Part shown: positions 1 to 64,000 of the stretch, piece by piece
Position numbering within the stretch: the stretch's first letter is position 1
Layout of the letters: each line of letters starts with the position of its first letter
NCBI GenBank assembly: GCA_950097015.1
Contig: CATNEN010000024.1
Location: 3,596,001-3,660,000, forward strand
Length of the DNA stretch: 64,000 bases
Source of the DNA: Macrostomum hystrix
Lineage: Eukaryota > Animalia > Platyhelminthes
Direction: 5' to 3'
Notes under the pieces: model-generated
Databases searched by the model: none
The model's input: only the letters and a program-made list of their open reading frames with translations
Told to the model about the DNA's origin: nothing
Translations under genes and position numbers: made by a program

Positions 1-113
1 GCAATGCATCTGCAAATCCTAAAATTTTACAATATTTAAAAAAGCAGCTAAGCTAACAAATGAGGCACATATTGAGGCTTTAGTGTCAAATTCCAAACAA
101 ACCCACACAATGG

Positions 114-3100
114 GTTGCTAATGATGTACATCTGATAGATTACAATTTGTGCAATCTAGACTGTTGCTAATGATGTACATCTGATAGATTACAAGTGGTG
201 CAATCTAGACTGTTGCTAATGATGTACATCTGATAGATTACAATTTGTGCAATCTAGACTGTTGCTAATGATGTACATCTGATAGATTGCGAAAGGGATT
301 GTTGCAAATGATGTACATCTGATAGATTACAATTGGTGCAATCTAGACTGTTGCTAATGATGTACATCTGATAGATTACAATTGGTGCAATCTAGACTGT
401 TGCTAATGATGTACATCTGATAGATTGCGAAAGGGATTGTTGCAAATGATGTACATCTGATAGATTACAATTGGTGCAATCTAGACTGTTGCTAATGATG
501 TACATCTGATAGATTGCGAAAGGGATTGCTGCTAATGATGTACATCTGATAGATTACAACTGGACTATTAGAAGTGGACTGTTGCTAATGATGTACATCT
601 GATAGATTACAAGTGGTGCAATCTAGACTGTTGCTAATGATGTACATCTGATAGATTACAATTGGTGCAATCTAGACTGTTGCTAATGATGTACATCTGA
701 TAGATTACAATTGGTGCAATCTAGACTGTTGGTAATGATGTACATCTGATAGATTACAATTTGTGCAATCTAGACTGTTGCTAATGATGTACATCTGATA
801 GATTACAATTGGTGCAATCTAGACTGTTGCTAATGATGTACATCTGATAGATTACAATTTGTGCAATCTAGACTGTTGCTAATGATGTACATCTGATAGA
901 TTACAATTTGTGCAATCTAGACTGTTGGTAATGATGTACATCTGATAGATTACAATTGGTGCAATCTAGACTGTTGCTAATGATGTACATCTGATAGATT
1001 ACAATTGGTGCAATCTAGACTGTTGCTAATGATGTACATCTGATAGATTGCGAAAGGGATTGCTGCTAATGATGTACATCTGATAGATTACAACTGGACT
1101 ATTAGAAGTGGACTGTTGCTAATGATGTACATCTGATAGATTACAAGTGGTGCAATCTAGACTGTTGCTAATGATGTACATCTGATAGATTACAATTGGT
1201 GCAATCTAGACTGTTGCTAATGATGTACATCTGATAGATTACAATTGGTGCAATCTAGACTGTTGCTAATGATGTACATCTGATAGATTACAAGTGGTGC
1301 AATCTAGACTGTTGCTAATGATGTACATCTGATAGATTACAATTGGTGCAATCAAGACTGTTGCTAATGATGTACATCTGATAGATTACAATTTGTGCAA
1401 TCTAGACTGTTGCTAATGATGTACATCTGATAGATTAAAATTTGTGCAATCTAGACTGTTGGTAATGATGTACATCTGATAGATTACAATTTGTGCAATC
1501 TAGACTGTTGCTAATGATGTACATCTGATAGATTAAAATTTGTGCAATCTAGACTGTTGGTAATGATGTACATCTGATAGATTACAATTGGTGCAATCTA
1601 GACTGTTGCTAATGATGTACATCTGATAGATTGCGAAAGGGATTGTTGCTAATGATGTACATCTGATAGATTACAAGTGGTGCAATTTAGACTGTTGCTA
1701 ATGATGTACATCTGATAGATTACAATTGGTGCAATCTAGACTGTTGCTAATGATGTACATCTGATAGATTACAATTGGTGCAATCTAGACTGTTGCTAAT
1801 GATGTACATCTGATAGATTGCGAAAGGGATTGCTGCTAATGATGTACATCTGATAGATTACAACTGGACTATTAGAAGTGGACTGTTGCTAATGATGTAC
1901 ATCTGATAGATTACAAGTGGTGCAATCTAGACTGTTGCTAATGATGTACATCTGATAGATTACAATTGGTGCAATCTAGACTGTTGCTAATGATGTACAT
2001 CTGATAGATTACAATTGGTGCAATCTAGACTGTTGCTAATGATGTACATCTGATAGATTACAAGTGGTGCAATCTAGACTGTTGCTAATGATGTACATCT
2101 GATAGATTACAATTGGTGCAATCAAGACTGTTGCTAATGATGTACATCTGATAGATTACAATTGGTGCAATCTAGACTGTTGCTAATGATGTACATCTGA
2201 TAGATTGCGAAAGGGATTGTTGCTAATGATGTACATCTGATAGATTACAATTGGTGCAATCTAGACTGTTGCTAATGATGTACATCTGATAGATTACAAT
2301 TCAATTGGTGCAATCTAGACTGTTGCTAATGATGTACATCTGATAGATTACAATTTGTGCAATCTAGACTGTTGCTAATGATGTACATCTGATAGATTAA
2401 AATTTGTGCAATCTAGACTGTTGGTAATGATGTACATCTGATAGATTACAATTTGTGCAATCTAGACTGTTGCTAATGATGTACATCTGATAGATTAAAA
2501 TTTGTGCAATCTAGACTGTTGGTAATGATGTACATCTGATAGATTACAATTTGTGCAATCTAGACTGTTGCTAATGATGTACATCTGATAGATTAAAATT
2601 TGTGCAATCTAGACTGTTGGTAATGATGTACATCTGATAGATTACAATTGGTGCAATCTAGACTGTTGCTAATGATGTACATCTGATAGATTGCGAAAGG
2701 GATTGTTGCTAATGATGTACATCTGATAGATTACAAGTGGTGCAATTTAGACTGTTGCTAATGATGTACATCTGATAGATTACAATTGGTGCAATCTAGA
2801 CTGTTGCTAATGATGTACATCTGATAGATTACAATTGGTGCAATCTAGACTGTTGCTAATGATGTACATCTGATAGATTGCGAAAGGGATTGCTGCTAAT
2901 GATGTACATCTGATAGATTACAACTGGACTATTAGAAGTGGACTGTTGCTAATGATGTACATCTGATAGATTACAAGTGGTGCAATCTAGACTGTTGCTA
3001 ATGATGTACATCTGATAGATTACAATTGGTGCAATCTAGACTGTTGCTAATGATGTACATCTGATAGATTACAATTGGTGCAATCTAGACTGTTGCTAAT

Positions 3101-3885
3101 GATGTACATCTGATAGATTACAAGTGGTGCAATCTAGACTGTTGCTAATGATGTACATCTGATAGATTACAATTGGTGCAATCAAGACTGTTGCTAATGA
3201 TGTACATCTGATAGATTACAATTGGTGCAATCTAGACTGTTGCTAATGATGTACATCTGATAGATTGCGAAAGGGATTGTTGCTAATGATGTACATCTGA
3301 TAGATTACAATTGGTGCAATCTAGACTGTTGCTAATGATGTACATCTGATAGATTACAATTCAATTGGTGCAATCTAGACTGTTGCTAATGATGTACATC
3401 TGATAGATTACAATTTGTGCAATCTAGACTGTTGCTAATGATGTACATCTGATAGATTAAAATTTGTGCAATCTAGACTGTTGGTAATGATGTACATCTG
3501 ATAGATTACAATTTGTGCAATCTAGACTGTTGCTAATGATGTACATCTGATAGATTAAAATTTGTGCAATCTAGACTGTTGGTAATGATGTACATCTGAT
3601 AGATTACAATTGGTGCAATCTAGACTGTTGCTAATGATGTACATCTGATAGATTGCGAAAGGGATTGCTGCTAATGATGTACATCTGATAGATTACAATT
3701 GGTGCAATCTAGACTGTTGCTAATGATGTACATCTGATAGATTACAATTGGTGCAATCTAGACTGTTGCTAATGATGTACATCTGATAGATTGCGAAAGG
3801 GATTGTTGCTAATGATGTACATCTGATAGATTACAAGTGGTGCAATTTAGACTGTTGCTAATGATGTACATCTGATAGATTACAA
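114..3885. repeat. Satellite with a constant 28-bp module plus variable modules (units of about 49, 40 and 53 bp) and higher-order structure
   Basis: The constant GTTGCTAATGATGTACATCTGATAGATT is followed by ACAATTGGTGCAATCTAGACT, GCGAAAGGGATT or ACAACTGGACTATTAGAAGTGGACT. Rare variants recur 1060 bp apart (2301/3361, 1821/2881). Confidence 0.97.
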
Positions 3886-4613
3886 CAACCGCTAAAACTA
3901 TTTTTAACTGCCTTATTGATAATTTTAGGCAATACATTGATGCTTTCGCGTAGACACAGTGTCAACTTTGCTCTAATATCAATATGTGCTCAGGATTTGG
4001 AAATTCACCACCCTGAATAATTAATAAACTTGTCTAAAGACTTTATCCGAAAATTGTTGTCCGTGTAGGCAAACTGACAAGACCCAAAAGTACAAAACAG
4101 CATTGGCTCAATAGGACAGTCTCGCAGTTGGACTGAAAATGGACATGAGTTGAGAACAAGAGTGCTCAAAGTCAAAGTGAGTGCCAGTCAGTGAGTTTAC
4201 TTCCGCAGTAGCAGCCGACCCCCATTTACACATTCTTTACACCTGAGCGACTCTGCTTCGCTAAATTGTAAGCCGCTTTTAAATTATTGCAGACGACAGT
4301 GGGTGGAAAGATTTTAAGAGTCATTACAACTCATTGCTAGCATGCTCAGTAACACCTGCAAATTGGCCATCGAACGTCCTGGGATCGAATTCACTCCGAG
4401 CACACCTTGATTTTTTGCTGAATCATTTAAAATCTGGGTGAGCTGAAGCACTAGGGAAAACTAGTTTCTTACTCAAGGAATTGCTCACGATTCTCTAGAT
4501 AATTAAGTCCGGTGCTCAAAAAATTGGCTACAATATCCCAATGTGTATTACGTGTTTAAGATCTTAGAAAATTTCAAATAGCTCAACTGCTTCCCTCTTC
4601 ACTATTGTGAGAG

Positions 4614-4865
4614 GGGGTGGTAGCCAAGTGGTTAGAGCGTCGGACTCACAAATTGAAGGTCGGGGGTTCGATTCTCGACTTCACTGTGTCCTATAGCGAG
4701 ACTCTTAACTCTTGATTAACATTAAATCTAAGTGGGTACCAGCATCAGCTGGTGTAATTGGGGGGTGGGTGTGGCGTACCCCCAGTCCATGGACTGAACA
4801 GCCCTTACACAGCCTTCAGATGCGCCCCCTGATAGCTGCGGCTGTGATATGGGCTGAAAATTTGT
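4614..4865 (+). mobile_element. tRNA-derived SINE, family B
   Basis: A box TAGCCAAGTGG and B box GGTTCGATTC. The body ...GGTGGGTGTGGCGT...AGTCCATGGACTGAA is shared with the copy at 44160-44424 and with fragments elsewhere. Confidence 0.8.
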
Positions 4866-5350
4866 TGATCGAACAACAAGTAGAAACGGAGATAGTAATA
4901 ACTAGCAATCATTCATTATTTAAACAAATTACAGCCCCGCCTAATACAGGAAATTGCTAGTCGGTCATACTTTGTAAAGAGCCAATCCAGTAGCCGAATT
5001 TGATCAACTGGGGTAGGCTGGACTAGGCCAAATAAGGGGACAGGGGACAGAGGACTCAAGTGCATCTTCCAATTAGGCTTAACGATGCTGCGCTGAGCTA
5101 GCAGGCATAATCTTTTGGTCGGTCACAATCTCAGAGGGCACAAGCTTTCACGGCTGGTTAAAGCAAAGAACATCGTATTTTTTAGCGAAAAGGTATGTCC
5201 GTACCTGCTGCATTAGTAAAATCACTGAGACTTTCAATAATTAATCAAAAAAATATCCCCTTTAAGGGATCCGAACTTTGGTTTTGGAGGCCTAGGGGAC
5301 GTTCTCTTGCACCAGAGTCCCGAGTTCGATTCCGCGCGTTTGGCTTTAAG

Positions 5351-5456
5351 ACCACTGGGATATTTCAAATACCCACTGCCTACTTCACGAAAGCTCCCAA
5401 ACCGAATGACCGATTTTCGTGAAACTCCACCATATGGATCAACATTTTTCGCCCTT
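5351..5456 (-). mobile_element. Dispersed repeat fragment, Helitron/Lep1(DINE-1)-like non-autonomous element
   Basis: CACGAAAATCGGTCATTCGGTTTGGGAGCT(T/G)TCGTGA core is shared with 45890-45965, 53580-53630 and partly 63435-63520. The family label is by resemblance only. Confidence 0.5.
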
Positions 5457-6232
5457 AACGCCGATGTTTTATGATTGTGGATGTTCTCTTGTAGGATAAT
5501 GCAGAAATTTGAGCCCGTGTTCTGAATACTGATAATACTGATACCCGTTATCCAAGGACACAAATCACTTCCTTCCGGTCCTTTCGATCAGAAGTCCAAT
5601 GTTGCAAAAGCAAGGGAAGCAAGCTACTAGGGTTTCTCTCTAATTCTGGAATATAATAAAAAACCTACACAGCAAACAGAAACAATTCTGCAACAAGGGC
5701 GAAAAAAATTGTGAAAACTCGCGCAGACAGAGTGATCTCTACAAAATTACTGCCTAATTAACGAGTGAAAGACTGAAACATGGCAGACAGAGGCCCACTG
5801 GACAGGTGGGAACCAACGAAACAATTATTAGCAACCTTCCTCTTGCTTGGAGGCCAAACGCAGACACACACACACCCTGGCCATTCCATTCGAATCGAAC
5901 ATGAAGCTGTCCGGACGATGGAAGCTTCAACTGACGCCTTGAAGCCGGCCCTACAAACTAAACCATCTCCCCATCCGGCTCTCTGTGCGCGTGCCTTGTA
6001 TTAATTAATGCAAAGCTTTGGCTAATCTCAGTTAGATATCGCATATGCATCTATCTGGTAGTGGGTAACACTGCGACTGCAGTTGGCAGCTGGGCTAGGA
6101 GGGTGTTGCTGAGGCTGGGGCAGGACCAACGGACTTTTAAAGTGAAACTATCAGTACTATTCATGCCGTTGTACTAAATGGCGCCTGACCATTGCGCACT
6201 AGTTCTGTGTATCCTCAAATACGTTTTTTGCA

Positions 6233-7027
6233 CTCAGTTCTGTTCTGACAGTAAAGACACAAGACAGCAGACAGTTCTGACAGTAGAGACACAAGACAGC
6301 AGACAGTTCTGACAGTAGAGACACAAGACAGCAGTCAGTTCTGACAGTAAAGACACAAGACAGCAGACAGTTCTGACAGTAGAGACACAAGACAGCAGTC
6401 AGTTCTGACAGTAAAGACACAAGACAGCAGTCAGTTCTGACAGTAAAGACACAAGACAGCAGTCAGTTCTGACAGTAAAGACACAAGACAGCAGTCAGTT
6501 CTAACAGTAAAGACACAAGACAGCAGTCAGTTCTGACAGTAAAGATACAAGACCGCAGTCAGTTCTGACAGTAAAGACACAAGACAGCAGTCAGTTCTAA
6601 CAGTAAAGACACAAGACAGCAGTCAGTTCTAACAGTAAAGACACAAGACAGCAGTCAGTTCTAACAGTAAAGACACAAGACCGCAGTCAGTTCTCACAGT
6701 AAAGACACAAGACAGCAGTCAGTTCTAACAGTAAAGACACAAGACAGCAGTCAGTTCTAACAGTAAAGACACAAGACGTAGTCAGTTCTGACAGTAAAGA
6801 CACAAGACCGCAGTCAGTTCTAACAGTAAAGACACAAGACAGCAGTCAGTTCTGACAGTAGAGACACAAGACTGCAGCCAGTTCGGACGGTAGAGACAAG
6901 CGCTCAGACAGTTCTGATGATTGAGACACAAGGCCGCAGACAGTTCTGATGATTGAGACACAAGGCCGCAGACAGTTCTGATGATTGAGACACAAGGCCG
7001 CAGACAGTTCTGATGATTGAGACACAA
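6233..7027. repeat. 32-bp minisatellite
   Basis: Unit CAGTTCTGACAGTAAAGACACAAGACAGCAGT, with a variant CAGTTCTGATGATTGAGACACAAGGCCGCAGA at the right end. Confidence 0.95.
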
Positions 7028-7607
7028 GTGCTCAGAGTCTAAAGTTCTAAGAGTCTAAAAGCATCTAAACTCCAAGCTGTGTTGATGTCAGCCTTTGTCA
7101 CGGCGCACACATGCATAGAAATCTCAGTTATACTCTCTCAACTGAAGCTCAACTCAAAGCTTTTCAATAACAATCCAACCAGATTATTCATGTCAAAATC
7201 CCAGAACTAACCTTCCTGTTCCAACTTTCCTGCACCCAGCTTGGCGCCGTGGATGGATAAATTGTTGGCGGCACCGACTTAAAAAAACACCTGGTGACCC
7301 GCAGTAGCAGCGGTGTGTAGCTTATACACAGTTAAGCCGGCAGTCCCTCTATCAGGTTAAGTGGAGGCATCTAGGAAGGAATCCGACCCTCACCCTCAGC
7401 ATGATCAATGGCCTACAATTGCTACAAGTGCAATATAGGAGCGACATAAATCAAAGCGGCTTCGGGTTCAGGCTGAAGCTAATGCCCTAACCAATATCCA
7501 GTTGCGAACCTCTTTATTTAAGTAGAATTTTTCGTGGAAAATTTTTCTGTGTGTTTTTAGCCGAAAAAGTGCGCATGTAGTCTGAAATTGATTATGAAAA
7601 TTTCATG

Positions 7608-8301
7608 AGTCCCGATTCACAGAATATCCCGATTCACAGAATCCTGATTCACAGAATCCCGATTCACGGAATCCCGATTCACAGATTCCCGATTCACAGA
7701 ATCCCGATTCACAGAATCCCGATTCACAGAATCCCGATTCACAGAATCCCGATTCACAGAATCCCGATTCACAGAATCCCGATTCACAGAATCCCGATTC
7801 ACAGAATCCCGATTCACAGAATCCCGATTCACAGAATCCCGATTCACAGAATCCCGATTCACAGAATCCCGATTCACAGAATCCCGATTCACAGAATATC
7901 CCGATTCACAGAATCCCGATTCACAGAATCCCGATTCACAGAATCCCGATTCACAGAATCCCGATTCACAGAATCCCGATTCACAGAATCCCGATTCACA
8001 GAATCCCGATTCACAGAATCCCGATTCACGGAATCCCGATTCACAGAATCCCGATTCACAGAATCCCGATTCACAGAATCCCGATTCACAGAATCCCGAT
8101 TCACAGAATCCCGATTCACAGAATCCCGATTCACAGAATCCCGATTCACAGAATCCCGATTCACAGAATCCCGATTCACAGAATCCCGATTCACAGAATC
8201 CCGATTCACAGAATCCCGATTCACAGAATCCCGATTCACAGAATCCCGATTCACAGAATCCCGATTCACAGAATCCCGATTCAGAGAATCCCGATTCACA
8301 G
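7608..8301. repeat. 15-bp minisatellite
   Basis: Unit ATCCCGATTCACAGA, about 46 copies with one 2-bp insertion near 7897. It explains the IHRIP/FTESR/SVNRD ORFs. Confidence 0.97.
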
Positions 8302-9184
8302 AAAATGTTGAATTTTCTCGGAAATGGATTTTTCGAAGATACTGCAGATTGAAAACAAATTCGGAAAACAGGAAAAACGACATTCGTATTGCTCAAATTA
8401 ATCCCTGTCAAGCAATTAAAAATGGTTGTTAAGAAAACCTGGCTAGCTCTCCATTATTAAGCCTCTCAAAAACGTTTCTTAACTGCACAATGAGACAGAC
8501 AGACAGCAGCTGAATTTAGATTCTGTAGCCTGTTGCTATGATAGGAGCTCAAGGACCGCGAGTGGGAAGTCTGGCCGATTGCACTTTCCTAATCCCAGGT
8601 TAATCCAGCAGGCGCTGCTTGGCCCTAGTGCCGTTAAGTTGCGAGTCTCTCATCTCATCCTTGAACCAGGCGAGCGCGGCTAATGACATTTATGCATGAC
8701 AACTAAGCGGCGGCTAAAATCCTATATTTGCCTTCGCCACACGCCAACTAGACAGAAGGCCCGCGCTGGCTCGATTCTTATTAACTGCATGGGATTCGCG
8801 ACCTACTCACTTTAATTCCCAACGGGCCTTGGCGGCGGGCTTAGAAGGGATAGAAGGGATCAGTTGAGGATCTGTTGAAATTGGAGCACGAGTCCGCATT
8901 CTCTCTATTGCAGTGCTGTCTGAAGGTCCTCATCAAGAATTTCAAAGCAGCAATGCGATGACACCTGGCGAAAGCACTCCACTTTTTCTGCGCCCCAGGA
9001 GGCCATTCTCATATTTTTCCAGAATAAATTATTTCTATTTATAAACCATTTTCATGGTTATAATTAGAAGCACACAAATTAATTAGGAATAATAAAGTAA
9101 TAAATCCAATAATAGTTTATAGACAACAAACAACTAATGAGTCCTATACTTATAGATCAAGAAAATGAAAAAATAATTCGTCTT

Positions 9185-9555
9185 ACTGGGGTTTCCCGCA
9201 TTAAAAATATAACAAAACTGAGCCTCAAACGAGTTTTGCCACAGTAGTTTCTAAAAATAGTAATAAACAAAACCTCAAACGGGGTTTCTAAATTGTTTTC
9301 TAGAAATAGTAATATAGTAACAGCTAAAACTCAAAGGGTTTTCCCAAAGCAGTTTCTAAAAATTTTATAAGCTACTAAGCTGCAAAGGGGTTCCCAAAAC
9401 ACATTCTAAAAATAGTAACAGCAAAGCTTCAAAGGGGTTTCCCAAACCAGATTCTAAAATAATAACAACAAAGCTTCAATGGGATTTCCCAACCCAGTTT
9501 CTAAAAAAGTAACAGCTTTGACTCAAAGGGGTTTTCAAAACCTGTTTCTAAAAAT
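9185..9555. repeat. Degenerate ~50-bp tandem repeat
   Basis: About 7 diverged copies of CTCAAAGGGGTTTCCCAAACCAGTTTCTAAAAATAGTAACAGCAAAG-like units. Confidence 0.75.
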
Positions 9556-10509
9556 AGGAGCAACTGAACTATTCCTAGGCCAAAATTTTATGATAGCTTC
9601 TTGACAAAGTTGAGCGCTTTCTACTTCGTAAGGTATGATAGATGAACTATAATTTTTTTAACACTTGCAGAACCTCATGCCAAATCAGAAATTACAAATC
9701 AGGGAAATAGAAATCCTACAATGAACGTTTCAGATTCGCGAAAAAAAACATTGACTAATCAATGTGATCTAGCTCCAATGCTTTTAACAGATTTTGTTAA
9801 GAAAAAAACATGGATACCAATGGATCACGCCTTGGTCGAATATTCGATGCTTTAAAATAATAAAATCTCCAGGTCACAGACTGGGTGGATTGTGATGACG
9901 GAGAGAGTGGGAGAGAGAGCTATCGAGGCCTGGAATAGGTCGAAATCCTAACAACGGCACAGCAGAAGATAAGCTTCCACAGAAGGTAACAAAAATGCCA
10001 AATCACGCACAGCTTTGATCCGCTCGAACAGATCTTAACGGTTGTGAATTCGAATGATAAGAAGCACACGCGGCCTTTTACGGAAACTGGGATTCTATGG
10101 ATTACGGATTATTTCCCGGGCCGGCTGACTCAAAGCAATAAAAAGGAAACTACTGACTAACTGATAATGAACTAGAAGGCCGGCTTTTGATTAAACATTA
10201 AATATTTCTTACTTCCATGTAGTGCGTGAAGATATGCCTGTGTTGACAAAAATATAATCGGAAATTCTTATAAACCCAGTTAGATCTTTGGATTTATAGT
10301 GTGTGTTATTTGGAACTCGTATGGATTACTTTGAATTAAGGTGGATTCCCGGGATTTCATAAAAGTTATTGGGATTTCAAAGGATTTTCTTGTCATTTGG
10401 AAAGGATTCATGGGATAAACATCCTGCGAAACGTTTTTTGTGAATCGATTTCACTACCATTATTGGTATTTCAAAAGGATTTTTACGACTTCATAACAAC
10501 TTTTGTAAC

Positions 10510-10940
10510 TTCACAATGACTCTTTGGGGTTTCACAAAGATTATTTGGGGTTTCACAAAGACTCTTTGGGGTTTCACAAAGACTCTTTGGGGTTTCACAA
10601 AGACTCTTTGGGGTTTCACAAAGATTATTTGGGGTTTCACAAAGACTCTTTGGGGTTTCACAAAGACTTTTTGGGGTCTCACAAAGACTTTTTGGGGTTT
10701 CACAAAGACTCTTTGGGGTTTCACAAAGATTATTTGGGGTTTCACAAAGACTTTTTGGGATTTCACAAAGACTCATCGGGGTTTCACAAAGACTCATCGG
10801 GATTTCACTAATATTTTTGGGGTTTCAAAAGGACTCGTTGAGGTTTCGAAAGGTTTTTTGGGGTCCACAATGATTTTTCGGGGTTTCATGATGATTCTTG
10901 GGAATTTTTTAAAGGTTTGGTGGGGTTTCACAAGGACTTT
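10510..10940. repeat. 21-bp minisatellite with degenerate edges
   Basis: Unit GACTCTTTGGGGTTTCACAAA. Confidence 0.93.
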
Positions 10941-11644
10941 TTGTATGCTTAAGAATTAGTCAGATATGAAAAGGACATCCACAGTTGATTAAAGTTTTTA
11001 GGAAAGAAAGTCAATCAGTATTCTTAACGTAGTCACCGTGTAAGCTCCTATCGAAAAGTACATGACCGATGCGGTACATCCAAATAGGCTGCCGTTAGAT
11101 ACTATTCTGGTAAGTTTTTTGTTTATAAAGTTATCATAATCATGTGATTCTGTACAATGCTGCATGCCAGACTGAGACTCGAAGATTCGGCAGCGATGGC
11201 TTTGGTAGCGGAATTGATACTGACTGTCAGAACTATTCCCGTTGCCATCAGAAATCAAGGCTAACTGTCTGACAAATCTTGCAATCTAAACTTGGACCCT
11301 TCTAGTCTAGCAGATCCTTTAAGACAGAGCTAGTTTATGTTTAAACATTTGATTGTACAAGGGAACTTTAAGCCTTTGCGGCTACAGCTGCGGACTTCTG
11401 ACTGGAAGGTCAGGAGTTCGAATCCCAGTTCAATGGATAAAAACTTGTGTCTCGGAGCAAAAAAGTTATAATTCCGGTAGTGCTTGTACTAGATGGGATT
11501 GTAAACAAAACTTAATCTGTTTGTACTTTAATTTGTTCACTGTAACGCACTTTTGGGACGTCATAAATGGTTGCGGCAACCACTATTGTGATGACGCGTT
11601 ACTGCATTCAGTACAATTTTTCAAAAATTTGTGTACGGTATCAT

Positions 11645-11735
11645 CGCAATGGACAGAATTGCCTCCTGGCTGGCTGTGGGTCGACTGTCACCAAATGTTG
11701 CGGCCAGTGCCCCACAGCCCTCCTGCAAATATAAT
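11645..11735 (+). mobile_element. 3' fragment of SINE family A
   Basis: CAGAATTGCCTCC...GTCACCAAATG...CAGCCCTCCTGCAA plus an AT tail matches 40965-41051. Confidence 0.75.
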
Positions 11736-12504
11736 TTAAAATATGAATATTGTGACGAATTCTCTTCGTTCGAATGAGAAATCTGACAATAAACCGGCTA
11801 ACAAGCGGGTTTGAACGCTGTCCTTTGCCTAATCCCCAGCCACCTGCCTTCCCCACCTCTGATACGCTCGCATACCTGACTCATTTTGTTCACACGCGAG
11901 AGCTAAAGAGAGATAGAGAGGGGGGAGAGTAGAGCGGGATGGGACAGGTCTCCGCAGGCGATCAAGTTGCTCCCACAGCGAGCTTGAATGACCAACTAAT
12001 CAATCAGTGAAGGCCGTCGAACTAAATCGCGCCACCTCATTATTTTGCTTCCTCCTCCGCCAAGGTATGAAGAAAGTGAGAAAGGCAGTGAGAAGGGGGG
12101 ACAGAGGGATGTGATTAATTCTGTCATTGCCGAGGCCGAGGGGGGTGAGCCCCGCTCAGCTCAGCTTTCGCCACGGTCGCCATAAAAATGGTTTACCAGG
12201 TGGAACAAACATAAAACGATAGAAAACTACAGACGGAACCAAGACCTAATTACAGGTGACAGTGAGCTGCGGATATTGGCGTTAATTATTTACTTTCGAC
12301 CTCAGCTACGTTTTTGTAGCAAACTACTCATGTTGCCCGCTTACGAGCTCATTTATGGTAGCTAAATCTAGCTAAAGTCTCAAATCGTTCATCTGGCCAA
12401 TCAGAAGTACTTACTTGCCTCTTAACTGAATACAACCGTCTAAATTTAACCCAACCAGGTCGAAACTAATTAGATGAGTTCCTGTGCCGATAGTACCTTT
12501 AGTT

Positions 12505-12858
12505 CCTGCTGCGATTCTGTCTATGAATCCTGCTGCGATTCTGTCTATGAATATTATTGCGATTCTGACCATATGAATCTTGCTGCGATTCTGTCTATGA
12601 GTCTTGCTGCGATTCTGTCTATGAATCTTGCTGCGATTCTGTCTATGAATTCTGCTGCGTTTCTGTCGATGAAGCTTGCTGCGATTCTGTCTATGAATCT
12701 TGCTGCGATTCTGTCTATGAGTCTTGCTGCGATTCTGTCTATGAATTCTGCTGCGTTTCTGTCGATGAAGCTTGCTGCGATTCTGTCTATGAATCCTGCT
12801 GCGATTCTGTCTATGAATCCTGCTGCGATTGTGTCTATGAGTCTTGCTGCGATTCTGT
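12505..12858. repeat. 24-bp minisatellite
   Basis: Unit GAATCTTGCTGCGATTCTGTCTAT. Confidence 0.93.
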
Positions 12859-13814
12859 TCACAAGCACAAATGCGCACACAAATATGCGGCTGTGAGAGT
12901 GGAGTGCTCATAATACCAAAATTCACTTAGCAACTGGCAGCATTGGCCTACGCCGCTCCATCGTCATACCAATCTCGCCTCATCTCTGCATCGCTAGCAG
13001 CTCGGACAACTGGGGACCACAGTCTAGTTCCTGCCGCGGTGCAGGAATGATTGAATTTTGTCCTGAGTAACCTGCTCCAAGCCTGTCATGCACTCACACA
13101 CACCCACCCCATCCCCCCCGAGCCACTGCCGCCAAGAGGTGGCCAAATTTTTTACTAGCATAACCTGATTATGCTGTCGCTGGCCAGGTTCCTTCATAGG
13201 CTGCTTCGGTCGCGTGAGCTCAAACTAAATGTTCATAGCACAAATGAACAACTTTCCTTCCTTGACTATAGAATTGATTGAGTATTTTATAAAAATTTAA
13301 GCAAATACTGTAGGCACCCAATGCCTAACGTGGGTCTGTTAGATTCAAGTCTGTGATTGAATGGGGCCTAGTTGTAACTGCAGCTGACATTCCCATTTTG
13401 AGAATGCTTCTCTAGTCGGTGTTTTTAGTTAAATTGCCGTTCAATCGGGGCTGCACTAACAGAGACCCCTCTCACAGATACAGCACGGGCCACTACAGAG
13501 AGGGAGAGCGCGCCGCATGAAAACGGGGTAGAAACGTTTTTCAATCCCAATATTAAATGCACATCGCCTATAAATCCTATTCCGCTTTTGCTCCTACTAT
13601 ATACAATGATGCGTACGCAGGCTAAGTCTGAGTGAGTATACTCAGTCAGGCGTCAACAGTCAACCGTGCTTAGCCAGCGAGTGCATAGCCCATACTCGTA
13701 TTTGGATCACTTTATGAATTTTGCATCACGACCTGTCGGCAACCAATACCGGCTGGTAGGAAATGACCCAAAAGTGATAAAAAAACTGCGGGCTTATGTA
13801 TTGGAGAGAAGCAT

Positions 13815-13945
13815 TGGACCTTTGTAGACTGTGTACAGCTGTTCAGTCCGTGGACTGGGAGATGCCGCTGCACACACAAAACATTTCTACCCCAGCTAAT
13901 ACTGGCACCCATGGGTGAACTCAAACACTCAGGAACTACGTGACT
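13815..13945 (-). mobile_element. Diverged SINE family B fragment
   Basis: GTACAGCTGTTCAGTCCGTGGACTGG...CCCCAGCT...GGCACCCAT resembles the reverse complement of the family B body. Confidence 0.5.
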
Positions 13946-14666
13946 TGCTCAAGGCGTTGCTTAAGTACATTTAAATATCTGTATAATTACACCAGTTCTA
14001 CTTACCGGCAACTGTGCATCCGGTGCAAATTGGTCAAGCCACTGGGCTTCTGCTGGTTAACTGGCTGTTCGCCCATTTTTCGTCTGCGGCACTTTTTTTT
14101 ATAACAATGCGCTCTTGACGGAACAAGGAGAAAAAGTCTTGTTTTACTGTAAACAGTGTTTAACGCCTTGTGGGCCTTTAGTTAAGACGGTAGATACCTG
14201 CATTCCGAAATACTTATTGTATGCACCTTTAAATTTGATTGCTGAATGCAAAATCTCCTGCCTCTATTATTATTATAATAAAGAACAGCTGTAACTGGCT
14301 TTCACCATCAATTGCTGATGCTGCTGCTGCTGCTGCTGCTGCTGGTGAATGGTTCAGGGCGGGCCAATAGCGGCGAGTATGTCTTGTTTGCCGTAGGCCA
14401 CACGCGAAGCAGCTCTTAACTCTCTATTTATAAAAGAGTTCGCCAGAAGCCCGGATTGGGATCACAAGTCTGCCCGCGGCCCAATCAGAGAGGGCAGGCA
14501 GACAGTGTCAGCGTTGTTCAATATCCCAGAAGGTTCAAAAGCTTCTAGATAATTCTGGGCTTCGTAAATCTTCCGCATCACTGCAAGTAGCATGAGGCGC
14601 TCACGACCATTAAAAAGTCATCCAATGTGATTATCTTAAATAGAGGTTGTAGCCAATTGTTTACAG

Positions 14667-15021
14667 TAATAATAATAATAATTGCAGGAGGGCTGCGGGC
14701 AAAGACGCATCATTTAGTGACACAAGACAATTCTAGTTCCAGGCTATTCTACCTTTTTCGCTGACTCCTGAACACACACTCACACAGCTACTGTAACCAG
14801 GCGCACGTTCACACGGCGGTGTACATCTGTCCTGACTTTCGCATCGTCAACAATTGTACAACTGTGCCTTGGAGGTTGGCCCTCAAGGGCGTAAATTGCA
14901 CGACAAGCCCCCAAGCCTTCTCTCCGCGGCTGTGCCCCTAATGAATGTGGCCTCGCCGCGGAATCGAGCTCAGGGACCTTGGTGCGAGAGGCAAACGCGT
15001 TAACCGCTCTGCCACTCACCC
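14667..15021 (-). mobile_element. Full-length tRNA-derived SINE, family A
   Basis: Reverse complement aligns along the whole of 40690-41051, with a (TAA)n tail at 14667-14682. Confidence 0.9.
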
Positions 15022-15811
15022 TCATTTTAAAAATCAATAGAAAATTGTACAAGAAAGCGATCATCTTTCAAATATAATACTAATATAATCACCAATCTTA
15101 TGACCAGAATACACGCGAAAACCCAATTTGACATAGAAAAGTGACGAATAGGGGTAAAAAATGTTTCCAATGAAATCTTGTTACTGCAGCAGCAGTAGCA
15201 GCAGCGCAATTTGGTTGCCAAGCGCGCAAATCCCATTGCGTGCACAAGTGCAGGCAGTCAAATTATATAGCGAATAGCGGCTGGAGGTTTTGGCTGCAAT
15301 CAATCAAGCCAGAGCAGCTTAGGAGGGCCACATAGCTGCCTGGTCCCTGTCCTGAAAGCTTTATTCAATTTCGGAAAATTTGCAACACTGTCATCTTTGT
15401 ATACTGCTTGAAGATTTTGTTCTCAGAAATAAATTTCGGTCCAGCCTAAGAAATGAGACAGACATTGCAAGAGGACACTTGGCAGACTGGTTGGCAGTAG
15501 TTCTCTACAATACTGGCCTCTTAAAATAATGTTATTACAAAAGCGCTGTGGTCACTTCTTAAAGATGTAGCGACCCGCAGCAAGCGACAAGGCAGATCAG
15601 TGCGAGATGATTGTAAATCAACAAATTAAAATCACATCAAAGAACCTGGATGTCACGAAGCAAAGCTTAACAGAGCTGTCCTTTAACTAGTGGTTTTGAA
15701 GTATTACAAATTAGCCCCTGTTACTAACTATGTAATCTCTTTATCGTCGTATCTTTCAGACGACGCTAAAATGGCTCGGTAGGGAGACACTTGAGTCTAA
15801 TTAGTGAAGCA

Positions 15812-16558
15812 TTTGAGCCGTTAGAGAAGCGTCTGAGTAAATAGAGAAGCGTTTGAGTCGTTTGAGAAGCGTTTAAGTCGTTAGAGAAGCGTTTGAGTCG
15901 TTTGAGAAGCGTTTGAGCCGTTAGAGAAGCATCTGAATAAATAGAGAAGCGTTTGAGTCGTTTGAGAAGCGTTTGAGTAGTTAGAGAAGCGTTTGAGTTG
16001 TTAAAGAAGCGTCTTAGTCGTTAGATAAGCATTTGAATAAGTTAGAGAATGCATTTGAGTCGTTAGAGAAGCGTTTGAGTCGTTTGAGATGCATTTGAGT
16101 CGTTAGATAAGCGTTTGAATCGTTTGAGATGCATTTGAGTCGTTAGAGAAGCGTCTGAGTAAATAGAGAAGCGTTAGAGTTGTTAAAGAAGCGTCTTAGT
16201 CGTTAGATAAGCGTTTGAATCGTTTGAGATGCATTTGAGTCGTTAGAGAAGCGTTTGAGTCGTTTGAGTAGCGTTTGAGTCGTTAGAGAAGTGTTTGAGT
16301 AGTTAGAGAAGCGTTAGAGTTGTTAAAGAAGCGTCTTAGTCGTTAGAGAAGCGTTTGAATCGTTAGAGAAGCATTTGAGTCGTTAGAGAAGCGTCTGATT
16401 AAATATAGAAGCGTCTGAGTAAATAGAGAAGCGTTTGAGTCGTTAGAGAAGCGTTTGAGTCGTTAGAGAAGCGTTTGAGTCGTTAGAGAAGCGTCTGAGT
16501 AGCTGGAGAAGCGTTTGAGTCGTTTCAGAAGCGTTTGAGTAGTTAGAGAAGCGTTTGA
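15812..16558. repeat. 20-bp minisatellite
   Basis: Unit GAAGCGTTTGAGTCGTTAGA. Confidence 0.93.
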
Positions 16559-19500
16559 AAGAATTGTTTCTAAGATTCGTCGTTAGAAAAGCGCGTTAGC
16601 AACTGTATTTTTCATCAACGGACACTGGCTTGACCCTTAATCCTCGTGAAGCAGAATAGACTCAGAGAGAGGCAGAGAAACAAAACCGCATGATCTGTTC
16701 AATCACTGGGAATCCAGTTTTATAAAGTGCGCCCTGCCACTCCGTAGCACTACTCCGATCAAGCGGAGAAAGAGAATAAGAGAATAGGATAGAGCCAAGG
16801 AATGGAGGCGGAGGGGGGTAGCGGCCCAAATCGATTGGCTCCTCTCTCTCTCTCTGGGCGCAGTCCCGTGGGATTGCTTCGAGATCCCACGCCGCAATGT
16901 TCGACTAGACTATATAGAAGCTTAGCTGGGAAAATAAGCAGCCCATTCTCATGGAACTTAGCCTATTCTAGTTATTCATTACAGGAGCGTTTTATTGTGC
17001 CAAAGGAGTTTAGACAGCGCGAAACCACTATGTGGTCACAGTGGGACACGTCAGGGGGCGGGGATAAAACGTATCCCTGTTTTCTTGCTCAACTGTTTCT
17101 GAATTTCTTTCTCCAGTTCATAACGTATGTCTCGTAGTTTGGGTCGCACTCGCACTATGCCAAATCAACAACAGGAAATGAATTTAGAGCTAGAGTGACT
17201 GAGTGACGAAACTGCTGAAATTTACTTACTGGCTAAATTGTTTCTACACTATGCACACATTTTTGATATCCAATGAATTGCCAGCTCTGCTTTCAAAGGC
17301 CCGGATTAAGTTCTGGATCTTTTAAGAATGTTTTAATGGTGCGTTAACTGCCAAAGCAAACTTACATAAGAAATGTCAATAAATAAGACAGCTGTCAAAG
17401 CGTGTCATACAGAGGTGGCACGGGGCTGGTATTTTATTATAAACATGCATTAATATTAGGTAATAATTACAGACTAATGCAATGTGGCGAGGACGCAATT
17501 TATTCAATAACGGCTGTTTGAGCATTGCATGATCGAACGGAAGGCAAATTGACGGAGATTAGAAAAGAAAATATTTTCGGGAAAAATGATTTTGTCCTCT
17601 TAAGTCGCCAATTAACTGTACTAGGACTAGGAAGCTATTTGCCTCTATAAATGGCGAATTGAGGTGCGAAGGGAAGTATAAAAGGGCAAAGTCAATTTGT
17701 AGCAGATCGAGAAGGACTGTGTCTTCCATCACGCTCTCCTCCATCATCACCCTCAGGGATGGAAAGCATGAATATGCAGCTAGCCTTTATACAGTAATTC
17801 TAATGCCTGTCTGAAACCAGTGCGTAGCAACAACAACAGCTGCTGCTGCTGCTAATGCCGTTTCTGCAGTTGTGTCGTGTTGGTTTCAAAGAACGGCGAG
17901 CAAGCGTCTTCACAGTCTCTCTCTAGATTTGTGTGCGTGCCTGCGCATATTCCCCATGCGCTGTCCGGGCATTGCTTTCCTACATCTTCTTTCTTGATCC
18001 TAATTTCCCAACCGAAAGCAACTGGCCTGGGCTTTACTACTTAGTATAGATGCGTGCGCTGTGTGTGTATAGCTACTCCGGGGATGTCTTGGGCGATGCA
18101 AATTAGCTGCGCAAACCCGGCTTCCACAGGCTGAATTCCATTTGCAAGTTTCAGTGGCGAGCGTGGTGGCCGTGGCAGAGACTAGCAGGCGCTATGCACA
18201 GACCGAGGCAATAAACAGCGTATTAGACATGCGAGCCAATGCGCCGTTATATTTCTGTCTAGCAAACGATGCTTCTGTCATCCACAACCACGGGAGGAGG
18301 CCGGGTGGGACAGATGGATGGATGCCAACCCAGGGGGAACGGGAGCAGAAGTAGCGGGCCGAGTGATTGCCCTACAGTCCGGCCTGGGCTGTTTCGCATT
18401 CGACAGCAGCAGCTGCTGGGTTGAGGGCGACTTGTTTGTTTATCCTGCTCCGCCAATACCTTTGGTATCATGCCGTCTGTGCGTGAAATGTGAAATCACT
18501 GAGACGGCTGTCTTCATCTCCATATGGACAACTTGTCAGTATGTTTAATATACACCTCCGACCGCACTATGCCTTAAGTAAATTCTGCATGTGGGTACTT
18601 TCTAGATGTAGTATAATTGATTAAAACATTTTGCCTATAAAGCATTCTCCATGGACAAACAAGCAAACATGCGAGCTTAGATTAGAGTTTAGTAAATAGG
18701 ACTAGCAGTTTAGCCCCCCACGCACCCGCTTCTCGAGTACCCAACTGATCCCCTCAGTATCAAAATGATTCCATCAGACGATCCTTTAGTAACCAAAATC
18801 TCCTTCACTAACCAACTAATCCATCCGCTTTAATGATTCCCCCAGCTTCATATTAAGCAAGGAAGCTTAGCTACCGACACTGTTAAATTCTGCAAAGCAA
18901 GAATTGCATCCATTTTAGCATCGTGATCTTTAAAGGTTAAGATGAAGCATATACGTAGCGTGCTCTATTTCGTAAACAATGAATTTAAACCACGTGTCCA
19001 AGGGCATACACTACATTAGTCGGTTTCTGTTCGCGTTGATGCATATAATAACCGACATTGTTCATTGGAGACGAATTCAGAGAATGAGAAAAGCGCTAAA
19101 TTACGAGCTTAAAAATCTATTTACACAGAAAAGCTAACCAATTAGGAAAGTCTTATAATGTTTCGTTCGAAGTTGAGCATTGATGTTTTCTTCTGGTTAC
19201 AGAAGCGAGTAGGATTCCGTTATGGCCTAACACTGTACCATGTCTAGGCACGAAACAGGAGAATGTGGTTTCTTAGAAATCTGTGTGCACTTTTGCTACG
19301 CAGTCAAGCGATTCCTCAATTCTCACTATAAGCATTGGGCTTCAGGGCTTCATTTTTTATTGTCAACCCCACAATGCAATGCCCACTTTGCTTTCTAGTT
19401 TAATCATTTTCAACTCAAACTCATCACACTCACTCTAAAACGAAAAGAGATTTCCATTAAAATTTGTACAAAATCTATTTTTAGATGGGTTTGATTTATT

Positions 19501-19774
19501 GACAGCCCAGTAAGCAGAAATTGCAATGCCACTAATCTATCCGTGACATTCACTTAAGATTTGGTTAACAATCGATGACAAGTTCATTGTATTCATTCAC
19601 CTTTTGACATGCATTTAACAAACCCATTTAACAATGGGTTAGGTGTCATGCTTTAAATTTTATAACTGAGTATTTCGATTCAATCAACACGAATTGCGCT
19701 GAAGTTTTCGACATTCGAATTACAACGAATCACTTCTCATTCACGTTTTAGTTTGCATAAATTGAATGAACACG

Positions 19775-20542
19775 AAACTGGCACACACTCACTGAAGGAA
19801 CAGGGGAACTGGCACACACTCACTGAAGGAACAGGGGAACTGGCACACACTCACTGTAGGGACAGGGGAACTGGCACACACTCACTGAAGTAACAGGGGA
19901 ACTGGCACACACTCACTGAAGTAACAGGGGAACTGGCACACACTCACTGAAGTAACAGGGGAACTGGCACACACTCACTGAAGGAACAGGGGAACTGGCA
20001 CACACTCACTGAAGGAACAGGGGAACTGGCACACACTCACTGAAGGAACAGGGGAACTGGCACACACTCACTCAACGAACAGGGGAACTGGCACACACTC
20101 CCTGAAGGAACAGGGGAACTGGTACACACTCACTCAACGAACAGGGGAACTGGCACACACTCACTCAACGAACAGGGGAACTGGCACACACTCACTCAAC
20201 GAACAGGGGAACTGGCACACACTCACTCAACGAACAGGGGAACTGGCACACTCCCTGAAGGGACAGGGGAACTGGCACACACTCACTGAAGGAACAGGGG
20301 AACTGGTACACACTCACTCAACGAACAGGGGAACTGGCACACACTCACTCAACGAACAGGGGAACTGGCACACACTCACTCAACGAACAGGGGAACTGGC
20401 ACACTCCCTGAAGGGACAGGGGAACTGGCACACACTCACTGAAGGAACAGGGGAACTGGCACACACTCCCTGAAGTAACAGGGGAACTGGCACACACTCA
20501 CTGAAGGAACAGGGGAACTGGCACACACTCACTGAAGGAACA
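19775..20542. repeat. 31-bp minisatellite
   Basis: Unit GGGGAACTGGCACACACTCACTGAAGGAACA. Confidence 0.95.
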
Positions 20543-23500
20543 ATGGAACACAATGACTGAAAAGTGCATACTTAAAAGTACAACTGAGAGACGGCTGTTG
20601 CACAGAAAATAATGGGAATAAATACTGGGTATCAGATATTTAAATACTAGTCAATCAATCAGCTATTTTTAATCCGAACAGGATTAGTTTTATCGATAAA
20701 TCCAGAAGGATCTAAGTATCCTAATCTCACTTTAATATTGAAAAATTGATTGTCTTTTTTAATAAGGAAATTAAAACAGGAAAGTTGTTATGGATAAAGC
20801 TGCTTAGTAGGAAACTGATAAAGCATTTTCGTTTATTCTTTCTGGCAACAGCCAATTCAGAATGACTGACCCTTTGAATTTTGTGCGCTTTTGTGTATTT
20901 GTGTGGGTGTCTGCGCTTGTAGTCGCGAGTGCGATTATGCGAGCAAAGCTGCAGCAGCAGCAACACACTGGCAGCCCAACAGAATAGCAGAAACGTCAAT
21001 TGAAGTGGAAGAGAGAGCGAGCCAACGGAGCAAGACGAACGGAGAATGACAAGAATGTTGTATAAGTTACGAGTCTAAAAATAATTATAATTCATTTTTT
21101 TAATTATCAATGTTTCTGCAGGAAAGCGACTCTGAATGTAAAAAAACTAGATAGGAGGAGTAAAATGAGACAGGGAAAATGGTATACTGAGGCTGAATCG
21201 GAGAGAGGCAACTCAGCGGACATTGTCCGTTCAAAACAGGCCGAAAACTAGAAAAAATCAAACGAGTACATCTGTACTAATTAGCTGCTCTCAGCTCGTC
21301 TTGCTGCACCGCAAGCGAAGTGCAAAGCGCTCGACGAAGTTGAAGCAAATGCGACTGCTAGCTTGGAAACTATTTGCCTACAAATTAGCAGGCAGGCAGG
21401 ACTTAAAATGTGTAATTAGCTCGCAGAAAAACCATGAAGTACTGAGAGCCAAGTTCGAATGTCTAACCAACAACCTGCACGACGGTTTTGAGAAGAGATC
21501 TTATTAAGTCTCAGTGAACTCTTTGGGCACCGTACTGTGAATTGTTCACATAAAAATAAACAATCTATACTCATATACAAAATTCCCAGTGGGTCTCTAT
21601 ACAGATGCTGTGAATTAATTCCTGAATTAATTCGTTCAGCAGTGATAAAAAGACGACTCACTACTCAAAGACCATGTAGAGCAAGCCGTCCGAGCTGAAG
21701 GTCTCGCACAGTTCAACAATGTGGCTGTGCTTCAGTTGGCGACAAATTTCCACCTCCCGGTGTAGATCTGAGCAGAACACGGAATAAATCAAAGAAAGCT
21801 GTCAGAAATTCTGTTCGTGCCCTTTCAGTGCAGATTTTATCAAACTCTGTCTGTTTTTGTTTCATTTCATTTTTTTCATTGCCCCACTCTAAAGCTCTTA
21901 AATCATATAGTTTTTTGTTACAATTTCTGTCGCTGTTGTTATCGAATCTATCGAGTTTAAATGTTTATTCGCGAAATTAGGTATTCATTGTCTAGCAAAA
22001 AATTATACTAGATCCTAGAAAAGTAAAACAGACTGACAATTAACTAAATTACCTTCATCAGTCAGACCAGGATTGGAAGTAAACTTTGCGACATCGACAA
22101 TCTTCACAGCATACTGCTTCTGGGTCCGCCTGTGAATGCATTTTCTGAATACGCTAAATGGACCCCTGAAAAGTAAAAATATATATATATAGTTCAGGGC
22201 GACTGATTATTACACTTGTATTATTAAAGAGTACCACCAAATGAGTAGAAAAGCAGCACCATATATTTATGCCTACCAGACTTAGATTCTCATTCGAAAT
22301 GAGACTTTTCGTTTTAAAATAAACGGCACTTTTTAATACGTTATTAATAAATCAGAGTTATATATATTATTATTTACCTTCCAACGACTTCCATTTGTTT
22401 GTAAATGTCGTCAAACGCTTTATCATCGCTCGCTGAATTGGTGTACTCAGCAAAGTCCGATGCTTCAATGTTTTGAGAGTGATTTATACTTTCGCTTCTA
22501 TTCATATTTTAAGAGTTCGTTTGTTAAATAATAAATTGTAAGAAGGCGGATATGTTCTACTCTCAAAGAATAAAACAGCGATTTCTTATTTCATGTTGCC
22601 AAATTATTAGAGATCGACAATCAGAAGAGATCGACAGTCAGAAGTCAAAGTCAATCACGTCGAAAAAATTGTGGCCAAAACATGTATTTGGCTTCTAAAA
22701 ATGTCAAAAAAGAAGTGGTTACTTCGTTAAATTATGCTGATACAAGGGCCGTCGTTTCTTAATCAGTTAATATCAAATGCTATGTACATCTTGAACTTTC
22801 GCATGCTTGCTAGGCTTACAACTAAGGCACGAGATTCAAATTTAAAAATTCTGACAATAAGCGGCTTAACAAAGTAGTTTAGCATCATCTTTATAATATG
22901 ACGTATTGACGTATTGCTCGATTCTTACTTAAAAAGAGTTTTGTTTAATATTAATTAATCACTGCTAAAACTTCTTTATACTTGGCTTCGTTGTATCGGC
23001 CTGATTCTTGTATAGTTTTTAGATGTATTTCTTATAAATGTAAGTTCGAGATGGCCTGGACAACTCAATCGTTGCATCGTCTTCCTTATCTAGCTTTTAT
23101 ATATTGAATATTTAGTAGTATAGAATTGTGGCGTTATTTATAATTGTAATTTTGTTCGATTGTATGAACAAGGAGTTGCTTTTGCATCAAGTAAAATTCA
23201 ATTAAACTAACAACAGGAACTATTTCATTTAATTGCTTTTTTAATCATAGACTAAGTAAAAAGTTAAATATTTTCTAGGCATACATGATATCTCAGTTTC
23301 TTATATATTCTCAATACTATACTCACAATCAACAATATATAGTTATTTTTCACAGACTGATTACTTTTAGGAAATCATGTATTTTTCTTTTACACAATAG
23401 TTAAAATTGATTGCTATCACAGCTATGTTTAAATTATAAGATAAGACATTGCCAGGATTGACTGGAACACAGCTTTTATAACATCTATAATTTATTATAT

Positions 23501-23778
23501 TTTTATTGATAATATACTATTTTTTAATATAAGGCTTTTGAGTACTTTTTGAGTGTTTTAAAAGAAACAAGTTTAAATAAAATTACTAATTAGGCTAATC
23601 ATTCAATTTTATGTTGTAACTGGCCTATTGGGTATTATTATAACTACATTTATAAAACCAGCAATTTTATTGTCTATTTTAATGTTTTAAATCATTTTAA
23701 TTGGAATTAGGATTAAATCTGCTTTGTACAGTTTAAGTTTTTGACTCTGAACTTGCATGATTGCAACTAATTCACATA

Positions 23779-24196
23779 GGGGTTGGTAGCAGAGTGGTTA
23801 GCGATTGCCTTATGCACCAATGTCCTTAGTTCTTATACCTTATGCCTTATACCTTATGCCTTATGCACCAATGTCTTAATTCTACAGCAAGGCCACATTA
23901 ATTTTGGGTGCAGCCATGGAGAGGAGTCTTGGGGACTTAAGCAATTTATGCCCTTGAGGGCCAACCTCCAAGGCACAATGAAATTTATAGTTCCTGACAA
24001 TTAAGTCAAGTCAGGGCAGATATACAAACCTGTGTAAGCCTAAGCAAACAGTATCTTGTTGATACAAGTGTCTGTGCTTAAGATTCAGCAAAATAAGCAG
24101 AATTGCCTCCTTGTTGGCTATGGGTCTAGTGTCATCAAATGATGTGCAATTGCCTACAGCCCTCCTACAATTATTATAATTATTATTAGGCCTATT
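23779..24196 (+). mobile_element. Old, CpG-decayed SINE family A copy with 13-bp TSD
   Basis: Colinear with 40690-41051. TSD AACTAATTCACAT at 23765-23777 and 24197-24209. Confidence 0.85.
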
Positions 24197-25479
24197 AACT
24201 AATTCACATGTTCTATACTCAAAGAGAGCTTTTAAGTTATAGCTAGACAATAGCTAGCTATCTAGCAAAATATTATATTTGTCATAAACTCATTTTAAGG
24301 GTAATTGACCTATACTATGTAAGAACAGATTTGGTGCCAAATTCAAATCAAAATAATTTGATGTTTGATGTAGTAAAGCAGAAGACTGCTTTAAAATGTT
24401 GCATAGGCCTAAATTTTATCAACTAAGCTACAAAAAAGAACAAGAGAGTAATTTATTTAATGAATGTTGTTTAGGCTATTATTCTATAGGGCTATATATA
24501 CATAGCTATCACATTAACATTATGTGAGAACAGTATGTGTCAGAATTTTCCTATGAAGCTATAATGGCAAATTGCCTCTTTTGGCATACATTAGCATATT
24601 ATTGCTATAGTGTAATTTTTTTGTATGCATTTGTCATTGGCAATAGGAAAATTATAGTTCTTTGTCATTCTAAGAGTCTATTAAGCCCATTTATCTAGGC
24701 CAATGTGTAGCATGTAAAATATTTAGGACAAGCTCTTAGCATATTATCTAGCTGGCTACCCCCTAGAATATTTTTATAGAACACTTAAAGTGCATAAGAA
24801 AAACTTACTAACCTTTCTTTATCACAATCACAATAGACAGGTCACAATTTAGTAGGCTAAGACAAGTCTAAAGTCTTAAATGTTAATATCAAAAGTAAAA
24901 ACCTGTTTTACAAGGCTAACAAATTTAATTCTTTGATAGCTATTTATTATATATCATTTGCAGGTAAGCAAACTAATCCAGAAATGTTTCCTACCAAATT
25001 GATTTCTTGGGTACAAGCAGTTTAGCAAAATAAAAGAGTCCATTATCTTTATGCAGTACCTAGATTGAGTTTTAGTTTACTTTTTTTCTGCTTACCAATT
25101 GGCTCTTAGAGTAGTTACAGACTTCCATTATGGTTTGGTGGTCATCTATTCTTTTAACAACTAATAAATTGCATAGGCCTACTTCCTAAACTCTGCTTAA
25201 TGATTGTTAACTAGTGTAGCTATAGGTATTAATGTTTAGGTAAACTAAGATGTTATTTATTATGCAATCAACTTATCAAATTTCTCATTTTCAGCCTGGC
25301 TGACGAGCAACAAAGCCAATAGCAAGATTTAATAATTCATCACTACTGCCATTAACTATACTGATCAAACTATATTTTGATAGAACTAATCGTGCTCTTT
25401 TATCTCCCCGAAGTCAGTTAATCTATTAGTTGGCTGAATTATAAAGTCAACATATTAATTGGTTCAACCGCCATCAAGC

Positions 25480-26486
25480 ATGGCGGTCGCTGCGCCAACT
25501 GACGATGGCGCTATAGTTGTTGCCCGCTACGACTACAAGGCCACAGATGATTCCGAGCTCACCATACGCAAATCGGAGCGTCTGCTACTGTTGGACGACA
25601 GTCAGCACTGGTGGAAGGTGCAGAACTCCAATGGTCAGGAGGGCTACGTGCCTAGCAACTATATGAAAAAAGTTCGCCAAGGAATATTTAGCTCTTTAAA
25701 GAATACTCTCACTAAAAAGAAGAGTAAGAAAGAGCTGCAACAGCAGCAGCAGCGGCAAAGCAGCGTCGGCTCACCGCAGGGCACATCGTCCTCTGTAGGT
25801 GTTGGCGCCTACTTGACAAAATCTGACAGCAGCGGCGGCGACCGCCTTGGTCGTAACGCGTCTCCGTTGGAACCGGCTGCCGCCGCATCAGGCGCCTCTC
25901 CGTTCGGCTTTCACACCAACGGTGACGGCGGCGCCATCAACTATCTGCCGCCTTCGTCGTCTCTCCTAGCAGGTAACGGAGGCGGCAGCGACGCGGCAGT
26001 CAGCGGCTGTCGAGTGGCTGTAGCTCGCTACGCTTATCAAGCAGCCCAGGATGACGAATTGTCTATGATCAAAGGCGATTTAATCACGGTGCTTGAAGAG
26101 AGCACGGACGGTTGGTGGCGCGGTCGGCTGCACCGCAGCGAGCGGGTCGGTTGGTTTCCCTCCAATTACGTTTCGGTGGAGGCTCCAGCAGCTCCTGTCG
26201 CATTGCCGCCGAATCCAGCCGCGCCGCAGCCAACGTTTGCCCAGTCGGCTTCGGCGCAGGTGTCAAAATCTGCTCCATTGGTTGAAGCCTCGTCCAAGTC
26301 CGCCTCTGTGCCAGCTCACGCGCCAGCGTCCGCTTCAACTGGCGGTTCGGCCACTGGGCCAGTCGAAGATGCCATGTTCTTAGTTGAGACACTTTACCGA
26401 TTCACGGCCACCCATTCGGAGGAGATGGGATTTAGAGAGAATGAAATCCTGCGCGTCATTGCCACGCCTGCGGATGATCCCGAGTG
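25480..26486 (+). CDS. NCK: Nck adaptor, coding exon 1 (SH3-1, SH3-2, start of SH3-3)
   Basis: ARYDYKATDDSELTIRKSERLLLLDDSQHWWKVQ...GYVPSNY; second SH3 ARYAYQAAQDDELS...GWFPSNY; third SH3 ...DDPEW. ATG at 25480, donor GTGAG at 26487 (phase 2). Confidence 0.95.
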
Positions 26487-26635
26487 GTGAGCTCGCGCGT
26501 TGCTCTTTTGGCTTGTTTTGTTTGGTTGTTCCTGTGTACTTTTCACAGCATCTACATATGTGGGGTTGTCATCGATTTCTCCTAATAAAATCGAAATCCT
26601 AAACTGACTCAGAAATCTTAAAATAATCTGTACCA

Positions 26636-26962
26636 GGGGTCAGTGGCAGACGAATAACGCGTTTGCCTCTCGCACCAAGGTCTCTGAGCTCGATTCTGCG
26701 GCGTGGCCACGTTAAATTGCGGCGCAGCCGCGGAGAGAAGGCTGGGGGGCTTGTCGTGCTATTTATGTCCTTTCCAAGGCCAACCTCCAAGGCACAGTGA
26801 GTGTGTACACTGCCTGACGATTGATAAAGTCAGGGCGGATGTACATACCTGTGTGAGCGTATGCTTGCGTACAGTATCTGTGTGCGTGTGTGCTCAGGAG
26901 ACTAGTGTCACCAAATGATGTGCCATTGTTCGCAGCCCTCCTGCAATTATTATTATTATTAT
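26636..26962 (+). mobile_element. SINE family A with ~40-bp internal deletion, in Nck intron
   Basis: Head GGGGTCAGTGGCAGA...GCTCGATTC, family A body, (ATT)n tail. Confidence 0.88.
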
Positions 26963-26997
26963 AACCGTCTGTCCCTTCCTACCTGAATTTGTTCAAG

Positions 26998-27295
26998 GTG
27001 GCTCGCCAGAAACTCAGCAGGCCAGTCGGGACTGATTCCAAAGAATTATGTTCGCGTTCTTCCTCCAACGCACGACGGCGGCGGTGCCTTCAACGATGCC
27101 AATCATGGACATCAGAAGCAGCAGCAGCTTCCAAGCTCCAATCCTCGGCAACAGTTTTTAACCACCGAGGCCGACGCCCAAGGCCTAGCAGACCGGCCCT
27201 ACTATTGGGGCAATATTAGCCGCGGCGAGGCCGACCGGATGCTAATGGAGATGGCCAAACCCGGCGATTTTATAATACGCACCGGAGAGTCCAAT
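26998..27295 (+). CDS. NCK: Nck coding exon 2 (end of SH3-3, start of SH2); not in the ORF track in this frame
   Basis: Acceptor TTGTTCAAG at 26997. Translates (W)WLARNSAGQSGLIPKNYV...PYYWGNISRGEADRML...PGDFIIRTGESN. Donor GTGAG at 27296 (phase 0). Confidence 0.93.
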
Positions 27296-27371
27296 GTGAG
27301 TACTCGCTATTTCAAGTGTTCTGTTCATTACTGGCTGATTGCCGGTGTCCCGGTTCGTTTAACTAATATCA

Positions 27372-28430
27372 TTATGATTGGGTGTCATTATCCTTTGTAA
27401 GATGATTGGGTGTCATTATCTATTATCAGATGATTGGGTGTCATTATCTATTTTCAGATGATTGTGTGTCATTATCTATTATCAGATGATTGGGTGTCAT
27501 TATCTATTATATGATGATTGGGTGTCATTATCCTTTATAAGATGATTGGGTGTCATTATCTATTATATGATGATTGGGTGTCATTATCTATTATATGATG
27601 ATTGGGTGTCATTATCTATTATATGATGATTGTGTGTCATTATCTATTATCAGATGATTGGGTGTCATTATCTATTATATGATGATTGGGTGTCATTATC
27701 TATTATATGATGATTGGGTGTCATTATCTATTATATGATGATTGGGTGCCATTATCTATTATATGATGATTGGGTGTCATTATCTATTATATGATGATTG
27801 GGTGTCATTATCTATTATATGATGATTGGGTGTCATTATCTATTATATGATGATTGGGTGTCATTATCTATTATATTATGATTGGGTGTCATTATCTATT
27901 ATATGATGATTGGGTGCCATTATCTATTATATGATGATTGTGTGTCATTATCTATTATCAGATGATTGGGTGTCATTATCTATTATATGATGATTGGGTG
28001 TCATTATCTATTATATGATAATTGGGTGTCATTATCTATTATATGATGATTGGGTGCCATTATCTATTATATGATGATTGGGTGTCATTATCTATTATAT
28101 GATGATTGGGTGTCATTATCTATTATCAGATGATTGGGTGTCATTATCTATTATCAGATGATTGGGTGTCATTATCTATTATCAGATGATTGGGTGTCAT
28201 TATCTATTATCAGATGATTGGGTGTCATTATCCTTTATAAGATGATTGGGTGTCATTATCTATTATCAGATGATTGGGTGTCATTATCCTTTATAAGATG
28301 ATTGGGTGTCATTATCCTTTGTAAGATGATTGGGTGTCATTATCCTTTATAAGATGATTGGGTGTCATTATCTATTATCAGATGATTGGGTGTCATTATC
28401 TATTATCAGATTATTGGATATCTATTATCA
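27372..28430. repeat. 28-bp minisatellite in Nck intron
   Basis: Unit GATGATTGGGTGTCATTATCTATTATAT. Confidence 0.95.
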
Positions 28431-28753
28431 AATTTTGTATGCCACTGATAGTCTCAGTAGTCTGGGTTATTCGACTATTAATATTTTGAAACTTGGCATC
28501 TGAAAAGCAAGCGCGCACGAAGCGTTTCTACGGTGCAAAAGCTCCCGCTTTTAGTGGCGCTAATAATATTCTTATTATATCTCTCTTCTGTACTTTTGTT
28601 CTCTTTCAAACTTGTAGTACTATTGTACAATATCATAGGCGCCCCATGCCTGAACTGTTGGTAGTGCTAGTTTTTTTTCGTCGTTCTGTGCATTTGTGTC
28701 CATTTCATTCTCTGCTCCCCTTCGCTTCTGTAACCCTCTTTCCTTCTGCTTTT

Positions 28754-28754
<1 letters not shown>

Positions 28755-28796
<42 letters not shown>
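28755..28796. repeat. (CAG)14 microsatellite, intronic
   Basis: Direct reading of the sequence. Confidence 0.95.
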
Positions 28797-28800
<4 letters not shown>

Positions 28801-29169
28801 CTCCCTTCGACAGAATTTTCCTGGTTGAATTGTCTTGCCTCTTGCCTCCTATGTTGCTTCACAAAATAAAACTAGCAGTCACACAAAAGGCAGTGGCAAA
28901 TCAGCACATGTTAATTGATCAACTATTTAGAACGAGAACCACAAAAATAGACTAGAATAGGGAATAAAATGTGTCTGAGAAATTACGTCTCTTAGATTGT
29001 GTTTTTGTGTGTTTGCATTTATTGTAGAGAAATTTCAAGCAGCTTGACCTAACGAGAAAGACACTTAAAGTAAACATTTAAAATAAATTGAGTTTTAAGG
29101 TCTAAGACTTTTTGTCGAGTTTAAATTCGGCTAAAGACGTTGATAAGTCGAATTTCCGTTAGGTCGAAG

Positions 29170-30642
29170 TCTTGGATTTGTCGAATTTCTATTTAGTCAA
29201 AGCCTTGGAGTTGTCGAATTTCAATTTAGTCAAAGCCTTGGAGTTGTCGAATTTCTATTTAGTCAGAGCCTTGGAGTTGTCGAATTTCTATTTAGTCAAA
29301 GCCTTGGAGTTGTCGAATTTCTATTTAGTCAACGTCTTGGAGTTGTCGAATTTCAATTTAGTCAAAGCCTTGGAGTTGTCGAATTTCTATTTAGTCAACG
29401 TCTTCGAGTTGTCGAATTTCTATTTAGTCAAAGTCTTGGAGTTGTCGAATTTCTATTTAGTCAAAGTCTTGGAGTTGTCGAATTTCTATTTAGTCAAAGT
29501 CTTGAATTTTTCGAATTTCTATTTAGTCAGAGCCTTGGAGTTGTCGAATTTCTATTTAGTCAAAGCCTTGGAGTTGTCGAATTTCTATTTAGTCAAAGCC
29601 TTGGAGTTGTCGAATTTCTATTTAGTCAACGTCTTGGAGTTGTCGAATTTCAATTTAGTCAACGTCTTGGAGTTGTCAAATTTCTATTTAGTCAAAGCCT
29701 TGGAGTTGTCGAATTTCTATTTAGTCAACGTCTTGGAGTTGTCGAATTTCAATTTAGTCAAAGCCTTGGAGTTGTCGAATTTCTATTTAGTCAAAGCCTT
29801 GGAGTTGTCGAATTTCTATTTAGTCAACGTCTTGGAGTTGTCGAATTTCAATTTAGTCAAAGCCTTGGAGTTGTCGAATTTCTATTTAGTCAACGTCTTC
29901 GAGTTGTCGAATTTCTATTTAGTCAAAGTCTTGGAGTTGTCGAATTTCTATTTAGTCAAAGTCTTGGAGTTGTCGAATTTCTATTTAGTCAAAGTCTTGA
30001 ATTTTTCGAATTTCTATTTAGTCAAAGCCTTGGAGTTGTCGAATTTCTATTTAGTCAAAGCCTTGGAGTTGTCGAATTTCTATTTAGTCAACGTCTTGGA
30101 GTTGTCGAATTTCAATTTAGTCAAAGCCTTGGAGTTGTCGAATTTCTATTTAGTCAACGTCTTCGAGTTGTCGAATTTCTATTTAGTCAAAGTCTTGGAG
30201 TTGTCGAATTTCTATTTAGTCAAAGTCTTGGAGTTGTCGAATTTCTATTTAGTCAAAGTCTTGAATTTTTCGAATTTCTATTTAGTCAAAGCCTTGGAGT
30301 TGTCGAATTTCTATTTAGTCAAAGCCTTGGAGTTGTCGAATTTCTATTTAGTCAAAGCCTTGGAGTTGTCGAATTTCTATTTAGTCAAAGCCTTGGAGTT
30401 GTCGAATTTCTATTTAGTCAAAGCCTTGGAGTTGTCGAATTTCTATTTAGTCAAAGCCTTGGAGTTGTCGAATTTCTATTTAGTCAACGTCTTGGAGTTG
30501 TCGAATTTCAATTTAGTCAAAGCCTTGGAGTTGTCGAATTTCTATTTAGTCAAAGCCTTGGAGTTGTCGAATTTCTATTTAGTCAAAGCCTGGGAGTTGT
30601 CGAATTTCAATTTAGTCGAAGCATTGGAGTTGTCGAATTTCT
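29170..30642. repeat. 33-bp minisatellite in Nck intron
   Basis: Unit TTGGAGTTGTCGAATTTCTATTTAGTCAAAGCC; gives the spurious LELSNFYLVKA ORF. Confidence 0.96.
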
Positions 30643-31423
30643 AATTTTCTGGTCTAGGTGTTATATACTCGTATTTATTCTATTATAATCCATCTTCATG
30701 TGATGCCTCGTTAATTCAACAAGTCAGAACACAAAGTAGTCGCATCGATTTAGGATAAAAAAATGGGCGTGGCAGGTCTGTGTGCAAGAGTAAGTAAGTT
30801 GGAATTGTTAAAATCAGCACAAGGTGTTGCTGCATCGCCTATAGATTTGAATATATCTTTGCTAGATTAAATCTAAAGTCAAGTCTAAAATCTTAAAGAT
30901 TTCTTATTCTATCTCTTTCCCTCCTCCCTCCAATGTCCTCCATCTCAATCGGTCTCCAGCCTCATCCCTGCACATTTTCTTTCCACGCCAAAATCTTCAT
31001 GTGACTACATCTGCGAAGAAAATGTGCTTCTTAGAAGAAGAAAAAAGTATGAATACAGTGAAAAACCGACATACAGGAATGGATTGGTAAGGAGGGTCAA
31101 GAAAGTTATTATGTTTGCTTGACATGGCACTATTGAGTATACTATTGAGTCGTTTCTATTCGATTCATATATTCTTAGAAACCTACATTTACTTGCAACT
31201 CGGAATAAGAAAAAGCGATCGTTTAATTCGCACGCTTGACCCACTCCCCTGATGACCTTTATTGACCTCAAGGTGTTGTTCCAGATCGGCCTTCACTCAC
31301 TCTAGTCCCATCTATCTGATCGCAACACCTCATTATTTTCTTATCTATTCGATTGCATGCTAGCGACAATTCGAGTCTGTTCTATATGTTCTTGTTAAAA
31401 TACCCTCATAGCTATCATTCTAA

Positions 31424-31620
31424 GGAGTGAGTGAGTGGCAGAGCGGTTGATGCATTCGCCTCTCGCACCAGGCACCAAGGTCCGAGATCGTGTGCCTGCG
31501 TACAGTATCTGTGTGCGTGTGTGCTCAGGAGTCAGCGAAATGGGCAGAATTGCATCCTCGCTGGCCGCAGGTCTAGTGTCAACAAATGATGTACCATTGC
31601 CCTCAGCCCTCCTGTAATGT
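31424..31620 (+). mobile_element. Internally deleted SINE family A (head joined to 3' third)
   Basis: GTGAGTGGCAGAGCGGTT...CGCACCA head fused to TGCCTGCGTACAGTATCTG...CAGCCCTCCTG. Confidence 0.85.
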
Positions 31621-31690
31621 TAAATCGGATTGACGAATGTTAAAGAAGCTTTTGCTAATCTTTCATTATAATCTATTTCAAATCCGACAG

Positions 31691-31921
31691 CCCAGCGATC
31701 TCACTTTGACGATGCGCGCTCGGGAAAAGAATCGCAACTTTAAAATTCGCCGAATACCCGAGTCAAACGGTCTGCGCTATAATATCGGCCAGAAGTACTT
31801 CAATAGCCTTGAGGATCTGGTCCAGCACTACAAGGAGCATCCGATATTTCGGTCGGCTGACGAGCGCTGCCATCTCACTGGCGCCTTCCAGCATCCAAGC
31901 CTGTCTGGTACTCAGCTGTAG
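31691..31921 (+). CDS. NCK: Nck coding exon 3 (rest of SH2) to stop
   Basis: Acceptor CGACAG at 31690. PSDLTLTMRAREKNRNFKI...YNIGQKYFNSLEDLVQHYKEHPIF, TAG at 31919. The three exons total 1536 nt (511 aa). Confidence 0.94.
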   Translation, partial: PSDLTLTMRAREKNRNFKIRRIPESNGLRYNIGQKYFNSLEDLVQHYKEHPIFRSADERCHLTGAFQHPSLSGTQL

Positions 31922-32053
31922 CTTAACTGTTGAATGCCACTGCACCCTGACCAGATTATATTGCAATATGTCTCTAGAGAATAGCAAATGTTACTATCTC
32001 TTACTGTACTCAACTAATTTAAAGACTGCTTTATTTTATTATAGTCTAAATAA

Positions 32054-34760
32054 GACAGTCAGTGCTCATGTCTGATGACAGTCAGTGCTCATGTCTGATG
32101 ACAGTCAGTGCTCATGTCTGATGACAGTCAGTGCTCATGTCTGATGACAGTAAGTGCTCATGTCTGATGACAGTAAGTGCTCATGTCTGATGACAGTAAG
32201 TGCTCATGTCTGATGACAGTCAGTGCTCATGTCTGATGACAGTCAGTGCTCATGTCTGATGACAGTCAGTGCTCATGTCTGATGACAGTCAGTGCTCATG
32301 TCTGATGACAGTCAGTGCTCATGTCTGATGACAGTAAGTGCTCATGTCTGATGACAGTAAGTGCTCATGTCTGATGACAGTCAGTGCTCATGTCTGATGA
32401 CAGTAAGTGCTCATGTCTGATGACAGTCAGTGCTCATGTCTGATGACAGTCAGTGCTCATGTCTGATGACAGTCAGTGCTCATATCTGATGACAGTCAGT
32501 GCTCATGTCTGATGACAGTAAGTGCTCATGTCTGATGACAGTAAGTGCTCATGTCTGATGACAGTAAGTGCTCATGTCTGATGACAGTCAGTGCTCATGT
32601 CTGATGACAGTCAGTGCTCATGTCTGATGACAGTCAGTGCTCATGTCTGATGACAGTCAGTGCTCATGTCTGATGACAGTCAGGGCTCATGTCTGATGAC
32701 AGTAAGTGCTCATGTCTGATGACAGTCAGTGCTCATGTCTGATGACAGTAAGTGCTCATGTCTGATGACAGTAAGTGCTCATGTCTGATGACAGTAAGTG
32801 CTCATGTCTGATGACAGTAAGTGCTCATGTCTGATGACAGTCAGTGCTCATGTCTGATGACAGTCAGTGCTCATGTCTGATGACAGTCAGTGCTCATGTC
32901 TGATGACAGTCAGGGCTCATGTCTGATGACAGTCAGTGCTCATGTCTGATGACAGTCAGTGCTCATGTCTGATGACAGTCAGTGCTCATGTCTGATGACA
33001 GTAAGTGCTCATGTCTGATGACAGTCAGTGCTCATGTCTGATGACAGTAAGTGCTCATGTCTGATGACAGTAAGTGCTCATGTCTGATGACAGTAAGTGC
33101 TCATGTCTGATGACAGTCAGTGCTCATGTCTGATGACAGTAAGTGCTCATGTCTGATGACAGTCAGTGCTCATGTCTGATGACAGTAAGTGCTCATGTCT
33201 GATGACAGTAAGTGCTCATGTCTGATGACAGTAAGTGCTCATGTCTGATGACAGTAAGTGCTCATGTCTGATGACAGTCAGTGCTCATGTCTGATGACAG
33301 TAAGTGCTCATGTCTGATGACAGTCAGTGCTCATGTCTGATGACAGTCAGTGCTCATGTCTGATGACAGTAAGTGCTCATGTCTGATGACAGTCAGTGCT
33401 CATGTCTGATGACAGTAAGTGCTCATGTCTGATGACAGTAAGTGCTCATGTCTGATGACAGTAAGTGCTCATGTCTGATGACAGTCAGTGCTCATGTCTG
33501 ATGACAGTAAGTGCTCATGTCTGATGACAGTAAGTGCTCATGTCTGATGACAGTAAGTGCTCATGTCTGATGACAGTCAGTGCTCATGTCTGATGACAGT
33601 AAGTGCTCATGTCTGATGACAGTCAGTGCTCATGTCTGATGACAGTCAGTGCTCATGTCTGATGACAGTCAGTGCTCATGTCTGATGACAGTCAGTGCTC
33701 ATGTCTGATGACAGTCAGTGCTCATGTCTGATGACAGTCAGTGCTCATGTCTGATGACAGTCAGTGCTCATGTCTGATGACAGTCAGTGCTCATGTCTGA
33801 TGACAGTCAGGGCTCATGTCTGATGACAGTCAGTGCTCATGTCTGATGACAGTAAGTGCTCATGTCTGATGACAGTAAGTGCTCATGTCTGATGACAGTC
33901 AGTGCTCATGTCTGATGACAGTAAGTGCTCATGTCTGATGACAGTAAGTGCTCATGTCTGATGACAGTCAGTGCTCATGTCTGATGACAGTAAGTGCTCA
34001 TGTCTGATGACAGTCAGTGCTCATGTCTGATGACAGTAAGTGCTCATGTCTGATGACAGTCAGTGCTCATGTCTGATGACAGTAAGTGCTCATGTCTGAT
34101 GACAGTCAGTGCTCATGTCTGATGACAGTCAGTGCTCATGTCTGATGACAGTCAGTGCTCATGTCTGATGACAGTAAGTGCTCATGTCTGATGACAGTCA
34201 GGGCTCATGTCTGATGACAGTAAGTGCTCATGTCTGATGACAGTAAGTGCTCATGTCTGATGACAGTCAGTGCTCATGTCTGATGACAGTAAGTGCTCAT
34301 GTCTGATGACAGTAAGTGCTCATGTCTGATGACAGTCAGTGCTCATGTCTGATGACAGTAAGTGCTCATGTCTGATGACAGTCAGTGCTCATGTCTGATG
34401 ACAGTCAGTGCTCATGTCTGATGACAGTAAGTGCTCATGTCTGATGACAGTCAGGGCTCATGTCTGATGACAGTAAGTGCTCATGTCTGATGACAGTCAG
34501 TGCTCATGTCTGATGACAGTAAGTGCTCAAGTCTGATGACAGTCAGTGCTCATGTCTGATGACAGTAAGTGCTCATGTCTGATGACAGTAAGTGCTCATG
34601 TCTGATGACAGTAAGTGCTCATGTCTGATGACAGTAAGTGCTCATGTCTGATGACAGTAAGTGCTCATGTCTGATGACAGTAAGTGCTCATGTCTGATGA
34701 CAGTCAGTGCTCATGTCTGATGACAGTCAGTGCTCATGTCTGATGACAGTATGTGCTCAT
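32054..34760. repeat. 23-bp minisatellite, about 118 copies, two-state variant
   Basis: Unit GACAGT(C/A)AGTGCTCATGTCTGAT. Confidence 0.97.
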
Positions 34761-35451
34761 GACTAAGTGCAGTAAATGCTTTTAAGTGTCTTATGAAAGC
34801 TTGTAAAGAGCTTGTTAAATAAGTTTTTGGCGAATACATTTTAGCAACTTAAAAAAACCTTTCGTTTTTTCTCCATAAGCTACTAGTAAGTAGTACAGGG
34901 CTAACTCATTGATTTCTAGCAATATAAAAGTATTTTTTTATACTTGAGCTGCTACTGTTAAAACGACCTCAATTATTTTACTATTTATTTGAAATATTTC
35001 CACACAATGTTCTGTCTAGCGATTGTGCAATTTGCTTGTTATAATTGTACGGAGTAAGGTGCAAAATTAAGTTTCTTTGCTACATAAATAAATATTACAG
35101 ACCCGGAGCTTCTGATTCGTCGTATTAAATTAGACTTATTCTTATCAACAACCCCAAATTATATTACCGTGTAGCAAAGTAAACAAGACTGGATTCTACG
35201 CAATTATAAAGAACAGCAACGCCATTTTATTTCACTATTGAGAAATCGGATCTATCCGGAATCAGTTTTTTTGTAGTATACCTGATTTAATTGCGTCATT
35301 TTTTGCATTCTGCTAGCATTTTTCCATTATTTATTGCTTTATTTTTTAGTAACAAAGTGCTATAAGTTGTTTTTTTTTTAATTCGTATTCTCATGCGTTC
35401 TGCCTGTCTCGCTCGTTATTATTCAATCCTTCCTTTTTCATTTCCTCCCCT

Positions 35452-37735
35452 CATCAGATGCTAAAGAGTGACATCCCCAATTCCTCAGATGCTAAAGTGT
35501 GACATCCCCCAATCCCTCAGATGCTAGAGTGTAACATCCCCCAATCCCTCAGATGCCAGAGTGTGACATCCCCCAATCCCTCAGATGCTAGAGTGTGACA
35601 TCCCCCAATCCCTCAGATGCCAGAGTGTGACATCCCCCAATTCCTCAGATGCTAAAGTGTGACATCCCCCAATTCCTCAGATGCTAGAGTGTGACATCCC
35701 CCAATTCCTCAGATGCCAGAGTGTGACATCCCCCAATTCCTCAGATGCTAAAGTGTGACATCCCCCAATCCCTCAGATGCTAGAGTGTGACATCCCCCAA
35801 TCCCTCAGATGCTAAAGTTTGACATCCCCCAATCCCTCAGATGCTAGAGTGTGACATCCCCCAATCCCTCAGATGCTAGAGTGTGACATCCCCTAATCCC
35901 TCAGATGCTAAAGTGTGACATCCCCCAATCCCTCAGATGCTAGAGTGTGACATCCCCCAATCCCTCAGATGCCAGAGTGTGACATCCCCCAATTCCTCAG
36001 ATGCTAAAGTGTGACATCCCCCAATCCCTCAGATGCTAGAGTGTGACATCCCCCAATCCCTCAGATGCTAAAGTTTGACATCCCCTAATCCCTCAGATGC
36101 TAGAGTGTGACATCCCCTAATCCCTCAGATGCTAAAGAGTGACATCCCCCAATCCCTCAGATGCTAAAGTGTGACATCCCCCAATCCCTCAGATGCTAGA
36201 GTGTGACATCCCCCAATCCCTCAGATGCTAAAGTTTGACATCCCCTAATCCCTCAGATGCTAGAGTGTGACATCCCCTAATCCCTCAGATGCTAAAGTGG
36301 GACATCCCCTAATCCCTCAGATGATAGAGTGTGACATCCCCTAATCCCTCAGATGCTAAAGTGGGACATCCCCTAATCCCTCAGATGCTAAAGTGGGACA
36401 TCCCCCAATCCCTCAGATGCTAGAGTGTGACATCCCCTAATCCCTCAGATGCTAAAGTGGGACATCCCCTAATCCCTCAGATGATAGAGTGTGACATCCC
36501 CTAATCCCTCAGATGCTAAAGTGTGACATCCCCCAATACCTCAGATGCTAGAGTGTGACATCCCCCAATCCCTCAGATGCTAAAGTGTGACATCCCCCAA
36601 TCCCTCAGATGCTAGAGTGTGACATCCCCCAATCCCTCAGATGCTAAAGTGTGACATCCCCTAATCCCTCAGATGCTAGAGTGTGACATCCCCCAATCCC
36701 TCAGATGCTAGAGTGTGACATCCCCTAATCCCTCAGATGCTAGAGTGTGACATCCCCTAATCCCTCAGATGCTGAGATGTGACATCCCCCTAATCCCTCA
36801 GATGCTAGAGTGTGACATCCCCTAATCCCTCAGATGCCTAGAGTGTGACATCCCCTAATCCCTCAGATGCTAGAGTGTGACATCCCCTAATCCCTCAGAT
36901 GCTAGAGTGTGACATCCCCCAATCCCTCAGATGCTAGAGTGTGACATCCCCTAATCCCTCAGATGCTAGAGTGTGACATCCCCCTAATCCCTCAGATGCT
37001 AGAGTGTGACATCCCCTAATCCCTCAGATGCTAGAGTGTGACATCCCCCTAATCCCTCAGATGCTAGAGTGTGACATCCCCCTAATCCCTCAGATGCTAG
37101 AGTGTGACATCCCCCTAATCCCTCAGATGCTGAGAGTGTGACATCCCCCAATCCCTCAGATGCTAGAGTGTGACATCCCCTAATCCCTCAGATGCTAGAG
37201 TGTGACACCCCCCAATCCCTCAGATGCTAGAGTGTGACATCCCCCAATCCCTCAGATGCTAGAAGTGTGACATCCCCTAATCCCTCAGATGCTAGAGTGT
37301 GACATCCCCCTAATCCCTCAGATGCTAGAGTGTGACATCCCCCTAATCCCTCAGATGCCTAGAGTGTGACATCCCCTAATCCCTCAGATGCTAAAGTGTG
37401 ACATCCCCTAATCCCTCAGATGCTAGAGTGTGACATCCCCCAATCCCTCAGATGCTAGAGTGTGACATCCCCCAATCCCTCAGATGCTAGAGTGTGACAT
37501 CCCCTAATCCCTCAGATGCTAGAGTGTGACATCCCCTAATCCCTCAGATGCTAGAGTGTGACACCCCCTAATCCCTCAGATGCTAGAGTGTGACATCCCC
37601 CAATCCCTCAGATGCTAGAGTGTGACGTCCCCTAATCCCTCAGATGCTAAAGTGTGACATCCCCCAATCCCTCAGATGCCAGAGTGTGACATCCCCCAAT
37701 CCCTCAGATGCTGGAGTGTGACATCCCCTAATCCG
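35452..37735. repeat. ~32-bp minisatellite
   Basis: Unit CCTCAGATGCTAGAGTGTGACATCCCCCAATC. Confidence 0.96.
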
Positions 37736-38409
37736 CTCAGTCTCCAATTCCGTCAGAAAGCATGTAGTGCATATTATCGTAATCATTTCGATCCCAGTTT
37801 GCCTACTCAGTTTAGTGCGGGCAGTATTATTACTTATTTTTTATTTCAAGTATCACGCAATGTTAAGCAATACAATATCCCCCAAAAAACAAAGGAAGTG
37901 CACTGCAAACTTTCTAAACGCAGATTTAATTTCCGTGTGGCACGATGCACAATCGACTTCTTTGTAAATCAAATTTTTCTCTCCGGCTTTTTAACCTCGC
38001 TAGCTTCATTGCTTATTTAACCAAAAAAAAAAGTTTTTTGTATTAAGTTCAAATTCGTGAGAAGTTATGTCTGAGTTTTGACTCGTCGTAGACTCAAATT
38101 CATGTTTTCCTAGAGACAGTAAATAATTTAGATTTATTATACTTGCAAAATGACCCAAAAATTTTATTTGTCCTCGAATTTTTTTCTATAATTGCACCTG
38201 CCTCATCTTTTCTCAAGCCACACTGAGTTTGTTTTTTAGTCAATGAGTCTATATGAAATATATGTTTATTTATTCGTACATAAAAGAAGGTCCTTAATAT
38301 TATTGTCATTATTATCATTGACACAGTATCATTGCGTATTTGTGCCATTTGTTTATATATACAAATCAATTCAACCAGTCTTAAAAGTTCATTTCTTTGT
38401 ATATTTTAG

Positions 38410-39110
38410 CAGACACTACTAGATAGAATGACCAGACACTAAGAGAGAATGACCAGACACTAAGAGAGAATGACCAGACACTAAGAGAGAATGACCAGAC
38501 ACTACTAGAGAGAATGACCAGACACTACTAGAGAGAATGACCAGACACTACTAGAGAGAATGACCAGACACTACGAGAGAGAATGACCAGAAACTTCGAG
38601 AGAGAATGACCAGAAACTACGAGAGACGATGACCAGACACTAAATAATTACTAGACACTACTAGAGAGATTGACCAGACACTACTAGAGAGAATGACCAG
38701 ACACTACTAGAAAGAATGAGCAGAAACTAGAGAAAGACCACCCACTACGAGAGAGAATTACCAGAAACTATGAGAGACGATGACCAGACAGTAGAGAATT
38801 ACCAGAAACTACGAGAGACGATGACCAGACACTAAATAATTACTAGACACTACTAGAGAGATTGACCAGACACTACTAGAGAGAATGACCAGACACTACT
38901 AGAAAGAATGAGCAGAAACTAGAGAAAGACCACCCACTACGAGAGAGAATTACCAGAAACTACGAGAGACGATGACCAGACAGTAGAGAATTACCAGAAA
39001 CTACGAGAGACGATGACCAGACACTAAATAATTACTAGACACTACTAGAGAGAATGACCAGAAACTACAAGAGACGATGACCAGACAGTAGAGAATGACT
39101 AGAAACTACG
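38410..39110. repeat. Degenerate 20-23-bp repeat with ~190-bp higher-order unit
   Basis: GAGAGAATGACCAGACACTACTA units; the ACTAAATAATTACTAGAC landmark recurs near 38638, 38831 and 39021. Confidence 0.85.
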
Positions 39111-40224
39111 AGACACCGACTTGGGTTATTCTCCGAAGCAAAATATATTTGTTTCACGGTTTGTCGCATCAGCCCTCCTGCTGGCCACTCTCACTTTTCC
39201 CACGCTTTTGTTCCAAGAAACGAGAGTCCACCTCTTCCAAACCCAGCTCCCTGGGTTTTCCTACGTCGGGGAAAAAAGTCCCTCCCTCCTATTCCTGTTT
39301 TAGCCATCCCGAAAAAAGAAGAGAAAAGAATTATCCCAAGCCAGAAGACGACTGTCGGCTGGAGACCCGGAATCCGCATCTGCAGGGACAGTCGGTCCTG
39401 TCAGGACCTCGCCAGGCTAACAGGTTATGACAGCCCCGGCGCCCGATAGTCTAACTAGAGGGTTCGCGGAGGCTGGCCGCGGGTGGGGATCGGGTTGGTT
39501 TTGGAGCGAGAGATCCCGCGGCGGGGGGCCGCTTGGTCCCTGGGAAGAGGAGGGCGACGATGTGAAAAAAAACTGTGGGAGACCGGAGTGGGACAAGGGG
39601 GAGTGAGGTGGGACTGGCCGTTCTGACAAAGTAGGACCTCTGGAGAGCATTCCACATGACTCCCTTGTAGCCCCATCCCGTGTTCGCAATGGATCTATAA
39701 AATAACGATAACAGATGTACAAATTTATAGACGAGAAGCAATTGCTGCAGAAATGTCTGAAGACGGGACAAGAACTTATGCAAATTGCAAGCGATCGTTA
39801 AGTGTGCGTGTGACCTCTCGACCGGGCGGCCTATAGCTTGTCATTTATATTATTCAGGCAATCGAAGTTACTTTTTTGGCCCATTTCACCTTTGGAGCGA
39901 AAGAATAACTATGACGCAACACTGGGAAGGATTGTGTACATCCTTCCTATTTGTTTCACGTAGAGCTAAAATTGTAAACTTGTAAACTATTTTCAGCCAG
40001 CTGCAGGACGCTTGCGCGAATCTGAATGTCAATGTGATTTCTGCCATTTGTGCTGTAACACGATCTATAACTTTGTAATGAGATTCTTGAACAATTGCTT
40101 TTGCCAACTATCAGAGGGAGGAATTTAGAATAACTAAATAACAATTGTGTATTAATTGGGAATAATGGGCCTGGGGTGGATGGCCCGAGAGAGGAACATA
40201 TTTTAGTTGGAACACCTGTGTTTG

Positions 40225-41147
40225 GGACATATGTGGCTGGATTCCTGTGGCTGGAATACCTGTGGCTGGATTACCTGTGGTTGGAATACCTGTGGCTGGA
40301 TTACCTGTGGTTGGAATACCTGTGGCTGGAATACCTGTGGCTGGAATACCTGTGGCTGGAATACCTGTGGCTGGATTACCTGTGGCTGGATTACCTGTGG
40401 CTGTAATACCTGTGGCTAGAATACCTGTAGCTGGAATACCTGTGGCTGGAATACCTGTGGCTGGAATACCTGTAGCTGGAATACCTGTGGCTGGAATACC
40501 TGTGGCTGGAATACCTGTGGCTGGAATACCTGTGGCTGGAATACCTGTGGCTGGAATACCTGTGGCTGGAATACCTATGGCTGGAATACCTGTGGCTGGA
40601 ATACCTGTGGCTGGAATACCTGTGGCTGGAATACCTATGGCTGGAATACCTATGGCTGGAATACCTGTGGCTGGAATACCTGTGGCTGGGGGGTGAGTGG
40701 CAGAGCGGTTAACGCGTTTGCCTCTCGCACCACGGTCCCTAAGTTCGATTACACGGCGAGGCCACATTTATTTGGGACGCAGCCGCGGAGAGAAGGCTTT
40801 GGGGCTTGTCGTGCAATTGACGCCCTTGAGGGCCAACCTCCAAGACACAGTGAAATGTACACTGCCTGACGATGAGAAAGTCAGGGCAGATGTACACACC
40901 TGTGTGAGCGAATGCCTGCGTACAGTATTTGTGTGCGTGTGTGCTCAGGAGTCAGCGAAATGGGCAGAATTGCCTCCTCGCTGGCTGCGGGTCTAGTGTC
41001 ACCAAATGATGTGCCATTGCCCGCAGCCCTCCTGCAATTATTACTATTATTATACCTGTGGCTGGAATACCTGTGGCTGGAATACCTGTGGCTGGAATAC
41101 CTGTGGCTGGAATACCTATGGCTGGAATACATGTGGCTGGAATACCT
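40225..41147. repeat. 15-bp minisatellite interrupted by a SINE
   Basis: Unit CTGGAATACCTGTGG on both sides of 40690-41051. Confidence 0.95.
40690..41051 (+). mobile_element. Full-length tRNA-derived SINE, family A (362 bp, least decayed copy)
   Basis: A box TGGCAGAGCGG, B box AGTTCGATT, (TTA)n-like tail, flanked by ATACCTGTGGCTGG on both sides. Confidence 0.92.
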
Positions 41148-41844
41148 GAGAAAAAGCTCAGAAGCTGTAAGAAAATTCAAGCTAGAAAGCCTACTAAAAG
41201 CAGCTTCCTGAAACTTTAAATCAAATTCCGGGCACCCGTTGTGACGACTCTCTGTCCGTAGAGAGTCTTTGTTCGGATCAATGGCTCCAAACCAACAAAC
41301 ACAGTTTCAACTAAGAGAAATGTATGCTTGAGATGTCTAAAACTAGATAAGGCCATCGTTGGCGTCTGTGATTGCATGGCCAGACACGAGCGATGAAAGA
41401 GGCAGAGACAAGAATCAGAAATGTGGAAGCCGCGCGTTTCTGCTTTTTAAACAGCAGCAATGAAAGCCAAAAGAAACAGGTTCAACCCCTGGGACTCGTT
41501 TCTCTCCTCTCTCTGGATCTGATCGTAATCAACAGGCAGGAAAAATCTGGAAATCGATCCACAGAAACTGACGGGCCATCCGCAGTTAAGGGTGGAGAGA
41601 AATAATTTGGTCAGCAAGGTGATTGAACGCGAGGATGGTCTGGAAGTCGTCAGAATGTTGGGTAAAAAAATCAACGTTTTACTCATCCGATGACCGCTTC
41701 ATAAATCATATATTCTTATTCATATTTGTATTCAAGCTAGAACGAACGAAACAGCTATTGAAATTTGAATTAATTATGAACAAAAAATTTGACAGTCAAT
41801 AAGAATTGTCGAACTAGTTGCAAATCGGGTGGGACATAGACTAA

Positions 41845-41995
41845 TATTGTGTACAGCTGTTCAGTCTGTGGACTGAAGCTGGTACCTATTTTTATGCTAT
41901 TTAAACTGACGGCACTAGCGACTCAGATCTCTTGCTCAATGGCACAAACTGTTTTGCTTAGGTCTAAGATTCGAACTCCCGACTTCTCGTACGGT
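41845..41995 (-). mobile_element. Diverged SINE family B fragment
   Basis: GTACAGCTGTTCAGTCTGTGGACTG...CTTGCTCAATGGCAC...GATTCGAACTCC (B box on the minus strand). Confidence 0.5.
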
Positions 41996-42928
41996 AGTCA
42001 GAAAGCTTCGATTGGGAAAAGGTAATTAAATTTGACAGATATTTTTTATAATTTGGACAGAAATTATTAGATCAGTTTTCTAACATTATTTAAAGGGTAA
42101 AATTACTCACCAAAGTTGGCGGTCAAAATTTTCGAACGCGCCCCAGCAAAACTCCTCATTCCCAACTCCTCCCCGTCAAAAAAATCCCCAAACCCGACGG
42201 CGTCACTCGGACGGGGCGGAATGGGGAAAACTTTTCGTTCTGTAAAAAGGAAAGAAAGAGAGAATTCAAAGAGGGGAGGCGCCATAACCTTGAAGATCGG
42301 CCGCCGCCGCCGCAGCCGCCGCCGCCGCCAATGCCTCTTCGGCAGCCTGCGTCGCCACGGCCGAGTGAATATTTGTGAATGCATGTCTGGCTGCCCCGAC
42401 GGATCGTGATGAGAAGAAAAAAAGGCGGCTCCTTATTTCATAACGCAGACTAAACATCGTGCCTGGGGGCCGACAATGCCCTGCAGTTGCTTAACACACA
42501 TGCATACATACACATCATTATTTTAAGATGCGATTGCGAGACAGAAAAACATTTCTATTATTGAGGATTTGAATGCGAAAATATGTCAGGAATAAACGTG
42601 CGTGAATGTAAATAACTGAAAGAAAAACCACTTAATAAAATCAGAGAGGAAGAGAGGGAGATTTTAAGAAAAAAACATATTTGGGATAAAGAGAAGGAGA
42701 GTGAGAGGATTAGACAGGTCGAGTGAGAGGATTAAGACAGGTCGAGTGAGAGGATTACGACAGGTATAGTGAGAGGATTACGACAGGTATAGTGAGATGA
42801 AGAGAGGGAGAGTGAGAGGAAGAGCGATAGAGTGAGATGAAGAGAGGGAGAGTGACGGGAATATAGGGACAGTCAGAGGAAGAGAGCCAGGGAGGGAGTG
42901 TCTGGGAAATATAATTAAGCATCTAGTA

Positions 42929-43540
42929 CAGAGGTCGGCAAACTTATTAGCTAGTGGGTCAAAAAGAGAACCTAAAAGACGATAGCGGGCTGAATTGACT
43001 GTAGAAAATATGAGACAGGGGAGAGATAAGACTCATGAGAGATGAGACAGCGGAGAGATGTAACGGCGGAGAGATGAGACCGAGGAGAGATGACACACGG
43101 GAGAGATGACACACGGGAGAGATGAGACATGGAAGATATGAGACAACGGAGAGATGAGATACGGGAGGGATAAGACACGGAAGAGATGAGACACGGGAGA
43201 GATGACACACGGGAGAGATGAGACATGGAAGATATGAGACAACGGAGAGATGAGATACGGGAGGGATGAGACTCTGGATAGATTAGAAGGCGGAGAGATG
43301 AGACGGTGGAGAGATAAGATAGCGGAGAGATGAGACGCGGGAGAGATGAGACACAGGAGAGATGAGACAGAGGAGAGATGAGACACAAGAGAGATAAGAC
43401 ACGGAAGATATGAGACACGGGAGAGACGAGACAGGGGAAAGATGAAACAGGATACTGTAAGTGTCGGAAGGGGCAACGGGCCGGATTTGGGAGCTTCGAG
43501 GGCCGCATCTGGCCCGCGGGCCGGAGTTTGCCGATCCCTG
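42929..43540. mobile_element. hAT-Charlie-type MITE with a purine-rich minisatellite core
   Basis: TIRs CAGAGGTCGGCAAACT / AGTTTGCCGATCCCTG; 8-bp TSD ATCTAGTA at 42921-42928 and 43541-43548; subterminal GGCCCGCGGGCC; interior of GAGATGAGACACGG-like repeats. Confidence 0.92.
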
Positions 43541-43619
43541 ATCTAGTATATAAGAATTAATCTGAATTTTAAGTAAACAATCGAATAAAATATAGTATTT
43601 AAAATAAAATTCCAGAAAC

Positions 43620-43760
43620 GCGGCTGAAAGCGAAGTCGCTTATCAATTTCCCATTGGCTGTTAACCACACAAATAAAGAGTGGAATGTTTATGAAGGGGA
43701 GGGGGTGGGCGGCTGCTGGCTGGCCTCTCATTGGTCCTGCCTATAGAGGGCCCCTCCAAA
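43620..43760 (+). promoter_or_regulatory. Putative proximal promoter of the homeobox gene
   Basis: Two inverted CCAAT boxes (CATTGG near 43642 and 43729), GC box GGGTGGGCGG near 43682, TATA-like CTATAGA near 43741, about 100 bp before the ATG at 43844. Confidence 0.4.
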
Positions 43761-43843
43761 ATTTCTTCAGTTGAAGAATGAATACAAAAAGTTGTCGGAC
43801 AAAGTTCTGTCTAGATAGTAAACGGCAGAGAACAAAAGTTTTC

Positions 43844-44102
43844 ATGGAGCCGTGGCATTCAGCGAAGCAGCCAGTGAGCAGCGAGATGTTCAGCATGAGC
43901 AGTCACCTGGCCAACCTGGACAGCCGGATCCAGACCTGGCTGGCCGTGGCCGAGACCAGGCCGTGTTTCCCGGCGATGCCGGCTGCGGCTGCCGCGGGAT
44001 CGTCCACTGACGACGCCTCCGATTTGTACTCGGACGGGCGGGCCAGCGTCAGCCGGACTTCACCCGACGCTGAAGTCGGTCACGTGACGCCGCAAGGTGT
44101 CC
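43844..44102 (+). CDS. Paired-like homeobox gene, exon 1
   Basis: MEPWHSAKQPVSSEMFSMSSHLANLD...; donor GTGAGT at 44103 (phase 1, fits the acceptor at 44453). An alternative phase-1 donor lies at 44097. Confidence 0.7.
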
Positions 44103-44159
44103 GTGAGTACCTGGCGCTTGTTTCTCGTTGGTTCCACACAAAAAAATAATAAAACTAAC

Positions 44160-44424
44160 TGATTTCACCAGCCCGATTGGGCCATATGTGTAGCCGACAG
44201 CACAGCCGCATCTCAAGGCTGCTTACGGCTATTCAGTCCATGGACTAGAGGGACGCCACACCCACCGTCAACTACCCCATCTGCAATGCTAGTACCCATT
44301 AAACAGCTGGGTGAAATGAAGCAATGCAGAATTAAGTGTCTTGCTAAGGGACACATATTGTTTTACTGGAGTCGGGATTCGAACCCCCGATGCCCGACGC
44401 CCAAACCGCTAGGCTACCACCCCT
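44160..44424 (-). mobile_element. tRNA-derived SINE family B in homeobox intron 1
   Basis: Reverse complement GGGGTGGTAGCCTAGCGG...GGTTCGAATCCC...GTGTCCCTTAGCAAGACACTTAA...CACCCAGCTG...ATGGGTACTAGCA...AGTCCATGGACTGAA. Confidence 0.85.
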
Positions 44425-44453
44425 CCTAGAAATAGAATTCATTCTTCACCCAG

Positions 44454-44805
44454 CCGGGCCTGGTTTACAGCTTCCATTTCACCAATCCGCAGCAGCCACT
44501 CAGATGCGGCAGTCTGAAAATAAATTTCAAAGACAACCGGCAGCATCAAAAGCGTCCGTTCCTCTTCTGGCCGATCGAACTGACGAAGGTCAAGAAGATC
44601 GGTGCCGCCTTGTCGAGAAGAGCGCCAACGACCAGGAAAGCGTAGACGAGGATGAAGACGAATTCGGCCGCGAGGAAACAGACGAGATGCCCCTAGCAAC
44701 TGGGGGTGTCGCCTCGGAGCCTCATTCCGGCAAAAGCGACTGCAGTTTGGCCGACAAACGGACCAACTGCGCCAAGGCCAGGCGACACAGGACCTCCTTC
44801 ACCAG
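44454..44805 (+). CDS. Paired-like homeobox gene, exon 2 (acidic region, homeodomain N-terminal arm)
   Basis: Acceptor CACCCAG at 44453; ends ...KARRHRTSFT(S); donor GTGAGT at 44806 (phase 2). Confidence 0.85.
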
Positions 44806-44825
44806 GTGAGTGATTGATCCGGTCC

Positions 44826-45590
44826 TTGGGATTTGAGAGTATCAGCCCAGGGATTTGAGAGTATCAGCCCAGGGATTTGAGAGTATCAGCCGAGGGGTTT
44901 GAGAGTATCAGCCCAGGGATTTGAGAGTATCAGCCGAAGGATTTGAGAGTATCAGCCCAGGGGTTTGAGAGTATCAGCCCAGGAATTTGAGAGTATCAGC
45001 CCAGGGGTTTGAGAGTATCAGCCCAGGGATTTGAGAGTAACAGCCCAGGGATTTGAGAGTATCAGCCCAGGGATTTGAGAGTATCAGCCCAGGGATTTAA
45101 GAGTATCAGCCCAGGGATTTGAGAGTATCAGCCCAGGGATTTAAGAGTATCAGCCCAGGGGTTTGAGAGTATCAGCCCAGGGATTTGAGAGTATCAGCCG
45201 AAGAATTTGAGAGTATCAGCTGTAGGATTTGAGAGTATCAGCCCAGGGATTTGAGAGTATCAGCCCAGGGATTTGAGAGTATCAGCCCAGGGATTTGAGA
45301 GTATCAGCCCAGGGATTTGGGAGTATTAGCCGTAGGATTTGAGAGTATCAGCCCAGGGATTTGGGAGTATCAGCCGTAGGATTTGAGAGTATCAGCCCAG
45401 GGATTTGAGAGTTTCAGCCGAGGGGTTTGAGAGTAACAGCCCAGGGATTTGAGAGTTTCAGCCGAGGGGTTTGAGAGTATCAGCCGTAGGATTTGAGAGT
45501 ATCAGCCCAGGGATTTGAGAGTTTCAGCCGAGGGGTTTGAGAGTAACAGCCCAGGGATTTGAGAGTATCAGCCCAGGGGTTTGAGAGCTG
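44826..45590. repeat. 22-bp minisatellite in homeobox intron 2
   Basis: Unit GGGATTTGAGAGTATCAGCCCA. Confidence 0.95.
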
Positions 45591-45864
45591 AAATTTGTCA
45601 CCGCATACAAGCTCGTATATCGCTTAGAACTTCTCTGAAAAAAGTTCATAGCTGTAAGGGTACTCTCTTTAATTCGCCGCGCGAAATATGATGCCGATTC
45701 TCTCCTCTAGTTTACTAGAGTCTTCATTCTATGCGTCTAGTTAAAAAGGCACTTGGATGAATGCTAAATTAAATTTGTCTTCTTCCTGTGCGAAATGAGC
45801 CTTAAAAGTGCGCATGAACTTGTATGAAGCACTGATTTATTTTTTTTTATCAGTACAAAGAAGT

Positions 45865-46010
45865 TAGTTGAAAGTTGGTTGATGAAAGGGTGGAAAATGT
45901 TGATACTAATAGTGGACTTTCACGAAAATCGGCCAGGCCATTCGGTTTGGGAGCTGTCGTGATCCCCAGGGGGAAATAGCGTTGTCTTTCTACTGTTCAA
46001 GCAAGTTTCA
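45865..46010 (+). mobile_element. Helitron/Lep1-like dispersed repeat fragment
   Basis: GTGGACTTTCACGAAAATCGG...CGGTTTGGGAGCTGTCGTGA shared with three other loci in the window. Confidence 0.55.
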
Positions 46011-46165
46011 CACAAGTGTTGTAGATGTTAGAGACGATGTTGAGGAACCTGGATTAACTCTATAGATAGATTCTAGATGCTGGACGAATCTGAAGGAACC
46101 TCTGTACCAACTCAAAGCCCGCCATAATTTACTAAAACAAGCCCCGAAACCAAATCCCGAAACAG

Positions 46166-46727
46166 CGCTCAGCTGTCGGCCCTCGAGAACGTGTTCGAGC
46201 ACACGCACTACCCGGACGCGTTCCTGCGCGAAGATCTGGCCCGCAGCATCCGCCTGACCGAGGCCCGAGTGCAGGTCTGGTTCCAGAACAGGCGCGCCAA
46301 GTTTCGTCGGGTCGAGCGTCGGAAGCACGAAGATCTAGCACCGATCGGCGGCGGTCACGACGCCAGACGGTCGGCAGTGGCGTCGGGAATGTCACCCGAC
46401 CTGCCGAGGCCAACACCGCCTCAGCTACAACAGCAGCAGCAGCAGCAGCAGCTCCAACAGCCAACCTGTTGGACTGGAATGCCACCAGTCGGCAGCCATC
46501 AGCAGCATCAGCATCAGCACGAGCATCAGGCTAGTCAGCAGCAGAATTCATTCAACGCACTAGCCGCTGCCGCAGCTTACGGAGGCCATGTCCTGCCCGG
46601 CCTGCCGTTTCCGACGTCGCTGTACGCGGCCGCAGCAGCCAGCAGGCATCAGCATCAGCAGCAGCAGCAGCAGCCACTGCAAGCACAATACCACAGCACA
46701 ATGGAGCAACCGTATCTCAGCATGTGA
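46166..46727 (+). CDS. Prrx-like: Paired-like (PRD class, Q50) homeobox exon 3; closest recalled family Prrx
   Basis: Joined homeodomain [60 protein letters not shown] resembles PRRX1 ([38 protein letters not shown]). PolyQ/His C-terminus; whole CDS 1173 nt (390 aa). Confidence 0.9.
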
Positions 46728-47199
46728 AGCCTTAGGCCAAGACTGTGAAAATATAATAGACTGAGTTTCGTGACTCACGAAGTCGCTTGGTAAAGCTGCT
46801 CGATAGTGAATTAGTAGAAGCTAGACGTCTGCATTTTCCCTATAAAAAGCTCAAAAAGTTATATATGTTTGCCTAACCCAATTAAAACAGGAAAGAAGAA
46901 GAAAACTATTTACAGTATATATGCTTTATCTGCAGCACCGTCAGGTTGCTTGTATTCTATCTACAACTTGTAATACTTCCATGAATATTTGCTACCCATA
47001 TCTGTAAATGTACTTCCTCATTTTGTAATACCTAATTTAAAACATACGTTATTTTTTTAACCGACAAAAAAAACTATTCCTAAAACAATGCAGAATATTG
47101 AAAATTCTTCAGAAAAAAACTAAGCGATAAATTCCTAACTTGGCAAGTTAACTTCGCGACCATTTCCAACACTGAAAAATTCGTAAACCTAGTCGTAGT

Positions 47200-48430
47200 G
47201 GGAATTGAGCTAATTGGGAAATGAGCTAGTTGGGAATTGAGCTAATTGCGAATTGAGCTAATTGGGAATTGAGCTAATTGGGAATTGAGCTAATTAGAAT
47301 TGAGCTAATTGGGAATTGAGCTAGTTGGGAATTGAGCTAATTGGGAATTGAGCTAGTTGGGAATTGAGCTAATTGGGAATTGAGCTAGTTGGGAATTGAG
47401 CTAATTGGGAATTGAGCTAGTTGGGAATTGAGCTAATTGGGAATTGAGCTAATTGGGAATTCAGCCAATTGGGAATTGAGCTAGTTGGGAATTGAGCTAA
47501 TTGGGAATTGAGCTAATTGGGAATTGAGCTAGTTGGGAATTGAGCTAATTGGGAATTGAGCTAATTGGGAATTGAGCTAATTGGGAATTGAGCTAATTGC
47601 GAATTGAGCTAATTGGGAATTCAGCCAATTGGGAATTGAGCTAATTGGGAATTGAGCTAATTGCGAATTGAGCTAATTGGGAATTGAGCTAGTTAGAATT
47701 GAGCTAATTGGGAATTGAGCTAGTTAGAATTGAGCTAATTGGGAATTGAGCTAGTTGGGAATTGAGCTAATTGGGAATTGAGCTAGTTAGAATTGAGCTA
47801 ATTGGGAATTGAGCTAATTGGGAATTGAGCTAATTGGGAATTGAGCTAATTGCGAATTGAGCTAATTGGGAATTGAGCTAATTGCGAATTGAGCTAATTG
47901 GGAATTGAGCTAGATGGGAATTGAGCTAATTGGGAATTGAGCTAGTTGGGAATTGAGCTAATTGCGAATTGAGCTAATTGCGAATTGAGCTAATTGGGAA
48001 TTGAGCTAGTTAGAATTGAGCTAATTGGGAATTGAGCTAGTTGGGAATTGAGCTAATTGCGAATTGAGCTAATTGGGAATTGAGCTAATTGGGAATTGAG
48101 CTAATTGGGAATTGAGCTAATTGCGAATTGAGCTAATTGGGAATTGAGCTAATTGGGAATTGAGCTAATTGGGAATTGAGCTAGATGGGAATTGAGCTAA
48201 TTGGGAATTGAGCTAGTTGGGAATTGAGCTAATTGCGAATTGAGCTAATTGGGAATTGAGCTAATTGGGAATTGAGCTAATTGGGAATTGAGCTAATTGC
48301 GAATTGAGCTAATTGGGAATTGAGCTAATTGCGAATTGAGCTAATTGGGAATTGAGCTAGATGGGAATTGAGCTAATTGGGAATTGAGCTAGATGGGAAT
48401 TGAGCTAATTGGGAATTGAGCTAGTTGGGA
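47200..48430. repeat. 16-bp minisatellite, about 77 copies
   Basis: Unit GGGAATTGAGCTAATT, with a common variant ...CTAGTT. Confidence 0.97.
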
Positions 48431-49271
48431 ACTAAAATACGAGTCGGAAATTCTTATTTTGGATTTTAAATACCCATATGTAAAGTGTTTATTCGAAAGA
48501 AACTAAACCACTGTAAAAAACTGAAAAGGCTTTATAGCGAGCATATTCAGTGATATCTTTAACCGTAAATTGCAGCGAATCAAAACTAAAGAAACATTTC
48601 GAAAAAACTTTTTTTGTATTTTCAAGGTTTGGAAAAATCTTGAAAATGTATTCATGAAGTGGATTTTAAGGTAGGAAAGCGGCACATTGGACAATAATAA
48701 ACAGAAATAAATAAATTACATCTCTTCATTCTACTTACAAAAGTAGAAATTAACGCACGAACTAGTATGGTATGATATTTTATTAAAAATTGACAAAAAT
48801 CTGACAAAAATGTGGATTCACGGGCGCAGTTGAAAGCACCTACATGGAATACAATAAAATCAAATGACAAATTTTAATAATTATTATGAGCTACATTATG
48901 AGCTACTTTTACAAAATTGAAGCATTCATTGGAAATAGTAAAATAGAGTTTTCTAATAATAGCATAGAACTTTTGACACAATCTGCCCAATCAATTGGCT
49001 AGATTGGCAGATAAGTTTTCTATGTTGAAAGCAACAAATAATAAATCGATATGAATTCAGACTGAAATAATTTGGAGTTATTCAGAACAGGTTAATCAAC
49101 GATGTAAGTAGGATCTAGTCTGTTTTATACAAAGCATATCTTCTGGCACAATTGGTTAATTAAATCAAATATTGTTATAAAACATCATAATACACAGGAT
49201 CATTGATTGCGATTGCGATGATGATGGTGATTGCGCGATAATACCCTGTTTAGTGTAATTCTAGGGATCAA

Positions 49272-50812
49272 GGTGATGAATCCGGTTCTAGAATCCCCTG
49301 ATGAATCTGGTTCTAGAATCCCCTGATGACTCTCGTTCTAGAATCCCCTGATGAATCTGGTTCTAGAATCCCCTGATGAATCTGGTTCTAGAATCCCCTG
49401 ATGACTCTCGTTCTAGAATCCCCTGATGAATCTGGTTCTAGAATCCCCTGATGAATCTGGTTCTAGAATCCCCTGATGACTCTGGTTCTAGAATCCCCTG
49501 ATGACTCTCGGTTCTAGAATCCCCTGATGAATCTGGTTCTAGAATCCCCTGATGACTCTGGTTCTAGAATCCCCTGATGACTCTCGTTCTAGAATCCCCT
49601 GATGAATCTGGTTCTAGAATCCCCTGATGACTCTGGTTCTAGAATCCCCTGATTAATCTGGTTCTAGAATCCCCTGATTAATCTGGTTCTAGAATCCCCT
49701 GATTAATCTGGTTCTAGAATCCCCTGATTAATCTGGTTCTAGAATCCCCTGATGACTCTGGTTCTAGAATCCCCTGATGACTCTCGGTTCTAGAATCCCC
49801 TGATGACTCTGGTTCTAGAATCCCCTGATGGACTCTGGTTCTAGAATCCCCTGATTAATCTGGTTCTAGAATCCCCTGATGAATCTGGTTCTAGAATCCC
49901 CTGATGGCTCTGGTTCTAGAATCCCCTGATTAATCTGGTTCTAGAATCCCCTGATTAATCTGGTTCTAGAATCCCCTGATGACTCTGGTTCTAGAATCCC
50001 CTGATGACTCTGGTTCTAGAATCCCCTGATGACTCTCGTTCTAGAATCCCCTGATGACTCTCGTTCTAGAATCCCTTGATGACTCTGGTTCTAGAATCCC
50101 CTGATGAATCTGGTTCTAGAATCCCCTGATGACTCTCGTTCTAGAATCCCCTGATGAATCTGGTTCTAGAATCCCCTGATTAATCTGGTTCTAGAATCCC
50201 CTGATTAATCTGGTTCTAGAATCCCCTGATTAATCTGGTTCTAGAATCCCCTGATTAATCTGGTTCTAGAATCCCCTGATTAATCTGGTTCTAGAATCCC
50301 CTGATGACTCTGGTTCTAGAATCCCCTGATGACTCTGGTTCTAGAATCCCCTGATGACTCTGGTTCTAGAATCCCCTGATGACTCTGGTTCTAGAATCCC
50401 CTGATTAATCTGGTTCTAGAATCCCCTGATGAATCTGGTTCTAGAATCCCCTGATGACTCTGGTTCTAGAATCCCCTGATGACTCTGGTTCTAGAATCCC
50501 CTGATTAATCTGGTTCTAGAATCCCCTGATTAATCTGGTTCTAGAATCCCCTGATGACTCTGGTTCTAGAATCCCCTGATGAATCTGGTTCTAGAATCCC
50601 CTGATGACTCTGGTTCTAGAATCCCCTGATGACTCTGGTTCTAGAATCCCCTGATGACTCTGGTTCTAGAATCCCCTGATGACTCTCGTTCTAGAATCCC
50701 CTGATGAATCTGGTTCTAGAATCCCCTGATTAATCTGGTTCTAGAATCCCCTGATTAATCTGGTTCTAGAATCCCCTGATGAATCTGGTTCTAGAATCCC
50801 CTGATGACTGTG
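49272..50812. repeat. 25-bp minisatellite between convergent genes
   Basis: Unit GGTTCTAGAATCCCCTGATGAATCT. Confidence 0.97.
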
Positions 50813-50887
50813 GTTCATATTAAAAACAGAACATATTAAAAATGAAGATTCGAACTGGTTTGATAATTTTGAAACTGATTGGTCGTA

Positions 50888-50893
50888 TTTATT
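50888..50893 (-). terminator. Candidate polyadenylation signal of TBC1D13
   Basis: AATAAA on the minus strand about 200 nt past the stop at 51093. Confidence 0.35.
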
Positions 50894-51092
50894 ACTATTG
50901 TAAAAATTAGTTTTAAAAATAGACTTATTGTTACAAAAGAAGTTAAATCTAGAATGAAAATCTATATTATAAATACGTTTGCACCCTTTAGTAGCTCACA
51001 AAATGTGCGAAAACGAAAATTTTTTAAACACATTCTTAGGTTTGAGCGCCATAATTCTACTGCTCAACAGAGTAATAGCAAAAAAACAAAAT

Positions 51093-51290
51093 TCAAACTT
51101 CTTCAACTGAGTCCGACGCCTCCTCGAAGCCGCCTTCATCGCGCCGCTGATTGTCATTGTCGTCGAAGGACGCGGCAGGCTGGCCGCTTTTCAGCATGGC
51201 GGATGACGTCGAGGAGGCGTTGTGCGGCCGTCTGGTGTTGAACTCGTGCGCCTTAGCCAAGATTTGGCGCACATCCACATAGGGATAATT
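51093..51290 (-). CDS. TBC1D13: TBC1D13 exon 5 (last)
   Basis: Acceptor TTCATTCAG; NYPYVDVRQILAKAHEF matches human DYPITDVCQILQKAKEL. Confidence 0.88.
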   Translation of the reverse strand, partial: NYPYVDVRQILAKAHEFNTRRPHNASSTSSAMLKSGQPAASFDDNDNQRRDEGGFEEASDSVEEV

Positions 51291-51324
51291 CTGAATGAAG
51301 TATGAGGAATAACAATGGCATTAT

Positions 51325-52800
51325 CTCCGACTGTGACAAACTGGAGTGACTAATGACATCTCGGACTGTGACAAACTGGAGTGACTAATGACATCTCGGA
51401 CTGTGACAAACTGGAGTAACTAATGACATCTCGGACTGTGACAAACTGGAGTAACTAATGACATCTCGGACTGTGACAAACCGGAGTGACTAATGACATC
51501 TCCGACTGTGACAAACTGGAGTGACTAATGACATCTCCGACTGTGACAAACTGGAGTGACTAATGACATCTCGGACTGTGACAAACTGGAGTGACGAATG
51601 ACATCTCGGACTGTGACAAACTGGAGTGACTAATGACATCTCGGACTGTGACAAACTGGAGTGACGAATGACATCTCGGACTGTGACAAACTGGAGTGAC
51701 TAATGACATCTCGGACTGTGACAAACTGGAGTAACTAATGACATCTCGGACTGTGACAAACTGGAGTGACGAATGACATCTCGGACTGTGACAAACTTGA
51801 GTGACTAATGACATCTCGGACTGTGACAAACTGGAGTGACTAATGACATCTCGGACTGTGACAAACTGGAGTAACTAATGACATCTCGGACTGTGACAAA
51901 CTGGAGTGACGAATGACATCTCGGACTGTGACAAACTGGAGTGACTAATGACATCTCGGACTGTGACAAACTGGAGTAACTAATGACATCTCGGACTGTG
52001 ACAAACTGGAGTAACTTATGACATCTCGGACTGTGACAAACTAGAGTGACTAATGACATCTCGGACTGTGACAAACTGGAGTAACTAATGACATCTCGGA
52101 CTGTGACAAACTGGAGTAACTTATGACATCTCGGACTGTGACAAACTAGAGTGACTAATGACATCTCGGACTGTGACAAACTGGAGTGACGAATGACATC
52201 TCGGACTGTGACAAACTGGAGTGACTAATGACATCTCGGACTGTGACAAACTGGAGTGACTAATGACATCTCGGACTGTGACAAACTGGAGTGACTAATG
52301 ACATCTCGGACTGTGACAAACTGGAGTAACTAATGACATCTCGGACTGTGACAAACTGGAGTAACTAATGACATCTCGGACTGTGACAAACTGGAGTAAC
52401 TAATGACATCTCGGACTGCGACAAACTGGAGTAACTTATGACATCTCGGACTGTGACAAACTAGAGTGACTAATGACATCTCGGACTGTGACAAACTGGA
52501 GTAACTAATGACATCTCGGACTGTGACAAACTGGAGTAACTAATGACATCTCGGACTGTGACAAACTGGAGTGACTAATGACATCTCGGACTGTGACAAA
52601 CTAGAGTGACTAATGACATCTCGGACTGTGACAAACTGGAGTGACTAATGACATCTCGGACTGTGACAAACTGGAGTAACTAATGACATCTCGGACTGTG
52701 ACAAACTGGAGTAACTAATGACATCTCGGACTGTGACAAACTGGAGTAACTAATGACATCTCGGACTGCGACAAACTGGAGTGACAAATGACATCCCGAT
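51325..52800. repeat. 35-bp minisatellite filling TBC1D13 intron 4
   Basis: Unit GACATCTCGGACTGTGACAAACTGGAGTGACTAAT. Confidence 0.97.
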
Positions 52801-52806
52801 GCCCAC

Positions 52807-53244
52807 CTGAACCAGGCGCATGCAGTCTGAGAAGTCGGCAGCCAGCAGTTGGTCCCTGATTAGCACTAGCATGGCGCAGCAGACATCCAGAAGGAAGTCG
52901 AACCGTCTCGGATCAGCCAGCAGCGAGTCCCAGACACGCAGCAGGTCGGGCAGGCGAAACTCCTGGGACAGCAGCAGTGTGAGGTAGCGGAAGGCGTAGA
53001 ATTCGGACTTCAGGCCCAGCTGGGTTAGGCGGCTGTGCAACGGCAGGTCGAGCAGTTGCAGCCGGGCCTGGAACTGGCGCATTCGGCCCTGAATGCCAGA
53101 CTGGGAGGAGTCCAGCTCCTTGATGAAATTGTCGCGAATCTCCGACATTAGCGAGGTGAAGCAGAAGAATGCGTCGGGCTCAGCGTGGGCGGACCATTTA
53201 GGATTGGGGTCGCTGGCCAGCACGTAGTAGATTGGGCCCAGCAC
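52807..53244 (-). CDS. TBC1D13: TBC1D13 exon 4
   Basis: VLGPIYYVLASDP...AEPDAFFCFTSLMSEIRDNFIK...FRYLTLLLSQEFRLPDLLRVWDSL...; phase 0 at both ends, 438 nt. Confidence 0.95.
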
Positions 53245-53319
53245 CTGCGGAGAGTGGAAGTGAAAATTTCTATGTTAAAATTAGCAATGAAACCCACCCT
53301 CAATTATCCCAAATCATCC

Positions 53320-53450
53320 TGGTACGCATTTAACAGGTGGGATTAGGAATTAAGATGGAAACTATGCAGGATTAAGTATTTTGCTAAAGGACACAAATTG
53401 TACCGGTGGAGTCGAGAATCGAACCCTTGACCTTTAAGTCATAAGTCTTA
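53320..53450 (-). mobile_element. Diverged SINE family B fragment in TBC1D13 intron 3
   Basis: TTTGCTAAAGGACAC...GAATCGAACCC; reverse complement gives a B box and the GTGTCCTTTAGCAAA motif. Confidence 0.55.
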
Positions 53451-53459
53451 AGTCGTAAT

Positions 53460-53680
53460 ATCCACGGGGATATGTCAAATTATCCATGTTTTGTCTCTTT
53501 TCTGTATCTCCCAAACTATTCAACCAATCGCCAGTCGGACGGCTTTGAAAGCTAGTTCATCGTAAAACTTTGATTCAGATGGTGGACTCTCACGAAAATC
53601 GGTCATTTGGTTTGGGAGCTGTCGTGACGTAGTCAGGGGGTATTCAAAATACCACACTGGTGTTTTTCTACTCTAATCTA
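53460..53680 (+). mobile_element. Helitron/Lep1-like dispersed repeat fragment
   Basis: GGTGGACTCTCACGAAAATCGGTCATTTGGTTTGGGAGCTGTCGTGA core. Confidence 0.55.
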
Positions 53681-53749
53681 CTAGGCTGAGTTAATAATCT
53701 ATTATATTTCTAAGAAAAGTCGATAATCCCCGACCGCAGTGCTCATTAC

Positions 53750-53993
53750 CTCGTTCATTCCCTGCACGTAGCCCTGTCCCGGATTGAGCTTGGTGTAGAG
53801 AAACAGCAGCCTCTCGCAGACCTCCCAGTGAGCCTCCTGGCCCTCAGGCAGGCGGAACATGTCCGAGTCGCGCCGCCTGGCCGGCCGGGCCAACAGGGCG
53901 TTAACGCCGAACTGGGTGCGGCCGAAGTTCTGCGCCTCCAGCAGGCCGGTCTCCACCCGATGCCGCAGTGATGCCTGACGACGACGCGGACAC
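53750..53993 (-). CDS. TBC1D13: TBC1D13 exon 3
   Basis: Acceptor CGACCAG (AG at 53995-53994). (R)CPRRRQASLRHRVETGLLEAQ...EAHWEVCERLLFLYTKLNPGQGYVQGMNE (Gln finger). Donor GTAATG at 53749. Confidence 0.92.
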
Positions 53994-54013
53994 CTGGTCG
54001 GATGTCGGGGAGG

Positions 54014-57000
54014 CTTGGCGATGGATCATGCCCACCTTCTGTGGTACCTAAGCGGGCATGCGCAAGCCTGGCAAAGAGGCCGAGATCCAGGGCGGCGGAG
54101 GGAACTCCGGCCGGGACCTTACTAGGACCGTCCCAGAGGAGAATCCGCAGCCGACAGAGTGGTCCTGGACTAACCACCCAGGACACCTCTCTAAACAACA
54201 AAATGGTGACGCGTCACACCGCACGCGGCAGGCCCGGTCAGGGCAAGGGCACCGGCAAGAGAGACGGAGACGAGAGAAGAGTGCGAGTTAGGGGTCAATG
54301 GAAACTGAGAACCATCGAGAAGAACCCAGGACCAAGGACAGAGCACGAGAAGAAAGCGAGAGAGAGAAGGCGGCGGCAAAGAAGAACGAAAAGGAGAGAA
54401 AGAAAATAACACGAAAAGACAAAAACAGCCCAAAAAGCCTGTAAAACAAAATAAAAATAGCAACTTGGAACGTGCAACGAGCGAATATTCGAAGTAGCAG
54501 ATTCGGAGAGATATTGAAAGCGGCAGCAGCAGAATGGAATGTCACACTAGTAACGCAACTAAACGAAGTCAACCAAGGGATCCGAACCTTCCGAACCGGA
54601 AAGACCGAAACAACACTAGCCTACTCGAACAGATTAGGGATCTTGCTGGACGAAGACAGTTCGACCCTGTGGAAAATTACTGGCCGCAAGCTCCAGACGG
54701 TCACGGTCGAAGTAGGAAACTTCATGCTCATGGCCATCTACCAACCAGCTAAAGGAGACGAGGACTACGAAATCAAGATCCAACTCATCCGCGACGAAAT
54801 CGCCAGGATACACAGAAAAGCCGGAACAAAGAGAGTCCTCATTGTTGGCGGCGATCTAAACGCATCGATTGGAAAATATATGGCAAAAACTTTCAGCAGC
54901 GCAGGCAAGTACGGCATCGGACGAACAAACCAACAAGGAAGAGACCTACTGACATGGCTAGAAGAGACCGGAACAGTATGGGCAAACTCTTTCTTCAATG
55001 AGAGACGAAGGGGCACATGGAAGAACCCCCACAGCAAACGCTGGTATGAATTGGACGGCTTTATCATCAAGAAGGAACTAAGGCACGTAATGGTGGAAAA
55101 TATATCTACGGATAACAATGAGAACGGATCGGATCAGAAACCTAAAGTCATGACTTTAAGAACGAAAGTAGAAAAGAGACTTCTGAAAAGAATTTACCAA
55201 AAACAGGACGCGCAGAGAGAGAAACAGAAAAAACGAAAATTGCATGGGACAGATTGAGAGACGAACACACCGCGAAGAGTTACAAAGAAAATCTCGCGGA
55301 GAAGATTGAAAAGAAAAGAAAGAATAGATCCGAACTAAAGTGGCCTGAATATGAGGGGTTGATGCGTGAGACAGCCCTGGAGGCCTGCGGAGAGAGACCA
55401 AAACAGACTAACCCGTGGATGCTAGGACACGAAAAAGAATTAACAAAACTAAATCAGGACATTGCAAACATCTTGAAAGAGAGAATTGAAACCCAGAGCA
55501 AAAGGAATAGCAGACGAAGAGAGCAAGAGCTGCAGCAGATTAAAGAGAAACTAGTAGGAAAGAGACGAGAAAAGAAACAGAAGCTGACAGAATAGGAAGA
55601 ACGATGGTGGAACGCGATCATCACAGAATGCAGAGAACATCATGCTAAAGGGAACATGGGGGCGATGTACGACTGCCTCAAGAAACTAGGACTGAGAGAA
55701 ACTTTCAACAATCAGTGAGAACGAAACACTGTTCTCAGCCGAAGAATTCAAAGAACACCTAGAAGTCATTCAGAAGGACCGTTTCGAGAACGTTCCAGAA
55801 GACGTAATGAGGAACGTCAAGAGCTGCCCAAAGCGGACACTGACACACGAAGAACTAGAAGAAGCCAACGAAGAACTCGGGAAAGAAATCGAGAAAAAAT
55901 AATTTGACGATGCGCTAAAACAAATGAGAGACGGAGCACCGGGACAGGACGGAATACGCCTGATCTACGTTAAGAAAGCAAATGAAGAAGTGAGGAACGC
56001 GTTGTTTATAGAAGTGAAGAAACTCTTCTCAACACCAGCAACGGCTTGGAGGGAGAGCGATCGAATAGGCCAAATTGTAGCGCTTTTTTAAAAGGAGACA
56101 GGAAGAACTTAAACAACTATAGAGGAGTGTGCCTGCTACCGTTCCTGAGCCGAGTCCTGGCACGCATCATCGCAAGCAGACTGAGGATCTGGTCTGAACG
56201 ACCTTAAGTTGCTAGATGAAAACCAAGCCGGTTTCAGGACGGGACGCTCCACCATGGACGCCACCCAGATCATGTGGAGACTACAAGAGGACGCCGACCA
56301 ATACAACCAATCACCAGACAAAGTAGATGCCGAAATGACATCACTGACGCTGCTTGACCTAAAAAATGCGTACCCACGGATAAACAAGCCGGCCCTCTGG
56401 GCCTCTGTTACACTATGAGATGCCACACCACATGGTACGCAAACTACAGGACATCCATGAACACACGGAGTGTCCTGGACATACATACCAGGACACAGCC
56501 TCCTGCCTCAAAGAAAGAACATCAAATCCATGGAAACAAAAACTATCAACCTGACCTCGTCGCTGTTTGCCGACGACACGACGGTCATCGGCAACAAAGA
56601 TGAGATCGATCTTGGAACGGCAACGACAAAGGAAACAAGGAACAGTTTTGAAGAGCGCACGAATGAAGAAAAAGAAGAGAGAACGATCCTAGGCACCGAA
56701 GAGAGCAGAAACATCAGAATGCTGGGAACTTGGCTAGGCAGAAAGGAAGACTTGCGTTGTGCGTTGGCGCTGGGGCGTTAGACCTTGCGGGGGGTGGCTG
56801 GGGGGCGGGTGTACACCGCCGCGCGCTCATCTGGATTTCCGTCAGCGCGATTGGATAAAGTGTACACTCGTCACCCGCCCCCCCTGAGGACTGATTTCTA
56901 TCAGCCTTCCGCCCTGGCTTGGTCTGCTCTGTGCGTGTGCGGGCCTGGGGTGAGAGGCACTCCGGCTGCCGCCCCCTTCCCCGCTTGGCTTGCTGCTGTG

Positions 57001-58266
57001 TGTGTGAGGTGCCTGCTCAGGGGAGGCGGCGCGATGGGCGGCTCTCGCCTAGTTCGACGGCCTGGGGGCATGCCGTTCCTGTGTTTGTGCGTCAAGTGCC
57101 CCAGGCCCCCCTGCAAAGTAAGTAAGGAAGACTTGCACCAGAGACTAGCCAGAGCAACTAAGGCGTGGTTTGTCATCAAAAAGAGGCTGAAGAACACCAG
57201 ACTGACGAAGAAAACGCAAGCGAGAGTGGTTGAGGCGTGCGTGGAGAGCACCTTACTGTTTAACGCAGGCGTCCACCCTTTCCTGAAATCCGAAATAAAA
57301 CAGATGCAGAAATGCATGGACAAAAAGTACAGATACATCTGGAGTAGTAAAACTGAGGAACCACTACGGGAATTGGAACGCAAAGGTACAAACATGGCGG
57401 ACGTCAGGATCGAACTAGGAGTTAAGACCATCGAGACAAAGATAACAACGGCCCATTGGAGACGCATGGGGCACATCCTACGGATGCCAAACGACAGACT
57501 GGCGAAAATATGCGTCCTAGGATGGGACAAGAAATTAGAAGAAGTGAGGAAGGCAAAAAGAGGAGACAAACTTTGTTGAGTTATTGGAAGAAACTAGTAA
57601 AGGAGAACGGAGTACAGCCACAAGACATTGAGGAGTATGTAATGGACAGAGAAAAGTGGAAGAACCTAACAAGGAGAGCAGAAATGAGACTTAAGAGAAA
57701 AGAAAGACAGGACAGCAACCTACACAACATAACAGAGCAAAACGACAGCGCTGAAGAAAGGATGACAGAAGAAGACGAAGAACGCCGACTAACATGCACA
57801 TTCGACGGTTGCGGAAAGCGCTGCCTATCAAAAGAAGGGCTGGCAATCCACCAAAAACGGATGCACCGCAAGGACCTGGACATCGCCATTCGCTGCAGGA
57901 AATGTAAGATTGAGTTAAATTTCCTTAAGTTGGCGAGGCCAACATCAAGAACCACGAGTAGACATGCCAAGGAGAAGAAACTAGAGGAGACAAGAAGCGC
58001 TGCCCGATTTGTGGAAGTTGGATCACAAAGACCAACATGGCTAGACACAGGAAGAAATGCACAACAACGAACGAAGACGAACGAGCTGCCGGAGGTGCCG
58101 CCGTAGGAAGGAAATACAGATGGAAGGAGGCAGAGTGCGAGGGATGTGGTAAGAAGATGGCTGCGACCAACCTGGCGAGACACAGAAAGAAGTGCCAAAA
58201 CTGACCGGACCGGCCCGACGCGGGGCGACGCGCCCATGCCGAAAGTCGACAAAAGGGCAAGAAGAA
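54014..58266 (+). mobile_element. Full-length but disabled RTE-type non-LTR retrotransposon (APE endonuclease, RT, C-terminal Zn fingers)
   Basis: APE motifs IATWNV, GDLNA, RGTWKNP; RT motifs ENQAGFR, LLDLKNAY, LFADD; C2H2/C2HC fingers; short 3' UTR with GAAGAA tail; 13-bp TSD GATGTCGGGGAGG at 54001-54013 and 58267-58279; several stops and frameshifts. Confidence 0.93.
56756..57123 (+). mobile_element. 368-bp GC-rich non-coding retro-insert nested in the LINE
   Basis: 13-bp TSD AAGGAAGACTTGC at 56743-56755 and 57124-57136; AAGTAAGT tail; removal restores LGRKEDLHQRLARATKAW. Confidence 0.9.
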
Positions 58267-58374
58267 GATGTCGGGGAGGGAGAGGGGATGAGCCAGTTGT
58301 TGCAGCCAAGTGTTTAAAGCATTAATTTTTTTCTCAAGGTCAGATCTTCATGCTCTTAAGTTCAGAAAAAAATC

Positions 58375-58452
58375 GTGACTTGGAGGGAGGAACGAACCAG
58401 CGACCATTGGAAAGTGAGGCAGCGACATTAGCCGCTGACCCACTCACCCCTA
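58375..58452 (-). mobile_element. tRNA-like SINE head fragment (family A-like)
   Basis: Reverse complement GGGGTGAGTGGGTCAGCGGCTAA...GGTTCGTTCC has A and B boxes. Confidence 0.55.
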
Positions 58453-59032
58453 TCTGAAGACGATGTTCCTAAAATAAATTCTTGAAATAAACGCTAGGCT
58501 TGCTGCCACCTTGGTCGAAAGGGTCGATTGTCTCGTGCCAAGAATAACCTTGTAGAGACTGTAATCTAAGTGTAACATTGTACCTCTCGCTCCTGTTAGA
58601 GCTTTCCAAGTCGCTCCGATGTCCTGGTCGGGTGGGCATTGTCCGACGACGCGGTCTGCGTTTTTATTTTTCAGGTGTCTCGTATTTATAGCCGTTCTGT
58701 ACCCCTCCCAGCCTGTCAGCGATTGCTATTGGCTGAGGCTAATACGAGCTCTCTAATTGGCTAGAATGAAGTCACAGACGGAATTACCGTGGGAAGGGCT
58801 TAAAAGTGGTCGAAAAACCGTGGAAAAACCATGGAATACCCGACCAACGGTTTTTCTAGCACAGATCGGCTCCAGATCGTCAGTTAGCCATTAGATGAGA
58901 CCGCACAGTGGCTATGGCTAACTAGTGACGAAAGAGAAGACAAACTGTTTCAAAGAGAAACAGTTTGTCTTCTCATCACAAGACTAGGGAATTCGAAAAA
59001 TTGGCTCCTCGCCTAATCCTTAAGCGACTCAC

Positions 59033-59425
59033 CTGCTGGCCTGTTGAAAGAAGTTCAAATCTGGGCACAGGCGGCGGCAGTCCTTGTCAATCTGTTGCAA
59101 TGTCTCGTTGTCTTCGAAGTGCTTCGCCCACTGACTGTCGGGATTCAGATTCAGCGGATGATCGCCGCCAGATCCGTCGCCACCCGCAGCTTGACGCTCC
59201 TCGTCTGGCTGCAAAATGACCTCCTCGACGTACTGGTCGTAAAGGGCGCGCATTTTGGACAGATGGGCTGGCCAGTCGGCCGGCCTGGGGTCCAGGTAGC
59301 CCAATAGTAGGCGCCAGGTGATGGCCCGATGGCTGCCGCACTCTGGACAGCCATTGAAGGCTTCATCGCGGAGACGATGCAGATCTAGGGGATCTTTGGA
59401 CAGGATGTTCTCGAAAATGGCAGCC
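59033..59425 (-). CDS. TBC1D13: TBC1D13 exon 2
   Basis: AAIFENIL...WRLLLGYL...DHPLNLNPDSQWAKHFEDNETLQQIDKDCRRLCPDLNFFQ (Arg finger) matches human TBC1D13. Acceptor TTTACAAG, donor GTGAGT at 59032. Confidence 0.95.
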
Positions 59426-59879
59426 CTTGTAAATAGGGCGGAGCAAAGAGAAGAAAATATAGTGACAAGCACACAAATTAGAGTTAGTTTTTCTCATTTT
59501 GTATAAAAATATGAACGATTATTACAGACGAAAAAGCTTTTATCATTCTATATTACATTAGCATTATATTAACTTTCTTCTTACATAACAAAGGAAAGAG
59601 AATTGTAAACCACTGGTAAAAGCTTCAGGTTTCTGACAAAAAAATTGTAGTTTGCAGCTATCTCAGTTTGGACAATTGTATATAACCTTTGGAAGTCTAA
59701 CTAAGTTTTGAAGGAATATCTATGGCTGTGCAATGTGTAATTTTTATTTCTATCGTAACAGAAAAAATGTTTTCCTAAAAGTGACACAAATGCTCAAATT
59801 ATCTATAAAAGAAACTATTTATAAGTTTAGGAACAGCATACCCACATGGACACAATAAACTTATCTGCAATGACTAAGG

Positions 59880-59987
59880 CCAGGTAGCCCAATACTAGGT
59901 GCCAGGTGATTTCCCAATGGCTGCTGCACTCTGGGCAGCCATTGAAGGCTTCATTGCACAAACAATGCAGATTTAGGGGATCTTTGG
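59880..59987 (-). pseudogene. Decayed 108-bp duplicate of part of TBC1D13 exon 2 (59292-59399) in intron 1
   Basis: Gap-free alignment with about 14 substitutions. Confidence 0.9.
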
Positions 59988-60977
59988 CCTATATTGGAGT
60001 CTATATTGACACTTTTATGTAAATAAGGAATTTATTAAATATGTGTTGCAAATAATAAAAAAACTTGCAGCATAGAAAATAAACAATTTACGAGTATGCA
60101 TTATAAAATCCAATATCCAATACAAAAAACAACTGCTACTACTGAATTATGAAAATTTGCTATCATGCAACTTTACATTTAGATAATAGCTTTTTAAAAA
60201 ATATAATTAGAAAAGCAAAGGAAAAAGGAATATGTAAATAATTTATTTTTTATATATTATTTTTCTTAGGAGTTTCAAATAATTACAAAGTTATTCACTT
60301 AGTTATTATTTTCTTTGATTTTTTATTAAAAACAATAGAAGCAAAAATATACCCCAAAAATCTACAAAGAGAACAGAAACAGGATAAAAAAACTAACAAA
60401 AATAGCCTAATGATAAATGACTAGGAAGTAGTTATAGCTAACTAGCTATAGCTAAATTAGTAAACTATCTAGAAGACTTTTAAAATATAGCTAGGCCTAG
60501 ACAAAAAATGTTTGAATTTTAGACATCTAGTCTCAAAAGCCAATACCTAAATAAAACCAACAGCATCAATGTAAAAGAAATAGAAATTAAATATCTGTCC
60601 ATATGACTTGCAAGCTAGCTGCTTAAAGTAAATCATTTGAAGCCATCCAATAAAGCAATCAATTATACTAAATTATAATACTCTAGAGCAACACCTATTG
60701 TTATTTCACAAGAAAAAACAACATAGCTAGAAAATTACACAAAGATACAAAAACATGTATGAGAAATATAAAAAAGGTAAGACATAAAAATAAAAAAATC
60801 AATTAATATTAATAATAATATTAATAAAAGTAGTGAAATTATTATTTATATTAAAAAACAAAGATATAAAAAAAACATACACAAAGTCGACAAAATTTAA
60901 TATCTTATGGTCTTATTGCATATTACATACAGAAAAAATTAAAACAATAAAGTGCATGTAATGATGTAGAAATTTAC

Positions 60978-60988
60978 CTTAACTCCAT
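60978..60988 (-). CDS. TBC1D13: Candidate TBC1D13 11-nt first coding exon (ATG GAG TTA AG)
   Basis: ATG plus donor GTAAAT in phase 2, matching exon 2. Gives MELRAAIF..., analogous to the short first coding segment of human TBC1D13. The total CDS becomes 1284 nt. Confidence 0.6.
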
Positions 60989-61927
60989 AATTAAGTAACA
61001 GATAATTTTCAGTCAATTGATAGTTATGACGGAAAAAGTTCAGTAATTTTTTTTATTTAAATAGCAATTTAAAAAAGCACAGACTAGGACACAAGACTAT
61101 GAGAGACTTTATGGATTAACTAAATCGAGAAAATTTGCCTGAAATTATTTTTTATTAACTAAAAGCTATTTCTCGTTATAGAAACGTGAATATTACATTT
61201 CCAGGAAACGGGTGAATTCAAAATGACGCGATCGATGTAATGAAACGTGTTTAATATGAAAACCTGCTGTTACACACATGATTAATGAGACTCATATTGA
61301 AACTAAAAACATTTTCATCACATCTTACCTTATATCATAGTTTCGTGTAAAATTTAAAGGAAAGATTTAAACAGGTTTTCGGATAACTGAACAAGTCTTA
61401 TTAAAAAGCTTTCAATTAGAATGGAGCTGCACTTTTATTTTTTGTTTGGTATCTCTGTTTTTAGCATCTAGCGGCATAACATGCTCATGACTCAAATTGC
61501 AAGTTAAAGTTCTTGATGCATTGAGTTTCGTGAAATTCTTAACTAGCACTAAAGAACTAGTGCATAAAATATCAGAACAGTTGTCCTGACTTTATCGTAC
61601 TATACTTTAAAGTTGAAATATTTTAATCCATGTGTTTATAACATACGATGCATTACTTTTCGAGGCTATTGAAAACAAAACAAACTACATAGACTCGTAC
61701 ATGTTACACTTATCGTGATTATGTTTGTACGCTTGTGAGTAAATTTAAATGCCAATTAGAATTATGAAAAAGTCATACTTAAATATGGTAGCATAGAATA
61801 TATTTAAAAGCATGACAAAAGGCATGATTACTGACAGTACCTCATCATCAATAAGCAAGCTGTACAACTTGCAACAGCATATACAAGCTAATTTTTTAAA
61901 TTAATTGTTATGTTTTGCTAATCCTAA

Positions 61928-62110
61928 TTAGTCATCCGACATAGGCGGCAATGGTAGGTCGGCCCCCTCAATGCGGCGCAGGCAATGCTGATAGCACATT
62001 CTTTCAACTTTTTCAACGCTCTGGCGCATTACCTCTAGCTTGCCAGCAAAGTCTTTTGGGAACCAATCCGGACCGCGCTCAGGAACCGTTTCGCAGCAGC
62101 CAAGAAGTTC
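61928..62110 (-). CDS. TSNAX: TRAX last exon (missing from the ORF track)
   Basis: Acceptor TTTTTTGTCTAG; ELLGCCE...FAGKLEVMRQSVEKVERMCYQHCLRRIEG...SDD* matches human KKLYTLKQSLAKVENACY. Confidence 0.9.
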   Translation of the reverse strand, partial: ELLGCCETVPERGPDWFPKDFAGKLEVMRQSVEKVERMCYQHCLRRIEGADLPLPPMSDD

Positions 62111-62174
62111 CTAGACAAAAAAAATACAAGTGGCGCTAGTTTAAGTAGCTTCTGTTTTTGCCACGGGAGGGATA

Positions 62175-62780
62175 TTAGACTGACAGGAACATTGAGAGAA
62201 ATAGAGACAGAAATGACAGAAATAGAGAGGGATATCAGAACTGACAGGAACAGTGAGGGATATCAGAACTGACAGGAACAGTGAGGGATATCAGAACTGA
62301 CAGGAACATTGAGGGATATCAGAACTGACAGGAATAGAGAGGGATATCAGAACTGACAGGAATAGAGAGGGATATCAGAACTGACAGGAACAGTGAGGGA
62401 TATCAGAACTGACAGGAACAGTGAGGGATATCAGAACTGACAGGAACAGTGAGGGATATCAGAACTGACAGGAACATTGAGGGATATCAGAACTGACAGG
62501 AATAGAGAGGGATATCAGAACTGACAAGAACAGTGAGGGATATCAGAACTGACAGGAACATTGAGGGATATCAGAACTGACAGAAATAGAGAGGGATATC
62601 AAAACTGACAGGAATAGAGAGGGATATCAGAACTGATAGGAATGGGGAGGGATATCAGAACTGATAGGAACAGTGAGGGATATCAGAACTGACAGGAACA
62701 GTGAGGGATATCAGAACTGACAGGAACAGTGGGGATATCAGAACTGATAGGAACGGGGAGGGATATCAGAGCTGACAGGA
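62175..62780. repeat. 28-bp minisatellite filling a TRAX intron
   Basis: Unit GAGGGATATCAGAACTGACAGGAACAGT. Confidence 0.95.
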
Positions 62781-62814
62781 GCGAATAAATTGTGTGAAAA
62801 AGTATTATTTTTAC

Positions 62815-63297
62815 CTGTAGAAATGCCAGCACTTTCTCCGGTGTATCCATGTCAGACTTGGCGCCGGCATTAAGCGCCAAGCGCATTAATTCGCCGCTCA
62901 AATCGCACACGCCAAGTAGATAATCGAACGGCGACACCAGCAGGTTGGACGGCAGGCGGGTGCGCAGATTGGCTAGACTCAGCAGGCGTCCACTGGACAG
63001 GAACTCCTGGAATGTCATGGCTTCAATGAGCTCCTGCAGGCCCAGACAATAAGCCCGCCTGTACTCCCATTTGTCCTGACCGGCCAACTCGGTGCTGATT
63101 GGCCGCAGCTTGGCAGCAATGAGCTTCTCCAAGCGCTGCGAGGCTTCAGCCAGCACGTCCGAGCGTTCAGCTTCGGTGGCTCCGGCAACGCGGTGCAGTG
63201 TGAAGATCACGCGCTTACTCTCCGTTGTGATGTCGCGAGATAGCTTCACTATGCGCTCTCGCCTGTCCTGCTTGGCATCTAGGCGTTCTTTAAACAC
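62815..63297 (-). CDS. TSNAX: Translin-associated factor X (TRAX, C3PO RNase subunit), main exon
   Basis: ERIVKLSRDITTESKRVIFTLHR, GLQELIEA, DYLLGVCDLSGELMR. The acidic catalytic residues (QExxE, DLxGE) are intact. Phase 0 at both ends, 483 nt. Confidence 0.95.
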
Positions 63298-63434
63298 CTT
63301 TAGAGAGTAGAATTTTGAAAATAATGTGCACGTGCATGCCAACTAAGCACAATATTGGGTCTACAATAGCCTTTAATGATACTTTTATAACTATCCTTTA
63401 TAAAGGGTCTTCGACTTCGACAGTAATCGCTGAA

Positions 63435-63520
63435 TATCTCGTGAAGTAGGCAGCGGGTATTTGAACTACCCCGTGGTCTCTTCCCAGGGGGGTAATAGTG
63501 TGGTCTTTCTACCGTTAAAG
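63435..63520 (+). mobile_element. 3' fragment of the Helitron/Lep1-like repeat in a TRAX intron
   Basis: TCGTGAAGTAGGCAGCGGGTATTTGAACTACC matches the reverse complement of 5351-5400. Confidence 0.5.
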
Positions 63521-63557
63521 GAATAAAAAAATAATTATTACTCGTGCATTAATTTAC

Positions 63558-63692
63558 CTGAAACAGGGCTTCAACATTGTCAGAGCTGTCTTGAAGACGT
63601 GGCTGTTTATAGCTGTCAGAGGATAATTCTGTGCTGGTCACAGCTGTCATTTCAAATGGTCGCTTACTCGTTTTTGTTGTCTGTTTTAGCTC
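63558..63692 (-). CDS. TSNAX: TRAX upstream exon (in-frame ATG at 63650; true start uncertain)
   Basis: TTTTTCAG acceptor, 135 nt open, ends NVEALFQ|GTAAAT and joins VFKERLD in phase 0. Confidence 0.75.
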
Positions 63693-63889
63693 CTGAAAAA
63701 TGAATAATTATACAAATTTTTAATATACTCTTTATCATCTGCAATACATCATGTATTTGATTTCCTATAACGAAATCAGTTCTCTAAAATAGCTAAAAAC
63801 TGGAGTGTACATAATGATACCTCATTATTTAGCTACACCTGTCCTAATCAGAGGTGCATCCAACAGAACAGCTGCTGTTATTTCATGGC

Positions 63890-64000
63890 ACATTTGAACG
63901 CTGCATCTGGCTTTTTAGTCGATGAACTGGGGGCGAAAACACACCCACACTTAATTACCCCAGCTAAAGTTGGTTGAGACCATTTAACAGATGGGTAAAC
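63890..64000 (-). mobile_element. SINE family B fragment cut by the window end
   Basis: ACACCCAC...CCCCAGCT...CCATTTAACAGATGGGT resembles the family B body. Confidence 0.45.

What the first reader, a model, noticed from the sequence alone, without database searches (positions are those of the whole stretch)
54204..54480. Non-canonical 2A/StopGo-like motif (WKLRTIEKNPGP) upstream of the LINE endonuclease
A leader starting at ATG 54204 encodes ...GQWKLRT-I-E-K-N-P-G-P (54311-54334), then a basic tract leading, across a stop and a frameshift, to IATWNV of the APE domain. Established 2A motifs are D(V/I)ExNPG/P and occur at this position in APE-type non-LTR elements such as trypanosome L1Tc. Here Thr (ACC) replaces the normally invariant Asp, and ACC is two substitutions from GAC, so it may be a natural variant rather than decay. 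If active, it widens the StopGo consensus and separates a short N-terminal peptide from the APE-RT protein. If inactive, it may be an uncleaved functional motif.
Basis: partly seen in the sequence, partly recalled or inferred. Interest (0 to 1): 0.72.

Follow-up and report, generated by a model that had tools for sequence, protein, structure and literature searches.

The report
Threonine-variant 2A peptide in LINE leader
The motif is real: this window holds a dead copy of a jumping gene (LINE) whose whole clade, including young intact copies in the same genome, keeps a viral-type 2A "ribosome-skipping" peptide with threonine where textbooks show aspartate. Papers from 2026 have already shown that this threonine variant occurs in RNA viruses and works.

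Summary
Observation confirmed. Window 54311-54334 encodes T-I-E-K-N-P-G-P in a leader ORF. The ATG is at 54203, not 54204, and the stop is at 54407-54409. The endonuclease (IATWNV, 54457) lies in another frame.

The window copy (54014-58267) is a full-length but dead LINE. It has 12-bp target-site duplications, at least six frame changes and a 368-bp repeat inserted in the RT.

Thr is not decay:
- At least 11 diverged lineages in this genome have T(I/V)EKNPGP, and another has TIHPNPGP. All four Thr codons are used.
- The motif is in frame with APE-RT-zinc-finger ORFs of 1273-1388 aa in 99.4-99.6%-identical young copies.
- Of 26 homologues from other assemblies, 22 have T, 2 G, 1 S and 1 D.
- Conservation covers only about 20 residues (p0-p19), the size of a 2A peptide. 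E-K and H-P at p14-p15 covary.

Most likely the intact elements skip the Gly-Pro bond and release a leader peptide. This is untested here.

The consensus had already been widened. Li et al. 2026 report p12=T at 88.5% activity, and their dataset lists TIEKNPGP. A 2026 preprint reports 71%.

The elements also begin with an HDV-like ribozyme fold. Earlier notes of this scan report 2A-bearing LINEs elsewhere in this genome.

Verdict: a new member of a known kind, of moderate interest.

The parts
54002..54013 (.). 5' copy of the 12-bp target-site duplication ATGTCGGGGAGG
   Evidence: The same 12-mer recurs at 58268-58279, directly after the (GAA)n tail.
54014..58267 (+). Full-length but dead APE-type non-LTR retrotransposon (LINE). 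It measures 4254 bp including a 381-bp secondary insertion with its duplicated target. It lies antisense next to RabGAP/TBC exons.
   Evidence: The 5' end is defined by three copies that begin to align here. The 3' end is defined by the tail and the target-site duplication. APE is found by Pfam. A piecewise tblastn against an intact relative covers residues 63-1313 in changing frames.
54013..54088 (+). HDV-like ribozyme-type fold at the element's first nucleotides (P1 to P4 plus a CUGGCAAAGAG junction). It is partly decayed in this copy.
   Evidence: Rfam has no hit in the window. Homologous 5' ends of three other lineages match HDV ribozyme models over their full length at 22.5-24.2 bits, below the gathering score, and the L036 match starts at element nucleotide 1. 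In the window family P1-P4 can be drawn with helices that covary between lineages. The window copy has 1 mismatch and a 1-nt shift in P1 and 1 mismatch in P4.
54203..54409 (+). Leader ORF of 68 codons plus a stop. The same frame is open from upstream of the element's first base.
54275..54334 (+). 20-residue 2A/StopGo-like module (p0-p19): RRVRVRGQWKLR-TIEKNPGP
   Evidence: Across 39 sequences, conservation is confined to p0 R, p6 I/V, p10 L, p12 T, p13 I/V, p14-15 EK or HP, and p16-19 NPGP. The window copy has Gly at p6, where the C2 copy has Val.
54311..54334 (+). Core octapeptide T-I-E-K-N-P-G-P (Thr codon ACC at p12)
54335..54406 (+). Basic Arg/Lys-rich spacer that in intact relatives links 2A to the endonuclease
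   Evidence: Equivalent basic spacers of about 40-50 residues occur in all lineages.
54407..54409 (+). TAA stop that ends the leader frame in this copy only
   Evidence: The C2 copy reads through this position.
54445..55254 (+). Endonuclease (APE) open frame, with IATWNV at 54457-54474, offset 2 nt from the leader frame
   Evidence: Pfam PF14529. It is 40-48% identical to the APE of intact relatives.
55227..56751 (+). Linker and reverse-transcriptase pieces spread over three frames
   Evidence: tblastn shows frame changes near 55200, 55730, 56400 and 56470-56540.
56756..57123 (.). 368-bp high-copy young repeat inserted into the RT, flanked by a 13-bp duplication (56743-56755 and 57124-57136)
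   Evidence: There are at least 535 candidate copies in the genome, and the 40 that were scored are 98-99% identical.
57124..58198 (+). RT C-terminal part and the Cys/His finger region, in three frames
   Evidence: tblastn covers residues 939-1313 of the intact relative, with frame changes near 57555 and 57920. Relatives carry C2H2 fingers.
58257..58267 (+). (GAA)n-type 3' tail
   Evidence: The same tail type is seen in L036 and L090.
58268..58279 (.). 3' copy of the target-site duplication

Best explanation
Window 54014-58267 is a full-length but dead copy of a single-ORF APE-RT-zinc-finger LINE. Its leader carries a 20-residue 2A/StopGo module whose core is T-I-E-K-N-P-G-P.

Thr at p12 is the normal, selected state of this whole LINE clade, not a decayed Asp. 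In intact members the module lies in frame, 40-55 codons ahead of the endonuclease.

The most likely mechanism, which is inferred and not shown, is as follows. While the ribosome holds ...NPG-tRNA(Gly) in the P site, the nascent module blocks formation of the Gly-Pro bond, the leader peptide is released, and translation continues from Pro. The APE-RT protein then always starts with the same Pro-basic N-terminus, wherever translation began.

This fits three other features. The element starts with an HDV-like ribozyme fold that would cut it out of host co-transcripts. The 2A frame is open from nucleotide 1 in three of four lineages. One intact lineage has no in-frame AUG before the 2A.

In the window copy itself nothing works any more. 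The leader ends in a stop, the APE is out of frame, and the RT is broken and interrupted.
For: Shown by tool results:
- The motif and frames are as described.
- The pattern gives 69 hits against 2 control hits in the genome.
- There are 18 distinct Thr-type sites in about 11 lineages whose APE is only 30-53% identical to the window's. All have T(I/V)EKNPGP and use ACC, ACT, ACA and ACG for Thr. A further lineage has TIHPNPGP.
- The motif is in frame in open frames of 1273-1388 aa with APE, RVT_1 and C2H2 domains.
- Among 26 homologous cluster representatives from ENA, JGI, NCBI and Logan assemblies (one from a Tara Oceans marine metagenome), 22 have T, 2 G, 1 S and 1 D.
- Conservation is limited to p0-p19, and E-K and H-P pair perfectly apart from one E-L.
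- On the APE tree, T occurs on both deep halves, with D, G, S and I nested inside.
- Thr-type families are young and were recently mobile. Full-length copies are 99.4-99.6% identical, have a 12-bp target-site duplication, and public runs hold an empty-site contig.
- An HDV-like fold sits at element nucleotide 1.
- The leader frames are as stated.

From the literature:
- A natural p12=T 2A gave 88.5% separation in reticulocyte lysate, and TIEKNPGP and TVEKNPGP are listed in that paper's viral dataset (PMC12846837).
- A 'T19' class X peptide gave 71% in HEK293T cells (bioRxiv 10.64898/2026.09.24.754024).
- N-terminal 2As in APE-type LINEs are active (PMC3708506).
Against: - No translation, proteomic or ribosome-profiling data were available, so skipping by these particular peptides is not shown.
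- In the FMDV 2A context, D12A abolishes activity, and no D12 substitution passed the activity threshold in a deep mutational scan. Activity therefore depends on the upstream context, which differs here from the viral peptides that were tested.
- Most LINE-associated 2A-like peptides tested in 2026 showed only mid-range activity or 'reduced abundance'.
- In some lineages the first in-frame AUG leaves only about 25 residues before the skip site.
- The sequencing runs that hold the element are of unrecorded kind, so transcription is not proven.
- The HDV-like matches are below Rfam's gathering scores, and Rfam finds none in the window itself.
Confidence: 0.7

Rival explanations
1. The conserved Thr-type module is a translational brake rather than an efficient separator. 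It stalls ribosomes or makes them drop off at NPG-P and so keeps APE-RT output low, with little downstream product.
For: [quoted passage not shown] Only 7.4% of 2A peptides associated with reverse-transcribing elements were highly active in another screen, and most were mid-range. p12=T was the least efficient of the rare variants (88.5%).
Against: The same conservation pattern is expected for skipping. Young, mobile families need enough APE-RT to transpose. The two tested T variants separated at 71-88%.
Confidence: 0.15
2. T(I/V)(E/H)(K/P)NPGP is conserved for a reason unrelated to recoding. It could be a docking or localisation motif, or a site for a host protease, and the protein would stay fused during translation.
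For: No direct evidence for skipping exists here. An earlier, unchecked note of this scan (s1-402509) describes another LINE in this genome with a ubiquitin-tail motif at the same position, which would imply protease-based cutting is possible at this site.
Against: Every position that defines a 2A is kept (I/V p13, NPGP p16-19 in 39 of 39). The conserved block has 2A length and the i/i+4 hydrophobic spacing. The variants seen at p12 (T, G, D, S) and p14 (H) overlap those found in viral StopGo sites: T and G at p12 and H at p14, with D canonical; S at p12 is not among them. The identical octapeptide occurs in RNA-virus polyproteins with several 2As.
Confidence: 0.07
3. This is the reader's null hypothesis: the Thr is decay of a canonical D(V/I)ExNPGP in a dead copy, or the motif is a chance match.
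For: The window copy is dead and shows other decay in the module (Gly at conserved p6). ACC is two substitutions from GAC.
Against: Thr is present in both motif-bearing copies of the window's own family, in intact young relatives and in 22 of 26 foreign homologues, with all four Thr codons used. The pattern count is 69 against 2 for the control.
Confidence: 0.01
4. The stop and the frame offset between the leader and the APE reflect programmed frameshifting or reinitiation between a short ORF1 and ORF2.
For: Both copies of the window's own family have the APE out of frame with the leader.
Against: The offsets differ (2 nt in the window, 1 nt in the C2 copy) because of a 5-nt length difference in an A-rich run. 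The window copy has at least six further frame changes. All intact relatives have one continuous frame.
Confidence: 0.02

Closest known systems
N-terminal 2A/StopGo peptides of APE-type non-LTR retrotransposons: L1Tc and Ingi of trypanosomes, and the Rex1, L2, CR1, Crack and Ingi clades of marine invertebrates (Odon et al. 2013, PMC3708506)
   Same: A module of about 20 residues ending in NPGP lies a few dozen codons ahead of the endonuclease of a single-ORF LINE. The marine-invertebrate and plankton setting is the same, and one homologue is from Branchiostoma belcheri.
   Different: Those elements were found with the probe GD(V/I)ExNPGP and have Asp at p12. Here Thr is the clade's standard residue, the residue before it is variable rather than Gly, and p15 is fixed as Lys (or as Pro when p14 is His).
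Rare natural p12=T StopGo variants of RNA viruses (Li et al. [quoted passage not shown]
   Same: The octapeptides are identical: TIEKNPGP and TVEKNPGP are listed in Dataset S1 of Li et al.. One T variant was assayed at 88.5% and another at 71%. H at p14 paired with P at p15 (DIHPNPGP) also occurs in viruses.
   Different: Those come from viral or virome contigs, and both studies allowed only one deviation from the core. The LINE clade also has T-I-H-P-NPGP, which deviates at two core positions (p12 and p14), in 19 of the 39 aligned sequences. Neither study's one-deviation search design would include it, and 'TIHPNPGP' has no hit in the part of Li et al.'s supplementary files held here.
L1Tc 5' cassette: an HDV-like ribozyme (L1TcRz within Pr77) followed by a 2A and a single ORF (PMC3185411, PMC3383444)
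   Same: A ribozyme-type fold starts at element nucleotide 1, followed by a leader, a 2A, and then APE-RT with C-terminal C2H2 fingers.
   Different: No RNase H domain was detected. There is no sequence similarity to Pr77. Ribozyme activity is untested, and the Rfam scores are below threshold.

Membership tests
2A/StopGo peptide, core (D/G/C/N)(V/I)ExNPGP | C-terminal N-P-G-P (p16-p19) | tested here: met
   Window 54323-54334. Invariant in 39 of 39 clade members.
2A/StopGo peptide, core (D/G/C/N)(V/I)ExNPGP | V or I at p13 and E at p14 | tested here: met
   The window has I and E. In the clade, p13 is I or V in 39 of 39, and p14 is E in 20 and H in 19. H at p14 is a published active variant.
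2A/StopGo peptide, core (D/G/C/N)(V/I)ExNPGP | D (or G, C or N) at p12 | tested here: not met
   The residue is Thr (ACC, 54311-54313). T is listed by Li et al. 2026 only as a rarer variant outside their expanded core, although it was active at 88.5%.
2A/StopGo peptide, core (D/G/C/N)(V/I)ExNPGP | Conserved upstream context of about 10-12 residues that is needed for activity | tested here: met
   p0 R (33 of 38), p6 I/V (33 of 39) and p10 L (37 of 39) are conserved, and nothing is conserved upstream of p-3. The window copy has lost p6, which is Gly.
2A/StopGo peptide, core (D/G/C/N)(V/I)ExNPGP | Lies inside one ORF, in frame with the downstream protein | tested here: inconclusive
   Not met in the window copy, which has a stop at 54407 and the APE offset by 2 nt. 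Met in intact relatives with open frames of 1273-1388 aa.
2A/StopGo peptide, core (D/G/C/N)(V/I)ExNPGP | Co-translational separation at the Gly-Pro bond | not testable with these tools
   This needs a translation reporter assay or proteomics.
APE-type non-LTR retrotransposon (LINE) | APE endonuclease followed by a reverse transcriptase in one element, with target-site duplications and a simple-repeat 3' tail | tested here: met
   PF14529 and PF00078. 12-bp target-site duplications and (GAA)n tails. An empty site in other samples.
   No named reference LINE sequences were available. The ORF of about 1300 aa with a C2H2 finger is not what I know of RTE; that rests on my own knowledge.
HDV-like self-cleaving ribozyme | Nested double-pseudoknot P1-P2-P3-P4 with cleavage at its first nucleotide | tested here: inconclusive
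   RF02682 gives 24.2, 22.9 and 22.5 bits against a gathering score of 44, over the full model, on the element strand upstream of the 2A leader; the L036 match starts exactly at element nucleotide 1. The helices covary between four lineages when drawn by hand. There is no Rfam hit in the window. Cleavage is untested.
L1Tc/Ingi-type element | APE, RT, RNase H and C2H2 domains in one ORF | tested here: not met
   Pfam finds no RNase H in four full-length members.

The most novel reading that the evidence does not exclude
T(I/V)(E/H)(K/P)NPGP may be an old, separate class of StopGo peptide native to a ribozyme-headed LINE clade of marine animals and plankton. Thr would be ancestral, and p14-p15 would switch only as pairs (E-K to H-P). 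The class would include cores with two deviations (T12 plus H14) that no published screen could have included. The identical T-I-E-K cores seen in some RNA viruses would then reflect either shared constraints or exchange between these LINEs and viruses. The ribozyme, the stop-free leader and the 2A would act together as a 'self-extracting' cassette that lets a promoter-less LINE be expressed from any host co-transcript.
Probability: 0.3. Interest if true: 0.65.

Novelty: new member of a known kind. Interest (0 to 1): 0.45.

Why it matters
2A peptides are standard tools for co-expressing proteins, and their sequence rules are under active study.

This clade offers a natural data set with deep conservation of Thr at p12 in mobile, intact cellular elements. 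It also shows a strict E-K / H-P pairing at p14-p15, a naturally occurring D-bearing relative for comparison, and double-variant cores that have not been assayed. Together these make it directly testable which upstream contexts allow a non-Asp residue at p12.

For LINE biology, it adds another case outside trypanosomes in which a 5' ribozyme fold and a 2A occur together. This suggests a general way for promoter-less elements to free both their RNA and their protein from host sequences.

The window copy itself has no function and is ordinary genomic debris.

Tried and rejected
- **Rfam on the element and its 5' end in the window** gave no ribozyme hit. The fold is proposed only by homology with other lineages and by hand-drawn helices.
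- **MFE folding of the window 5' region** was not better than shuffles, z = -0.57. This says little for a pseudoknot.
- **Rfam on four foreign contigs** gave no HDV hit. By eye, the D-type relative L090 shows complementary strands for P1, P2 and P4; this was not checked by script.
- **RNA evidence**: the only runs that hold an intact relative are of unrecorded kind and are kept as contigs. They show presence, near-identity and an empty site, but neither expression nor transcript ends.
- **Programmed frameshift between leader and APE**: rejected.
- **Chance or decay of Asp**: rejected.
- **Clade naming** (RTE, CR1, Ingi and so on): not possible without named reference sequences.
- **The tested p12=T peptide of Li et al. 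(ND_130348)**: its sequence could not be read because the stored dataset is cut, so its upstream context could not be compared.
- **Supplements of Rao et al. 2025** are not held.
- **The big representative protein search, structure prediction and complex prediction** were not used, because no claim here rests on them.
Full report
**1. The observation**

The sequence is as described. It encodes 36 residues, then T-I-E-K-N-P-G-P (54311-54334, Thr = ACC), then an Arg/Lys-rich tract, and ends at TAA 54407-54409. The endonuclease frame, NKIKIATWNV..., is open from 54445, is shifted by 2 nt, and Pfam recognises it weakly as PF14529.

The back-translated pattern for [V/I/M]-E-x-N-P-G-P occurs 69 times in the 220-Mb genome against 2 for the reversed control. 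Motifs of this type are therefore strongly enriched in this genome.

**2. What the window holds**

The element runs from 54014 to 58267.
- It is flanked by a 12-bp target-site duplication, ATGTCGGGGAGG, at 54002-54013 and 58268-58279.
- It ends in a (GAA)n-type tail.
- It lies antisense beside RabGAP/TBC exons on the minus strand.

Laid against an intact relative's 1313-aa ORF, the copy covers residues 63-1313. It changes frame near 55200, 55730, 56400, 56470-56540, 57555 and 57920. A 368-bp repeat (56756-57123, with its own 13-bp duplication) interrupts it. That repeat has at least 535 candidate copies in the genome, and the 40 scored are 98-99% identical.

Only two other copies of this exact family were found.
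- One, on contig C2, is 92% identical and 3'-truncated.
- The other, on contig C39, is about 310 bp long. It joins the first 229 bp directly to the last 81 bp and has its own target-site duplication.

The C2 copy keeps T-I-E-K-N-P-G-P, with a synonymous change in the Gly codon. Its leader/APE offset is 1 nt rather than 2, because of a 5-nt length difference in the A-rich spacer. So the stop and the 'frameshift' are decay and not a designed feature. The window's family is extinct in this assembly.

**3. Thr is the clade's normal residue**

A search of the genome with the window's APE found 37 matches. Almost all of those with flanking sequence carry T-I-E-K-N-P-G-P 40-55 codons upstream of (I/L)ATWN.

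A census of all pattern hits gave 58 distinct sites: 26 with D, 18 with T, 6 with G and a few singletons.
- The D and G sites belong to other LINE families with classical LLxxAG-D(V/I)ExNPGP contexts.
- The T sites, apart from one isolated T-M-E-K-NPGP site with no LINE context, belong to about 11 lineages. Their APE is 30-53% identical to the window's, and their leaders cannot otherwise be aligned.
- Across these lineages Thr is encoded by ACC, ACT, ACA and ACG, and the other core codons also vary synonymously.
- A further lineage has T-I-H-P-N-P-G-P.

In intact members the motif lies in one open frame of 1273-1388 aa together with APE, RVT_1 and, in relatives, a C-terminal C2H2 finger. No RNase H is detected.

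These families are young.
- Full-length copies are 99.4-99.6% identical.
- One copy (L036) has a perfect 12-bp target-site duplication.
- Contigs of four public runs of the same organism, one study and of unrecorded kind, join its two flanks across exactly the element with 12 shared letters. This is an empty site.

**4. Relatives elsewhere**

Two word-based protein searches returned full-length homologues, 36-45% identical, from ENA, JGI, NCBI and Logan assemblies. One contig is from a Tara Oceans marine metagenome. One N-terminally truncated hit is annotated Branchiostoma belcheri.

Of 26 cluster representatives that include the leader, 22 have T at p12, 2 have G, 1 has S and 1 has D (D-V-E-K-NPGP, P0106).

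An alignment-free stack of 39 sequences anchored on NPGP shows where conservation lies:

| Position | Residue | Count |
|---|---|---|
| p0 | R | 33 of 38 |
| p6 | I/V | 33 of 39 |
| p10 | L | 37 of 39 |
| p12 | T | 34 of 39 |
| p13 | I/V | 39 of 39 |
| p14 | E or H | 20 and 19 |
| p15 | K, P or L | 19, 19 and 1 |
| p16-19 | NPGP | 39 of 39 |

- E pairs only with K (once with L), and H pairs only with P.
- Nothing is conserved upstream of p-3.
- The conserved block therefore has the length of a 2A peptide.
- The window copy has Gly at p6 where its sister copy has Val. This is a further sign of decay.

On a maximum-likelihood tree of the APE domain, T occurs on both sides of the deepest split (support 100/100). 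The D, G, S and I variants are nested inside T-bearing groups. The root is not known, so 'T ancestral' is only the parsimonious reading.

**5. Surroundings that bear on the mechanism**

The first nucleotides of lineage A match HDV-ribozyme models over their full length, starting exactly at element nucleotide 1 (RF02682, 24.2 bits, E = 0.007 in a 161-nt search; RF00094, 21.7 bits). Lineages B and F give 22.5 and 22.9 bits at the corresponding place. All of these are below Rfam's gathering score.

Drawn by hand, P1, P2, P3 and P4 can be formed in four lineages, including the window's family, using different and compensating sequences. For example, P1 is GCUUCCU/GGGAAGC, GCUUUUC/GAAAAGC or GCUUGGC/GCCAAGC. 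All share a CUGGCAAA junction. The D-type foreign relative appears to show the same layout by eye. The window copy has small defects in P1 and P4.

The 2A frame has no stop from element nucleotide 1 to the 2A in three of four lineages (95-102 codons). The intact lineage B has no in-frame AUG before the 2A.

Earlier, unchecked notes of this scan describe ribozyme-plus-2A and AUG-less leaders in other LINE families of this genome, which they call a flatworm. I used them as leads and tested the idea only on the Thr-type lineages.

**6. Mechanism**

Shown here: a conserved, in-frame module of 2A size and 2A layout, with Thr at p12, in recently mobile elements.

Inferred: it causes StopGo at Gly-Pro, releasing the leader and giving APE-RT a fixed Pro-basic N-terminus. 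The ribozyme would do the equivalent job for the RNA.

Literature support for this inference:
- A natural p12=T peptide separated at 88.5% in reticulocyte lysate.
- p14=H separated at more than 95% (PMC12846837).
- A T variant separated at 71% in HEK293T cells.
- N-terminal 2As of LINEs are active (PMC3708506).

Literature caution:
- D12A kills FMDV 2A.
- No D12 substitution passed the activity threshold in F2A or P2A scans.
- Many LINE-borne 2A-like peptides are only moderately active or reduce protein abundance.

I put StopGo in intact members at about 0.7, and a mainly attenuating role at about 0.15.

**7. Comparison with what is known, and novelty**

The kind is known. It is a 2A at the N-terminus of an APE-type LINE, described for L1Tc and Ingi and for marine-invertebrate LINEs in 2013.

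The Thr variant is also known. Li et al. 2026 list T as a rare p12 variant, and the part of their Dataset S1 that is held contains TIEKNPGP 11 times and TVEKNPGP 12 times among 45 T-(I/V)-E entries. A September 2026 preprint reports one-deviation 'class X' peptides, 237 of them on contigs associated with reverse-transcribing elements, which are mostly non-LTR-like.

What I did not find in the papers read here:
- a LINE clade in which Thr is the fixed state;
- the strict E-K / H-P pairing;
- the T-I-H-P core with two deviations, which both studies' one-deviation search designs exclude.

The window's motif is therefore a new member of a known kind. The clade-level pattern is a modest extension.

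**8. Limits**

- The organism label 'flatworm' comes from earlier notes and not from my own test.
- Copy counts are lower bounds.
The broken places are described only.

Noticed in passing
window 56756-57123 (duplicated target at 56743-56755 and 57124-57136): A 368-bp GC-rich repeat is inserted into the dead LINE's RT. The genome search found at least 535 candidate copies, and the 40 scored are 98-99% identical. It is a very young, very abundant non-autonomous element with a 13-bp target duplication.
   Followed up: partly
window 54013-54088; L036:1667-1737; L023:2571-2647(-); L007:2682-2773(-): The Thr-type LINEs begin with an HDV-like ribozyme fold. Rfam scores are 22-24 bits, below the gathering score. 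The L036 match starts at element nucleotide 1, and the helices covary between lineages. This is the same layout as the L1Tc 5' cassette.
   Followed up: partly
L005:1776-2085 (G000:C39, about 15328775-15329085): A roughly 310-bp mini-copy of the window's family joins the first 229 bp (ribozyme fold and 5' leader) directly to the last 81 bp and tail. It has its own target-site duplication, AATAAGTTGA. It is either a non-autonomous deletion derivative that transposed or a later internal deletion.
   Followed up: partly
L063 (G000:C24:1279174-1280394): A lineage A leader with T-I-E-K-NPGP runs, after 12 residues, straight into the C-terminal Cys/His finger region. This is another internally deleted copy that keeps only the two ends of the ORF.
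   Followed up: no
L031, L033 (G000:C5:2199529, C1:14063508) and four further pattern hits: A lineage in the same genome has the two-deviation core T-I-H-P-N-P-G-P, in frame with open frames of 1412 and 1547 aa. The same core is found in 18 foreign homologues.
   Followed up: partly
L045, L046, L048, L061, L070, L081, L083 (various contigs): Other LINE families of this genome carry canonical D- or G-type 2As (LLLRAG-DVExNPGP, LLLPLA-GIEPNPGP). These are followed directly by a Cys-rich PHD-like finger rather than by the endonuclease.
   Followed up: no
L036:1655-5724 (G000:C41): Contigs of four public runs of the same organism join the flanks of this intact 4046-bp element across a 12-bp shared target, at higher depth than the element pieces. 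This is an insertion polymorphism. Alternatively, if the runs are RNA, it is a host transcript from an allele without the insertion.
   Followed up: partly
window 52750-53244(-) and 53702-53956(-): Two exons of a RabGAP/TBC-domain gene lie on the minus strand (PF00566, E = 2e-17). The dead LINE sits antisense about 50 bp from the second exon, presumably in an intron.
   Followed up: no
P0083 (NCBI MCP3668064.1): A 707-aa fragment of this eukaryotic LINE clade, with T-I-E-K-NPGP, is deposited as a protein of a Gammaproteobacteria MAG. It is evidently a binning contaminant.
   Followed up: no
L090:2860-7000 (ENA ERZ25067903 contig): The D-V-E-K-NPGP relative from another genome sits inside a (GAT)n microsatellite on both sides and ends in (GAA)n. 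This may indicate a microsatellite target preference.
   Followed up: no
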